DNA of 63,382 nt, counting the filler, from Dimorphilus gyrociliatus (taxonomy: Eukaryota > Animalia > Annelida): the NCBI GenBank assembly GCA_904063045.1. It is 3 parts of 3 records of this genome, joined end to end, with 100 filler letters (N's around TTAATTAATTAA, not from the genome) between each part and the next. Parts side by side here need not be neighbours in the genome. Positions count along the whole stretch, not along the records: positions 26,753 to 58,199 come from CAJFCJ010000133.1; 2 more parts are not named here. One strand, 5' to 3'. The notes below the pieces were generated by a model. That model had not been told where the DNA came from. It searched no databases and saw only the letters and a list, made by a program, of their open reading frames with translations. Positions 1 to 63,382 of the stretch are shown here, piece after piece; the first letter of the stretch is position 1, and every line of letters begins with the position of its first letter. The position numbers were made by a program, and so were the translations under genes.

Positions 1-2082
1 AAATGTACTTGTATTAATTATTCATATTGTAATGTTTTAAAAAATATATTTTCAGAAAAAACTATAAAAAATAAATTTTTATTATTTTTATGGAAAAATT
101 CAGAAATTGAAAATAAAAAAATAAAATGTAAATTTATTAAACAAAAAGAAGATTTAGTAACACTACAAGTAGAATTCAACAATTATAGTATAGAGAATGA
201 TAATATAAATTATAGTATAGAAAATAAAAATTATAATAAAACGAATATAGAGAATAATAAAGATACAGAAAATAAAAATTATAATAATGATTTTATTAAA
301 GATTATAATAAAACAAATATAGAGAATAATAAAGATATAGAAAATTTATTAGAAGAATTAAAAGGGTTATTTATAGAAATCAATGATAATGATTATTTTA
401 TATGTAATGGTGTAATAGAAGAAGTAATATTTATAAAAAATCATATAAAAGTAAAAATATTTGAAAATATAAATTTATTAAATTTTAATTTAAATTTTAA
501 TAAGAAAGATTCAAATAGTAAATTAATTAAGTATAGTATTATTAATAATTTATATTTAGATAATGAAATAATAAATGAAAAAATGATATTAGAATATATT
601 AATAGTATAAAAGATAATATAGAAGATAATATAGAAGATATAGATAGTAGTATAAAAGATAATATAGATATAAAAGATAATATAAATAGAATAAAAGATA
701 ATAAATTTGAAGAATTTTTAAAAGAAAAAGGTTTTACAAATAACAATATCAACAATAATAATATAAATAATATCAACAATAATAGTATTTCTTTAACATT
801 TACTGATGGTTGTTTATTTATTCCTAATATTTATAAAAACAGATTTTTAGAATTAAATAAACAACAACAAAAAGCATTGATAGGTTGTTTAGAAATTTAT
901 AATTTAAATTTTATAAAAAATAATTCTAATAAAAATTATACAACAATACAAGGAATGCCAGGTTCTGGTAAAACTAGATTATTAGTTTTATTAATTGATA
1001 TTTTAATATATTTTAATATAAATGTATTATTAATAACTTTTACTAATAGAAGTTTAAATAATATAATAAATAAAATTAAATATAAATACCACAGAGCAAA
1101 CAACAACAGTAGAATAGAAAATACAAAAGATATAAAAAATATAAATAATAAAGAATATAATAATATAAAAAATAATACAAAAGATATAAAAAATTATTAT
1201 AATAATATTAAATTAACTGCTTCTACTGTTAATTCATTACAAGATAATATTTTTCTATTAAAAAAATATGATTTTTTAATAATTGATGAAGCTTCTCAAT
1301 TAAATTTACCTTTAACTTTCATTCCTTGGAATTTAACTAAATTTAAAGTATTAGTTGGTGATTCTGAACAAATAAAACCTATCAATAGTATTAGTATGTT
1401 AGAATATTTAAAAATAGATTATATTTTAAATATTTGTTATAGAATGAATAATTTTTTAATAGAATTTGTAAATAAAGTTATAGGAAGTAACATAAAAGAA
1501 TATATTAATGAATATAGTAAAGAATATAAACATAGAAATAAATATAAAAATGATTTTATAAAAGAATATATTAATAAACATAAAAATAAATATAAACATA
1601 AAAATAAATATAAAGATAAAAATGAATATAAAAATTATAATTCTGATGTTTTTTTATTTGATAGTAATAAATATTCTATATTTAATTTTATATTAGAATA
1701 CAATAATAACATAGAGAATATAAAAAATAATACAAAAGAATATAATAATATAAAATGTAGTAACTTAGAGAATAATATTACTGTTTTAACTTTTACAAAT
1801 AAAAGAAAAAGAATAATTAATCAATTCCTATTAAATAATAAAATAAATATTCAAATTGAAACTATTGATAGATTTCAAGGATGTGAAAATAATATTATAA
1901 TTTTAGATATAAATAATATAATTAATAATAATTTATTCAATTCTAAACAAAGATTATATGTTTCTTTAACACGAGCTAAAAATAAATTAATAATATTTTG
2001 TGATTTAAAAAATATAAATAAAATAAATAATTTAATTAAATTAGTTGATGTATGTAAAGAATATAATATATTAATAGAATAA
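1..2082 (+). CDS. DNA2: DNA2-like nuclease/helicase (SF1, Upf1-like), 5'-partial
   Basis: Frame 1 is open from base 1 (KCTCINYSYC..., a Cys cluster like the DNA2 Fe-S motif) through the 583-2082 ORF. Helicase motifs: QGMPGSGKT, IIDEASQ, LVGDSEQ, TIDRFQGCE, RLYVSLTRAK. Many Asn/Lys low-complexity insertions. Confidence 0.85.
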   Translation, partial: KCTCINYSYCNVLKNIFSEKTIKNKFLLFLWKNSEIENKKIKCKFIKQKEDLVTLQVEFNNYSIENDNINYSIENKNYNKTNIENNKDTENKNYNNDFIKDYNKTNIENNKDIENLLEELKGLFIEINDNDYFICNGVIEEVIFIKNHIKVKIFENINLLNFNLNFNKKDSNSKLIKYSIINNLYLDNEIINEKMILEYINSIKDNIEDNIEDIDSSIKDNIDIKDNINRIKDNKFEEFLKEKGFTNNNINNNNINNINNNSISLTFTDGCLFIPNIYKNRFLELNKQQQKALIGCLEIYNLNFIKNNSNKNYTTIQGMPGSGKTRLLVLLIDILIYFNINVLLITFTNRSLNNIINKIKYKYHRANNNSRIENTKDIKNINNKEYNNIKNNTKDIKNYYNNIKLTASTVNSLQDNIFLLKKYDFLIIDEASQLNLPLTFIPWNLTKFKVLVGDSEQIKPINSISMLEYLKIDYILNICYRMNNFLIEFVNKVIGSNIKEYINEYSKEYKHRNKYKNDFIKEYINKHKNKYKHKNKYKDKNEYKNYNSDVFLFDSNKYSIFNFILEYNNNIENIKNNTKEYNNIKCSNLENNITVLTFTNKRKRIINQFLLNNKINIQIETIDRFQGCENNIIILDINNIINNNLFNSKQRLYVSLTRAKNKLIIFCDLKNINKINNLIKLVDVCKEYNILIE

Positions 2083-2214
2083 TAGTAGATATTTAATTAG
2101 AATATTACACTAAATTTATATACAATATTTAATACAATACTGTATCAATAAGAATATACAATACTCATAAATTAATAGATAATATTTAATACAATACTAA
2201 GCTAATATGATTAC

Positions 2215-2386
2215 TAAATTAATATACAATATTTAAAATTAATGTACAATACTAAATTAATATGAATACTTATAAACTAATATACAATACTAAATTAATA
2301 TACAATACTAATAAATTAATATACAATATTTAAAATTAATGTACAATACTAAATTAATATGAATACTTATAAACTAATATACAATA
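2215..2386. repeat. Two exact 75-bp direct repeats built from an ~18-nt TAAATTAATATACAATAC subunit
   Basis: 2215-2289 equals 2312-2386; degenerate subunits extend back to ~2110. Confidence 0.85.
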
Positions 2387-2790
2387 TTTAATAGATAATA
2401 TTTTAATTAGAATAAAAAAATGATTTTTTAAAATTATTCACAGTTTTATGACATCACAGTTCCTAAAATATATATTTCTATAAAAAAATAAAATTAAAAA
2501 TAAAATTAATAAAATAAAAACATTTTTCTAAATTTATATTTATTTACCTATTTAAGCAAATTTAAATTTATTAACAAAAAACGTTATTTTTTTAAAAAAA
2601 TTAAAACCTAAAAAAAAGTTTCCCAAAAAGTAATAATTGAAATAATTCATAAAATTGTTCTTTTTTAACTTTTTTAACTTTTTAATTTTTAATTTTTATT
2701 TTTTTTGTTCCTGAAAATCAACATCACCTGTCATTCTTATCATACTACCTTTTTCAGAAAATTATTAATTCTTATTAATAGAATAAGGGT

Positions 2791-3195
2791 ATGACAATGG
2801 ATAATAAAAAAGCAGCAGAATTATTTTTGTATTTTTTAAAGGATTTAAGAAAAAATAAAAGAGAATATAAAAACAAGAGTAATAATTCAAATATTAAAAA
2901 TAGTATAAAAGATATTATAAAAGATAATAGTACTTTAAATAATAAAAATAGTACTTCAAATAACAATAATAGTATAAACAATAGTAGTACAGAAAATTAT
3001 AACTTAGAAAATTGTAATGGTTTAAAAGATGATAGTATTATTAATAATAATTTATTTTATATGAATAAAAATAAAAGAATATCTTCTATTGATGAAAATA
3101 AAAGAGGATTGAGATGTATTTATTGCGATTCAAGATATGTTTATAGAGGTTGTTTATTAAATCATATAAAAAGAAAACATAGGTTTTCTTATTAA
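2791..3195 (+). CDS. Small Asn-rich protein with one C-terminal C2H2 zinc finger
   Basis: CIYCDSRYVYRGCLLNHIKRKH fits C-x2-C-x12-H-x4-H; GGG at 2787-2789 directly before the ATG (microsporidian-type start signal). Confidence 0.6.
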   Translation: MTMDNKKAAELFLYFLKDLRKNKREYKNKSNNSNIKNSIKDIIKDNSTLNNKNSTSNNNNSINNSSTENYNLENCNGLKDDSIINNNLFYMNKNKRISSIDENKRGLRCIYCDSRYVYRGCLLNHIKRKHRFSY

Positions 3196-3850
3196 TTAAA
3201 TAAATCATTTATTTATTATATGTTTAAAACACATGATTTTATACATAAATAGGAAATTATTATTTCTATTTTAATAATTTAATCACGTGATATATAAACA
3301 ATAAATTTATTATTATTATTAGTACAAAGACTAATAATTAAATATATTTATCTTAATTTATGATTATTCAACTGCTTAAGTTAAATACTAAATAAATAAA
3401 AATACTAAAAATAGTTTAATAGCTATTAAAATACTAAAAATAGTGTCTTTAAAATTTTAAAAAGCATAAAATTTTATTTTTCTTCTAATTAAAATTTTAT
3501 ATTAAATTATTAAATTTATTTACTATAAATAAATTGTATTGTAAAATAATAAGTGTTTATAGGAATGAATTAAATTATGTAATATTTGAATTTTATTATG
3601 AAATTGTACTTTTTTAGGTCTATTCATTTATATTAAATAAATCTATTAATTTAACAAAGTTTAAGAAATATCTTTTTATAAATAGATTCAAATATTTTCA
3701 ATTGTACTATTTTATATAATTTATTAATAACACATGAGTCTCTTTTTAACATCAACTTGAATTTATATTATTTTAATACATGATTTAATTTCTCAACTTA
3801 TATTTATACTTTTATTGTAAATTAATTTTTCTTGACTTTATTTTTTAAAT

Positions 3851-4068
3851 TTTAAATATCTAATGATTTATTTATCTAGTAAAATATTAAAAAAGTTGTA
3901 AATTTTGAATTTTATAAAATTATTATTATTATTTAAATATCTAATATTTTACTAGATAAATAAAATATTTAGTTTTTAACGTTTTTTATAAAAATATAAT
4001 ATTATTTAAATATCTAATGATTTATTTATTTAGTAAAATATTTAGTTTTTAACGTTTTTTATAAAAAT
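3851..4068. repeat. Mixed direct/inverted repeat block
   Basis: Perfect 21-bp inverted repeat (3869-3889 vs 3942-3962); direct repeats 3851-3888/4004-4041 and 3968-3995/4042-4068. Confidence 0.7.
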
Positions 4069-5032
4069 GACATACTCATTGTTATGTTTAACTATTTCTC
4101 TTAAAATTAAACGCAAATAATCAAATTTTTATTTTATGAGTACAACAGATTAAATATATAATAAACAATAGTAAAATCTATATATAATACTTTCATTGAA
4201 TATAAAGTTGATAACCTATTAACTGATATAATTATTTTGTTTAATTCTATCAAGATCGTATGTAAATATATTCATTAAAAATTAAAATTTAATTGAGTAA
4301 TCTTTTGTTCTCAAATAAGAAATTTTAATACTTTTTATTATGAATCTTAAATTTTTCGCAATTAACGAGAATTTTTCTCTGTACTTCGTTTATACCTTTT
4401 AAAAACTATTTTTATTCATTATTATATGAGTGTATACAAAAATCGCTTTTACTAATTAGTCCATTCTCTAGGATATTTGAATACTAAAAAGACTTTATCT
4501 ACATAATAAGAATTAAATCCAGAATATTTTTCTATCAGTGCTTTTAAAATCTAGTTACTTAGTGTATAATAAATAAAGTATAAAGTTTTTGTCAAATCGG
4601 CTTTTTTCGCTGACTTCGATTCTTAAATGATATTTTTTTTCCAGAATATAATTTTTCATATATCATTTCTTAAAATTATAAGATATTTTACATGATATAA
4701 GTACAAAATAATTTTATCGTTTTCTTTATTATTTGTAACAAATTTGTTTTTTAATACGACATAAATAAAAAATACCTTTAAATGAATAAGTGATATTAGC
4801 ACTACTCTAAACTACTCTTTAAGAGAGATATATCTTCTAGAAAGTACTTTTAGGGAATACTTTATATTCTCTATTAATTTATTAAAAGATTTTATTTTAT
4901 GGTTGATAATTAATTTAAAAAATCTTATAATTAAGTTTATAGATGTGAATAATAAAGACTATACAAATTGGAAACATCTTTGAATGCAATAATTAATACT
5001 TTAACTACATTTTTTAAAAAAAACAAAAGGTT

Positions 5033-6012
5033 GGAAAATTTGCTTTGGGGACCCCTTAAAATTGAGTATAAAATTAAACCAGCATCATTTTCCCCTAATT
5101 TTTTTTATTTCAAGAACTTTCATCGAGTTAATAATTTCTGAAAAAGGATTTTCTTTTTTTTAGAAATAAATAATCATTGATATGATCTTTAAGATTGCAT
5201 TTTATATTACTTCCTCGAGATTTAAGGTACTTTTCCCGCCATTTCCATTGGTTTTCAATATTCTGAGTGTGGACTTCCTTCATTTCTTTACAAAGAAATT
5301 CAGTTTTATGCTTTACTGTAAAGTGAGCATAGTTATGTGTTTTTACGTTACAATAGCCTCTCCACTCATCTGTTATGATTACGGAATATTCTTTAACATT
5401 ATCTAAGATTATTTTATTAAGAGGAGCAGTACTTTTTTTTTGGTAATTTCAACCACCCTCTTTTGTTATTCTACATATCCCTCCACCCCCAACACTTGTT
5501 CTAATTATCTTCCTATATTGTATTTACGCTTGCTTAGTGCATTTTCATCTATTTCAACCACTTTTCCATCCCCAACGATCAGCTTGCTTTTTTTCTATAG
5601 GATCGTCTTATCAAGCCTATAATTGTACTGAATAGCTTATAATTGATGTTATATTCTCTTTTAATCCTATCATAGTTTGTCTTAGCGCACCATTCATAAA
5701 TAATAAAAATAGGGTTTTCAAGCGGGCCTTGATTCCAGCGAAAACAGCCCCTGTACGAACTGATAATTTACTTTTATTACACTTCTTGGACTTACAAGAC
5801 CAAATATAACCATCTCCTCTATGATGATTAATTAAAACCATGTTTATTTTACATGTTTTACATTTATGACTTTTTTTCAGTATATTCAAATCCATCAACC
5901 ATGACAAGAAACTTTCACGACAGATTGTTTTCTCACAAAGTTCTCTACGTGTTAAAACCATTAGGGTTCAATATAATTCAATTTTAAGGGGTCCCCCAAA
6001 GCAAATTTTACC
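5033..6012 (-). mobile_element. Merlin/IS1016 (ISXO2-like DDE) transposon, family A
   Basis: TIRs GG(T)AAAATTTGCTTTGGGG(G)ACCCCTTAAAATTGA at both ends. N-terminal Cys-rich ORF 5617-5961, then a broken DDE region (VVEIDENALSKRKYNIGR). No matching TSD. Confidence 0.85.
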
Positions 6013-6221
6013 TTAAAAAGCCTAAAAATCTTATAATTAAGTTTATAGATGTAAAAAATTAAGACTTTTTATGTGAGATACAGTTTGGAATGCAATAATT
6101 AAAGCTTTATATACAGTTTTTTGAAGAGCAAAAGGTTTAAACGAAATATTGTTTTTAATATTAACGAAAAAAAGAGATTTAAAGAATTAGTTTTTAATTA
6201 AAGATTTTTCAAGCTTTCTCT

Positions 6222-7553
6222 TTAATTTTCTAGGTTAAGCCCGGTATCTTTTACTGTAAATAGTGTTTGACGTAGTTCTCGATCGTATATCAAAACAATA
6301 TAAGGCTTATCAACAACTATCTTTTCTGGGAATAACGCCTCTAGAAAAAGTGCTTCAGAAGCTGCTGCACCTTCTACTCCTTTCTCATCAATTCTAACTC
6401 TAACCTTCATCACAAATTTAACGAACTCTGGATTAGGACCGTGCTGATAGGTCTCTGGTAAGATTTCATCTAGGTCAATATCTTCACAGACTTGATCGAA
6501 CTTAGGAAAATAAACTATTCTTTGGTATCTTTAAAAGTATCATATTTCATTGTAAAGTTATTCTCTTCGCCATATGTGTAGTTTTTGATAAATCTTGTAT
6601 AGACTTCTTCCCATTCTTTGCATTACTAACCACAAACTTAGGTGCAATATAAATAGCCTCAAACCCATTACTGTTTCTATTTCCATCATCATTAAATGGT
6701 AAAATGAAGACATCTATTAGTTTCTGTGCATCTAACATATATCTACTTACTTTTATATCGATTTCGGGGCTATAAACGTATTCTCTGCTTATCTCTTTAC
6801 CTTCGATATTGGTAATTTCTTTTTCTCTTTCATAACAAGTAACCCGTGCTGCCATGTACCCTTAAAGTACAAAATGCTGAGATAAATTCGTGCATCCGGT
6901 TTTAATAGGTCGGATCGTTTCAAAGTGTAGCCTATCATCCCATTTGTTAGTTGCTTTACTTGATCATCGACTTTCTTTATAACTGATCGTGCTTTTTCGA
7001 TATCATTAGAATGAGTATGTAATGATAAATAGTTTGTAATATTTTTACCTTTAACGCGATTGCTAATTATATCTTCTGCAGCTACTACAATAATATGAGA
7101 TTTTGCTTCCAATTCTTGGTCTTCATTCCATCCAAGTCCTTCTTTTCTGATATCATAAGAACAGTTTTTCAAATTTGGAAAAGCAATATCTAACAAACTA
7201 TTTTCTCCAGCAAGCAAGTCATATTCACCAACTAGTGCCTGTGCTAAAACATTGTTAAAGAAACAAGCAAAGGAAAACAGCTGTTCTTTATTTGATGAAT
7301 TTTTAAAAAACTCAATATTTGCTTGAATATCACAGTGTGATAGGCTACTTCGATCATTATACAGTTTATCCATAGCAATTCTGAGGTAGTTTGGAGCTTC
7401 TACATTAGTACTTGTATTTGGCCTTTGCTGTTCTTCCTCTTCAGAAGATGAAGATGCAACTGGCGAATCACAATCAACAATATCTCCGGTAAAGTCAGAT
7501 GGAAACAAGATGTTACTAACTATAATTTGTGAAATTAGAAATAAAATGTTCAT
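6222..7553 (-). CDS. Secreted serpin 1 (three 1-nt frameshifts, probably sequencing errors)
   Basis: Signal-like start MNILFLISQIIVSNILF with CCC immediately before the ATG; ILYFKGTWQH; PKFDQ; hinge EKGVEGAAA; C-terminal DKPYIVLIYD. Spans ORFs 6789-7631, 6547-6855 and 6222-6413. Confidence 0.9.
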
Positions 7554-8218
7554 GGGTAGATTGTTTTTTCTTTTTTTTATAGTTTTAAAACGATATCTAC
7601 CCAAAATGAATTCTCTAAATAGATTTTCCAAAATAGGTTCTCCAAAAAAGGAAAGAGCGGAAAGGAAATACTACTTGTTTTACTTTATATATATATAGTT
7701 TTTTAATAAAAAAATTTAACTTAATTTTTTAAAACTAATAATTTTTTGGATCATGCTCAAAATTTTCAGCCCTGATTCTAGAATTTTAATTTTTAATTTT
7801 TCTAACTCTCAATATTGAATCTTAAAATAAAATTTGCGTCCATTTTTATAATTTTTTAAAATAATAATATGAAAATTATAAATTTATCGTTTATATCAAG
7901 TTTTTTTGAAAACAAATTCCCCTCCAAAATGATAAATTTACTATAGAAACAAAGATCAAATTCCGCTTTTATATGATTGCAGCACAAAGATTCGATATAT
8001 TTTTAATTCAGTCATCTAATGATTTTTATTGAATTTTCTTAATCTTTTTTTATGGAGTCTTGCCCAAAATTTTTATCCCGGGGTGCAAATTTTGGGTTGA
8101 TCCATTTTTTTTAGTATAATAGAATCTTATCTTATATTTGAAGAGAACTTTATATCTATTAGAAGATTTAATTCCAGCCTTTTTCTATTTTTAAATTTAT
8201 ATAAAATATATTTTATGC

Positions 8219-10790
8219 AGTTGTAGTACCAAAATACACTACCCCTCAGAGCATACCAAAAAAAAGTTTAACCCTTAATTTTTATTTTTAAAAATGGACA
8301 AATTAAAAAAAGGTTAGTAAAAACTTCAAAAAAATCGCTAGAATGCCATCTTTTTAACATAGACTTAGTGAGATAAAGTGTTATCTCGGCCATCCTCTTC
8401 CACTTATCAGGAACTTAAAGTTTGATAGCTCCTCAATTCCCTTCTATTATATTCGTATAAAATTCTGTAACAGGATCTGCATAATTATTTTTATGATTCA
8501 TTTTAAGATGTTTCCAATTGATTAAAACATCTTTATAGCCTTTCCAATAGTCTGTATAAACAGCACGCCCATCCTTTACATATAAATTAAGTTTCCGGTT
8601 TATAATACGGCTATCTCTTTTAGCCACTGGTAGTAATATCACTCTTATTTCAGGTATTCTTTCTGCCGAACCTAACACTCATATACCTTCAACTACTCTT
8701 CCTTTTTTGTATTTGGTTTTACCAAACTTTGATTCTTCCACCTCATTTCTATTCCATTTCCTCATATTTATACAAACTTTTCATGCTAGAATTTTTCTAC
8801 CTTTGGTATCAAAAGTTTCAGGTAGGAATACCATGTTTTATTATTATTGCAGGATTGAATAATGGTCACTTTACGAATAATGATCACCCTAATTTTATAT
8901 TAAATTACCATAGAACTAAAGGGGTTAATTAATTTTTATCCCTTAATTTTAAAGTTTGGTAGTGTCGAATAACGACCCTACCTAATTAGCAGAAAAAAAC
9001 TATACTTATTTAATATAAAATTTTAATAAAGTTTTTTAATCATTAAATAGTTTTAACATTGTTTCTTAAAATTAGATAAATATATATTGTTTTGGTTTTT
9101 TTATAAATAATAAAAAACTTTTCCTAAATGTCTAAGCTTCCTCAAATAAATTCAATATCTGGAGAAATAAAGTAATAAGGTTCTTAAGTTTAGTACTATC
9201 CTAAAGGTTATGATAAGTATCAAAAACTAAATTTAGTAGAAAAACTAAGTATTCACAGTAAATAATAACGATGAATTATATTATAAAGCCGAAAGCTTAA
9301 TAATGAGTTATATCTGTGATTTTGAAATAGAAATTAAAAGTGAGAAATACAAAAGCATCCCCTCTGAGCACATATTTGTGTTAGAAAGATGAAAAATGAA
9401 ATTGATAAAAATTGTTTTAACATTAAAGAAGCGCCTTAAAAGATTATATAGAACGTTGCGAGGGCTATCAGAGAGCAATCCTGTACAAAGGGCAGCAGAA
9501 GTTCCCTTTCTGCTTATTCTATACATGAGCCTCTGCAGGTGGATATTATTGATATTTCAAGATACTCAACAACAATTTCTGGATATAGATACATATTGAA
9601 TGTAATTGATTGTTTTTCCAAGTATGTATTTAGTTATAAACTGATGCATAAAAGAGGTGATACAGTGAAGAGTATTGCTGAAAGTATTTTTAAAACTGAA
9701 GGGCCTGGTCAATACTGCATACTGATAATGGTAGGGAATTTATAAATGAAAGTATCACTAACTTGTACTTATCAAAGGGAATTAATCACTTAAAAGGAAG
9801 ACCTCGACATCCTCAATCACAGGGTTAGTTGAGAGGTTTAATAGAACTCTTAAATCTCGTTTAAGAAAAAAATTAATGGGAAGAACAAGATGGATCGATG
9901 TACATGATGAGATTATTTATCAATATAACATCAGCCAACACAGATCTACAAATACAAAACCTTTCATCCTTTTTAGAGGAGTTGATCCTAGTAATATGAA
10001 TATTAACCATATTAGCAGTATACAAACTGTCAGAATTAATTATATAAAGTATATAGACCAGTATAAGAATGAATATAATACTAGGTTAAGAAGGAATTAT
10101 GTCTTTAGTGTAGGTGATAAATTCATTCTGGCCAAAGATTTAGATACGAACTTTAATACTAGATATCATCCTCTTATTTCTTTATACTATGAAAAAGTAT
10201 ATACCATAGAAGAAATATTGACAATTAGTCACACTAAGAGATGATGATAATAATACAAGATTAGCTCATAAAACAATGATAAAACTATTTAATGAACTTT
10301 ATTAAAATTTTAATATTAAATAAGTATAGCTTTTTTGTGCTAATTAGGTAGGGGTTATTATTCAACACTACCAAACTTTAAAATTAAGGGTAAAAAATAA
10401 TTAAAAAACCTTAATTCTAGCGTAATTTGATATAAAATCAGGGTGATCATTATTAGTCACAACAATTATTATTATAAGTTGTTCTATTTGTTTAACATTA
10501 TAATTGTTCAGCTATAACCATATAATCTTACATAAAATAAGAGCTTTTTTGTAAAAGCCCATATTTCATTTCTATAATACTTGAATTTACACTTAAATTA
10601 CGGCTTTAGCATCAGTTGTTATAAAAGAAAGTAAGCTATTGCATTTTACACGTCTTCTTTGTTCATTTTAAGACAAAATATTCAAAATAAAGTAGTTTAG
10701 TAAAGTATCGCTGGGAAAATTCCATATGGTTTTAAGGGGTAGATTCTTTTCTGTATGCTCTGAGGGGTAGTGTATTTTAGTAATACAGCC
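8219..10790 (-). mobile_element. Merlin transposon, family B, interrupted by a Ginger-like element
   Basis: Imperfect TIRs containing AAAATACACTACCCCTCAGAGCATAC. Transposase C-half at 8405-8840 (YTDYWKGY; NHKNNYADPVT...TNIIEGN); decayed N-half at ~10465-10725. Confidence 0.8.
8848..10464 (+). mobile_element. Ginger-like integrase DNA transposon (degenerate)
   Basis: ~185-bp TIRs (8876-9061 vs 10275-10454). TG...CA ends with possible ATTAT TSD (left end less certain). rve integrase from 9128: LQVDIID, VIDCFSKY, HTDNGREF, HPQSQGLVERFNRTLK. Confidence 0.8.
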
Positions 10791-11279
10791 GACAAAATTT
10801 CTAAAATGTGTTGAATTATCGAGATTCTGTTTCATTGAATTGAAAAATAAAAAAAAACATATATTATAAAAAACTTAGGTTTTCTATAATATTCTTAATC
10901 AGCTATATTTTATTATGATATAAATGTTTTTGAGAAATATTATAGCTCGATCAAAAAATATTATAACTAAAAATAGATTTTTATTTCAATATTTTAAAAA
11001 ATCTTTTTTTAAATTTAAATGTTCAAAATGTATATAGATAGACTTAAGTTAATATTTACAGACTTTACTGGTACAAATAAATTTTTTTAGAAACAGAGGT
11101 GAATTATACATGAATCTAAATACAAGTGAACATAATAATATAAATGAATAGTTAAATTATACAATTTCTCATTTTTTAGCTTTATATATATGATAGTTTT
11201 ATAAAAAATTCTGTGCATTAAAACTACCGAAAGTAAAGATAATTATCAGAGAATTATATCAAATAAGTTTATTCATATA

Positions 11280-12484
11280 TAGGGTGTTTCGATCAACTTG
11301 AGATAAAATAGGAATTTTATTTATACGTTGAATTTAAATAAAATTTAATATAATAATTAATACTTTTTAATTAAGAACTCTTTCATTATTTTCTATTTTT
11401 ACTAATACACCTATCATTTTCCTGTAGAATGAGTCGGTAGTATTTTATTAAAAGATTCGTTTATAGAGTTTCGTAGCTGTGATTCACTCGCTGGTTTATC
11501 TTTTTTTACTAAATTCTTCCAAACTGAAAAAATGTTCTCTATAGGATTTAAAAACGATATAAGGTATTTTATAGTCATATTTCTTCTGCTTATTTCGTCT
11601 TTTAGCCCCTGTGATGATAAATTCGAGCATTATTCATTATAAAAACAGGGGGTCAATTCCTTTTCTTCGACATGCTGCTTCAATTTTCAAAAAACACTCT
11701 TTGAAATCTTCACCTTTTTCAGATCTTTCATAAATCTTGTGATAAATCATGCCATACTTATTCATGGCAGCAACAATAGAAATATTTCTGCTTTTTGCAG
11801 AAGGAACCGTCATCATAGGCGACTGACCACTTTTTGCTTTCCCTTTTTTTGTTCTTGTGACCACAGCAAACCCCACTTCATCTATGAAAATGAAGTTTTT
11901 ATTTTCATTTTCTGGTTCCATCTGACGATAACTTCTAACATAATCTTTTTGTTTTCCTTGCAGCTATCAGTTGTTCTAGCATAAGGTACATGTATTACCT
12001 GTTTCATGTGAATTCAAACTAGCATAATATCCTATCAACAGTACTATGTGATGGATACCTGCCAAATTTCATTTCACATTCTTTTACCAACTTCTTTAGG
12101 ATTAAAGAGCAATCGGAATCCACCCAGCTTATTAGTTTTTGTTTTTCTTGAACCGTAAGAATGGATCTTCTATTCCCGCACTGCTTTCCTTTCATGAGAT
12201 TTTTCTGTTTTTAAATTTTTTTTATCAAACGCCTTACGGTTTTATATTTCAGGTTTAGCGATTCAGATATTGCATTGATCGACATCCTTTCGAGAACTTT
12301 CACAATGATCCTCTGTATATCATCGAAAGAAACAGCCTTAGTTGATCGTTTAGTGTTAGGTGTTATTGCTACCATAATAGGGTATAAATGAGTCAAAAGC
12401 TTTTATAGTCATGTAGAGGGAAATAAAAAAGATGAAAGTTTAAAGTTTGTATTTATTTTATCTCAAGTTGATCTACTACCCTTA
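11280..12484 (-). mobile_element. IS630-like Tc1/mariner-superfamily transposon (degenerate)
   Basis: TIR core AGGGT-N5-GATCAACTTGAGATAAAATA at both ends, flanked by TA. HTH N-terminus from 12375; FIFIDEVGF; IMNNARIYHH. Confidence 0.8.
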
Positions 12485-12929
12485 TATTATAAATTTCAAG
12501 TTCTATTAATTCAACTTTTTTTCATCTATACTTGATAAAATTATTAATAATAGTAAAAAACCATTTTTATCCAATATTATGTGGAATATATAAATAGTCT
12601 TATAAACAAGGCAATTCTATAAGATATCTGAATATTAAAAAAAAGTAGAGAACATTTTTTATATCATTATCAAAAGACTTTGTCTACATAATAAGAATTA
12701 GATCCAGAATATTTTTCTATCATTATAATAAAATCTGATCTACTTAGTGTATAATCAATAAAATATAAAGTTTTTGTTAGATCGGATCTTTTCGCTAACT
12801 TCGATCCTTAAATGGAATTCCTTATCAGAATATAATTTTGCTTATACCATTTCTTAAAACTATGTTTTCTTTATTGTTTGTAACAAATTTGTTTTTTAAT
12901 ACGAAGTAAATACCAAATACCTTTAAATA

Positions 12930-14410
12930 CAGTGTGCAAAAAAAAATTCGGACAAGCAAAAATATTAAAAATCTCTAAAAATATAGCTTTAACAAATTAA
13001 CTTTATTATAAATAATTTATCATATGAGAGTGAAGTGTTTACATTCTAATATGATTTTTTTAGATGCTCTATTTGTTATTTTAGCCTAGATTTTTATTTA
13101 CTAATGCAAAAAAAAAATTCGGACAAATTATTTAATACTTTGTTATGCCACCTTTTGCTTTTAAAACGGACGTAACTCGCTTTCTCGTTGAGTTTACTAG
13201 TGCAGCACATGTTTCATTAGGGATTTTTGACCACTCACTTTTTAGTTTATCAAATAAATCTTTTTGATTTTTAAATTTCATACCTCGTAGTTTTTCCTTT
13301 AGAATTCCCCACAAATTTTCAACTGGATTCAAGTCTGGTGAATTAGAGGGCCAATCAAGAACTTGAATCTGTTTAGTTTTGAAATACTCTTTGGTATATC
13401 CTGTAGTATGCTTTGGATCATTATCCTGTTGGAATTTAAAGCTCTTCATTCCTAGAGAATCGGCAGAAACAAACAAGTTATTGGCTAATATCTCTACATA
13501 TTTATATTTATCCATTTTCCCCTCTATTAATGCTATTCTACCGACTACTTTACTGCTAAAACAGCCCCATAACATCACTTTTCCTCCACCATGTTTAACT
13601 TGCTTAGTTGTATAACCCGGATCAAGCCTCCATTCCTTTTTTTCTCCACACATATTGCCTTCCATCACTATTATATAGGTTGATTGGGACTTCATCTGAA
13701 TAGATTACATTATCCTAGAAGCTATTAGGTTCATATGACCACTTTGAACAGATTGCATATCTCGACTTTATTTGGTGATCCCTTAATAATAGTACTTTAG
13801 TGGGAGAGCAAGTAATAAATCCTCTACTTTTTAATACATTACAAATTGCTTGAGGCATGGATTTAATCATTCCGGATTCTACTATTTTTTTGGCGATAAA
13901 CGGGCGGATTCTTTTTAATTTTTGTCTTTTATCTTGAGAATCTCTTTAATATCATCTTCTTTATAAATACTGGGACGACCAGACCCTTGCTTTCTCGCAA
14001 AACTACCTGTTATTTTATATCTTCTAATGATATCACTTGCTGTAGATTTAGGTATTTTGAGTTTTTCAACAATTTCCTTATTAGTCATTCCAAGATCTAC
14101 AAGCCCTGCTATCTTACCTTTGGTGATATCATTATATTTACGGTACATAAAGGGTATTTATGCCTTGATTTTTTATAAAGATAATGGAGGGAAAATGAAT
14201 TTCTGACCTTGTCCGATTATTTTTTTTGCATTTAGTTTTTAAAAATATTGATTAACGGATCAAACCTCGTTTTATGGAAATATAAATTATATAATCAGTT
14301 TATAAAAGAGTTTTTGAAGAAATTTTATCTATATATCGCTGTTTAATATAATTTTATAGAGGGGGGTTACAAGCATTTTTTGCTTGTCCGAATTTTTTTT
14401 TTGCAAACTG
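12930..14410 (-). mobile_element. Tc1-family transposon with outer and inner direct-repeat binding sites
   Basis: TA|CAGTGTGCAAAAAAAAATTCGGACAAGC ... GCTTGTCCGAATTTTTTTTTTTGCAAACTG|TA. Transposase: GSGRP, FQQDNDPKHT, WPSNSPDLNPVENLW. One TAG at a conserved Trp. Confidence 0.95.
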
Positions 14411-14800
14411 TAAATAAGTGAGTATTAAAATCATTTTCTTTAAGTAAAACCACAAAAATAAAAACATTTCACTATATATCTTCTAAAAAATACTTCTACA
14501 TCATATGCTAACTCTTAACAATTATTGAATTTTTTCATTAAAATAAAAAGGGATTTCATTTGATGATTGATAATTAATTTAGAATTAAAAAACATAAAAA
14601 TCTTATAATTAATTTTATAGATGTAAAAAATTAAGACTTTTTATATGAGATACAATTTGGAATGCAATAATTAAAGCTTTATATACAGTTTTTTGAAGAG
14701 CAAAAGGTTTTAACGAAATATTGTTATTTACGTCTTTCAATATCCCTGACAAAGAAGTTTTTAGAATTGGTTTTAATTAAAGATCATCAAAACTTTCTCT

Positions 14801-16127
14801 TTAATTTTCCACATCAAGTCCATTATCTTTTACTGTAAACAGTGTTTGACGTAGTTCTCGATCGTATATCAAAGCAATATAAGGCTTATCAACAACAATC
14901 TTTTTTGGGGGCATGCCTCTAGCAAAAAGTGCTTCGGCAGCAGCTGCACCTTCTACTCCTTTCTCATCAATTTTAACTCTAACCTTCATCACAAATTTAA
15001 CGAACTCTGGATTAGGACCGTGCTGATAGGTTTCTGGTAACATTTCATTCAGGTCAATGTCTTCACAAACTTGATCGAACTTAGGAAAATAAACTATTCT
15101 TTCGGTATCTTTAAAAGCGTCATATTTTATTGTAAAATTTTTTTTGTCACCATATGTGTAATTTTTGATAAATCTTGTATAAATTTCTTTCCATTTCTCT
15201 GCATTACTAACCAAAAATCTGGGTGCAATATAAATAGCCTCAAATCTATTACTGTTTCCATCATCATTAAATGGTAAAATGAAGACATCTACTGATTTTA
15301 TTGGATTTATCTTATATTTACTTACTTTTATATCGATTCCGGGCTATAAACGTATTCTCTGCTTACCTCTTTACCTTCGATATTGGTAAATTTTTTTTCT
15401 CTTCCATAGCAAGTAAACCGTGCTGCCATGTACCTTTAAAGTATAAAATGCTAAGATAAATTCGTGCATCCGGTTTTAATAGGTCGGATCGTTTCAAAGT
15501 GTAGCCTATCATCCCATTCGTTAGTTGTTTGACTTGATCATCGACTTTCTTTATAACCGATTGTACTTTTTCCATATTGTTAGAATGCGTATGTAATGAT
15601 AAGTGGTTTGTAATATCTTTACCTTTAACACGCTTGCTAATTATATCTTCTGCTGCTATTACAATAATATGAGATTTTGCCATTAAATCTTGGTTTCTTC
15701 GCCATCCAAGTCCTTCTTTTCTGATATCATAAGAACAGTTTTTCAAATTTGGAAAAGCAATATCTAACAAGCTATTTTCTCCAGCAAAGTAGTCATATTC
15801 ACCAACTAGTGCCTGTGCTAAAACATTGTTAAAGAAACAAGCAAAGGAAAACAGCTGTTCTTTATTTGATGAATTTTTAAAAAACTCAACATTTGCTTGA
15901 ATATCACAGTGTGATAGGCTACTTTTGTCGTGATAAAGTTTATCCATAGCAATTCTGAGATAATTTGAGGCTTTTACATTGCTACTTGTATTTGGCCTTT
16001 GCTGCTTCTCCTCTTTAGAAGATGAAGAAGCAACTGGTGAATCACAATCAACAATATCTCCGGTAAAGTCAGAGGGAAACAAGATGTTACTAACCATAAT
16101 TTGTGAAATTAGAAATAAAATGTTCAT
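14801..16127 (-). CDS. Secreted serpin 2 (two 1-nt frameshifts, probably sequencing errors)
   Basis: Close paralog of serpin 1; hinge/RCL EKGVEGAAAAEALFARGMPPKKIVVDKPY; ORFs 15363-16127 and 14801-15214 plus the linking frame. Confidence 0.9.
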
Positions 16128-16385
16128 AGGTAGATTGTTTTTTTCTTTTTTATAGTTTTGGATACGTGTTTATTTCCAGGATAGGTTCTTTAAAAAAGAA
16201 AAAGGAGGTCGCGAAACAGCGTTATATTGATTTTTATATTCAATTTTATGTATATTTTTTTTATAAAGAAAATTTAAGTTTTGTGATTTACTTTCTATTT
16301 AGTATAAAAATGATTAGATTAAACTGTCGTAGGTAAATTAGCTATTTATTCTAAAATCCTAAAAAGAGATTAAAAAAGGGGGGAC

Positions 16386-16570
16386 GGCCAGAGTACCAAT
16401 CTGTTCTACCTATTAGCGTGTATCAAAAAAAAATTCATCCCTTTAACTTTTTTTATAAAAATGCAAAAACTTAAAAAAATTAGTAAAACTTCAAAAAATC
16501 GCTAGGATACCATCTTTTTAACATAAACTTAGTCAGATAAAGTGTTATCTCAGCCATTTTATTACATTTA
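16386..16570. mobile_element. Merlin family B terminus, cut by the Helitron 3' end
   Basis: Aligns with 8219-8395 (AAAACTTCAAAAAATCGCTAG...AGATAAAGTGTTATCTC.GCCAT). Confidence 0.7.
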
Positions 16571-19500
16571 CTAGTAAGCTTAGCACCCGTTTTAAAAACA
16601 GGTGGTTGATTAATAAACCATTGAAGATAAATAATTGTTTTCTTCTTTATAATAACTCTTTGTAAACAACATTATCAATGTATACTTTCCCCTTTTCAAT
16701 GGTTTGTGCCTCCTTTTCAATAAAGATTTTTAAATTATTGTTATCTTTTACTCTAGAAAGAGCTACATATAATTGACCATGTGCAAAAACAGGCTGTGGT
16801 AAATAAAGACCAACTTTATCAAATGACTGTCCTTGTGCTTTATGGATAGTCATTGCGAATGCTGGTATTATTGGGAATGTCTCCTTTTTAATACGAAAGG
16901 CAGCTGTGTTTCACTGGGTGCTATATCAATCCTCGGTATAACACAACACCCTTTATTATTACCTTTAAGTATTTCACATTTAATTATATGGTCATGCATT
17001 TCCTGTATAACCATTCTAGTTCCATTTAAAAGCCCATTTTTTGGATCTATATTTCTTATTAACATTACGATAGATCCTACTTTAAGTCTCAATTCATGAG
17101 GAGGCATTCCAGAAGGCTGTTGTTTGTTTAGAAATTCAGTGGTATAATTATTTTTTGAATCTTGATCATCTGAAACCACAGAATCAGAGCTTAAATAAAC
17201 TCTTTCATCTCCACTAATTAAATTGATTATATCATCGTTTATTTTATTTGAGAACTCGTTTTTTGTTGTCAAGATTACTCTGTTGGCTATATCATTGTTG
17301 TTATCTATTTTAGTACCAAATATTTGTTTTATTAAATTTTTGTTTTCGATATATTTTTTTGGTATCTCTATTAAGTTTGTTTTTCCATTTCCAACTTTCA
17401 TTAACCACTTATTAAATTTTATTTGTTTGATGGCTCTCATATTTTCTTTTAATTTAATGATACAAACATATTTCCATAGAGGAGAGCTTTTTATTGAGTT
17501 CTCAATTATATCATTTTTATTACCATTCACAACAATATTGGCAGTCTGTCTGAAATCACCACCGAGTAATATAAATTTATTGCCAAACAGCTTATTATTT
17601 TTACAAATCCTTTTCAATAAATCATCAATGGCATGTAAAGCATGTTTTGACATCATGCTAACCTCATCTATGATAATAAGTGATGCTTCTTTTAAAGTTT
17701 CTGCATGCTTTGAATTAATATTCATTGATGATCTACTGTTTTCATATAATGGTATAGGCAGTTTGAAGGTAGAGTGGAGTGTTCTGCCATTTTCGAATAT
17801 ATCTGCGGCTATTCCTGTTGTTGCCGAAATTATCACTGATTTATCATTACCTTCTAAATAATTGATCAGTGTTTCATATAGGAAAGACTTACCAGAGCCG
17901 CCTGGTACATCGAGGAACATAAAACGCTTATCATCATCTGTTTCAACTCTTTTGATTATTTTATCAAAAGCACTCCTCTGTTCCTCATTAAATAAGTTAT
18001 AATTTGATAAATATTTTTGCATTTTTTGATTTTGTCATTAAATTTTGGCGACTCAAGTTTTGTGGGAGATGGTAAGTTAAAAGTATTACAATTAAACTGT
18101 GTAATTTAAATATGTTTTCAATTTCAATTAATGCTTGATTTTCAGCATCGTCTTGAAAGTCCTCAGTCATATCTTCTATGAAATCATAGAAGAGTTTTTT
18201 GGTATTATGAGGTCTGTTGAATACACAGATATAAGCAAATACTTGTCTTATTTGCCGAGGCTTTAATGTCATACATGCCTCTTCCATGCACCTATACCAC
18301 TCACTATCAGTAGATAGTAATCCCAATGCCTCTGCTGTTTCCTCGAATGATTTATGCTTAATTTTATTAACTGTTAGTAAGTCATTGAATGACTTGGCAC
18401 CTTTTACATGTAATAGTATCATTCTTAGATAGAATATTTCTCTATCATTAGGTGTGACTGTATACATTCGAGGAATTATATTTGTTAAATTTCTCTGTCT
18501 TTTCTTCCAGAGGCCTTTTTCAAATGTATAATAGAGAGGAATTTCGGTGTATAAATATTATTACATCTTTATCTACTCTATTTAACTCAAACCATGCCAT
18601 TAATTAAAATTAGACTTTATTCGTTATTCCTTTGTGAAGTCCTCATTAAATATTATATTTTGTTGTTCAGGAAGATGAACAGGTAATCTTATTATAGCAT
18701 GGGACTTATCATGCATTTTATATTCAAGAAGCCTCCACATTGCTTCTGGTGCACTCATGTATCTGGTGCTGAGATACTGCTCAATCTCATTACCATTAAA
18801 TAACTTTATATTTGCACAGTCATAACCTTTATAACATATTTAAATATATACTTTACTGATTTTATGCTCGAGCAGATTTCAACATTATATGACAATTGTA
18901 TTTCAGTAATAAGTATTTGTTGTATGGAACAACATTTCTATTGTCGACTGTGTATTTTTTATATTTATATACATGGCCCTTTCTTCTCATGTAAGTTGGA
19001 TAACAATTGTCTCCAACTTTAGTATCCTCACAGTATTGCTTAGGATACTCCTTAGTACATTCACCATTTTCCATGCATGGTGAGTTTGGTTATTTCTCCA
19101 CAGGGACCATGTATCATATGTTTGAGTACTCTAGATTGCAAATTTTATCATTATTGGTATCTCTGCAGATACCACTTGTTTATTCGCTCAACTGTTTCTA
19201 TTTTATTTTTTTTATCCAGAATAATTAATATGTGAGCATGTGGGAGGCCTCTTTTCTGGAACTCAATGGTATATATAAAAGCCTCTATCTTACCAAATAT
19301 TTTATTTTTAATTAAGTCTTTTTTAAGCTCGTATAGTTTTAATTTAAATACTCGAGCTACTAAATCTGGCCTGTCAGATGCTGTTTGGCCATCAAAGAGG
19401 TTTTCTTTTATTTCCTTCCAGTTGGGATTACATGTCATTGTTATGAAAAGATCTGGCTTTCCATACTTCCCAACTATTGCCATCGCATCATTATATCTCT

Positions 19501-21224
19501 CTCTCATATTACGCGGAGAGCCTTGGAAGGTTGATGGTAATATAATGGTTCCTATATCCTCTGTATCATTATTTAGACTATCCATTAATCCTCTATATTT
19601 TTCTACTCTCAATTTTTTTGATTGAGTCTTATATAGTTTAAATTATTGGCTTCTACCTGTAGATAAGAGTCTATGATCCATTGCTGGAATAGTCTTGAGC
19701 CATATAATAGAGGATTAAATTCATCTAGTCTGACTGCAGTCTGTGATACTTTGTGCTGCAGCATAGATATCTTTTTACCACCATTTGTTAGTTTGCTCCA
19801 TCCCTTTTCACCATATGGATAAAATAATGAGTATACCATTGGATCGAGATTATGACTTAGTATATCTATTTTTTCACTGAATTATTTTCTTTTGGATACA
19901 CCTTTATATCTCGATCCATTGGTGGTTCTCCATTTGAGTCGTTAAATACCATTGCTACTTCGTCTGCCTTTTTAGTACTGAATCTCTTCTTAAGCAGTCC
20001 TTTTGTCTGCTATCATCTACCACTCCATATTGAGGTGGCCTGTGGATGTTTCTTTTCGATTTGAGAGATATTTTTATAACTTTTAGCAAATGGATTTGAC
20101 TCTCTCATTAAATTATCCAGTTTTGTAAGATGTTTTTTTGACAGCCTACGTTTGCTTTATTATTTAATCTTATATTAGTTGCCATTTCATTATCGACAAC
20201 ATATAGCTGCGCATATTTCTTTTGACTGTCTCCATTAGATAAGGGATGGTAACTGTGGTGGTAAGTTTGGCCATGTATCTTCAGACAATATGGACCACTA
20301 CTATGCTTATTAGTCTTAGCACCAAATGAAGCAAAAGATATGGCACTGTTATAAGATCTGATATATTTTTTAAAATTTTTGTGGTCTTTATTTTTTTTAT
20401 TTGTCAACAGATCTTTTAGATATACAGGATAATCTGCTCTACTTGTATGTTACTTTACCACCATGGCAACAGCTTTTGAATATTTTGTTAGTAGTTCTTT
20501 CATCTTCAAAATTTAAAGAATTACAGAAACTACATATTTTGTCCATTCTTCCACTGTAGTGTTCTTGGACTGTATTTTCATTGTCATTAATCACATTTTC
20601 AGTGATTTTTTTAATTTTAAAAATAACTTTAAGAGGTGATGATTTGCTATCATTCATGCATAGAAAGCATGGATCAGCCTCTTTTTTAACAAAAAGGTTA
20701 TTTTTAAAAATGACTTTATTTTTGTTTATAGAACAACTACAAACAGATTTGGAATAACCACTATTATTAATATGATAATCAATATTTGATGAAACATTTT
20801 GTGTGTTTGCATCAGAAATTTTTAACTTTAAATTAAGAAGCTTATTATTTTTTTTAGAAAACATATGGGTGTTTTAAAATGATTTTATTTATACTATTAT
20901 TTTTTTCTAGAAAATTCGTTTCCATATTTGGAAGTATAAATAGCTCTTTTAATATTTACCAAATTAGGTATGCATTAATTAACAAAAATTATTCATAGTT
21001 TTATCTACGTTTGTTCGTAATAAAATTGTCTTCTATAAATGATGTTTATATGTTTTATGAATTTATTTGTAAAAATTGTAGTTTATTAAGTTGAAAGATA
21101 AACAACCAAGAGTTTTAAAATTTAAAGATAAACAAAATAAATGTTTTACAGAAGCTCTAAGTCGTATTTTTAGAGATTTAAGATTTTGATTTCTACCCCC
21201 AATTTTGTCTTTTTATATATATGA
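16571..21224 (-). mobile_element. Helitron with both termini recognisable (~4.65 kb)
   Basis: Minus-strand 3' end: hairpin CACCTGTTT-TTA-AAACGGGTG, 9 nt, then CTAG|T. Candidate 5' end A|TCATATATATAAAAAG at 21224 (less certain). Encodes Rep and PIF1 helicase. Confidence 0.85.
16647..20864 (-). CDS. Helitron RepHel (HUH Rep + PIF1 helicase), multiply frameshifted
   Basis: FITMTCNPNW, YTIEFQKRGLPHAHIL, DVPGGSGKS, IIIDEVSM, GGDFRQ, MTIHKAQGQS spread over about 9 ORF pieces. Confidence 0.92.
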
Positions 21225-21341
21225 TTAGAAAGGCTGTTTTTTAGTGATGCTCTAATATTTCTATTATTTTTTTATAATACTTTTTTGATTTTATATCATC
21301 TAGGTTGAATTTTTTACTAAATGTTTATCAATTTCATATGT

Positions 21342-22275
21342 GGCTAAAGTACCATTCTATGCATCCCTCAGAGTATATTAAAAGATACTTTAACTCTTAA
21401 TTTTATGAGAAAAATAAAAGCTTAGAGAAAATATAATGGAAAGTTTAAAGTAATCAGCAGGTCCATGTCTTTTTACCATAATATTCGTGAAATATGGGAT
21501 AATATCGATTTTTTTTCATTGTATTAGGTACTTCTAGCTTAATTACTCTCCAGTTGCCTTCAATGGTTTTTGTATGGTATCCTTGTAATTACTTTTATAA
21601 TTAACTTTTAGATGCTTTCAGTTTAAGTTTATACGTGAATATCATTTCCACATATTAATATTCATAATATAATCAGGTTTAAGTGCGTTTTCAAAATATT
21701 ATTTATAGTAAAACTCTTCCATTTACCAGTAGTAACGAGCATACTCCATTGACTGGATGTTCTTTCAAAAATATCAAACACTCATACATCTTCTATAAAA
21801 CAACCTTTATTATATTTAATTTTTCCAAGTTCAGATTCTTCAACTTTTATATTTTCACTTCCAATTTCTCTGAATTTTCTAAAGTAGAACTTCTCTACCA
21901 ATAGAAGTAACCTTTTTATAAATAAATAGTGTTTTTTATCTATACTCTTAAGTTTTATAATTTGCTATAAAGTATATTTATCCAAAGCCAAACTAGCTTA
22001 CAGAAAACTATATATTCTTTTAATAAAATATAGTATTTAGAAACGCACTTTTTTCTGTTCTACAATTCTTTAGTTTGCATATATAAATAACAGATTTTTG
22101 TTTTTCTATTGTTATAGAAACACTTCCATTACATATTGAATAATAATTATGAATACTTTCTTCAAAAATATCTTGTAAGAAGGAAATTATTATTGTTGTG
22201 GTTGGGAAAATTCTCATAAAATGCGGGGGAGTTTTTTTCTATACTCTAAGGGGAGAATAGATTGATACTTTAGCC
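21342..22275 (-). mobile_element. Merlin transposon, family B, decayed
   Basis: ~36-bp TIRs GGCTAAAGTA.CA.TCTAT.C..CCCT.AGAGTATA; residual SKFGKIKYNKG...EDV*VF motif near 21780-21860. Confidence 0.75.
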
Positions 22276-22853
22276 TCAACTATTTCTTAAACTCTCCGAT
22301 TTAATATCTTTTTGTGTTATTCTAAACTGATTAGTGACAACATAGATTGATATGATTAAGTTTCAATCATATCTTAAAACAGGTTTTATCTCTTTATCAT
22401 CTCCTTTTTCAGATTTATTTGATTTATATTTCGTAAATATTATCTTTAAACGTTATCATCTCCGAGAAGCTAAAGGTTTATTTTACCTCTTACAGATTTT
22501 TGTATATTTCTATAATTAAATTATTGTAATTTTTATCTAATAGCACAATTAAACCTATAAAATTCTGTATTTGTTCTATTTTTAAACATTCATTTTTTGA
22601 AGTTATGGCATACTCTAATAGTACCTATTTTTTTGACTACTATAGTTAGAAATCTGAGTTCTAAAACAAGTAAACATTAATTTAGAAATAAAGCCCAAAA
22701 AAAATCTACTAGAAACGAAGCAAACCAAATTGACCTAATAATTATCTAATTCATATAAATCAAATTTTTAAAAAATACTTTAATTAGAATGTAGCCATAT
22801 TCAATCCTACTCAGTTCACTTCAAAATAACTTTTTTATTAATTCTGTATTAGT

Positions 22854-24592
22854 TTAAAATACCCTCTGATCAAAAAAAGGAAAAAGTCTGTTAAATTCGC
22901 TGTTTATTTCAACAAAGAGAAGTTCCTCTAAAATATTAACACCTTTTTTCCCTAGTTTTTGAATTTCTTTTTCCAGTGGTTTAATGAACGAAAAATAATA
23001 TACTCGTCTAAGACATAATGTTTTCAAGTATTTTAGGTTTTGTATTACTTCGAAATCGTCCTCATTTAGCTTATTAAAACTTATGTCTAAAACAGTTAAT
23101 TTGTCGAGGTCTTTTATATATTTAAGAGATCCGGCACCAAGTTTACATTCCCCTATTTCCAATCTCTTTAAGTTCGTCAAGAAATTAATTCCCGTTAAGT
23201 CAATATCACTAAGTTTCTCATTACAAGTTATATCTAAGGTTTCAAGTGTTTGTAATTTTTAATGTTTTTTAGAGATCCACTTGGAAGGTTGCAGAAGCTC
23301 AAATCTAGAGTTTTCAAGCCTTTTAATTTTAAAAGATCGTCTATATCTTCTTTTGATAGTTGTTTGTTACAAGAAATCTTTAATTTGGTGACTGTTGTAT
23401 TTTCTTTAATCAGTTTAAATTTTCTTTTTCCTAAACCACATCTTTCAAGAGATATTGATTTAATCGATGGTAAATTAAAAATAGTTTTTAAGTCTTTATC
23501 ACTCAAAAAGCTGTTTTTATCTATATATAGAGTTTCTAAGTTAGCTAATTTGTGGATTTCATAAAGCATACCAGGCATGGAAATACAACTGTCTATACTA
23601 AGACTTTTCAAAGAACTTAATTTGAAAATGGCAGTGAAATCTGAAAGATTCAAATGTGCGCTTTGATCTAGATTCAAAGATTCTATAGATGGTAAATACA
23701 GTTTGCTTAACACACCAGGTTCTAAAGAACACCATGACAGCTTTAAATGTTTCAAACAGTGCAAATTATTTAAACTTTCTATGTCATCGCATGTAAAGTT
23801 GCTATTAGAGCTCAAATTTAAATATTCTATTTTAGAACAAAGCTTATTTTTACTTAAAATGTTACTTTCTATCCTACAATGGTTCAGACTTAACCTTTTC
23901 AAATTATTAAGCTTCAAGACTGATATTATGTCTTTATTGGTTAATTCCCAGCAACTGTCTAGATAAAGCTCTTGTAAATTTGATAAAGTATCTATTTTTT
24001 CTAAAGAATTTGGTGATATATCCGAATAACTTAAATTTAATACTGTTAGATTTTTCAGTCCAGTTGTTTCTTTAATATCACCTAAATTAGAGTCAGTCAA
24101 GTTCGAATCAGAGGTTCAAGCCTATAAAACACTCCAAGCCTATTTTCAAATTTCAATATTTCAGATTCTTTAACTTCTTGAGGGCTATAAATAGTATTTT
24201 CCTCTTTTTTATATTAGAATTTTCATTTGAGTGTGAACTGTTTAAATTCACTGCTCCTAATAATACTTTTGTTGCATCTTCAGGCAGCTCACAATTATTC
24301 AGCAATAAAGAACGTAGAGTTGTAAAGTTTGATATACACTTTACGTCCTTAAGATCTAAATTATTTGGGAACATTTTAAAGTTGTAAGATTTTTAGGTAT
24401 TACATTACCAGTTAATTCTACCTTGTGCGGTGATTTAAAGTCGCTTATATCAAGTTCAACCAAACTTTCTAATGAAAGTATTTTATCAAACAAAAATCCA
24501 ATCTCCTTGACTTCTTCGTAATTATCTCTGTGATGAGATGATGTAATAATTAACCGAACTATCAAAATAACCAAACATGAACTTTTAATCAT
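22854..24592 (-). CDS. Secreted leucine-rich-repeat protein (frameshifted)
   Basis: Signal-like MIKSSCLVILIVRLIITSS; GGG 3 nt before the ATG; many LxxLxLS.N/C repeats over ORFs 24356-24592, 24153-24374, 23234-24100 and 22854-23180. Confidence 0.85.
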
Positions 24593-24889
24593 AGCCCATC
24601 TTAATTTCTTATTTTATAAAAAATTAAAGTCAGTTTTTGACAGCTAGGAGAAAATCATATAATACTTTTTTTAAAGCTTGTTAAAGTATACAAGTTTATT
24701 TTAAAAAATGTAATTTAGAACTAATAATCCCAGTTCTTATAAAATCTAATTTTTTCCTTTTTAAGGATTATAATACAAAATACTAATAAAAAGTTACAAA
24801 ATTATATTTTAATTTTTAATTTCCTCTTCAGGAACTTAATACAAAACTCGGCTAATTATTTCTCTGTATTTTCATTTTCTAAAATTTTT

Positions 24890-25840
24890 GATAAAAATTG
24901 CTTTTAGAGCCCCTTAAAATTAGATTATATACCCCCTAATTTAATAAAAAGGTTGAGATTACTAGAAAAAATGATTGATCTCAACGCTTTTTTTCTTGTC
25001 GACTAAATTGAATATTTTGAAAAGAAGGTCATTATGTAAAAAATGTAAAATTTATAGAAACTTAGTAGCATATTATAATATAGATGGCTTAATTTGGATG
25101 TTTAAATCCAAAATATGTAGTAAGAGTAAAAGGGGAATCCGTGATGATGGAGTTCACTAAAATAAAAGCATCACTAAAAAAGAATTATAATCTTTAAATG
25201 GCCCATAAAAGCACCAATTATAGATATACTAAAAAAACATAATGAAAATTATAAACTCTATAAAACAGTCACATTTCTAATTAGAAGTAAAGTTACATGT
25301 GGCAGTTTAATTAAAATACGGGGCTCTAGTTTAGTCATAGAAATTGATGGAAGTCCTATTATTAATCTAAAATATAATGTAGGAGAATGTAATGCGCAAT
25401 TGTGGGTGGTTAGTGTTTTTATAGAAGCACAAAAATATGTTTTTTGAAGTTGTATAAAAAAGAGATCCATTAACTCTTCAAAAGAGTATTAATAAATATG
25501 AAAAAGAACTTCGCATTGTTATAAACGATGAATAAAAGGATATGATTACATAAAATATCATGATTATTTTATAATTAAACATACAATCAGATTTAAGGAC
25601 AAAAATCTCCCATAAATACATGCAAAAACATTGAAAATTAGTGGAGAATGATAAAGAATTACCTAAAAACCACAGAAGTAATATATAAATGTGTGTAGAC
25701 GATTATGTATTTTTAAAAGTAAAAACTCCACTTTGAGCTATTATGTCTTAAATGAAAATTATTAAAATGTCATTTTGAATTTAATTCTGTTTTTTCCCTC
25801 TAAAATTGAATTTTAAGGGGCTCTGAAAGCAATTTTTACC
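24890..25840 (+). mobile_element. Merlin transposon, family A, decayed
   Basis: TIRs G(A/G)TAAAAATTGCTTT.AGAGCCCCTTAAAATT; N-terminus similar to 5617-5961; remnant VIEIDGS...KYNVG...WV. Confidence 0.8.
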
Positions 25841-25900
25841 TGATTTTTATATTTTATGATATTTCAGTATAATAGCTTTATCGTTAATTCTATTAGTATA

Positions 25901-26652
25901 CAGTTGAAGACAGAAAAAAACGGTTCAAACTTAAAATTTCAAAAGCTCAATTGTTTATATTTCTCAGTTCAAACTCGTTTAGTGAAACTATAGTGGGATG
26001 CAAAACTATGCTCACTTTCTTGGAAAAGAGTGCAGCAAAAATTTAAACCTAAAAGTGAGGTATTGAGGAATTCTCCCACCTTTTTTTAATGTATTCTTTT
26101 TGTTTGGATAAAAATTTGATAGCTAATTTTTGTTTCAAAGTCGTAAAATCTACATAAGATTTATAGTTATACCCGAGTAATATCTTATTTACCTCTTTTA
26201 TTATTATAATTCCATCTTTGTATTCTGTTTTTAATTCTTTGAAGTCAACTGCTTGTTTTTCTTCAACTTCTATTCCTATCTCATCAAAATTAAATTTTCC
26301 GTTTCATCTTCTGTATTATCTCCTCTAAATGTCTTTTATATTTGGAAATCAGATTTGCTTTAATCCAATAATTTAATACTGTTTTTATGGGAAATGGTTT
26401 TATTGCTTGGGCCCGAGTAAATACCTCATATATATTAATTTTTTCATTAAATCGCAATGGCCGACGTCTAAAATTCTTTGTTTATTCAATATATCAGTTT
26501 TTAAATAATTATATTATTTGTCTTTGAATGGTTTTATTATTCCCATATCAAGAGGTTGTAATAGATTTGTTGAATTAGAAGGTAAAAACAGAAATCTAAC
26601 ATGAGAAAAATTGGTGATCTTGTGTCCCGAGAAGTTATCTAAAATAACGTAT
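25901..26652 (-). mobile_element. pogo/Tigger-like (DDE_1) transposon, truncated by the contig end
   Basis: TA|CAGTTGAAG terminus; LDNFSGH...FLPSNSTNLLQPLDMGIIKPFK on the minus strand. Confidence 0.8.
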
Positions 26653-26752
26653 NNNNNNNNNNNNNNNNNNNNNNNNNNNNNNNNNNNNNNNNNNNNTTAA
26701 TTAATTAANNNNNNNNNNNNNNNNNNNNNNNNNNNNNNNNNNNNNNNNNNNN
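26653..26752. other. Artificial contig-joining linker
   Basis: 44 N + TTAATTAATTAA (stops in all six frames) + 44 N. Confidence 0.98.
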
Positions 26753-27264
26753 TAGGTCTTAAGGTTATGATTAGAGTAAAATCATTGCCGTTTTCAACAA
26801 CATCTTTCCAGGGTTTTACATATTTGGTTTACGTGAACACCAGACAACCTTGAGAAAAAGGTTGTCTGATTTCCAATCTATAACAAGCTATGCTTAATAA
26901 TGTATTGTTTTTATCTCAAATCAATAATGGTTATTTTTTTAATCTCCTGAATAAAGTGGACTTTATAAAAAAATGTACACCTGTAAATTTTGATTTACAA
27001 AAAGAACTCTATTTTGTAGGAAATAAATTCTTTGCCCAGATTAGATGAAGCCATTATGGAATTTGCACCATTAAGTGTCTCTTCTCTTGATAAATTTTAT
27101 TGAAAGCGTCCTGACTTATTGTAGTAGTAGAACTACAACTTGCCAATCTTCTGGCAATTTCTTTTTCTCAATCCTGAATGTCTGAATAGACTAAAAAAAC
27201 TAGACCACATTTTGATCAACCGGTCTCAAACTTGAACAAAATCAATAGTGACCGGTTGAACAAA

Positions 27265-28106
27265 ATGGCAAAGGTATATAGATCATTGATAAATAACATT
27301 GGTAAATTCGTTCCACGGAGATTACAACCGTTTCGGAAGCATGAATCAGGTAGAAAGAATAATTTTGAATATGATGTTATTAACAATATGTAATTTCAGG
27401 TCCAAAAATAACATTTTATTGGGCACCAACTTTCAAATGGGTATACAATGGTTAAATAAACATTATTTACTGTAATAAAACTTTGATTGTATTTACAGGG
27501 GTTAGTTATAGCTGGTCTAGCTGACTATGCCCGACCAGCTGAATATTTGAGCCTCCCCCAATCTGTTTCCCTGGCTGCAATAGGTATTTTCATTTTTTCG
27601 CGTGGTTATAAAGTAAACACAGGTACGTTGGAACACCTCAAATTTTTATAGGCCAAATATTAAAAATCTTTTCACGATGAAAAAAGATTACTTTTTTTAT
27701 TTTTTTAGTGTTTAATAATAGGTTCAACTTGCCATTTTATATAAATTTCTTTAAAACAGCAGTTAGGTATGTTTATACCTAATATATTTTTTATAGAAAA
27801 TACCATAACCATTAATTAAAAGTTGGCCTATCAAAATTTACGGTGTCCATACACTCCTGTTGTCCACTTTATAAGAAGTTATGAATGTCAACCAAACCTC
27901 TTTTTGTCATCAACTGATTAATTATAAGATAGACAATGTGTTACCTATCTGGTTTTGCAGGATGCATCTGGGCAAGACATTCCCTACTTATATCTCCGGC
28001 AGCTTTAAGTTTACCTTTGTTCAACATTTTAGTGGCAATAATAGGATTCTCTCAAATTGGCCGCATATGGAATTATAAACAAAAAAAGAAAAAGGAGCAA
28101 GACTAA
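27265..28106 (+). CDS. MPC2: Mitochondrial pyruvate carrier 2 (BRP44), 4 exons, 118 aa
   Basis: Exons 27265-27349, 27400-27440, 27499-27583, 27961-28106, all GT-AG, 357 nt total. Protein: MAKVYRSLI...GPKITFYWAPTFKWGLVIAGLADYARPAEYLS...GCIWARHSL...QIGRIWNY. Confidence 0.92.
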
Positions 28107-29216
28107 AACAGACTTTTTTTGAATTATTCTATTCTCTCTGTTTTGCATAATGTTAATAAGTAATACATTACTGTTAAGAACTAATTTGAATAGTATAAGT
28201 TATTAAAATATTAACGACTGGATAGGTGTTGAACAGTAAAAAGAGGGTAAGAGGTTAAATATACTAAAAGTTAATAGACAGAATAAAAAAAATCAAACAA
28301 AGCTTATAAAAAAGTGCTCATTTTTTGGGAGTGAAACCATACCTGTTGATGGTAAAACTGTACTCAATGAGGTATAAAATTGCTATAACATTACCTTGTG
28401 GCTATAATAGTGGCTTTCAGATTAAGTCTTATGGCTCATGGTGAGGGTTTATTAATAAAGTTATAGTTGGTTTAATTCAAATTTATTGTGAAAGATTTAC
28501 ATCATATAGCTTATAGTCTTTCTCTCACCATAAGACCTATATTTGGTAGTGCTTCAGAGTTATGCTTAAAATGGAGTAGAAAAGTCAATAGATGCTTTGA
28601 CAGCTGTGTGTACTTTACCATGTTGTCAACTGTATTGGTATTGTTGATAAAGCAAGGTGTGTCTGTATCAAAGTCATCTACGCCTGATCTACAGCTTTCA
28701 TTATATTTTATGCTTTAATTATATTATTCTACACAGCTAATAACAATCTTACCTAAAAATCTATGTAAGAAAGCCCAATAATAGATGGTTGAATTATATT
28801 TCAATTAGTCAGAGCTAGGATCCATTATAGATAAGGTATGGCCAAGGTGTATCTCAATAAATCCTCCTAAATATTGAACCTTATGACTTACTGTTAGTAA
28901 AGAAATAGACAAAATTCACCAAGGTGATGATTGAATATCAGGGATAAACCTGAAAGTATATAAACACCTACTGTTCTATTCCTGTGTAACCCAATTTATC
29001 ATAATTTGATTTAGACATTCCATTAATGTTTCTGTTACATCATGTGAATCTAAGTAGAAAATATGCCATTGAATATCTAATTCTCAAAGACAGTGTTCAT
29101 ATATTAAAAAGAGAAAAAGTCACAAATTGAACTCTTCTATTAATTTTGTATCTACCCTGCGCCATCTCTAGATACAAAAGTTAAAATAATACTCAAGGTG
29201 TGAACCCATGAAAAGC

Positions 29217-29373
29217 GTACTTACCTGGCAGAAGGAATTGCTACGATCAATAAGGTAGCTTCGTCAGACTGAGGCCTTTCCATTGCACTTTGGATTGGTT
29301 GACGTCTGTGATCATTTCACATTGAGATGACTCAACTGTCCAATTTTTTTTAATAATCTTAAATTGATTTTTA
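29217..29373 (+). ncRNA. RNU1: U1 snRNA variant
   Basis: GTACTTACCTGG 5' end; SL1 loop GATCAATAAG; SL2 loop ATTGCAC; SL3 TCATTTCA/TGAGATGA; closing helix GGCAG/CTGTC. Sm region AATTTTTTTTA; 3' end uncertain. Confidence 0.9.
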
Positions 29374-31309
29374 GTTTTTCTTATGATATTTGCATTGTAA
29401 TTCTTGACTTAATGACAATATCAACTTGTGAATATACATCATCCATTACTTCTTTACTTCTCTGTATTTTCTTTTTCAGGACTATTTTCAACTGTGCTTT
29501 TTCTCTAAATCTGTTGAATTTTTCCATTATTTCTCTATGTTGGTGATTCTTCTCTATTTTTTTCCGATTTGATTTTAAGGCTACTGCTTCATCAAACTTA
29601 GTCTTTGGTATCTGTTTCTGAATGGTTTTAGTAGTATTTTTCTACACTTACTCCACCATGGGGTTAAGAAAGATATTGCATACCAACACTCAAAAATCAA
29701 GTAAGTGACTATAGAGGTTAACTGTCCTAATGGGGTCAACTGTCCAGATCCTGCAAGAGCAGTACACCAACATGCGGCACTGCAAAAACATGCCTGCCTC
29801 ATCTGTTTTTGAATAGGATATAATAAGTTTGACATGCATTTTTTCTATACTGTTTGTTCCTTTGTTAATTCCATAGTTGAACAATCTGTTATGATCAAAA
29901 AATCTATTTCCTACAAAATAAAGGTCTTTCTAAAATTCTGGAATCTAATTCTACTAAATAAAAGTCTTTCCAAATTCCCATTTAAAATTCCTATAAACGT
30001 TTCTGTATTATAATTGCTACAAAATAGAAGCCTTTCTAAAGTTCAAATATATCTAAAGTTGAAATATCATTGTTATTATTTCTAAGTGCACAGTATGCAT
30101 GCCTTAAAATGGGCTGAAATGTTGTGGCACTCTATCGAAAGATTCAGTTGAGATAAATTTTTTAATTTGGCTACAAATTAAATGAGCTAGATTTATTTTT
30201 AGAGTTTGGGATACAGTAAAGCTTATCAATCAAATGTGAATAATGGGAGGACAACATTAAAAAAGATATCAGAAATACCTTTCCTTCATTCTACTACTGT
30301 ACCAACAATCTTCAATTTAACTGAGCATGAAATGAAAGCAACAAACAGACATTCTGATTTGATAGACTATATCACATTACCATAATCAGATCTTTTTACC
30401 AATTGGTTAATGAATTAAATAAGGAAGCTTCCCTTATTGATGTTTATAAAAAATCTTGTCTTAAAAAGATGAAAAAACAGGGAAAAAAGAATATTTGAAT
30501 TTTCAGGTTAAAATATTCCAATTGTGGGATTTTCAAAATTTCGTATTAATAATAGAAATGGATGGGCTTGAGAAAAAACATACTAAGAAAAAAATGTGTT
30601 GGGGTATGTAAAGATGTTCTGGGCATCATTTTATCATCATTTTATTAAAACTGATATTTGCAAGATTGTTAATTGTATAATACGGCTCCAACCTAAATCA
30701 ATCTTTCTTGAATGTCATGGAGCATTTAGCAAGAATTGAATGAATATTTTAAACAATTTACATATTCTTCTACAAGGCCTAACATTTCAACACAACATGT
30801 AATTTTAGCATATATTATTTATTGATTGTTCTTTGAAACGAATATGTCTATGACTACAGAAGAAACTGTGTAGATACAAGATTAAAAGATAACTCATCTA
30901 ACAAGCAGATGATCAGATATTTCCTTCAAAGTGGTGACAATTTTCATTTTGAATTTGCCAGTTTTGTATTTACAATTAATAAGACACATTTTGCACTTAT
31001 CTAAAGTATTTTATCAAATCATATCTTCCTTATTTTAAGGTTACTTGAGAAAAATCAATTGTATTATGTTATATTGAAATTCTAGAAATTTCTGGCCCGA
31101 TAAAACTGTATTGATCCTTTCCAAACAATTGCCAGTTTATCAAAGTACTCACAAATAATAATAAAAGTGTAAAAACTATGTTTTAGACATCAATACCAAA
31201 GAGACGCATCAGCAAGTTATGACACACAAATGACTACTATGATTAGGAACAACTACATCTTTATATAGGATTGGGAAATAAGCAATTGCATTTCCTGTTA
31301 TTTTAAATG

Positions 31310-31990
31310 TTTATCCATTAGGATATGTAATTGGTGCGTAATAATATTTCCATCACCCATATTTGTATTGAAATTCAAATCTATGAAGTGGATATTGTCA
31401 CATTTTTTCAGAACACATGCAATATAAATACATTGCTCTTTAGTTAGATTGCAATCAGCAAATGCACACTTTGTCAGTGTTTTTGATGATTGTACAAGTA
31501 CATTACTAGATGAATGCTAACTTATCACCCATTTATTTACCACTTAAAATGATCTGTTCTAATTTTGATAAATTCAATAAAAAGTATCCCAATTCTTTAC
31601 ATTCTATAGCAGAAAAATTACAATATGCAAAATTAAGATATGTTAAACTGTTTAATTCTTTACATAATTGAATTAGTTTCTGTCTGTTATGTTATTAAAA
31701 ATCACATTAAATCTTTCTAAAAAATGTAATTATCTTATTTTAATGAGCTAATTGATTTCCATTGGGTAAAATGTATAAATTTACACCCACAAAAGATTAA
31801 ACTTCTTAAAGAGGTTGATGATTTTTTTAACCCTTGACAAATACTCAATAGTCCCTTTTTATTAATTTTTACATTTCTGCTCAAATCTACAGTTTCCAAA
31901 CTAGGAAAACTTTTCAATATTTTCCCAATTATTATTCATAGATTATCTGTTAACATTCACATTGATAAATTAATTTATTTTGTCTTTATA
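31310..31990 (-). pseudogene. Decayed RI-type LRR paralog of 34478-35845
   Basis: FPSLETVDLSRNVKINKKGLLSICQGLKKSS aligns with FPRLKIVNLSKNKEMGDNGVLSICQGLKKSS; several frame breaks. Confidence 0.8.
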
Positions 31991-32013
31991 ATATGAGCAA
32001 ATTTTCAAAGATA

Positions 32014-32016
<3 letters not shown>

Positions 32017-32046
<30 letters not shown>
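32017..32046. repeat. (AT)n microsatellite
   Basis: 30-bp perfect run. Confidence 0.95.
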
Positions 32047-32049
<3 letters not shown>

Positions 32050-32619
32050 AAAAATCTTTGTAGAAAACCTATCTGAAAAGTTAATTTTGTAATTGATTCA
32101 TTGAAATGTTTGAATATGATTTTAGTAAAAAGGTTGCTGAACAATAGGCAGTATAAAAGTATGAGTATTAGTGTATGTTTATATGTTAGTTTAGGAGAGT
32201 TAAAAGAACAAGAAAGAAGAAAAATGCATTAAATTCGGACAAAGAAATAATTTCCTTCCTGATTTAATTTAATCTGTAAAATTTCCTTAATTCTGTCATA
32301 TCTTGTTAAAGAGATAACCTCAATAAAATTAAATTCAATAAAAAAAATCATATTTGATTAATAGATTAAAAACTTATCAGTGAATTTTTCATGTTTTTTC
32401 ATATTAATATTTTTAACAGAAAAAATCTTCAAAAACTTTATTTTCTCTTTTGTAAAACTTCCTTTCTACAAAGAAAAAAAATATGAGCTTGGATCTCCTG
32501 ACCTAGACACATGATAGGCACTCACTCCTTCCTTCTTACATACATTCTCACGGACTCATACTGACACACAACAGCATACAGGCTCTGTTGAAAAATGAAT
32601 TGCTGAAAATGTTCTGCTT

Positions 32620-33142
32620 CCTTTTGCAATTATGGGAAATATTGTAAAAGTTGAAATAGAGTTTATCAAAATTAAGGATTACCTTAAATCAATTGATAAA
32701 CTTGCTGATTTCATTGATTATTTTGAACTTGGATTATGAATGATGTTTGTTCACCAAAAAGATGGTCTATCTATCAATGTGCAATAAGAACAAATAATGA
32801 TGTTGAGGGATTTCACAATCAGTTGAACATTTTATTCTGTGATAGATGAATTGAGAAGGAAAGCTGATCTTATAGCAGCATATCAAAGAATGTTATCAGA
32901 AAAGAAGATATTAAGATAACAAAGAAAGCTTTATAAGAACCTGCAAAATAAAATATTTTCAATTTGAAAAAGATTTGAAAACCATGAGATGACTTCCTCA
33001 GAAGTTCTAGAAAAGTGTTCTGAACTTTATTTATATTCAATTGTTCAAATAAACACACTTTCATTTCTTGTTTTATATATTTTAGGTTCAAAAATTTTGT
33101 GGCCGTTTTCTGTCTCAGTTGGGGCCATTTTCTGTCGTATTC
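32620..33142 (+). mobile_element. Mutator (MULE) relic: transposase C-terminus plus right end
   Basis: WSIYQCAIRTNNDVEGFHN; ends GGCCATTTTCTGTCGTATTC, same layout as the 63013 MITE termini. Confidence 0.75.
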
Positions 33143-33173
33143 TAAAGAATAGTATCAATGTAATATCAGACTG

Positions 33174-34366
33174 CTAAGAATGATTTATATTCATACCAGT
33201 TGATATCGGAAATGCTTTTACTCTTGTCTCAGACAAAGGTAAAACATCTGATGTCTGCTGAACATCTCTCTTTCTTCTAGTAGTTACTTCAAATTGAACT
33301 TTCAAAAATCCATTTGGTTGTAATGTAAAGGGAAGAAAACTAAAAGGAATGGAGCTCATTGAGTTAATAGAATACTGATCAGATGGGGAAGACTTTCTCG
33401 ATTTTATGGTGATAGTATCAGCCAAACTGATATCTAGCCTATTTAGAGACTGGTTACTCTCCTCTATAAAGGGTTAGATTATATTGATGATTATATTGAT
33501 AGGCTTAAGATGATTAAATATCAACTTATGATCATACTTTGTTATTCGCTTTCAATGTAGTGTTTTAGTTTTAACTTTAGCTGACTCATTAATATTGTTA
33601 AGAGTATGAAAATTTAAACATTGGCAACAAGCTAAAAAAAAACCTTTGTCAATTATGCATTTCTATTGCTTTCAAAGTTGGTAATGTGATTGGTTTTTAT
33701 TGATTTAAATTTTACATCATTGAAAATTGGACCATTAACGCAAGAGTGAGTAAATGCCAATTGTCTTTTTGAATCTGAAAAGAAATTACAACTATCAGAT
33801 GGCAATGTTGTACATTTTTTAACTCAACTATCATCCGTATAGATGAACTTTTGCAATTCGTCTGTACTTCCACAATTTGAATTGTAGCAAGATAATGACT
33901 TGTATCCAATTCTTCTGTATACTGAATTTGTTGAAGAACCAACACCATAGGTACAATCACTGTTGCTAAGCATACATACCGTACTGTTTTATGTTATATT
34001 TTTTTTTCTTTTAATATATTGCTTAGGTCAACATGACTAGAATTTAATACAGTTTTTAATTTTTTATTTTTCAAATTCAAATAATCTTATTTCTTCATTT
34101 CTATCTAAACTAATTGTAATTTTGTTAAAAACATGCATCATTATACTTGAACAGTATAATTTTTTTTTGTTGAAATACAAGATTTTGCTTTCAGTCCATA
34201 ACAGAGAAGATAGGGTGAACATTCTAAAGCAGAGTTGAAGATATATTTTGTCAAAGAGCTGAGTAGTAGATAATTCTTCAATTTTTGTATTTATTCTACT
34301 TAATTTTTTGCAGAATATAGTATTGATCAAAAATATCACAATGAATATGGCAAATTGGTATGGCAA
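33174..34366 (-). other. Possible exons of an unidentified secreted protein
   Basis: Signal-like MPYQFAIFIVIFLINTIFC (34064-34366), a Cys-containing open stretch at ~33800-33960 and a TRRKRD furin-like site (33174-33425). No family recognised. Confidence 0.3.
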
Positions 34367-34477
34367 AAATATAAATTCAAAATCATCTCAATCATTCACT
34401 AACTTGACCTTTGACCCTAGTAGATATTTTGTCTTATATGATTTATACATTAATGATTGTTAGGTTTGTCCAATGTA

Positions 34478-35845
34478 TTATTGCCTTTCTGCAAAACTCC
34501 AATCCAAGAAGTCATTGAGAAAATGAAACAGTCTAAACTCCAAAAGTGAACTCTCTTTATCCGTGGTCAAATAATTCAGCACCTTCTTGCATAGCATAGT
34601 TTTAATTTTTACTGATGGATCATCCATATCACCATCATCTCTAAAATCCATTTTGGTTATATAAGAACAAACTGATAACAGTAGGACTAAATATCTAGTT
34701 TGACTGTCAGATAAGAAACATCCATAACAGGAGACGGTTTGAAGAGTATTTTTTGATACTTCTAACCCATCACAAATATTTGCAAGTCCATCATCCATTT
34801 TTGCATTTAAAGACAAATTTATAGATTTTATGTTGGGACATTTGTTCAACAAATTTGCAATATAAATACATTGTTCTTTAGTTAGATTACAATCCATAAA
34901 AGATAAAATTCTTATTGAACTTGATGACTGTACAAGTGCATCACAGATGAATGCTAATTCATCACCCATTTCTTTATTACCAGTTAAATAGACTTCCTGT
35001 ATTTGTGATATATTCATTAAAAAATCTCCCAATACTTTACATTCCTTTGAAGACAAATTACAATATCCTAAATTAAGAGATAATAAAGTTTTTGAAGATG
35101 ATTTTAATGCATTACATATTGGAATCAACGCATTGTCTGTAAGGTTATTTCTACTCAAAATCAGTTCTTTTAAATAGCATAATTGTTCTAATAATGAGCT
35201 CATTGAATCCCATTGGTTGGAATTCAGAAAATTACATGCATTTAAATTTAAATTTCTTATATAATTTGATGATTTTTTTAAACCTTGACAAATGCTTAAT
35301 ACTCCATTATCGCCCATTTCTTTATTTTTACTCAAATTAACAATTTTCAATCTAGGAAAGTTTTCCAATATTTTCCCAATTTCTATCCATTCATTTTCAC
35401 TAAACAAACAATTTGATAAATTCAAATGTTTTAGATTATTTGATGATGGAATACGGCTATTCAAAATAATTATCAATCCATTCGCCATACCAGGATTACT
35501 ACTAAAATCAAATTTTTCTATTGAGGGATATTTTTCCAGTGAATCTGCAATCATTTTCCAAGATTTCTCATCTATTTCGCAATTTTTAAATTTTATACTT
35601 GTTATTGAAATTGACAATACTTTTAATCTTTTACATAAATAATAAAAATTTTCAGTTGTAAAATGAATAACATGTGTTAGAACAGCTGATTTGGATTCAT
35701 GAATTTCACACAATTTATTAATAAATGAAATATTCTCAATAGATCTATCTTCAATACCAAATTTAACATTAAAAAATTGATTTTTAGTTAATTGGTAAAT
35801 TTCTGAACAATTATTACAAGTAATATTATACTTGTCTCCAGGCAA
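34478..35845 (-). CDS. Ribonuclease-inhibitor-type LRR protein; N-terminus unclear
   Basis: 455-codon ORF of alternating 28/29-aa LRRs. Starts at TTG just after an in-frame TAA, with a MULE relic upstream. Confidence 0.8.
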   Translation of the reverse strand: MPGDKYNITCNNCSEIYQLTKNQFFNVKFGIEDRSIENISFINKLCEIHESKSAVLTHVIHFTTENFYYLCKRLKVLSISITSIKFKNCEIDEKSWKMIADSLEKYPSIEKFDFSSNPGMANGLIIILNSRIPSSNNLKHLNLSNCLFSENEWIEIGKILENFPRLKIVNLSKNKEMGDNGVLSICQGLKKSSNYIRNLNLNACNFLNSNQWDSMSSLLEQLCYLKELILSRNNLTDNALIPICNALKSSSKTLLSLNLGYCNLSSKECKVLGDFLMNISQIQEVYLTGNKEMGDELAFICDALVQSSSSIRILSFMDCNLTKEQCIYIANLLNKCPNIKSINLSLNAKMDDGLANICDGLEVSKNTLQTVSCYGCFLSDSQTRYLVLLLSVCSYITKMDFRDDGDMDDPSVKIKTMLCKKVLNYLTTDKESSLLEFRLFHFLNDFLDWSFAERQ

Positions 35846-35879
35846 AAGTTGGCATTAAAACTTTAAAAGAAGCTTTTGA

Positions 35880-36030
35880 GAAAAATGTATATAAAGATTT
35901 GTATGAATATATAGAAAACACATGGATTAGAGATTCTATTTGAACACCACAAAGCTGGTCTGTTTTTGGAATGAACAAATAATGATGTTGAAGCATGGCA
36001 ACAGAACACTTAATGAAAAAGCTTTGCTTA
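35880..36030 (+). mobile_element. Small MULE transposase relic
   Basis: DLYEYIEK.W..SI*TPQSWSVFG...TNNDVEAW resembles 40729-41040 and 50384-50845. Confidence 0.65.
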
Positions 36031-36152
36031 ATTCTTGATTCTACTTATTATTTTACCAATTAAAACCTGTATGTGCACTAAAAGAATTAAAAAAAACAAA
36101 CACTTTTCAAGCTAGTAGTATTCAAATGTATTACATTTATTTTTTTAAATAT

Positions 36153-38159
36153 CTAAAATAATCTGATACATGTTACCAATGGGCTATTATTCAAATAATT
36201 CAACTGTTCCTCATTAAAATCACACCAAAATACTGAAATACATTCTAATGTATCTTTTGTATGGAGGAGTCCATCGCAAATTATTGAAAATCCATTTCCC
36301 ATATTTGTATTATTATCTAAACTTAATACTTTGATGTTTGAACAACATTTTAATAATTTTGCCCAACATTTACAACTTTCCTCATTTAAATCACAATCTG
36401 CAATAGAAATAAATTCTAAAGTCTTTTTAGAGTGAAGAAGTTGATCACAAATATCTGAAATTGAATTTGTCATATTTGGATTTCCAAATAAATCAATTTT
36501 TTTTATATTTTTACATTTTGACAATAAATTTACAAGATTTTTGCCATCATTTTCATTCAAATCACATCTGCCAATTGATATCACTTGTAATGCTTTTTTA
36601 GATACAATAAGACTATTGCAAATATCTGAAAAAACACTTTTAATTTCCAAATCTCCATACAAATATATCTCTTTTATTTTAGAGCAATTTTTCAACAATT
36701 CTGCCAAACATTTGCCTTTTTCCTCATTCAAATTACAATCTCCAATATCGATTTTCTCTAAACTTTTTTTGGAATAATTCAATGCATTCAAAACAGACAA
36801 AAGTGAATTCATAATTTTTGAATTTCCAAATAAATCTATTTCTCTTAAATTGGAACATTTTTCCAACAATTTTGCCAAATGTTTACCTTGTTCCTCATCC
36901 AAACAGCACAATCTAAGGGAAAGTTTTTCAAGAAGGCAATTTGTTTTAAGTAATTGAAGACAAATTTGGCAAAAACCATTTTCCATATTTGAATTCTCTT
37001 GAAAATTCAAATCCTTTATATTTGGACACAATTTCAAAGTGTTAGCCAACCATTGGCACATTCTATCATTCAAATATGAAGATTCAAAATTAAGTTTCTG
37101 TAAATTATTTTTAGACATAGTAAGCCCATTACAAATTTCAAAAAATCCATATCCCATTTTTTTATTCCATCCCAAATCTATATCTTTTATTTTTGTGCAT
37201 TTCATCAATAACTTTCCCAAAAATTTACACTGTTCCTCATACAAAAAACACTTATAGAAACTAATCTTCTCTAAAGTGTTGCTCGATTGATATAATACTT
37301 TAAAAATATCATGAAAACCATCAAAAACACTTGAATTGTATGATAAATCAATTGATTGGATGTCATTATGATTTTCTAAGATTTCAATGCAAGCTTTAGT
37401 TTCTTTTGATGAAGATATTTTTGATTGGAAATTTAAATGACTCATTTCCTTTTTTCTAGTTTTTAACTTTAGATTTCTATTTTCAATTGAGTATTTTACT
37501 TTAATTCTTTTTAACAATTTGAATCTTAAAGATAAATTTTCCATCTGATTTTCCAAAAAATTTAACATATCTTCATCATGTTCTTCTATGTTCTTTATTG
37601 AATCTATTAAAGAATTCTTTCTTTGTATTGAAATCTCTTCTATTTCTGTTCTAATATCTGTAAATGCTTTTTTAATTCTCTCAATGCAAACATTCTCAAT
37701 TCCATCAATTGTAGTCATTAAATTTTGACAATTTTCGTCATTCTTCATTAAGAGTTTATTAGTGAAATTTTCAGTTCTATTTTGACTTTTTATTGTTGTT
37801 ATTTCACATTCTAAATGATTCTCTTCAAAACATTCAGAACATAGATTTTTAATATTATGAGTTTTACAATAGAGAGACAATTCTTTTCCATGATTTTCGC
37901 AGATATTATCAACTATTTTCTGCTGGGAATGCTTTAAAAAATTCTTTTGCAGTCGCCAAATCTTTCCATCCGGAATTGTAGTTTCGTTTTTACATTTAGG
38001 GCACACAACTTTTGACTTGTTAATTGGTAAAATTTTTAGACATTTTAAACAAAAAGTATGTTGACATGAAAGTATCCTTGGATCTTTTTCTACCCAAGAT
38101 TTTAAACAAATACCACATTCAGTATTCTCTTGTCCAAAACCATATTCACCGGTAGCCAT
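36153..38159 (-). CDS. TRIM-like E3: RING - B-box - coiled coil - RI-type LRR array (668 aa, intronless, intact)
   Basis: C3HC4 RING CGIC...CQHTFCLKC...CPKC; B-box CENH...C..H...CSEC...H..C; E/K/L-rich helix; then about 14 alternating 29/28-aa LRRs. Confidence 0.92.
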   Translation of the reverse strand: MATGEYGFGQENTECGICLKSWVEKDPRILSCQHTFCLKCLKILPINKSKVVCPKCKNETTIPDGKIWRLQKNFLKHSQQKIVDNICENHGKELSLYCKTHNIKNLCSECFEENHLECEITTIKSQNRTENFTNKLLMKNDENCQNLMTTIDGIENVCIERIKKAFTDIRTEIEEISIQRKNSLIDSIKNIEEHDEDMLNFLENQMENLSLRFKLLKRIKVKYSIENRNLKLKTRKKEMSHLNFQSKISSSKETKACIEILENHNDIQSIDLSYNSSVFDGFHDIFKVLYQSSNTLEKISFYKCFLYEEQCKFLGKLLMKCTKIKDIDLGWNKKMGYGFFEICNGLTMSKNNLQKLNFESSYLNDRMCQWLANTLKLCPNIKDLNFQENSNMENGFCQICLQLLKTNCLLEKLSLRLCCLDEEQGKHLAKLLEKCSNLREIDLFGNSKIMNSLLSVLNALNYSKKSLEKIDIGDCNLNEEKGKCLAELLKNCSKIKEIYLYGDLEIKSVFSDICNSLIVSKKALQVISIGRCDLNENDGKNLVNLLSKCKNIKKIDLFGNPNMTNSISDICDQLLHSKKTLEFISIADCDLNEESCKCWAKLLKCCSNIKVLSLDNNTNMGNGFSIICDGLLHTKDTLECISVFWCDFNEEQLNYLNNSPLVTCIRLF

Positions 38160-38758
38160 TTTGAATTAGATACTCTTTATTGTCACAGTAACGCTGTAAC
38201 CCTAATGTTAATGGTGTGATCGATTTGTTTTGTATAAATCATAATTCAGCCTTCTATTGGCAATATTTAAATCATGTTGATGAATTATTAATGATTAGAG
38301 AATGCTATTTAACATTCTGTTTGGACTTGTCTATGACTGTTGGAGAAAACTAATAATTAGCATAATCTGAATCTAAATAATCTGGACAACCACATAACCA
38401 GTGGGTTTTTTTAGGGTTTTTATGGATGGGTTTGGGTAAATTTTACCCTTAGGATCCCAAACACCTCGTTTGTCCATGTTCCTCCTCTGCTAGAAATTTA
38501 CTCCCTCCAATAAAATGACAGCTGTGACTTTCTTATAAGAGGCCTATAGCCATTGCACTGGTAGACACTGGTAGACATTTATAATACAGATCAATATAGC
38601 TTTTTTGAGTAGTAAGAGTAGACCAATTAGAGTTTTTGCTTAACAAGTTCTGAAGGTTTAGAGGTCACAGAGGGCACGGATACTCTTAACTATTTTCAAG
38701 GACCTAGTAATTTTCCCGGCTCTTGAACAAATTGGTAAAGACCAACTAGGCATGAAAG

Positions 38759-38774
38759 TAGCGCCCTCTATTGG
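38759..38774 (-). promoter_or_regulatory. CTCF-like motif
   Basis: Minus strand CCAATAGAGGGCGCTA, one mismatch from the CCAC(C/T)AG(A/G)(G/T)GGCGCTA consensus, in AT-rich DNA between divergent LRR genes. Confidence 0.35.
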
Positions 38775-39038
38775 GAATAAGTGTTGTAACTCATTAATAA
38801 TAAAAAGAATGAGAAATTAAACTGAAAATATTCTAGATGGAAAGTTGTTCCAGTTAAATATCACATGATCATAATTTTTCAATAACTTTTACACGAATTA
38901 TGTATTAAAATATCTATCATGATTGAAGAGTTAATCTTTCAGTTGAGAATATGAGTATGAACTGTAAAGTTATTTTTGTAGGTTTAAACATCATTTGAGG
39001 GAATCAGTATCCAAAACTGTAATCTCCAACAGACACAT

Positions 39039-41800
39039 ATGGATTCTTTTGCAAAATTAATATTCTATTGTTCTAATTTAGTGTACATAAATTTATCAGG
39101 AAATCCAAAGATACAGCAGTTACTATCAATAATCTTTGATGAATTACACCATTCTTCTAAAACATTAAAAAAGATTGAAGTCAGTAACTGTAGCATAACT
39201 ATTAAAGAAGGGCATTCACTGGGGAAATTACTTAAAAAGTGCTCACATATAACAGATATTGGCTTGGCATGGAATAAACATATGGGTGAATCATTTGAAG
39301 AAATACTTGATGGATTAGAAACATCATCAGATGTTTTGAAAAATGTTAATTTAAGCTGCTGCTGTTTAAATGAAACAAATGGAAAATCTTTGGGAAAAAT
39401 GTTAAAAAAATGCCCATCTATAACAGAGATTAAGTTGGCAGCAAATAAAAATATTGGTGAATCATTTCAAGAAGTTCTTCAAGGCTTAGGCTCATCTTCA
39501 AAGATATTGGACACCAATGATTTCAGTTACTGTTTTTTGAATGAAGAATATGTGAAATCTCTTGGAGAGTTACTTAAAAACTGTTCACATATAAAGTATA
39601 TTGACTTAAAAGGTAATAAAAACATGGGAAACTCATTCAATTTTGTATCTCAAGCATTGGCTTCATCATCAGAGACCTTGCAAAAGATTCTTCTCCAAAC
39701 ATTTAACTTAAATGTAGAGCAAGGGCTATTTCTAGCAAAGTTAATCAAAAAGTGCTTCCTTATAACAGATGTTAATCTTGTAAGAAATACTAATATAGGT
39801 AAATCATTTACAGAAATATTTGAAGGATTGGAATCATCTTCAGATATTTTGGAAAATATTTTTGTTGGAAGGTGTAAATTTAATGGAGAAGAAAGAAAAT
39901 CCTTAGGAATATTATTTAAGAATTTTGCTAAAGAAGGAGCATTGAATTTGAAATATAAAGATCATTTTTTTAAACATAATGAATTACTTTTAATAAAAAG
40001 TTTAGACCTGTAAATCCTGATAATTCTGAATGGGAATACATCTTCTTAGATGAAACTAATGGAACTTTGACTATTAGAAAGAGTTTGTCTGGAATTATTA
40101 AATGAAGAACAAGGAAAGTCTTTGGGAAAACTTCTTAAAAAGTGTTCTAGCATGAGAGAAGTGAATTTGAAATACTGCATAACAATGGTATGGGTAAATC
40201 TTCTACAGAAATATTCGAAGGTTTAGAATCATCTTCAAAGAGTATGGGAAAAAACGTCCTTGGGAAAAAACGTCCCTGGGAAAAAACGTCCCAGGGTGGG
40301 AAAAAATGTCCCAGTGTGGGAAAAAACGTCCCAAGGTTAGGAAAAAATGTCCCAAGGTTGGGAAAAACAAGTAGTGGGAAAAGATATTTGAATTTTAAAA
40401 AAGATTGCTCTATTTTGGGAACCAATGGCAATATACTGAGAATATAATAATTAATAATGAATATATGTTTATTAAAATGTATTAAAAATGAAAAAAGCTA
40501 AGAATGTTATACAAAGTTTAAAACTTACTAGAATAAAGTATAAAGTATGTTAAGACACTGAGAATTATTTTGAATAGATTAATGCAATCTTCTGCAAGAG
40601 GACATCCCAAACAGCAAATACTTGCTTCTGCTTCTGGATGACACTTTTCTTCTGATACTTCTTTAGCCTTTTTTCTGATAGAAGTTTCTCTACAACTGGA
40701 ATAAGACTTGATTCCTGTTTTAAAATATCTATGAGCATATAAAATGACCCTTTTGCAGGAGTCTTTTCATTATTCTTCTGTGCCATCCTTCAACATCATT
40801 GTTGGTCCTGATGGCAAGACCAAATACAGACCAACAATTTGGTGTCCAAATTGAATGCTTAATCCAAGTACTTTCAATGTATTGGAAAAAATCCAAAAAT
40901 TCATTTCTCTCAAAGGCCTCATCTTTTAGCATGTAGAAACTGTTTAGAATGGCTTCATCTGGAAGAAAAGGTAATGCCAAAACTTGTTTCAGCAGTCCTG
41001 CCTTCTTCTTTTCCATATTATATTGTTGTGTGTATCCCAAATTCTACAATAATTTAATAAAAACATATAAAGAGACAGACCTTTGATGCATTTGGCATGG
41101 ACATAATCTTGGCAGTCATTGCATTTCATCTTTCTCTGTCTGCCATAAAATCTTTTATTACAATTAATACAAACAGGTGCCATTACTAAGTTTCTGCAAA
41201 AATAAATTCACTTTCAACTATCAAATATGGCTGCCTATACAAAAATTATAAATAATAACTCACTGGAAAGAAGTGTTCTTAAACAATGTATAATCTTGTA
41301 ATATTCAATAAACTAAATCAATACCAGAGTTTCAATGCTTAAAAAACAAATTAGCCTGAAAATATGCCAAGAAATGCAAAATTTATCTTTCACTTACAGG
41401 CAAGACAAGGAAATAACTCATTTCTCTTTTAATAGCATTACATAATTCAGAGAAAACTGGTAAAAACATCACAATACATATCCCTTTCTTCAAAAATATT
41501 AATATTTTATTCTATAAATGAAATAAACAGCAAAGAGAAAAACATTTCTGATTATAAGTATAAATAATTATGCCAAGTATATCTTTAGCCAGGCATAGGA
41601 CGTTTTTTCCCAACAATTAGGACGTTTTTTCCCGCCCTGGGACGTTTTTTCCCAGGGACGTTTTTTCCCAAGGACGTTTTTTCCCGACCCCATCTTCAAA
41701 TACTTTAGAAGAGATTGATGTTGTGGGTTGTATATTAAATTAAGAACAAGAAAAGTTTATGAGAACATTATTTAAACAGTATTCCAATACAAAAATGTAA
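39039..41800 (+). pseudogene. RI-type LRR paralog interrupted by a MULE
   Basis: 324-aa open LRR stretch (39039-40013), then breaks. Removing the MULE restores GLESSS-NTLEEIDVVGCILN. Confidence 0.85.
40240..41691 (-). mobile_element. Non-autonomous Mutator element with a 9-bp TSD
   Basis: TSD ATCTTCAAA at 40231-40239 and 41692-41700. Termini G-N5-GGGAAAAAACGTCC with 5-6 subterminal repeats. PHD finger (CINC...CNDC...HAKC) joined to the transposase C-terminus; catalytic core deleted. Confidence 0.95.
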
Positions 41801-43572
41801 GTTTTAAATATTATGATGTATTGGGTTAGTTATTAATGAAATATTTCAGTTATTGGAATGATTTTCAAATACTTTGGAAATAATGGATGTTGGTTGATGT
41901 AATATAAATGAAGATGAGAGATAATTTTTTAGAGTATCAAAGGTCAAATTTGACTTTTGTTGAATTTTTGAACTCGTCCACCCTCTCATATCTGATAATT
42001 GAATTGAACATTACCTAAGTTGTTACATGTTTTGAAAGAACTTAAGTTTACCTCACCTAATTATAGTAATAATTTTATTATGCTTAATTTGCCAACTTGA
42101 TGTAGGAAGTATAAATGCTGAAAGAAAGTAGTTAATCTGAAAACATGTGAAGAAATGTGAAATCTCTGTTCCCCTTATAGACAATACAATGAAATAATTC
42201 ATTTGTCTTTTAATAGCATTATGTAATTCAGAGAAAACTTTTAAACATATTATTATTATAGTTTATAATTATGTAAACAGCATAGAGATAAGTATTTCAT
42301 AACAAAAGTATCAATTGTATTGCCCAGAACATCTTTACATACCCCAACACATTTTTTTCTTAGTATGTTTTTTCTCAAGCCCATCCATTTCTATTATTAA
42401 TACGAAATTTTGAAAATCCCACAATTGGAATATTTTAACCTGAAAATTCAAATATTCTTTTTTCCCTGTTTTTTCATCTTTTTAAGACAAGATTTTTTAT
42501 AAACATCAATAAGGGAAGCTTCCTTATTTAATTCATCAACCAATTGGTAAAAAGATCTGATTATGGTAATGTGATATAATCTATCAAATCAGAATGTCTG
42601 TTTGTTGCTTTCATTTCATGCTCAGTTAAATTGAAGATTGTTGGTACGGTAGTAGAATGAAGGAAAGGTATTTCTGATATCTTTTTTAATGTTGTCCTCC
42701 CATTATTCACATTTGATTGATAAGCTTTACTGTATCCCAAACTCTAAAAATAAATCTAGCTCATTTAATTTGTAGCCAAATTAAAAAATTTATCTCAACT
42801 GAATCTTTCGATAGAGTGCCACAACATTTCAGCCCATTTTAAGGCATGCATACTGTGCACTTAGAAATAATAACAATGATATTTCAACTTTAGATATATT
42901 TGAACTTTAGAAAGGCTTCTATTTTGTAGCAATTATAATACAGAAACGTTTATAGGAATTTTAAATGGGAATTTGGAAAGACTTTTATTTAGTAGAATTA
43001 GATTCCAGAATTTTAGAAAGACCTTTATTTTGTAGGAAATAGATTTTTTGATCATAACAGATTGTTCAACTATGGAATTAACAAAGGAACAAACAGTATA
43101 GAAAAAATGCATGTCAAACTTATTATATCCTATTCAAAAACAGATGAGGCAGGCATGTTTTTGCAGTGCCGCATGTTGGTGTACTGCTCTTGCAGGATCT
43201 GGACAGTTGACCCCATTAGGACAGTTAACCTCTATAGTCACTTACTTGATTTTTGAGTGTTGGTATGCAATATCTTTCTTAACCCCATGGTGGAGTAAGT
43301 GTAGAAAAATACTACTAAAACCATTCAGAAACAGATACCAAAGACTAAGTTTGATGAAGCAGTAGCCTTAAAATCAAATCGGAAAAAAATAGAGAAGAAT
43401 CACCAACATAGAGAAATAATGGAAAAATTCAACAGATTTAGAGAAAAAGCACAGTTGAAAATAGTCCTGAAAAAGAAAATACAGAGAAGTAAAGAAGTAA
43501 TGGATGATGTATATTCACAAGTTGATATTGTCATTAAGTCAAGAATTACAATGCAAATATCATAAGAAAAAC

Positions 43573-43729
43573 TAAAAATCAATTTAAGATTATTAAAAAA
43601 AATTGGACAGTTGAGTCATCTCAATGTGAAATGATCACAGACGTCAACCAATCCAAAGTGCAATGGAAAGGCCTCAGTCTGACGAAGCTACCTTATTGAT
43701 CGTAGCAATTCCTTCTGCCAGGTAAGTAC
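43573..43729 (-). ncRNA. RNU1: U1 snRNA variant, second copy
   Basis: Reverse complement of 29217-29373. Confidence 0.9.
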
Positions 43730-44839
43730 GCTTTTCATGGGTTCACACCTTGAGTATTATTTTAACTTTTGTATCTAGAGATGGCGCAGGGTAGATACAA
43801 AATTAATAGAAGAGTTCAATTTGTGACTTTTTCTCTTTTTAATATATGAACACTGTCTTTGAGAATTAGATATTCAATGGCATATTTTCTACTTAGATTC
43901 ACATGATGTAACAGAAACATTAATGGAATGTCTAAATCAAATTATGATAAATTGGGTTACACAGGAATAGAACAGTAGGTGTTTATATACTTTCAGGTTT
44001 ATCCCTGATATTCAATCATCACCTTGGTGAATTTTGTCTATTTCTTTACTAACAGTAAGTCATAAGGTTCAATATTTAGGAGGATTTATTGAGATACACC
44101 TTGGCCATACCTTATCTATAATGGATCCTAGCTCTGACTAATTGAAATATAATTCAACCATCTATTATTGGGCTTTCTTACATAGATTTTTAGGTAAGAT
44201 TGTTATTAGCTGTGTAGAATAATATAATTAAAGCATAAAATATAATGAAAGCTGTAGATCAGGCGTAGATGACTTTGATACAGACACACCTTGCTTTATC
44301 AACAATACCAATACAGTTGACAACATGGTAAAGTACACACAGCTGTCAAAGCATCTATTGACTTTTCTACTCCATTTTAAGCATAACTCTGAAGCACTAC
44401 CAAATATAGGTCTTATGGTGAGAGAAAGACTATAAGCTATATGATGTAAATCTTTCACAATAAATTTGAATTAAACCAACTATAACTTTATTAATAAACC
44501 CTCACCATGAGCCATAAGACTTAATCTGAAAGCCACTATTATAGCCACAAGGTAATGTTATAGCAATTTTATACCTCATTGAGTACAGTTTTACCATCAA
44601 CAGGTATGGTTTCACTCCCAAAAAATGAGCACTTTTTTATAAGCTTTGTTTGATTTTTTTTATTCTGTCTATTAACTTTTAGTATATTTAACCTCTTACC
44701 CTCTTTTTACTGTTCAACACCTATCCAGTCGTTAATATTTTAATAACTTATACTATTCAAATTAGTTCTTAACAGTAATGTATTACTTATTAACATTATG
44801 CAAAACAGAGAGAATAGAATAATTCAAAAAAAGTCTGTT

Positions 44840-45683
44840 TTAGTCTTGCTCCTTTTTCTTTTTTTGTTTATAATTCCATATGCGGCCAATTTGAGAGAAT
44901 CCTATTATTGCCACTAAAATGTTGAACAAAGGTAAACTTAAAGCTGCCGGAGATATAAGTAGGGAATGTCTTGCCCAGATGCATCCTGCAAAACCAGATA
45001 GGTAACACATTGTCTATCTTATAATTAATCAGTTGATGACAAAAAGAGGTTTGGTTTGACATTCATAACTTCTTATAAAGTGGACAACAGGAGTGTATGG
45101 ACACCGTAAATTTTGATAGGCCAACTTTTAATTAATGGTTATGGTATTTTCTATAAAAAATATATTAGGTATAAACATACCTAACTGCTGTTTTAAAGAA
45201 ATTTATATAAAATGGCAAGTTGAACCTATTATTAAACACTAAAAAAATAAAAAAAGTAATCTTTTTTCATCGTGAAAAGATTTTTAATATTTGGCCTATA
45301 AAAATTTGAGGTGTTCCAACGTACCTGTTGTTTACTTTATAACCACGCGAAAAAATGAAAATACCTATTGCAGCCAGGGAAACAGATTGGGGGAGGCTCA
45401 AATATTCAGCTGGTCGGGCATAGTCAGCTAGACCAGCTATAACTAACCCCTGTAAATACAATCAAAGTTTTATTACAGTAAATAATGTTTATTTAACCAT
45501 TGTATACCCATTTGAAAGTTGGTGCCCAATAAAATGTTATTTTTGGACCTGAAATTACATATTGTTAATAACATCATATTCAAAATTATTCTTTCTACCT
45601 GATTCATGCTTCCGAAACGGTTGTAATCTCCGTGGAACGAATTTACCAATGTTATTTATCAATGATCTATATACCTTTGCCAT
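44840..45683 (-). CDS. MPC2: MPC2, second copy
   Basis: Mirror of 27265-28106; the two 1-nt indels seen lie in intron 3. Confidence 0.92.
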
Positions 45684-47051
45684 TTTGTTCAACCGGTCAC
45701 TATTGATTTTGTTCAAGTTTGAGACCGGTTGATCAAAATGTGGTCTAGTTTTTTTAGTCTATTCAGACATTCAGGATTGAGAAAAAGAAATTGCCAGAAG
45801 ATTGGCAAATTGTAGTTCTACTACTACAATAAGTCAGGACGCTTTCAATAAAATTTATCAAGAGAAGAGACACTTAATGGTGCAAATTCCATAATGGCTT
45901 CATCTAATCTGGGCAAAGAATTTATTTCCTACAAAATAGAGTTCTTTTTGTAAATCAAAATTTACAGGTGTACATTTTTTTATAAAGTCCACTTTATTCA
46001 GGAGATTAAAAAAATAACCATTATTGATTTGAGATAAAAACCAATACATTATTAAGCATAGCTTGTTATAGATTGGAAATCAGACAACCTTTTTCTCAAG
46101 GTTGTCTGGTGTTCACGTAAACCAAATATGTAAAACCCTGGGAAAGATGTTGTTGAAAACGGCAATGATTTTACTCTAATCATAACCTTAAGACCTAACA
46201 TTAAAACTAACCCTAAACCTAACCCTGCCAACAACTAACTTCACCCATCAATGTAAACTTTTAAGCTCCATAAAGCGGAAACCACTAGGCCAATTTGGCT
46301 CAAATTCCATACAGTGGTTCAACTCGTTGATATTTGTAAAAGATTTCAAGTTAATCAGAGATAATTGAATTTTTCTATATTTAGATTGTCAGCAATCTAA
46401 GCCTCTGGATTGGCAAACCCTAACCTCATGACCTAAACCTTCAATTAGGAGCCATCTATGTTTGCTATACATCTTGATTAGCTCAATTATGGTTAATTGG
46501 CTGGTGAGTTCTCTTCTTCCTTTCCCATAGTATACATTTAATGCCATTTTCCTTATGTAGAATCAATCACTGTTCTTTCTCTGTTGAGTACTGTTAGATA
46601 GATGACATTTACTTTCATAATGAAAGTAAAACAGGAAGTTTAAAAGTTGTTGTTTGTACTTTGTTGTATTGTAATTGTAAGAATTTCTGCTTCTTCAGAA
46701 CAGTATTTGTCCTTTCTAATTATTTATCAACTTACCAAAGTACTCAAACAAATAGAAAATGAGTTTCTAGTTCTAAACAAACAAGTTTAAACAACAGGCT
46801 GACATGTTGAAGATGATGTGCCACTTTACTTCCCATGACATTAGGAGTTGTTTTAAACTTCCTTTATATCTAAAAATCTAAGTGTACAATATGCATTTAT
46901 CTCTAAGTGAAAATTGTTTAGTCAGACTGAAGATAAAAACGATTTTGTTTTAATAACTTTATTTCTTTTTTCAAGAAAGAATATAGCTAGATATTTTTTA
47001 TTGGACTGATTGTTTTTTAGCTTTCATGTTTAAATCAACATCTTTGTGGAA

Positions 47052-48096
47052 ATGATGATGAGAATAATTATACTTTTTATCTTAGCTTTTGGTAAATATT
47101 AGATTTGTTTCTTTTCCAATTTATTTTTGTTATAAATTATTTTTTTTTCTAGATTATAGTATGGGAAATTACTGTTTAAATCAACCGGAAAGGATTCATA
47201 TTCACCAATTTTGTCATTCTTATACGGAATGTATTGGTGAAAGTGAAGTTGTTCACTACTGTATTCCCCCAAGAGTTTATAATCATATTGAAAAAAGATG
47301 CGACTAGTATGTTTTAAAATGATTCATTATTGCCTTGATGTTTTTTTGGTTTATTAAAGTTTGAACCTAACCCATTGTTCTTTTTTGTTAGTTCTATATA
47401 TACTCCAGTACCTTGCGGACTTGTGAATGATTGTTCCTTTTTACCAGATGGAAGATATCCAATTGTTGGTGAAGGACATATGTGCAATTGTTTCTTCATT
47501 TGTAAAGGTGGTTTTCATGTGAACTACCAATGCTGTTCAAGTGGTTTGTATGAGAGGAAGAGAGAGAGAGAGGAGTTAATACTCAATAAATGTTTTCCTT
47601 CTAAAACAGGAAACGTTTGGAATGTATACTCTGAAAACTGTGTTTTAATTTCTGATACTCCTCCACCTTGTGGAACAAAGGATAATTATAAAACATCAAC
47701 AACAAACCCAACATCAACAACAGAACCAACAACAACAAGAGAACCAACATCAACACCAAATAAGCCTAACCCAATTAAAAGGAGTAACTCAAATGGTCGG
47801 TAAAAACAATCAATCAATCAATCTATGCATTTTCTTATCTTTGCAGTAGCCAAGATTGTTGCTCCAATAGTATGCTTGCTAGTTCTTCTTATTGCAATAG
47901 TTGTTTTTGCCATCTTCATCCAAAAAAGGTAAAGGGAGGAATTGTTTCATAAAATTTTCAATAAATATTTATATTGTCACGTGACAGGAGATTGCAGAAT
48001 TTGGATAAGACTATCAGCAATATACAACAGAGAGATGTTAATGTTGATATTGAGACAAGCAGTCATTATTACAGTTCCATTTACTCGATCTCTTAG
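47052..48096 (+). CDS. Type-I membrane protein: signal, 2x CBM14 (peritrophin-A), Thr/Pro stalk, TM, Tyr-rich tail
   Basis: MMMRIIILFILAF then intron 47092-47152; YCLNQ...FCHSYTEC...YC...RCD; CSFLPDGRYP...CNCFFIC...CCSSG|NVWNVYSENC; TTEPTTT; VAKIVAPIVCLLVLLIAIVVFAIFIQKR; tail ...HYYSSIYSIS*. Confidence 0.8.
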
Positions 48097-48307
48097 TTGA
48101 CCAACACACCGAGACATTTTTTGCATATCTTATTTTGTCAAAAGATAATATATAACCATCATCATTAGTTATATCTAAAAATAAATTTGAAATTATCAGT
48201 CATAAGTAGCCGTATCTTACTCTTGTGAATATGTTTTCTCATTTATAGTTTGGAGATGAATGTGAAAGCTTTAATTATAAATCTTTCATTACTTATAGGT
48301 AAGACAA

Positions 48308-49065
48308 ATGATAATGATGATTCTAGTAATGATGATTGATACATTTTAATTTGTTTGTCAAATGATGTAATGTCATAATTATATTCTTAGTTTGTACAAC
48401 TGCAAATGAATGTTGTAATAAACGCAACCGAGTTCATGTTTATCGATCTTGCAAAACATATGTTGAATGCTCAGGTAGGAGTGAAATTCATATGAAATGC
48501 CCTGAATATCAAGTCTATGATCATGTGTCAAAGAAATGTCAGAAGTAAGTGTTCATTTGCCTTTTACTCCAACCTTAACCCTTAAACTACCTTTTTCATC
48601 TATACTTTTAGATTGATAACTGCATCGACACCTTGTGGAATGAATAGTGATTGTCGTAATCTAACTGATGGAAACTATCCTACTTTAAGCATGAATTGTG
48701 AATGTTTTTTTATTTGTGACAATTCAGTGCATGTTGGAAATAGATGCTGTCCAAAAGGTTATTATTAGTCTATTAATAGGGGTCAAAGGTTATATACTGA
48801 TAATTTATTCTACTTATTATAGGATTTGTTTGGGATGTCTACAATGAAGTCTGTAATTCAATTGAACGAACACCGCCACCTTGTGGAAGTAAAGTATATC
48901 CCACACCACGTCAGTTCATTACAAAAATAATACAAAGGTTAAAGCCCTAAAAAAAATTTTGTTTTTCTTATAGCTCCTCCTGCTGCTGTTGCTGGTTCTT
49001 CACCTTTTACTTTCTATCATTCACTGATACTGTTTAATCAAATCATGTATTATTGGTTTGCTTAA
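48308..49065 (+). CDS. Paralogous 2x CBM14 protein with a hydrophobic, GPI-signal-like C-terminus
   Basis: SCKTYVEC...KCPEYQVYDHVSKKC; CRNLTDGNYP...CECFFIC...CCPKG|FVWDVYNEVC...PPPCG. One frame break in exon 1; last-exon phase ambiguous. Confidence 0.7.
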
Positions 49066-49564
49066 AGAGAATTTTTAACATTCATTTTTAAATTGAAACT
49101 TATATTGTCTTTTGAATAAATGATTAAAATCTAAAATCAAATGAAAAAATCTTAGTTTGTTAAAAAAGAGACTTTAATCCTCTTAGACAATTTATACAAA
49201 CAACAATGTTTACGATTTATTATGCAAATTGTAGAATATTTTTAAATAGCCTAACAATATCACTTCCCTGCCAAAAAATTTTTACATATAGGCTTATATT
49301 TCAAGATATCAAAATGAATCAGTTATGATAAACAGCTTTTGGAGAAAGACAGACAGAAAAATTAATGTTTTAATTGAAAGGAAGAAAATAGAGAATGTAA
49401 ATAGGTTGAGAATAATTAATACTTTTACCCTAACCACAATCATAACAAACATTCTTTCCACTTTTTACTTCCTATTTGTTTGTATACTACTCTTCTTACC
49501 ATTTCAATATAGTTGCTCGCAAAATATCTTTTGTGAGGAAATACACCTGGTAATGGTAATGCGT

Positions 49565-49960
49565 AGTTGATTGGCTAGCAAGGAGATCTGACCTCAGCCC
49601 AATTGAAAATCTGTGGCATCTGAAGAAAAATTGAAGGAAAATTAAACTAAAATTAAAAGCAACAATATATGCTAGATACGTTATCTAATAGTTGTCACTA
49701 AAAACTTTCTCAACTTATAAGCCCTAGTTCAAGAGTTATTAAGACTTTAGTACACTAGCACAGTATGGATGATTGTATAAATATACCACCTACAAACTAG
49801 CTAATATCTTGAAAAAAACTGGATGGGTAATGCTGCCTCATCCAGCCTACAGAGCAGACTATTATCTTTTCTGGAGATTAAAGGACTATCTTCGTGGACA
49901 AGTATTTGAAAATGATAATGAATTAAAAACAGCAGTAAGGGCATTTTTTAGTCTACAGAA
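49565..49960 (+). mobile_element. Tc1 and mariner transposase relics
   Basis: DWLARRSDLSPIENLW (Tc1) and WVMLPHPAY...YYLFWRLKDYLRGQVF (mariner). Confidence 0.7.
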
Positions 49961-50143
49961 ATTAAATGAGGCAAAATATCAGATTTTATTATGTTCACCT
50001 TAGAATGAATTTTTTTAGTAGGCCAAAACATTGGATGTATAAATTAGATTTTTGATTACTTTCTATTCAATCAAAGCCTAAACTCTTCATATCTGATTAG
50101 TGGTCATTTTTAGTGATTAAGAGAATGTTCATAGATATAAATT

Positions 50144-52549
50144 GAGGCCAGGACATTTGGGCCTAGGACATTTCGGCCCACTTTTTGGACATTTCGGCCC
50201 AGGACATTTTGGCCCACTTTAGGACATTTTGGCCCATTTTAGAGCATTAATATTCAAGAATATAACTTTCCATTTTATGATGGATTATGTTTATTTTTTC
50301 AATAAGAAAGGAAACAATTTCAAAACAGTAAAAGAATGATATAACATACAATAACAAAAATGCAGAGTAAGAAATGTTAACTTTTAAAAAATATTTAAAT
50401 ATACAAGTCCATCCAATAATTCATCCAAACTCAGTTCTCTTTCTTCAAATTTACTCCACAACTGAAATAGTTTGAATTGTAAATCTTGATACTTCTTCTT
50501 TTGTATCTTTCTTAACTTTTTCTCAGACAATAACTTTTCAAAGATCTCTACTAACTCAGCTTCTCTTCTTAATTCTTTTATGAGGGAATACAAGTTCTCA
50601 TCCATGTTCAAGTTTTTGTTAAGCCTGGAATGCCATGCCTCAACATGATTGTTTGTTCTCACAGCCAATTGATAGACAGACCAGAATTTAGGAGGCCAAA
50701 TGCTGCTTTTAATAAATGTTTCTTCAATATAATCAAGCAAATCTGAAAAGAATTTCTTTTCACAAAGTTCTTCTTTTATTTGAAAAAACTTTTGTTCAAT
50801 AAATTTTGCTGGAAGATAGGCCAAACACATCAATTTTTGTAACATTTTCCCTTTATATTCATTTTCTTTATAATCATTAATGTATCCAAGTTTCTAACAA
50901 AAAATTTTCTATGAATATTTAATTGTTTGCAGTATTGTTTAATCTACCTGAATGTTTCTCAAAATTGCTTGCTTGAAATGAAAAGAGCATCCTTGAAGGT
51001 CAGAATTAGGAAACTGGTCTTTAAGTGCCATCCATATAGCCTTTTCAAAATCAAGAACACATTTCCTGGGTGTTTTATCATTCAGTAATTTTCTTATCTC
51101 CTGTGTTCATTTATAAGGAGTTAAATTAAAAGTGAATATCATATTGAAAAATTTCAAACCTGAAGAACAGCAATATAGCAGTTTTTCTTTTTGCTACTCA
51201 TCAGAACATAAATCAATGGAACCTGCTGATATTCATCATGTTTTTTCAAGAATCCATGAATTGAAAAGAGTTGATAAAATGGATCTCTAACAACTTTAAA
51301 AGTTGCATCAATGAACCAAATTTTACAACATTCAAGTAATTCTATTTGATGATTTGTACCAAATATAATACATTGATTTTTCTTTTCTTTTATATCTTTC
51401 AATAAGAAATCCATTGGAATTTCATCTAGATTTATTTCAAAGTGTAAATATCTAGGATGCTTTGGTCTTCTATTCTCTTTATATCTGGAAGCTTTTCTTC
51501 TTAGTGATTCTAATTCTGGTAAGTCTTCAATATTATCTTTAAATTTAAGAATAATATCTTCTGCTATTCTTTTACCAGTTTTGTCATTGTCACAATTTGC
51601 CATTTCTTTCAAATCCATTCTTGATTGAAGAACATTTTCCAGATTTTTATACAACTTATGAAGATGGTTTCCATTTTTTACAATGAAATTTGATCCTTTT
51701 TGTATTATGTATGCAGGACAAGGATTTTTAGCATATCTTTGAGTACATCTCCAGGTAATTGAACTCTCAGTTTTTCTTTTCATGGAATATGAACAATTTT
51801 TGTGTAGAAGTAAGTCTTTACCTTTGGTACTTCCACCAACAACAATTTTGAATTCATCTCTTTCAGTTTCCATAATGTTACACTGCTCATCCATCTCAAA
51901 TGAAGTTTCATCACTGATGTCAACTTTCATATCTCTCATATCTTGCCTATTATCAGGAAGATTCACCTCTTTTTCAATATTTGATGATTCAGTTGAATTA
52001 AAGTCAAAAGAGAGTCTCAGCTGTCAAAAATAATTTAGAGTGAGATATTAATATTTTTTAAGCATTGAAATTACCTGATTTGTGTTGCTTTCACTTGCAT
52101 AATCCATTGAAGATTCCATATCAATATCACTTTCTTGAAGAATTTCACTCTGATGATAATTATCTATTTTCTTCAATTTAATAAATAATTGTCTTCTCCT
52201 GACATCATGACAATCAGAGCAATAATCTGTATCTTAATATATAAATGATATAGCATTAAACATTGGAAAGTTTAATAGAATACACTTACTTTTTGAACAT
52301 TTTGCATGATAAAAATGTCTGCACAACTTGCATCTGAATTTTCTTTGAGTCCAGTGGAACCTCAATCCACACTTCCAACAATTTTTCAAATTCATGCTGT
52401 GGTTTCTATCAAAACTAGGATAAAATGCAAGAAAACAAATATACCCTCTACTTTTTTCACAACAGGAAAAGGAAATTGCAAAAAATAGTAAAATATACTT
52501 TTGAAAAAAGAAAACTGGTAATATGAAAATGTTTCAAATTTTTTGAATC

Positions 52550-52590
<41 letters not shown>

Positions 52591-52716
52591 GAACTGCAAT
52601 TGAAAATTACATGTTTTTTCTTGTTATTTTTCTAACATGGGGTGAAATATTTTGGGCGGAAATGTCCCAAAGTGGGCCGAAATGTCCAATGTCCTGGGCC
52701 GAAATGTCACTGCACC
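50144..52716 (-). mobile_element. Mutator element with FLYWCH-MULE transposase (broken)
   Basis: Termini G-N7-GACATTT with GGACATTTCGGCCCA subterminal repeats; FLYWCH (WRC...C...H.H); WFIDATFKVV...QLFSIH; RTNNHVEAWH. Flanks do not form a TSD. Confidence 0.9.
52553..52587. repeat. (TA)n microsatellite inside the MULE
   Basis: ~35-bp run. Confidence 0.95.
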
Positions 52717-55700
52717 TGGGTTTTGCCAGTGCTTCCAACTGGAATTTGATTTAAACATGTCTGAATTTCCAAATTCTTTCTTTCTACCATTCCATTACTT
52801 TGGCTATGGAATGCTGTTGTTTTAATTTTTCGTATTCCATTGATGTCACCATTTCTGTAAAGATTTCCCAAGAAAATTCCTTCCTTGATCTGTGAGAATT
52901 TCTTCTGGGATACCAAATATTGGGAAATAGTTGAAAAACAAATGTTTAGAAATCTCCTCAGCTGTTTGAGTTTTTAGAGGGAATATGTTGTTAAATCTGG
53001 ACATGTGGTCTATAATGACAAGTATATACTTGTAAGAATCATGTCCAGTCAGAGGTCCCATTATGTCCATAGCAATTCTTTGCATTGGAAGTGTTGGATG
53101 GGGTGTTTCCACCAGTAGATGTTTGTTTCCAGGTGCTCTCAATTGTTCACAGAATTCACAATTTCTAATATGTTCTTTGATTGTTTTCTTCAGTTGTGGA
53201 TGCCAAAAGGCTTGTTCCAATGTATGGATTGTTATGTCAACACCATAGTGTTCAAATAATTGATGTTGATGAATTTGTCCCAGTAGGCTTGTTAAAGTTG
53301 CCAATGGGATTACAAGTAGTGGTTGGCAACCATTCAAATACCATACCAGATCCTCTTTGACAAACATATGTTCAATAAAATTCTTATAATCCTTGACTGT
53401 TTCAACATCAATGTCTTCTCCTTCCAATTTATCTACAACTTTCATTAGTGTATCATCCATTATTTGTTCTGTGTAGAAATTTATCTCAACTGCTTTATTT
53501 TTCAATTTCATGACCTGTATTTGTTTTCATCTACTTGTAAGAATCATGTCCAGTCAGAGGTCCATTATGTCCATAGCTATTCTTTGCATTGGTAAAGTTG
53601 GGTGAGGTGTTTCAACCAACAGATGTTTGTTGCCTGGTGCTCTTAATTGCTCACAAAATTCACAACTCTTTATGTGATCTTTAATTGTTTTCTTTAGCTT
53701 GGGGTGCCAGAAAGCTTGCTCCAAAGTGTGAATTGTTATGTCTACACCATAGTGCTCAAATAGTTGATGTTGATGAATTTGTCCAAGTAAGTTGGTTAGA
53801 GTTGATAGTGGAATTACAAGTAGTGGTTGACAGCCATTTAGATACCATACAAGATCTTCTTTTACAAACATAGATTCAATAAAGTTTCCATATTCATTCA
53901 AAGACCCATTATCAATGTTTTCTCCTTCCAATTTGTCTACAACTTTCATTAGTGGAGTATCTAATACTTGCTCTCTATAGAAGTTTATTTCAACTGGTGT
54001 GATTTTTAGTTTCATAATCTGGGCTTGGATTTCAGTTATGTCTTCATCATAATCATTGTCTAGATTGTCATCTAAACAATCACTAATTCTTCTAAGTCCT
54101 CTGTATCAATATAAAAGCATTTAAGCATATCCTTTCTTTCTGCTAATTGGGGAACTGTATTGCCATTTTGTTTTTCTTCATTTAATCTTTCCTTAAGTAA
54201 ATTACGAAAATCAATTACTTCATCAGTTTCACCAATTCTTGATATCTAGTCTGCTCTATTAGTTCTTCCTGGTATGTATATTATTTCAAAATCCATATCC
54301 ATAAGTGCCATCACCCATTTAACAGTACTTGTATTCAGTTTGTTTTGTACAAATGTTTGTACCAAATTTTGGTGATCAGTGTAGAGAAAAAATTTCTTAT
54401 ACTGTAGATAATGGGAGAATTTTTGTACTGCCAATATACTGCAAAAGCCTCTTTTTGATAAGCTGCATATCTTAGTTGTGTATTGATTAGGAGCTTGGAA
54501 GCAAAAGATTGGTTTTCTTATTTTCTTTCCATCTTCTTCCCATTCTTGTTCTAGAACTGCACCAACTGCATAATTAGAAGCATCTGTTGTTAAATAGAAT
54601 GATTTAGTAAAGTCTGGCAGTTGAAGGATTGGGGGCTCTGTCATTGCATTCCTTAGTGTTTCATAAGCTTCCTCTGCTTTTTTTGTCCATTTCAGTTTTT
54701 CTGTCTTTTGGTGTACTTTTAATAATTCTCTCAAAGGTTTTGTGATTTTTGCAAAATCTTTAACAAATCTTCTATAATAACCACAAAATGCCACAAAACT
54801 CAACAGAGTATTTGCAAACATAGGTAATTTGGCATCTTTTATTTTCTGAATCTTTTCAGGATCAGTTTCAATACCATTCTGTGTAATTCTATGACCAAGG
54901 AATTGAACTGATTCTTGTAAGAATGCACATTTGCTCAGTTTAATTCTAAAGTCTTTTTCCTTGATTCTTTCCATAAGTTTCTGTAGAGCTACAAAGTGTT
55001 CTTCCAATGTTTTGGTAAAAACTATAATATCATCCATATAATTAATGCAGAAGTTTTCCAATCCATTAATAACAAAATTTGCCATGATATAGCTGAAGTG
55101 TGAAGGTGCATTTGCCAAACCAAATGGCATGCGGTTGAATTCAAATAAACCAAATGGCGTAATAAAAGCAGTTTTCTCCTTATCTTCTTCTTTGATTGGA
55201 ATATGATGAAATTCACTTGTTAAATCCAATATAGAAAAATATTTGTGGCCTCCTCCAAGCTTATCAAATAAATCTTCTGATGTGGGATTGGATAAAATTC
55301 TTTTTCGATTGCTTGTTAAGTTTTCTGTAATCCACACACTTCTTAATGTTCCTTCTTTCTTTTTCACAAAAACAATGGGTGAAGCCCATTGGCTTTTGCT
55401 TACTGTAATTAGACCATTTTCCAATAATCCATTTAATTGATCCTGCATTCCTGCTGTTTGTTGGGTGGCAATCTGTATGGTCTTTGTTTGAAAGGCTTTA
55501 TATCTTCCAATAATTCAATTGCCATTAGTGGAACATCTGGTGAACCAATGTCATTCTGATTTGTAGCAATAATATCTTCATAATTCTTTATCATTTCTTT
55601 TATTTCTTCTCTGTTCTTGTCAAGATTATTTTTGGACACATGTAAATAATTGTCAATTTCTAGTGTATTTGAATTAATATTGTGTACATTTTGATTAGAC

Positions 55701-55851
55701 AAATGTTCAAATTCAATACTTTCCAACTATAATTCTTCTATTTCAGGAGTTACTGGATTTTTCTTTTGTTCTTTTTCCACTTTGATAGTTATTCCATCTT
55801 CTAATTCAATGTATTGTGGTTTCATTTCCATTTCCATAGCTAAGTCTTCAG

Positions 55852-56140
55852 TTTCTTCTTCAGATGAATTTATGAGAATAACTGAGTCATTGTCAGACTT
55901 AGGTATATTTCCAGTCTCTTCATCAGATGAGTCTATAACCATTATGGAATCATTGTCAGACTCAATTGTGTTACTGGTCTCTTCTTCAGATGAATCTATA
56001 ACAATCATTGAATCATTATCAGGCTCAGTTATGTTATCAAGCTCTTCTTCAGATGAGTCTATAACAATCATTGAACCATTATCAGAATTAGTTGAATCAC
56101 TAATTTTATCTTCAGATGAGCTTGTACCATTGATTATATC
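55852..56140 (-). repeat. 63-bp (21-aa) coding tandem repeat, 4 good units + 1 degenerate
   Basis: CAGATGA recurs at 55861, 55924, 55987, 56050, 56113; unit SMIVIDSSEEELDNITEPDND. Confidence 0.92.
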
Positions 56141-57468
56141 CAAATCTGAGTCTGGACTGTGATCTGATTCAATACTTGTTTCTGTATCATAATTTTCAGA
56201 AGTACTGGAACTTCATCTGTGCCATAATTGCTATTTGAATCAAAACCATTGAATCCCTCATAAACTATGCTTGAACCATGAGTGTTGCTTGTATCATAGC
56301 CAGTATCTGGATCAGTAACTTCCATTTCTGAGTCCACACTATCTGAAATTCAGATGGAGTATCAAAAACTTCAGATGGAGTGTCAGAATCTTCAAAATAC
56401 TGTCCCATCATTCCAACAGTTACTTTTTTTACACTGCCTTGTTTTCCAAATTTTGTCTGGTGATTTTCTTTATATTGCAAAAACTTTCTAACTGGTTGTT
56501 CTTTTCTGATAAAGAATGGAAAGAAACTTGTTTTGTTGCAAAATCAATAAGACTCCAGCATTTTGTAGGAAATCATAACCAAGTATTATAGCCATATCTA
56601 GTTTTTCCATAATAAAGAATTCTTGTTCCATAATTCTTCCATTAAATTGAATATTCAGTTTTGCTTTTCCTTTTGTCTTTAAAGCATTTCCATCTGCTGA
56701 AGTGATGATTGGTAAGCCAGTGGTTTCTTTCTTGATGAATTTAGAATCCATTAACCTGATTTCTTTTTCTGTAATAAATGACAAAAGTGCTTCTGAATCA
56801 CATAAAGCAATAACCTCTCTTCCATTATGATTTTTCATTCGAAATTGGAAATCTTTTCTGCTTTTACCAAAGAAGTACACCTAAAATGTGTGATTTTCTC
56901 TTCTTTGAGATTAAATATTGCCATTCTTCCTTTAGAAATTTCAGTTTCATTAGGTTCATCAGGTTCAACATGTATTAGTCTGTTAAAGCTGCCTTTTTCA
57001 TTATTTCCTGCATTTCCATTTCTTTGTTGTTGAAATCTATTTTGAGAAAAAGGTTTAAATGTATGTTCATTTTGATTTGAGTTACTCTGATTGTTGTCAA
57101 ATCTCCTTTTGTACTGTTTGAATTCATTTTCGCTTTCCTTTCTTGCATTATCAAAAATATGTCTGCTCTTTTTGCCAATTTAATATACTGATTAACTGAG
57201 TTAATCTTTCCATCTTTTTCCACATGATTAACAATTTTTCCTTTAAGACCATTCCTGAATACAGTTAACAGTTGAAGTTCTCTAACTCTTTCAGAAACAC
57301 AAGCCATTTCAGTAGTATTGAATGGTAGGAATTTTTCCACAAGTTCTTTACTTCTTCTAACAAAACTTTGGACAGTTTCATCATTGAACTATCTCAATCT
57401 ATCAATTTCTTTTTTGATGACTATATTGATTTTTTGTCAAAACTGAGAGTTCAATTTTTCACAAACAA

Positions 57469-57699
57469 TACCAAATATAATACATTGATTTTTCTTTTCT
57501 TTTATATCTTTCAATAAGAAATCCATTGGAATTTCATCTAGATTTATTTCAAAGTGTAATCTCCAGGACGCTTTGGTCTTCTATTCTCTTTATATCTGGA
57601 AGCTTTTCTTCTTAGTGATTCTAATTCTGGTAAGTCTTCAATATTATCTTTAAATTTAAGAATAATATCTTCTGCTATTCTTTTACCAGTTTTGTCATT
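57469..57699 (-). mobile_element. Internal MULE transposase fragment inside Gypsy gag
   Basis: Near-identical to 51357-51588; no TIRs. Confidence 0.85.
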
Positions 57700-58199
57700 T
57701 TGCAGCCCCTCTAACAATAAATTCATCCAAATAGTCAAACTAACCTTTCCTAAAATGTTTTCTTGCTGGAAATATTTGCTAACAGGTACATTCACACCCA
57801 ACCCCATTGCTCTGATTTCCTCTAGTTCATGCTTTCTATCAAATATAAATTTGAATGTGTACAGAGTGTAAGAGAGGTTTATACTAATAATATATAAGTA
57901 TTACTCATAAAGAAAATGAATGATAAGAAGGGGTTAAGAACACCTTTAAAAATTATATAAAACAACAATATTGACATAACGATAACTTGGCTTACTGCCA
58001 ATTTAGGTGATGTGCTTTTTGACTACAGACAATTTACAGAAAGCCCTGAAAGAAAATGAAAGGGAAAGTTAAAAATTTAAAAATAGATTTGTGTCTAGTC
58101 TTAATAGTTTCTGGCAGGCTTTAGGATTGTTTCCAATTCTTACAGCTTGGAACTGGGTTACAGATAGTTTTAAAATCAGACAAACTTTGCAAATGATTT

Positions 58200-58299
58200 N
58201 NNNNNNNNNNNNNNNNNNNNNNNNNNNNNNNNNNNNNNNNNNNTTAATTAATTAANNNNNNNNNNNNNNNNNNNNNNNNNNNNNNNNNNNNNNNNNNNN
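58200..58299. other. Artificial contig-joining linker
   Basis: 44 N + TTAATTAATTAA + 44 N. Confidence 0.98.
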
Positions 58300-58799
58300 A
58301 GCTTTTATAAATATGATCACATTTTCATTCTATATTGAGTATTATAGATTAAAGTGAAATTTTAAATTACTTTTAGTTTAAGTGTAAATTACATTCACTT
58401 TTTCTAAAAATTATAAAATTTCTATATTTTTTATAAAAATACACGAAATTACTCAATTTGCACACTTGCACAATATATCAAAATTAGGGCATGTGCAATA
58501 TGAAATTGTTACATTTCATCTTTGTAAATTTTAATGAAATGAACCCAAACTTAGGCAACTGGGTAAAAGGGGATGCATTGCCAAAGCTTCACAATCTCTA
58601 ATCTTTGTTAGACTGGAACTTGATGGGTGCAGAATAAAATGTCCACAACAGAAATTGTCCATTGAATTGAAAATTGTTATTGATAATGTACAACTTTGGT
58701 TATATTTTACATGCTTGAACTCTATTATTTTATGCAACTGATACATGTACATCTTAAAACCTACCCAAGAAAATGCTATAATATTGGCCAAACATAAGT

Positions 58800-60729
58800 C
58801 TGATTAGTCAGCTTGAAGGCTCATCTTTAATTACCAATAAAGGTTTGGCCAAGTTATAATTTAATTAACCTTCCTAAATGTTGAACCTTGTAACATCCTG
58901 TTACTAAACATAAATATGAACTACACATTTTGGCAACTGTAAAGTGATGATTGGATGTCAGAGGCAAACCTCAAAGTATATAAATCCTCACTATTCTCAT
59001 TCTGCGTGCAGATTCCATCTGTTTATTCAGAATTGTATAATATTATTTCTAAGAACCCGAACAACCACTTGTTGTCTCTCCAATACTCCAACTGATACAT
59101 CGACGTAGTACATGCCTGGTTGGCTTGCCCTATAGCTATTATGATTGGAATTCCATGATTCATGCGAATCTAGAATGATGTTATCATATTTTATTTTTGT
59201 TGTAGATACAACAGGGAAATTTCACATTTTATAAGCATAGAATTTTGGAACAGTTTCGTTTAACCGAAATGCTGTCATAAAGGCTGTTTCGTCAGCTGTT
59301 CCACTAATAAGCTTTAACCTCAATTGGTCAGTAGAATTTAAGTATACTACAAATGTTCTGGATGCTTGATCAGGACTTTTTGAATTAATTATATCTCTAC
59401 CGAAAAAACAGTCGGATCTCAATTCGTTATTAATTGTCAGGGCAATCTTTGCAGAGGCTGCTGCTTTCATTTTTGTTCCAATATTGATGTAATACCATCC
59501 TTTAGACATGACTGATAGATAATTTAGATTATCCCCCACACCAAAACCTTTAAGTGTTTGAATTGATTTTATCTGAAGTATTTTATTAAATCCTGTAAAT
59601 CCAATGTATCTTGCTGATATCACATTTGTAGTACCATACTTGAAAGCAGTCCAGGATGTTTCTCTCCCATTTAAAGTGGCAACATATGACCGACCGGATC
59701 TTGAGCTTTGAATTAAACTATATCTATCCGGAGATGTCAGGTGGTACATTGCTGAGAAAGATATCGTGTCAGCAATTCCACCCCTCCTGTAGTAAGTCCT
59801 GGAGATGTTGAAAATATTATTTGATGGTCTAAGGTGTACACCTGCCTTTGAACTACTTGTAATTGCTACAGACATGAAGTAGTATCCTTGCTTGGTGATA
59901 GTTATTGAATTTGAAGTTGGATTAAACAGGTTTCCGTTATTGTAATTTATAACATGCCATGGGAAAACTTTATTGGAGGAAGCACTTTGTGTCTTAGTTC
60001 GCGATACTGTAAATGATGGATTTGAAATAACATTGCATGGTTCATTGGAGCAAGTGCTTGTTTCAACTAGATCTCCAGTGCAATCTGACCCTCCATTCAA
60101 TGGAGGAGGATTTGTGCAACTTCTGAAACGGCTTCTTATACCATGACCACAGTTTGGTTCGCAATTACTCCAACTGGACCAACTTGACCATCCGCCCACT
60201 CTTGCACACTTTGCATCCTTCGACTGAACACACATTTGTGTAGTGCAGTCATGAGCATTCAATGACGGTGTGAAAAAATAGCCATTTGGGCACTGCTGAG
60301 GCCAAGTGACTCCTTTATGACAGTGGAAATACTTATATGTTCCATTTTCCTTATCTTCACAGTTGGAATTTCGCAAAAAACATTGTTTTTCTGGATTAAG
60401 GTTCTTAAACTTATCATCTGGACATTCTACTGGACATGATCACTTTTCTCTTCAGCATTACTGAATTTCGCAATAGGACAATCAGAATGTTTTGGATCAA
60501 CACATGTTGTATATCAGCAATTATTTACTGATAGAGTAAAGAAAAGACCAGGTGGACACTGCTGAATAAATGATGTTCCATTAATGCAATGATAATATAT
60601 TCCACAATTATCAGGATCAGCAAATGCACCATTCATTGGTTCAAGTTGACTATTAAGAGGACAAGCAAATTGGTAAGAAAATCTTACCAATAAACATTCT
60701 AGAAACAAAAAAGCCAATAAAACTTTCAT
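58800..60729 (-). pseudogene. Secreted CBM14-CBM14-TSP1-(C1q-like)x3 gene, intronless, with in-frame stops and frameshifts
   Basis: Signal MKVLLAFLFLECLL; ADPDNCGIYYHC...QCPPGLFF; YFHC...QCPNGYFF; TSP1 WSSWSSWSNC...CG.G.RSR.R.C; C1q-like repeats with G.YY/F strands. TGA at 60514, 59222, 59027; frameshift near 60435. Downstream end approximate. Confidence 0.8.
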
Positions 60730-61199
60730 GATTGAAAGGAATTAAATGAAGAGAGAGAGGGATTGATTCGACTATTATATAGCTATTAAATAGAATCTAA
60801 AGATAAGATTTCTTCTTTAATCTATTCTTATCTTGAGATCAGGCTTCTTTAATCTATTTTTTTAGAGATAAGATCAAGGAAGTTAAAATATTAAATTTAA
60901 ATTTAAAGCTTTTGATATAATAAAAAAAGTATGGAAAATTTAAATAATGTAATTTGAGTAACAAGTAAATATGGTTTAGATCAAAAAAAGTGTAAAATTA
61001 GGATTCTGTTTTATTTTCTCAGTTTAAAAGGAAGAAAAAAAGATAAGCAATTCAATTTAAAATTATTTTTAGGAGGTCAATTCCTTACTTTTAAATATTT
61101 ACAATATAGCTTCTCTACTCCAACACAAGCTTTAGAAAATGTTGTTTTTTATTACAAAGTGGCATTAGCAATTTCATTTCAATTTATTCTGAACAAAAC

Positions 61200-61590
61200 A
61201 AAACGTGTCTGCTTCGTTTGGTGTGAGTGCTTGTCTGTGTGTTAGTATGGATATGTCCGAAAGAGAAGGAGTGAGTGTTTATCATGCGATAAGGATGGAT
61301 GACTTGGAGTCACGTTTTTGTTGGTCAATGTGACTTGAGATAATGTCGTAGATCGAGTCAAATTGCAGACGTGACACCACAGACAAGAAGAGTCAAACAG
61401 CCGGTACCAGGACTTATTATTTGTGTTCTCCAACTGTGTACATGACTTAGCTCATTTATGTAGGGGCTGTATGCCTTAATCTCACCTCGTTTACCTGGCC
61501 AGACATGAGATCAGGTCAGCCTGCCTGATACTGATACTATCCTGAGATGCACATACATACTGACATACACTCACAGACTCAAACTAACAC
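61200..61590. repeat. Interspersed repeat with imperfect inverted ends, related to 32505-32580
   Basis: Reverse complement of ~61240-61290 (CATGATA..CACTCACTCCTTC...CATACT.ACACAC) matches 32507-32580 and partly 61545-61590. Confidence 0.5.
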
Positions 61591-61953
61591 GTAATATGTA
61601 ATGTTCTGTTCAAGAATGATAAAATGATTGTGTGTTAAATTGAGGATGTTTAAGTCAGGTAAAAAACAGATAAAAAACCTAAGACATGGTGCAAACGTGA
61701 CACCACAGATGAGCACAGCTAGATACTCAGTTAAGTGACGATAGCAAGACATAAAAGGGAGTGAATGTAATATAATAGTGTGAGAGAACAGAGAGTACTC
61801 CAAATAAAATTTGATACGTGATACAAGCAAACAAAATCTTGTAAAATTACTTTGTTTAGTTCACAATTATTTCTCTTTTATTCAAACAAGGCCTTTGTAT
61901 AGAAATTCACTTTAGACTAGAAGATTGAAAGCGCATGAATATGTTTTTGAACT

Positions 61954-62283
61954 TTACCCCTCATTTTCCAAACAGTCGTTTTTCTCTTTTTGTTGAGAAG
62001 ACAGATTTTGCTGATTGCATAAATTGTTTGTAAAATGCTTTGACTTACTGCAGAATTGTTCATCTGAACCATCTGGACAGTCTTTTATCAAATTGCAAAC
62101 AACCGAATATTTTATTTCCATTTTTGAATTATTGCAAATGAAAGACTCATATATATCTCTATTACATCTTCTCTCGTCTTCTCCATCTGAACAATTGTCT
62201 ACTTCATTCGCAAACAAGTGTTTTTGATATGCATATTTTATCAATTTCACACAGGAATGTAGATTTTGGACATAAGAAATCAC
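61954..62283 (-). CDS. LDL-receptor class A repeat fragment
   Basis: DNCSDGEDERRC and FICNN...VVCNLIKDCPDGSDEQFC; remainder of gene not resolved. Confidence 0.7.
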   Translation of the reverse strand: MISYVQNLHSCVKLIKYAYQKHLFANEVDNCSDGEDERRCNRDIYESFICNNSKMEIKYSVVCNLIKDCPDGSDEQFCSKSKHFTNNLCNQQNLSSQQKEKNDCLENEG

Positions 62284-63012
62284 TTGTATTGTTTAAATGA
62301 AAAGTTTTGTGTAATAGAATTCGGTTTGTTTTTGTATCTAAAAAATTTGTATGGTATAGAATACTTAGGTTTACTAAAGAGTATAATTTCTAAACAAATG
62401 TGAAGGAAATTCTTGATTGGTTTGATAAAAAGGTATGTTTTTTAACACATGTCATTCAGATTTGTTTTTTTTCTATTTAAGATATTTAGACCGTGTTGTT
62501 GATGACACAAAAATGTATAGAAAGAGAGGGTGGGCACATACAAAAATAGATAAAAAAATTCAACAATTTAACATTGCTCCAAAAAACATGTTGAGCAGCC
62601 AAAGAAGAGAAAAAAAATCAGAAAACAATGCTATTGTTAAGTATTCATATTAAATAGTATTGAGTTAAGTCTACAGTTTTCTAAAAGAGCCTCTATATCG
62701 AACTGATGTCAGATTGAATGAAAATGCAATTGTGTATGAAAGGAATCCATTGATATATTTTAGAATGTCTTTTAATTATAATCAAAATATTCAAAACTGA
62801 GAATAGATTTTGTACTCAATTGCTAAAAAAAAAGAGTTAATGTAAATTGATAAACTGATTTATCTAGTAACCAAATGCTGAAATGTCCAACACTCTTAGG
62901 AGGGCTAATTGAGTTATAATTTGGTCAAACTTTTAACCAGTAATGAAAGATTTTTTTTTGATTTTTGTTAAAAAAATTGTCAATTACTTTCATTGGAGCA
63001 TTCTTCAGAATC

Positions 63013-63220
63013 GATGTCGACAGAAAACGTCCACAAAATGAGAAATTTCAAGACTAGATTTTGGATTTAGAAATGGTTAGGAAGAAGAAGACGGCAACTG
63101 ATTTGTGCTTAGGAGGGTCTCCTCTAAGGGTTAGGGCTAATGCGAAAGGTTAGGTACTGCCAAGGGCTGGGTTAGGGTTGGGATAAAAGCATTCATTTGT
63201 GGACGTTTTCTGTCACATCC
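63013..63220. mobile_element. Mutator-type MITE (~208 bp)
   Basis: TIR core GACAGAAAACGTCCACAAA(A)TGA; flanks TTCAGAATC / TTCAGAATT (8 of 9 match); interior GGGTTA-like motifs. Confidence 0.8.
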
Positions 63221-63382
63221 TTCAGAATTAATTGCAGCATGATATAGATATGATGCTAATGCTTGTTTTACATAAGATTTAGAGTCATAATCATTTAGTG
63301 ACAGTTTATAGAGTAGAAGACTTTTCTAAACATTGTTGTCTTTGTGAATTCTTTCAACTCATTATGATAAATAGAATCTTTG

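Follow-up and report, generated by a model that had tools for sequence, protein, structure and literature searches.

Among proteins of intracellular innate immunity, TRIMs and NLRs are the two large families of modular build. The known exchanges of modules between them ran in one direction: fish NLRs, and likewise pyrin, acquired the B30.2 domain of TRIM proteins (PMC4852459). The initial annotation of the locus described here knew of no leucine-rich repeat (LRR) class in the standard TRIM scheme. None is listed in the TRIM surveys consulted, and one of them contains neither 'LRR' nor 'leucine' (PMC3503706). The nearest named architecture is RING–B-box–TRIM_CC–NACHT–LRR in Polypterus senegalus (P0200, 'NLRP3-like'; P0252, 'TRI25 ligase'), in which RBCC and LRR share one polypeptide. 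In these fish proteins, however, a NACHT lies between RBCC and LRR, and the RBCC is vertebrate class-IV-like and well recognised by Pfam. We found no sign of common descent between them and the annelid family.

LRRs also occur in E3 systems such as LRSAM1 (N-terminal LRR, SAM domain, C-terminal RING) and the bacterial IpaH/SspH NEL ligases. In these ligases and in FBXL proteins, the LRR is the recognition module of a ubiquitin ligase, as proposed below for the annelid protein, but domain order and catalytic module differ. The 668-aa protein has its RING first, opposite to LRSAM1, and no Pfam match to an F-box, SAM or NEL domain was obtained in it. Ribonuclease inhibitor (RI), with about 15 repeats in common, is the best sequence and structural match to aa 241–668. 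Unlike the 668-aa protein, RI is a stand-alone LRR protein, and nothing in the 668-aa protein suggests RNase binding.

The gene lies in a window (the whole stretch of DNA analysed) of 63,382 nucleotides from the dinophilid annelid Dimorphilus gyrociliatus (assembly GCA_904063045.1). Its features are listed in Table 1.

Table 1. Features of the RBCC-LRR gene and of neighbouring paralogues; positions are those of the window
Feature	Position	Strand	Basis or remark
Complete single-exon CDS, 668 aa	36153..38159	-	ATG start, intact; stop codon 36153-36155
C3HC4 RING, aa 15-56	37992..38117	-	Pfam, family alignment; best PDB match TRIM2 RING, E 4e-11
B-box2-like zinc finger, aa 87-118 (C-H-C-H-C-C-H-C)	37806..37901	-	Family alignment, HMMER; below Pfam threshold
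Coiled-coil region, aa 124-207	37539..37790	-	AF2: long helix 124-189 and second helix 196-207
15 RI/NLRP-type LRRs, aa 241-668	36156..37439	-	57-aa register, AF2, ribonuclease inhibitor match
In-frame TAA	38166..38168	-	9 nt upstream of ATG, read from sequence
AATAAA polyadenylation signal	36136..36141	-	12 nt past stop codon, read from sequence
Transcript-like unit	36116..38218	-	Error-free contigs of runs X2, X3, X4; ORF and short UTRs only
Tandem LRR-only paralogue, 455 codons	34478..35845	-	54% identical to D. gyrociliatus P0005
LRR-only paralogue, divergently oriented	38991..40187	+	ORF 39039-40013; similarity extends beyond its stop
Fragmentary LRR paralogue	31349..31983	-	Probably a pseudogene

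Gene model and domains of the 668-aa protein

The 668-aa ORF is a real, intact gene. The surrounding DNA has a GC content of about 25%, at which stop codons are frequent, and a 668-codon open frame would arise by chance with a probability of ~1e-25 (estimated from composition). The TAA upstream of the ATG precludes extension of the frame in that direction without splicing. We considered an intron at a GTAAC near the 3′ end but rejected it, because the protein ends at the repeat position where its homologues also end and because AATAAA follows the stop codon. The contig coverage of run X3 stops at 36116, 20 nt beyond this signal, and no error-free contig from X2, X3 or X4 was listed for the flanks of the transcript-like unit, whose strand was taken from the ORF since contigs carry no strand information. 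Going by this coverage pattern, the gene is apparently expressed; none of the runs is on record as RNA. The junction of RBCC and LRR near 37394 is bridged by error-free contigs (X2, X3, X4), and contigs of four runs from two studies reproduced the sequence across it without error. The initial annotation of one intact polypeptide with RING, B-box, coiled coil and LRRs thus holds: RBCC and LRR share an exon and a transcript-like unit. The exact protein was absent from the protein collections and the gene-position index searched.

Pfam returned only weak RING matches for the 668-aa protein (E 1e-5 to 2e-4), with zf-C3HC4 as the sole RING model above its cut-off (21.7 bits; cut-off 21), and no B-box, TRIM_CC (PF25600) or LRR model. 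A COG5_N match on the coiled coil was dismissed as spurious. The eight zinc ligands of the RING (C15, C18, C32, H34, C37, C40, C53 and C56) are invariant across 20 family members, and its best PDB matches are the RINGs of TRIM2, TRIM3 and TRIM23 (E 4e-11 to 2e-8). A post-RING 'LQKNF' motif is shared as well. Residues I17 and P54 occupy what we take to be E2-contacting positions. K57 stands at the RING 'linchpin', aligned with the linchpin Arg of TRIM2, and is invariant among the four closest family members. This position tolerates His, Lys or Arg (PMC11992055). At the level of residues, I17, P54 and K57 hint at E3 ubiquitin-ligase activity.

The putative B-box follows the pattern C87-x2-H90-x7-C98-x2-H101-x5-C107-x2-C110-x4-H115-x2-C118, which is at least 90% conserved. 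The region is covered by collinear HMMER alignments to the RING–B-box of TRIM21 (8–113) and to TRIM72 (11–157). Pfam zf-B_box found no match in the 668-aa protein and weak ones (E about 1e-3) in 2 of 20 relatives. RING and B-box were modelled poorly by AF2 (pLDDT below 55).

For the coiled coil, structure prediction gave an antiparallel homodimer joined by residues 129–191. With two copies of aa 1–250 the score was 0.47, compared with 0.00 for the best of three controls. The runs agreed in at least 37% of contacts with a partner pLDDT of at least 64, and residue 155 was placed with 166, 147 with 173 and 140 with 181. In calibration, the mark for homodimers was reached by 21 of 30 solved one-chain pairs and by 0 of 23 solved single chains. 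Eukaryotic proteins reached it in 17 of 29 cases (7 of 16 for animals), but just 1 of 7 did so when no older relative had been solved. The pass may stem from TRIM structures that the model had learnt. Classical TRIM coiled coils are longer than the predicted helix of ~66 residues.

The LRR region repeats with a period of exactly 57 aa (29+28) across 7.5 double units, with no indel. AF2 placed 15 strand-helix units in it, with strands at pLDDT 85–97. The best sequence match was RI (E 1e-55), followed by NLRP5, NLRP14 and NLRP3, and Foldseek aligned the modelled horseshoe with bovine RI (TM 0.77); other fold matches included FBXL2, CARMIL, axonemal LRR proteins and the lattice structures of NLRP5 and NLRP14. 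The alternation of 28 and 29 residues, the horseshoe and the predicted strand-helix units are all RI-like, and the region is modelled as an RI/NLRP-type horseshoe. These results agree with the RI/NLR-type identity given in the initial annotation. Of the 'about 14' alternating repeats stated there, the alternation stands, whereas the count is 15.

Repeat faces differ from one another as first noted, positions x7, x8 and x10 varying most and x3 and x5 being fairly conserved. Among paralogues, variability on the concave face did not exceed that of the remaining exposed positions (2.66 vs 2.64 bits; p 0.44); the subset x7/x8/x10, chosen post hoc, was slightly more variable (p 0.008). dN/dS was not feasible at the 25–35% identity of family members. 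Closer sequences, paralogues or alleles, stand in run X1, where pieces are 90–99% alike. The protein belongs to a large and divergent family, as proposed, but the diversifying selection implied by that proposal was not borne out on the concave face. Tandem Repeats Finder detected no 171-nt DNA repeat, which indicates that the LRR units are old and have not been homogenised.

The RBCC-LRR family and its relation to TRIM proteins and NLRs

The collinear order RING–B-box–coiled coil–LRR recurs in at least 30 representatives of clusters made at 50% identity, some of them independently assembled. All named representatives are unnamed-product proteins of D. gyrociliatus, the others coming from sequencing runs, and eight D. 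gyrociliatus paralogues have entries in NCBI/UniProt without a name of their own, labelled 'RING-type domain-containing'. The family is lineage-restricted and known by name only from this annelid. It is also fast-diverging and locally duplicated: members are 25–35% identical, and terminal branches have a median of 1.09 in a maximum-likelihood tree built from the RBCC part. This tree has very long branches, is largely without resolution and cannot tell whether D. gyrociliatus and sequencing-run members form separate clades. A word search with aa 1–255 only gave three weak TRIM matches and missed the family itself, and a family profile compared by hhalign with a TRIM-NHL protein of a starfish aligned over the RING alone.

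We found no paper on 'TRIM-LRR' or describing a RING–B-box–coiled coil–LRR architecture, and no family list in the supplements of the D. gyrociliatus genome paper. According to that paper (PMC7854359), the 73.8-Mb genome encodes a reduced set of genes, and no more than nine families are expanded, for the most part through local duplication of immune-type genes. That RBCC-LRR genes were kept and multiplied in a reduced genome suggests that they are under selection. The initial annotation had regarded the gene as the strongest candidate for a new system. With unnamed paralogues in NCBI/UniProt, immune-type expansions in the genome paper and RBCC-NACHT-LRR proteins in fish, the novelty is smaller, and we regard the protein as a TRIM with a new C-terminal domain variant, not as a new system.

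The likeness to TRIM proteins comprises a RING, a putative B-box2 after about 30 aa, a coiled coil directly following, predicted to be an antiparallel dimer, a putative C-terminal recognition module and a RING nearest to those of TRIM2, TRIM3 and TRIM23. The differences are that an RI-type LRR horseshoe occupies the C-terminus instead of PRY-SPRY or NHL, and that the Pfam B-box and TRIM_CC models stay below threshold. TRIM2 and TRIM3 (TRIM-NHL) are the appropriate comparison for the RING, and TRIM5alpha and TRIM21 for the working principle.

The C-terminal half, with its 28/29 alternation and its top sequence and fold matches, resembles the RI-type LRR of NLRs, which we compared using D. gyrociliatus P0030, P0053, P0061 and P0072 and vertebrate NLRP3/5/12/14. 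In LRR subtype the NACHT-LRR proteins of D. gyrociliatus agree with the RBCC-LRR family, and both are divergent multigene families. In contrast to NLRs, the 668-aa protein lacks NACHT, NB-ARC and death-fold domains. No Pfam match to NACHT or NB-ARC was obtained in it even at E up to 10, and the upstream stop and the poly(A) signal bound the ORF. Any oligomerisation would use coiled coil and RING and not an ATPase. The common LRR subtype looks like the outcome of domain shuffling between NLR and TRIM families and fits the earlier view that RBCC stands in the place of NACHT. The exchange would be the reciprocal of that in fish: there an NLR gained the TRIM sensor B30.2, whereas here a TRIM chassis bears an NLR-type LRR. 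With the family, the TRIM scheme would also gain a C-terminal class.

Possible working and role

We propose that the 668-aa protein is a TRIM-type E3 with an RI/NLRP-type LRR from a fast-diverging family, probably acting in cytosolic innate-immune recognition or restriction. An LRR subtype of NACHT-LRR type in a large, divergent and clustered family makes this the most likely role. Two chains would pair through the antiparallel coiled coil (aa 129–191), so that one RING/B-box lies at each end. By analogy with the working of TRIM proteins, RI and NLR LRRs, the horseshoes may bind a protein or another ligand; where the target is multivalent, this may bring RINGs together. The clustered RINGs could then discharge E2~ubiquitin onto the target or the ligase itself, RBCC presumably standing in for NACHT as output module.

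A more specific proposal is possible but doubtful, namely that RBCC-LRR proteins are cytosolic pattern-recognition receptors with NLR-type sensing that signal by ligand-induced RING clustering and ubiquitination and not by NACHT oligomerisation. If true, animal innate immunity would include an independent 'sense-and-ubiquitinate' branch working with a single chain, in which a TRIM chassis replaces the NLR output module. The compact, single-exon and NACHT-free gene would be a model for the question whether an RI-type LRR alone can direct a ubiquitin ligase to a target. It would be of limited practical use before a ligand or a pattern of induction is found.

The LRR might instead recruit host proteins for turnover or scaffolding, as in a non-immune substrate-receptor E3 for endogenous proteins. 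We consider this unlikely. Models would be the FBXL F-box/LRR proteins of SCF ligases and NLRP5 and NLRP14 in the cytoplasmic lattices of oocytes; RI-type LRRs do have functions outside immunity. Such a role is consistent with the fold matches to FBXL2, CARMIL, axonemal LRR proteins and the NLRP5/14 lattice structures, with a RING closest to those of TRIM2 and TRIM3, which are not known as immune TRIMs, and with the concave face lacking excess variability. However, a large, locally duplicated family of 25–35% identity with decayed copies alongside is more typical of conflict genes, and the LRR subtype is common to the NACHT-LRR genes of the same animal.

This LRR subtype would also suit a pseudoligase, a decoy or a regulator of NLR signalling that pairs with NLRs or competes with them for ligands or partners, its RING tagging NLRs or staying unused. 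Several human TRIMs that have a RING are inactive pseudoligases (PMC11992055), and the P54 position is not conserved in paralogues (CCLC in P0002, CFTC in P0004). We regard the idea as very unlikely. In the 668-aa protein no zinc ligand is missing, I17 and P54 are in place, and the linchpin residue is the basic K57, which does not vary among the four closest members. A non-functional product of an accidental RBCC/LRR gene junction, a decaying copy or an assembly artefact can hardly be credited: the genome piece is short and transposon-rich with decayed LRR copies and the protein is absent from the collections searched, but the 668-codon frame is open in AT-rich DNA, there are more than 30 collinear relatives, some independently assembled, contigs of four runs and two studies cross the junction without error, and functional residues are conserved.

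Neighbouring LRR paralogues

The piece of the genome that carries the gene is short and transposon-rich and contains decayed LRR copies. Both flanking paralogues are without RBCC and look silent or decayed. The tandem copy has no ATG start and a stop where P0005 has a half-RING, and no error-free contig from X2–X4 was listed for it. The fragmentary copy is probably a pseudogene.

Structure of the RBCC-LRR gene and its product

[quoted passage not shown] GC in the surrounding DNA is ~25% and a stop is expected in about one of 12 random codons, so the length of this frame cannot be due to chance (~1e-25 by a composition estimate). The C-terminus ('...VTCIRLF') falls at the same repeat-unit position as those of three homologues. 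Because of the upstream TAA, the AATAAA after the stop codon and this shared C-terminus, we read the gene as complete and consisting of one exon; an exon running on into an intron was rejected on the same grounds.

Features of the RBCC-LRR gene, its neighbouring copies and nearby mobile elements (window coordinates)
Feature	Position	Strand	Basis or remark
RBCC-LRR ORF	36153-38159	-	668 codons
In-frame TAA	38166-38168	-	sequence read; 9 nt upstream of ATG
AATAAA	36136-36141	-	sequence read; 12 nt past stop codon
Error-free contig span, runs X2, X3 and X4	36116-38218	- (from ORF)	contig placement
LRR-only copy directly downstream of RBCC-LRR gene	34478-35845	-	stop where P0005 has half-RING
Divergently oriented LRR copy	38991-40187	+	similarity
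LRR fragment	31349-31983	-	similarity
FLYWCH zinc-finger ORF, 270 aa	51154-51966	-
Ty3/gypsy aspartyl protease	within 52846-57340	-
Ty3/gypsy RT and RNase H	54246-55448	-
Ty3/gypsy integrase, two pieces	52846-53511 and 53554-54015	-

The gene and its surroundings (5.9 kb) were compared with public sequencing runs, whose contigs were placed on this stretch. Contigs of run X1 (2020; 'DNA?'; 96% of words) covered it entirely, and the assembly probably derives from this run. Error-free contigs of X2 (2017, from a second study and with a second organism label) and of X3 and X4 (from the study of X1) covered only the ORF with 59 nt on its 5' side and 37 nt on its 3' side, and they stop 20 nt beyond the AATAAA; none of the X2-X4 contigs listed was error-free in the flanks outside this span. 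This pattern is as expected of transcriptome assemblies, which is suggestive only, since the runs are not recorded as RNA and the contigs are uninformative on strand and ends. The coiled-coil/LRR junction (~37394) was crossed by contigs of all three runs (X2:36208-37557, X3:37027-37612 and X4:36853-37473), which likewise suggests that RBCC and LRRs are not on separate transcripts.

The eight RING ligands (C15 C18 C32 H34 C37 C40 C53 C56) did not change in a 20-member family alignment. Several Pfam RING models matched weakly, zf-C3HC4 alone scoring above cut-off, and the best single-sequence matches among solved structures were TRIM2 (E 4e-11), TRIM23 and TRIM3. K57 aligned with the linchpin arginine of TRIM2, and the post-RING 'LQ(K/N)NF' is common to both. 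A basic His, Lys or Arg at this position is the norm in active RINGs (PMC11992055), and the residues appear compatible with ligase activity. The B-box pattern C87-H90-C98-H101-C107-C110-H115-C118 was kept in at least 90% of the aligned members (n=20) and lies inside collinear alignments to the TRIM21 RING-B-box (8-113) and TRIM72 (11-157). Pfam zf-B_box had no match in this protein or in 18 of 20 relatives, so we call the B-box divergent by the family model. Of the annotated pair, the RING stands, and the B-box is supported as a conserved pattern but not by the zf-B_box model.

An AlphaFold2 model built from a four-sequence alignment placed helices at 124-189 and 196-207, with pLDDT <55 in RING and B-box. 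Two copies of residues 1-250 folded together scored 0.47 as a homodimer, whereas none of the three controls rose above 0.00; agreement in contacts between runs was at least 37% and partner pLDDT at least 64. The mark applied to this score was reached by 21 of 30 one-chain pairs and 0 of 23 solved single chains; for eukaryotic proteins the figures were 17 of 29 (animals 7/16) and, where an older solved relative was lacking, only 1 of 7, so that the pass may reflect memory of known structures. Predicted contacts (155-166, 151-169, 147-173 and 140-181) align helix 129-191 antiparallel with a dyad near residue 160, the arrangement of TRIM coiled coils. The prediction, which agrees with the coiled coil annotated initially, supports TRIM likeness and is not evidence of binding.

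The LRR region keeps an exact 57-residue register from residue 241 over 7.5 units with no indel. The regular alternation noted initially thus stands, whereas the count of about 14 repeats gives way to 15 strand-helix units in the AlphaFold2 model (pLDDT 85-97). Ribonuclease inhibitor was the top Foldseek match (TM 0.77 normalised to target) and the best sequence match for the family profile (E 1e-55), followed by NLRP5, NLRP14, NLRP3, NLRP9 and NLRP1. No DNA-level tandem repeat was detected across the LRR units, so they are old. By observation or prediction, a single polypeptide combines an RBCC like that of TRIMs with a horseshoe of the RI type.

Family range and relation to NLRs

A word-based search returned three full-length relatives (P0002-P0004; 30-35% identity), all from Dimorphilus gyrociliatus and annotated 'unnamed protein product / RING-type domain-containing protein', then an LRR-only protein and fish NLRP3/12-like LRRs. 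An exhaustive profile search with the RBCC and three LRR pairs gave 13,400 matches, 205 with E <1e-30. About 30 representatives (50% identity clusters) among the best 150 had a collinear RING-into-LRR match and RING/B-box ligand patterns; with at least 30 such representatives, the annotated membership of a family with paralogues holds. The source was checked for 20: five are from D. gyrociliatus (P0032, P0036, P0040, P0050 and P0073), giving eight named members there with P0002-P0004, and 15 occur in Logan assemblies only, including SRR23372216/28/29/31 and ERR14224704. In one Logan locus, L002 (24% GC, no repeats in common with the window), the gene is again single-exon and adjoins another LRR gene. 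The RBCC tree lacked resolution (median terminal branch 1.09 changes per site), and by sequence the family is very divergent.

Seven proteins from SRR233722xx runs (P0042, P0043, P0048, P0049, P0031, P0044 and P0174) form a long subfamily of ~1150-1190 aa, nearly twice the size of the window protein; P0048 is single-exon. Pfam scans of P0048 and P0031 found no additional domain, and the surplus is presumably more LRRs.

Several of the best LRR-only matches carry NACHT, namely the D. gyrociliatus proteins P0030, P0053, P0061 and P0072, as well as P0033 from a sequencing run. Since one LRR subtype occurs with NACHT, with RBCC and alone, the lineage appears to bear a signature of module shuffling. 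Known TRIM-NLR exchanges, fish NLR-B30.2 proteins and pyrin, run in the opposite direction (PMC4852459). In the profile search we also found Polypterus senegalus P0200, in which a domain check gave the order RING, B-box, TRIM_CC, NACHT, LRR; RBCC and LRRs thus co-occur elsewhere, there with NACHT between them, unlike here. P0200 (annotated 'NLRP3-like') and P0252 ('TRI25 ligase') are RING-B-box-TRIM_CC-NACHT(-LRR) hybrids and look like a TRIM-NLR fusion in a vertebrate, for which no discussion was found in the literature searched. As a lead only, the ESM Atlas holds three metagenomic clusters (63-102 members, 555-589 aa) with zf-B_box and LRR_4/LRR_8; their LRR class differs, no RING is listed, and they may represent an independent combination of B-box and LRRs, perhaps in protists.

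The window protein had no entry in the protein collections or gene-position index searched. 'TRIM-LRR' was not found in the literature searched, nor was the architecture by related terms; LRRs do not appear in Marin's survey of how TRIMs arose (PMC3503706), and the accessible parts of the genome paper's text and supplements (PMC7854359) do not name these genes. RBCC-LRR proteins are, as far as searched, undescribed and stand without names in public protein sets, with a range so far of a dinophilid annelid and Logan runs. The gene is real and was well described initially; the proposed new system is, in our judgement, not categorically new but a new C-terminal variant among TRIMs.

Local copies and mobile elements

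The LRR-only neighbour shares 54% protein and 75% DNA identity with P0005 of D. gyrociliatus, whose locus L001 resembles the window in GC and dispersed repeats. On these grounds the record around the gene is an unannotated scaffold of D. gyrociliatus or comes from a very close relative. The copies around the RBCC-LRR gene point to local duplication and decay; next to them are the FLYWCH ORF and the disrupted Ty3/gypsy element.

P0005 (L001 8001-9368) starts 'MGCGAS...', which we take to resemble an N-myristoylation/palmitoylation motif, and has the second half of a RING only (C-x-H-x2-C-x2-C ... C-x2-C), so some family members may have a truncated RING and possibly a membrane anchor. In X1 (window 34300-40200), many pieces beyond the exact contigs match the LRR region at 90-99%, and some joints skip 366-1599 nt from one repeat unit to another; both are signs of close paralogues, alleles or a collapsed assembly. 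The Ty3/gypsy-type LTR retrotransposon remnants (52846-57340, minus strand) comprise several broken ORFs and have strongly negative AT skew. The NACHT-LRR protein P0030 contains FLYWCH and MULE transposase domains mid-protein, either a transposon-derived insertion inside an NLR gene or a faulty gene model. Just beyond the plus-strand LRR gene, at 40245-40296, a 16-bp unit, TGGGAAAAAACGTCCC, is repeated in tandem (3.2 copies). Positions 39998-40140 match long contigs of other runs at ~95% and are thus a dispersed repeat.

Proposed role

In the mechanism we propose, the LRRs would bind ligand, and dimers clustering on it would activate the RINGs. Family size, divergence, local duplication with decayed copies and an LRR common to NLRs favour an immune role, and a TRIM-type LRR ligase with such a probable role is the reading we lean towards. 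These same features speak against an E3 for endogenous substrates, which we consider rather unlikely, although RI-type LRRs (structure matches) also have housekeeping and germline roles. In its favour, family variability at the concave face did not exceed that of the remaining exposed positions (2.66 vs 2.64 bits, p 0.44) and was higher in one post-hoc position subset only. A pseudoligase or NLR regulator is improbable given the complete set of RING ligands in this copy and K57 at the linchpin, and an artefact or dead chimera hardly credible, as X2, X3 and X4 contigs are error-free across the RBCC/LRR junction.
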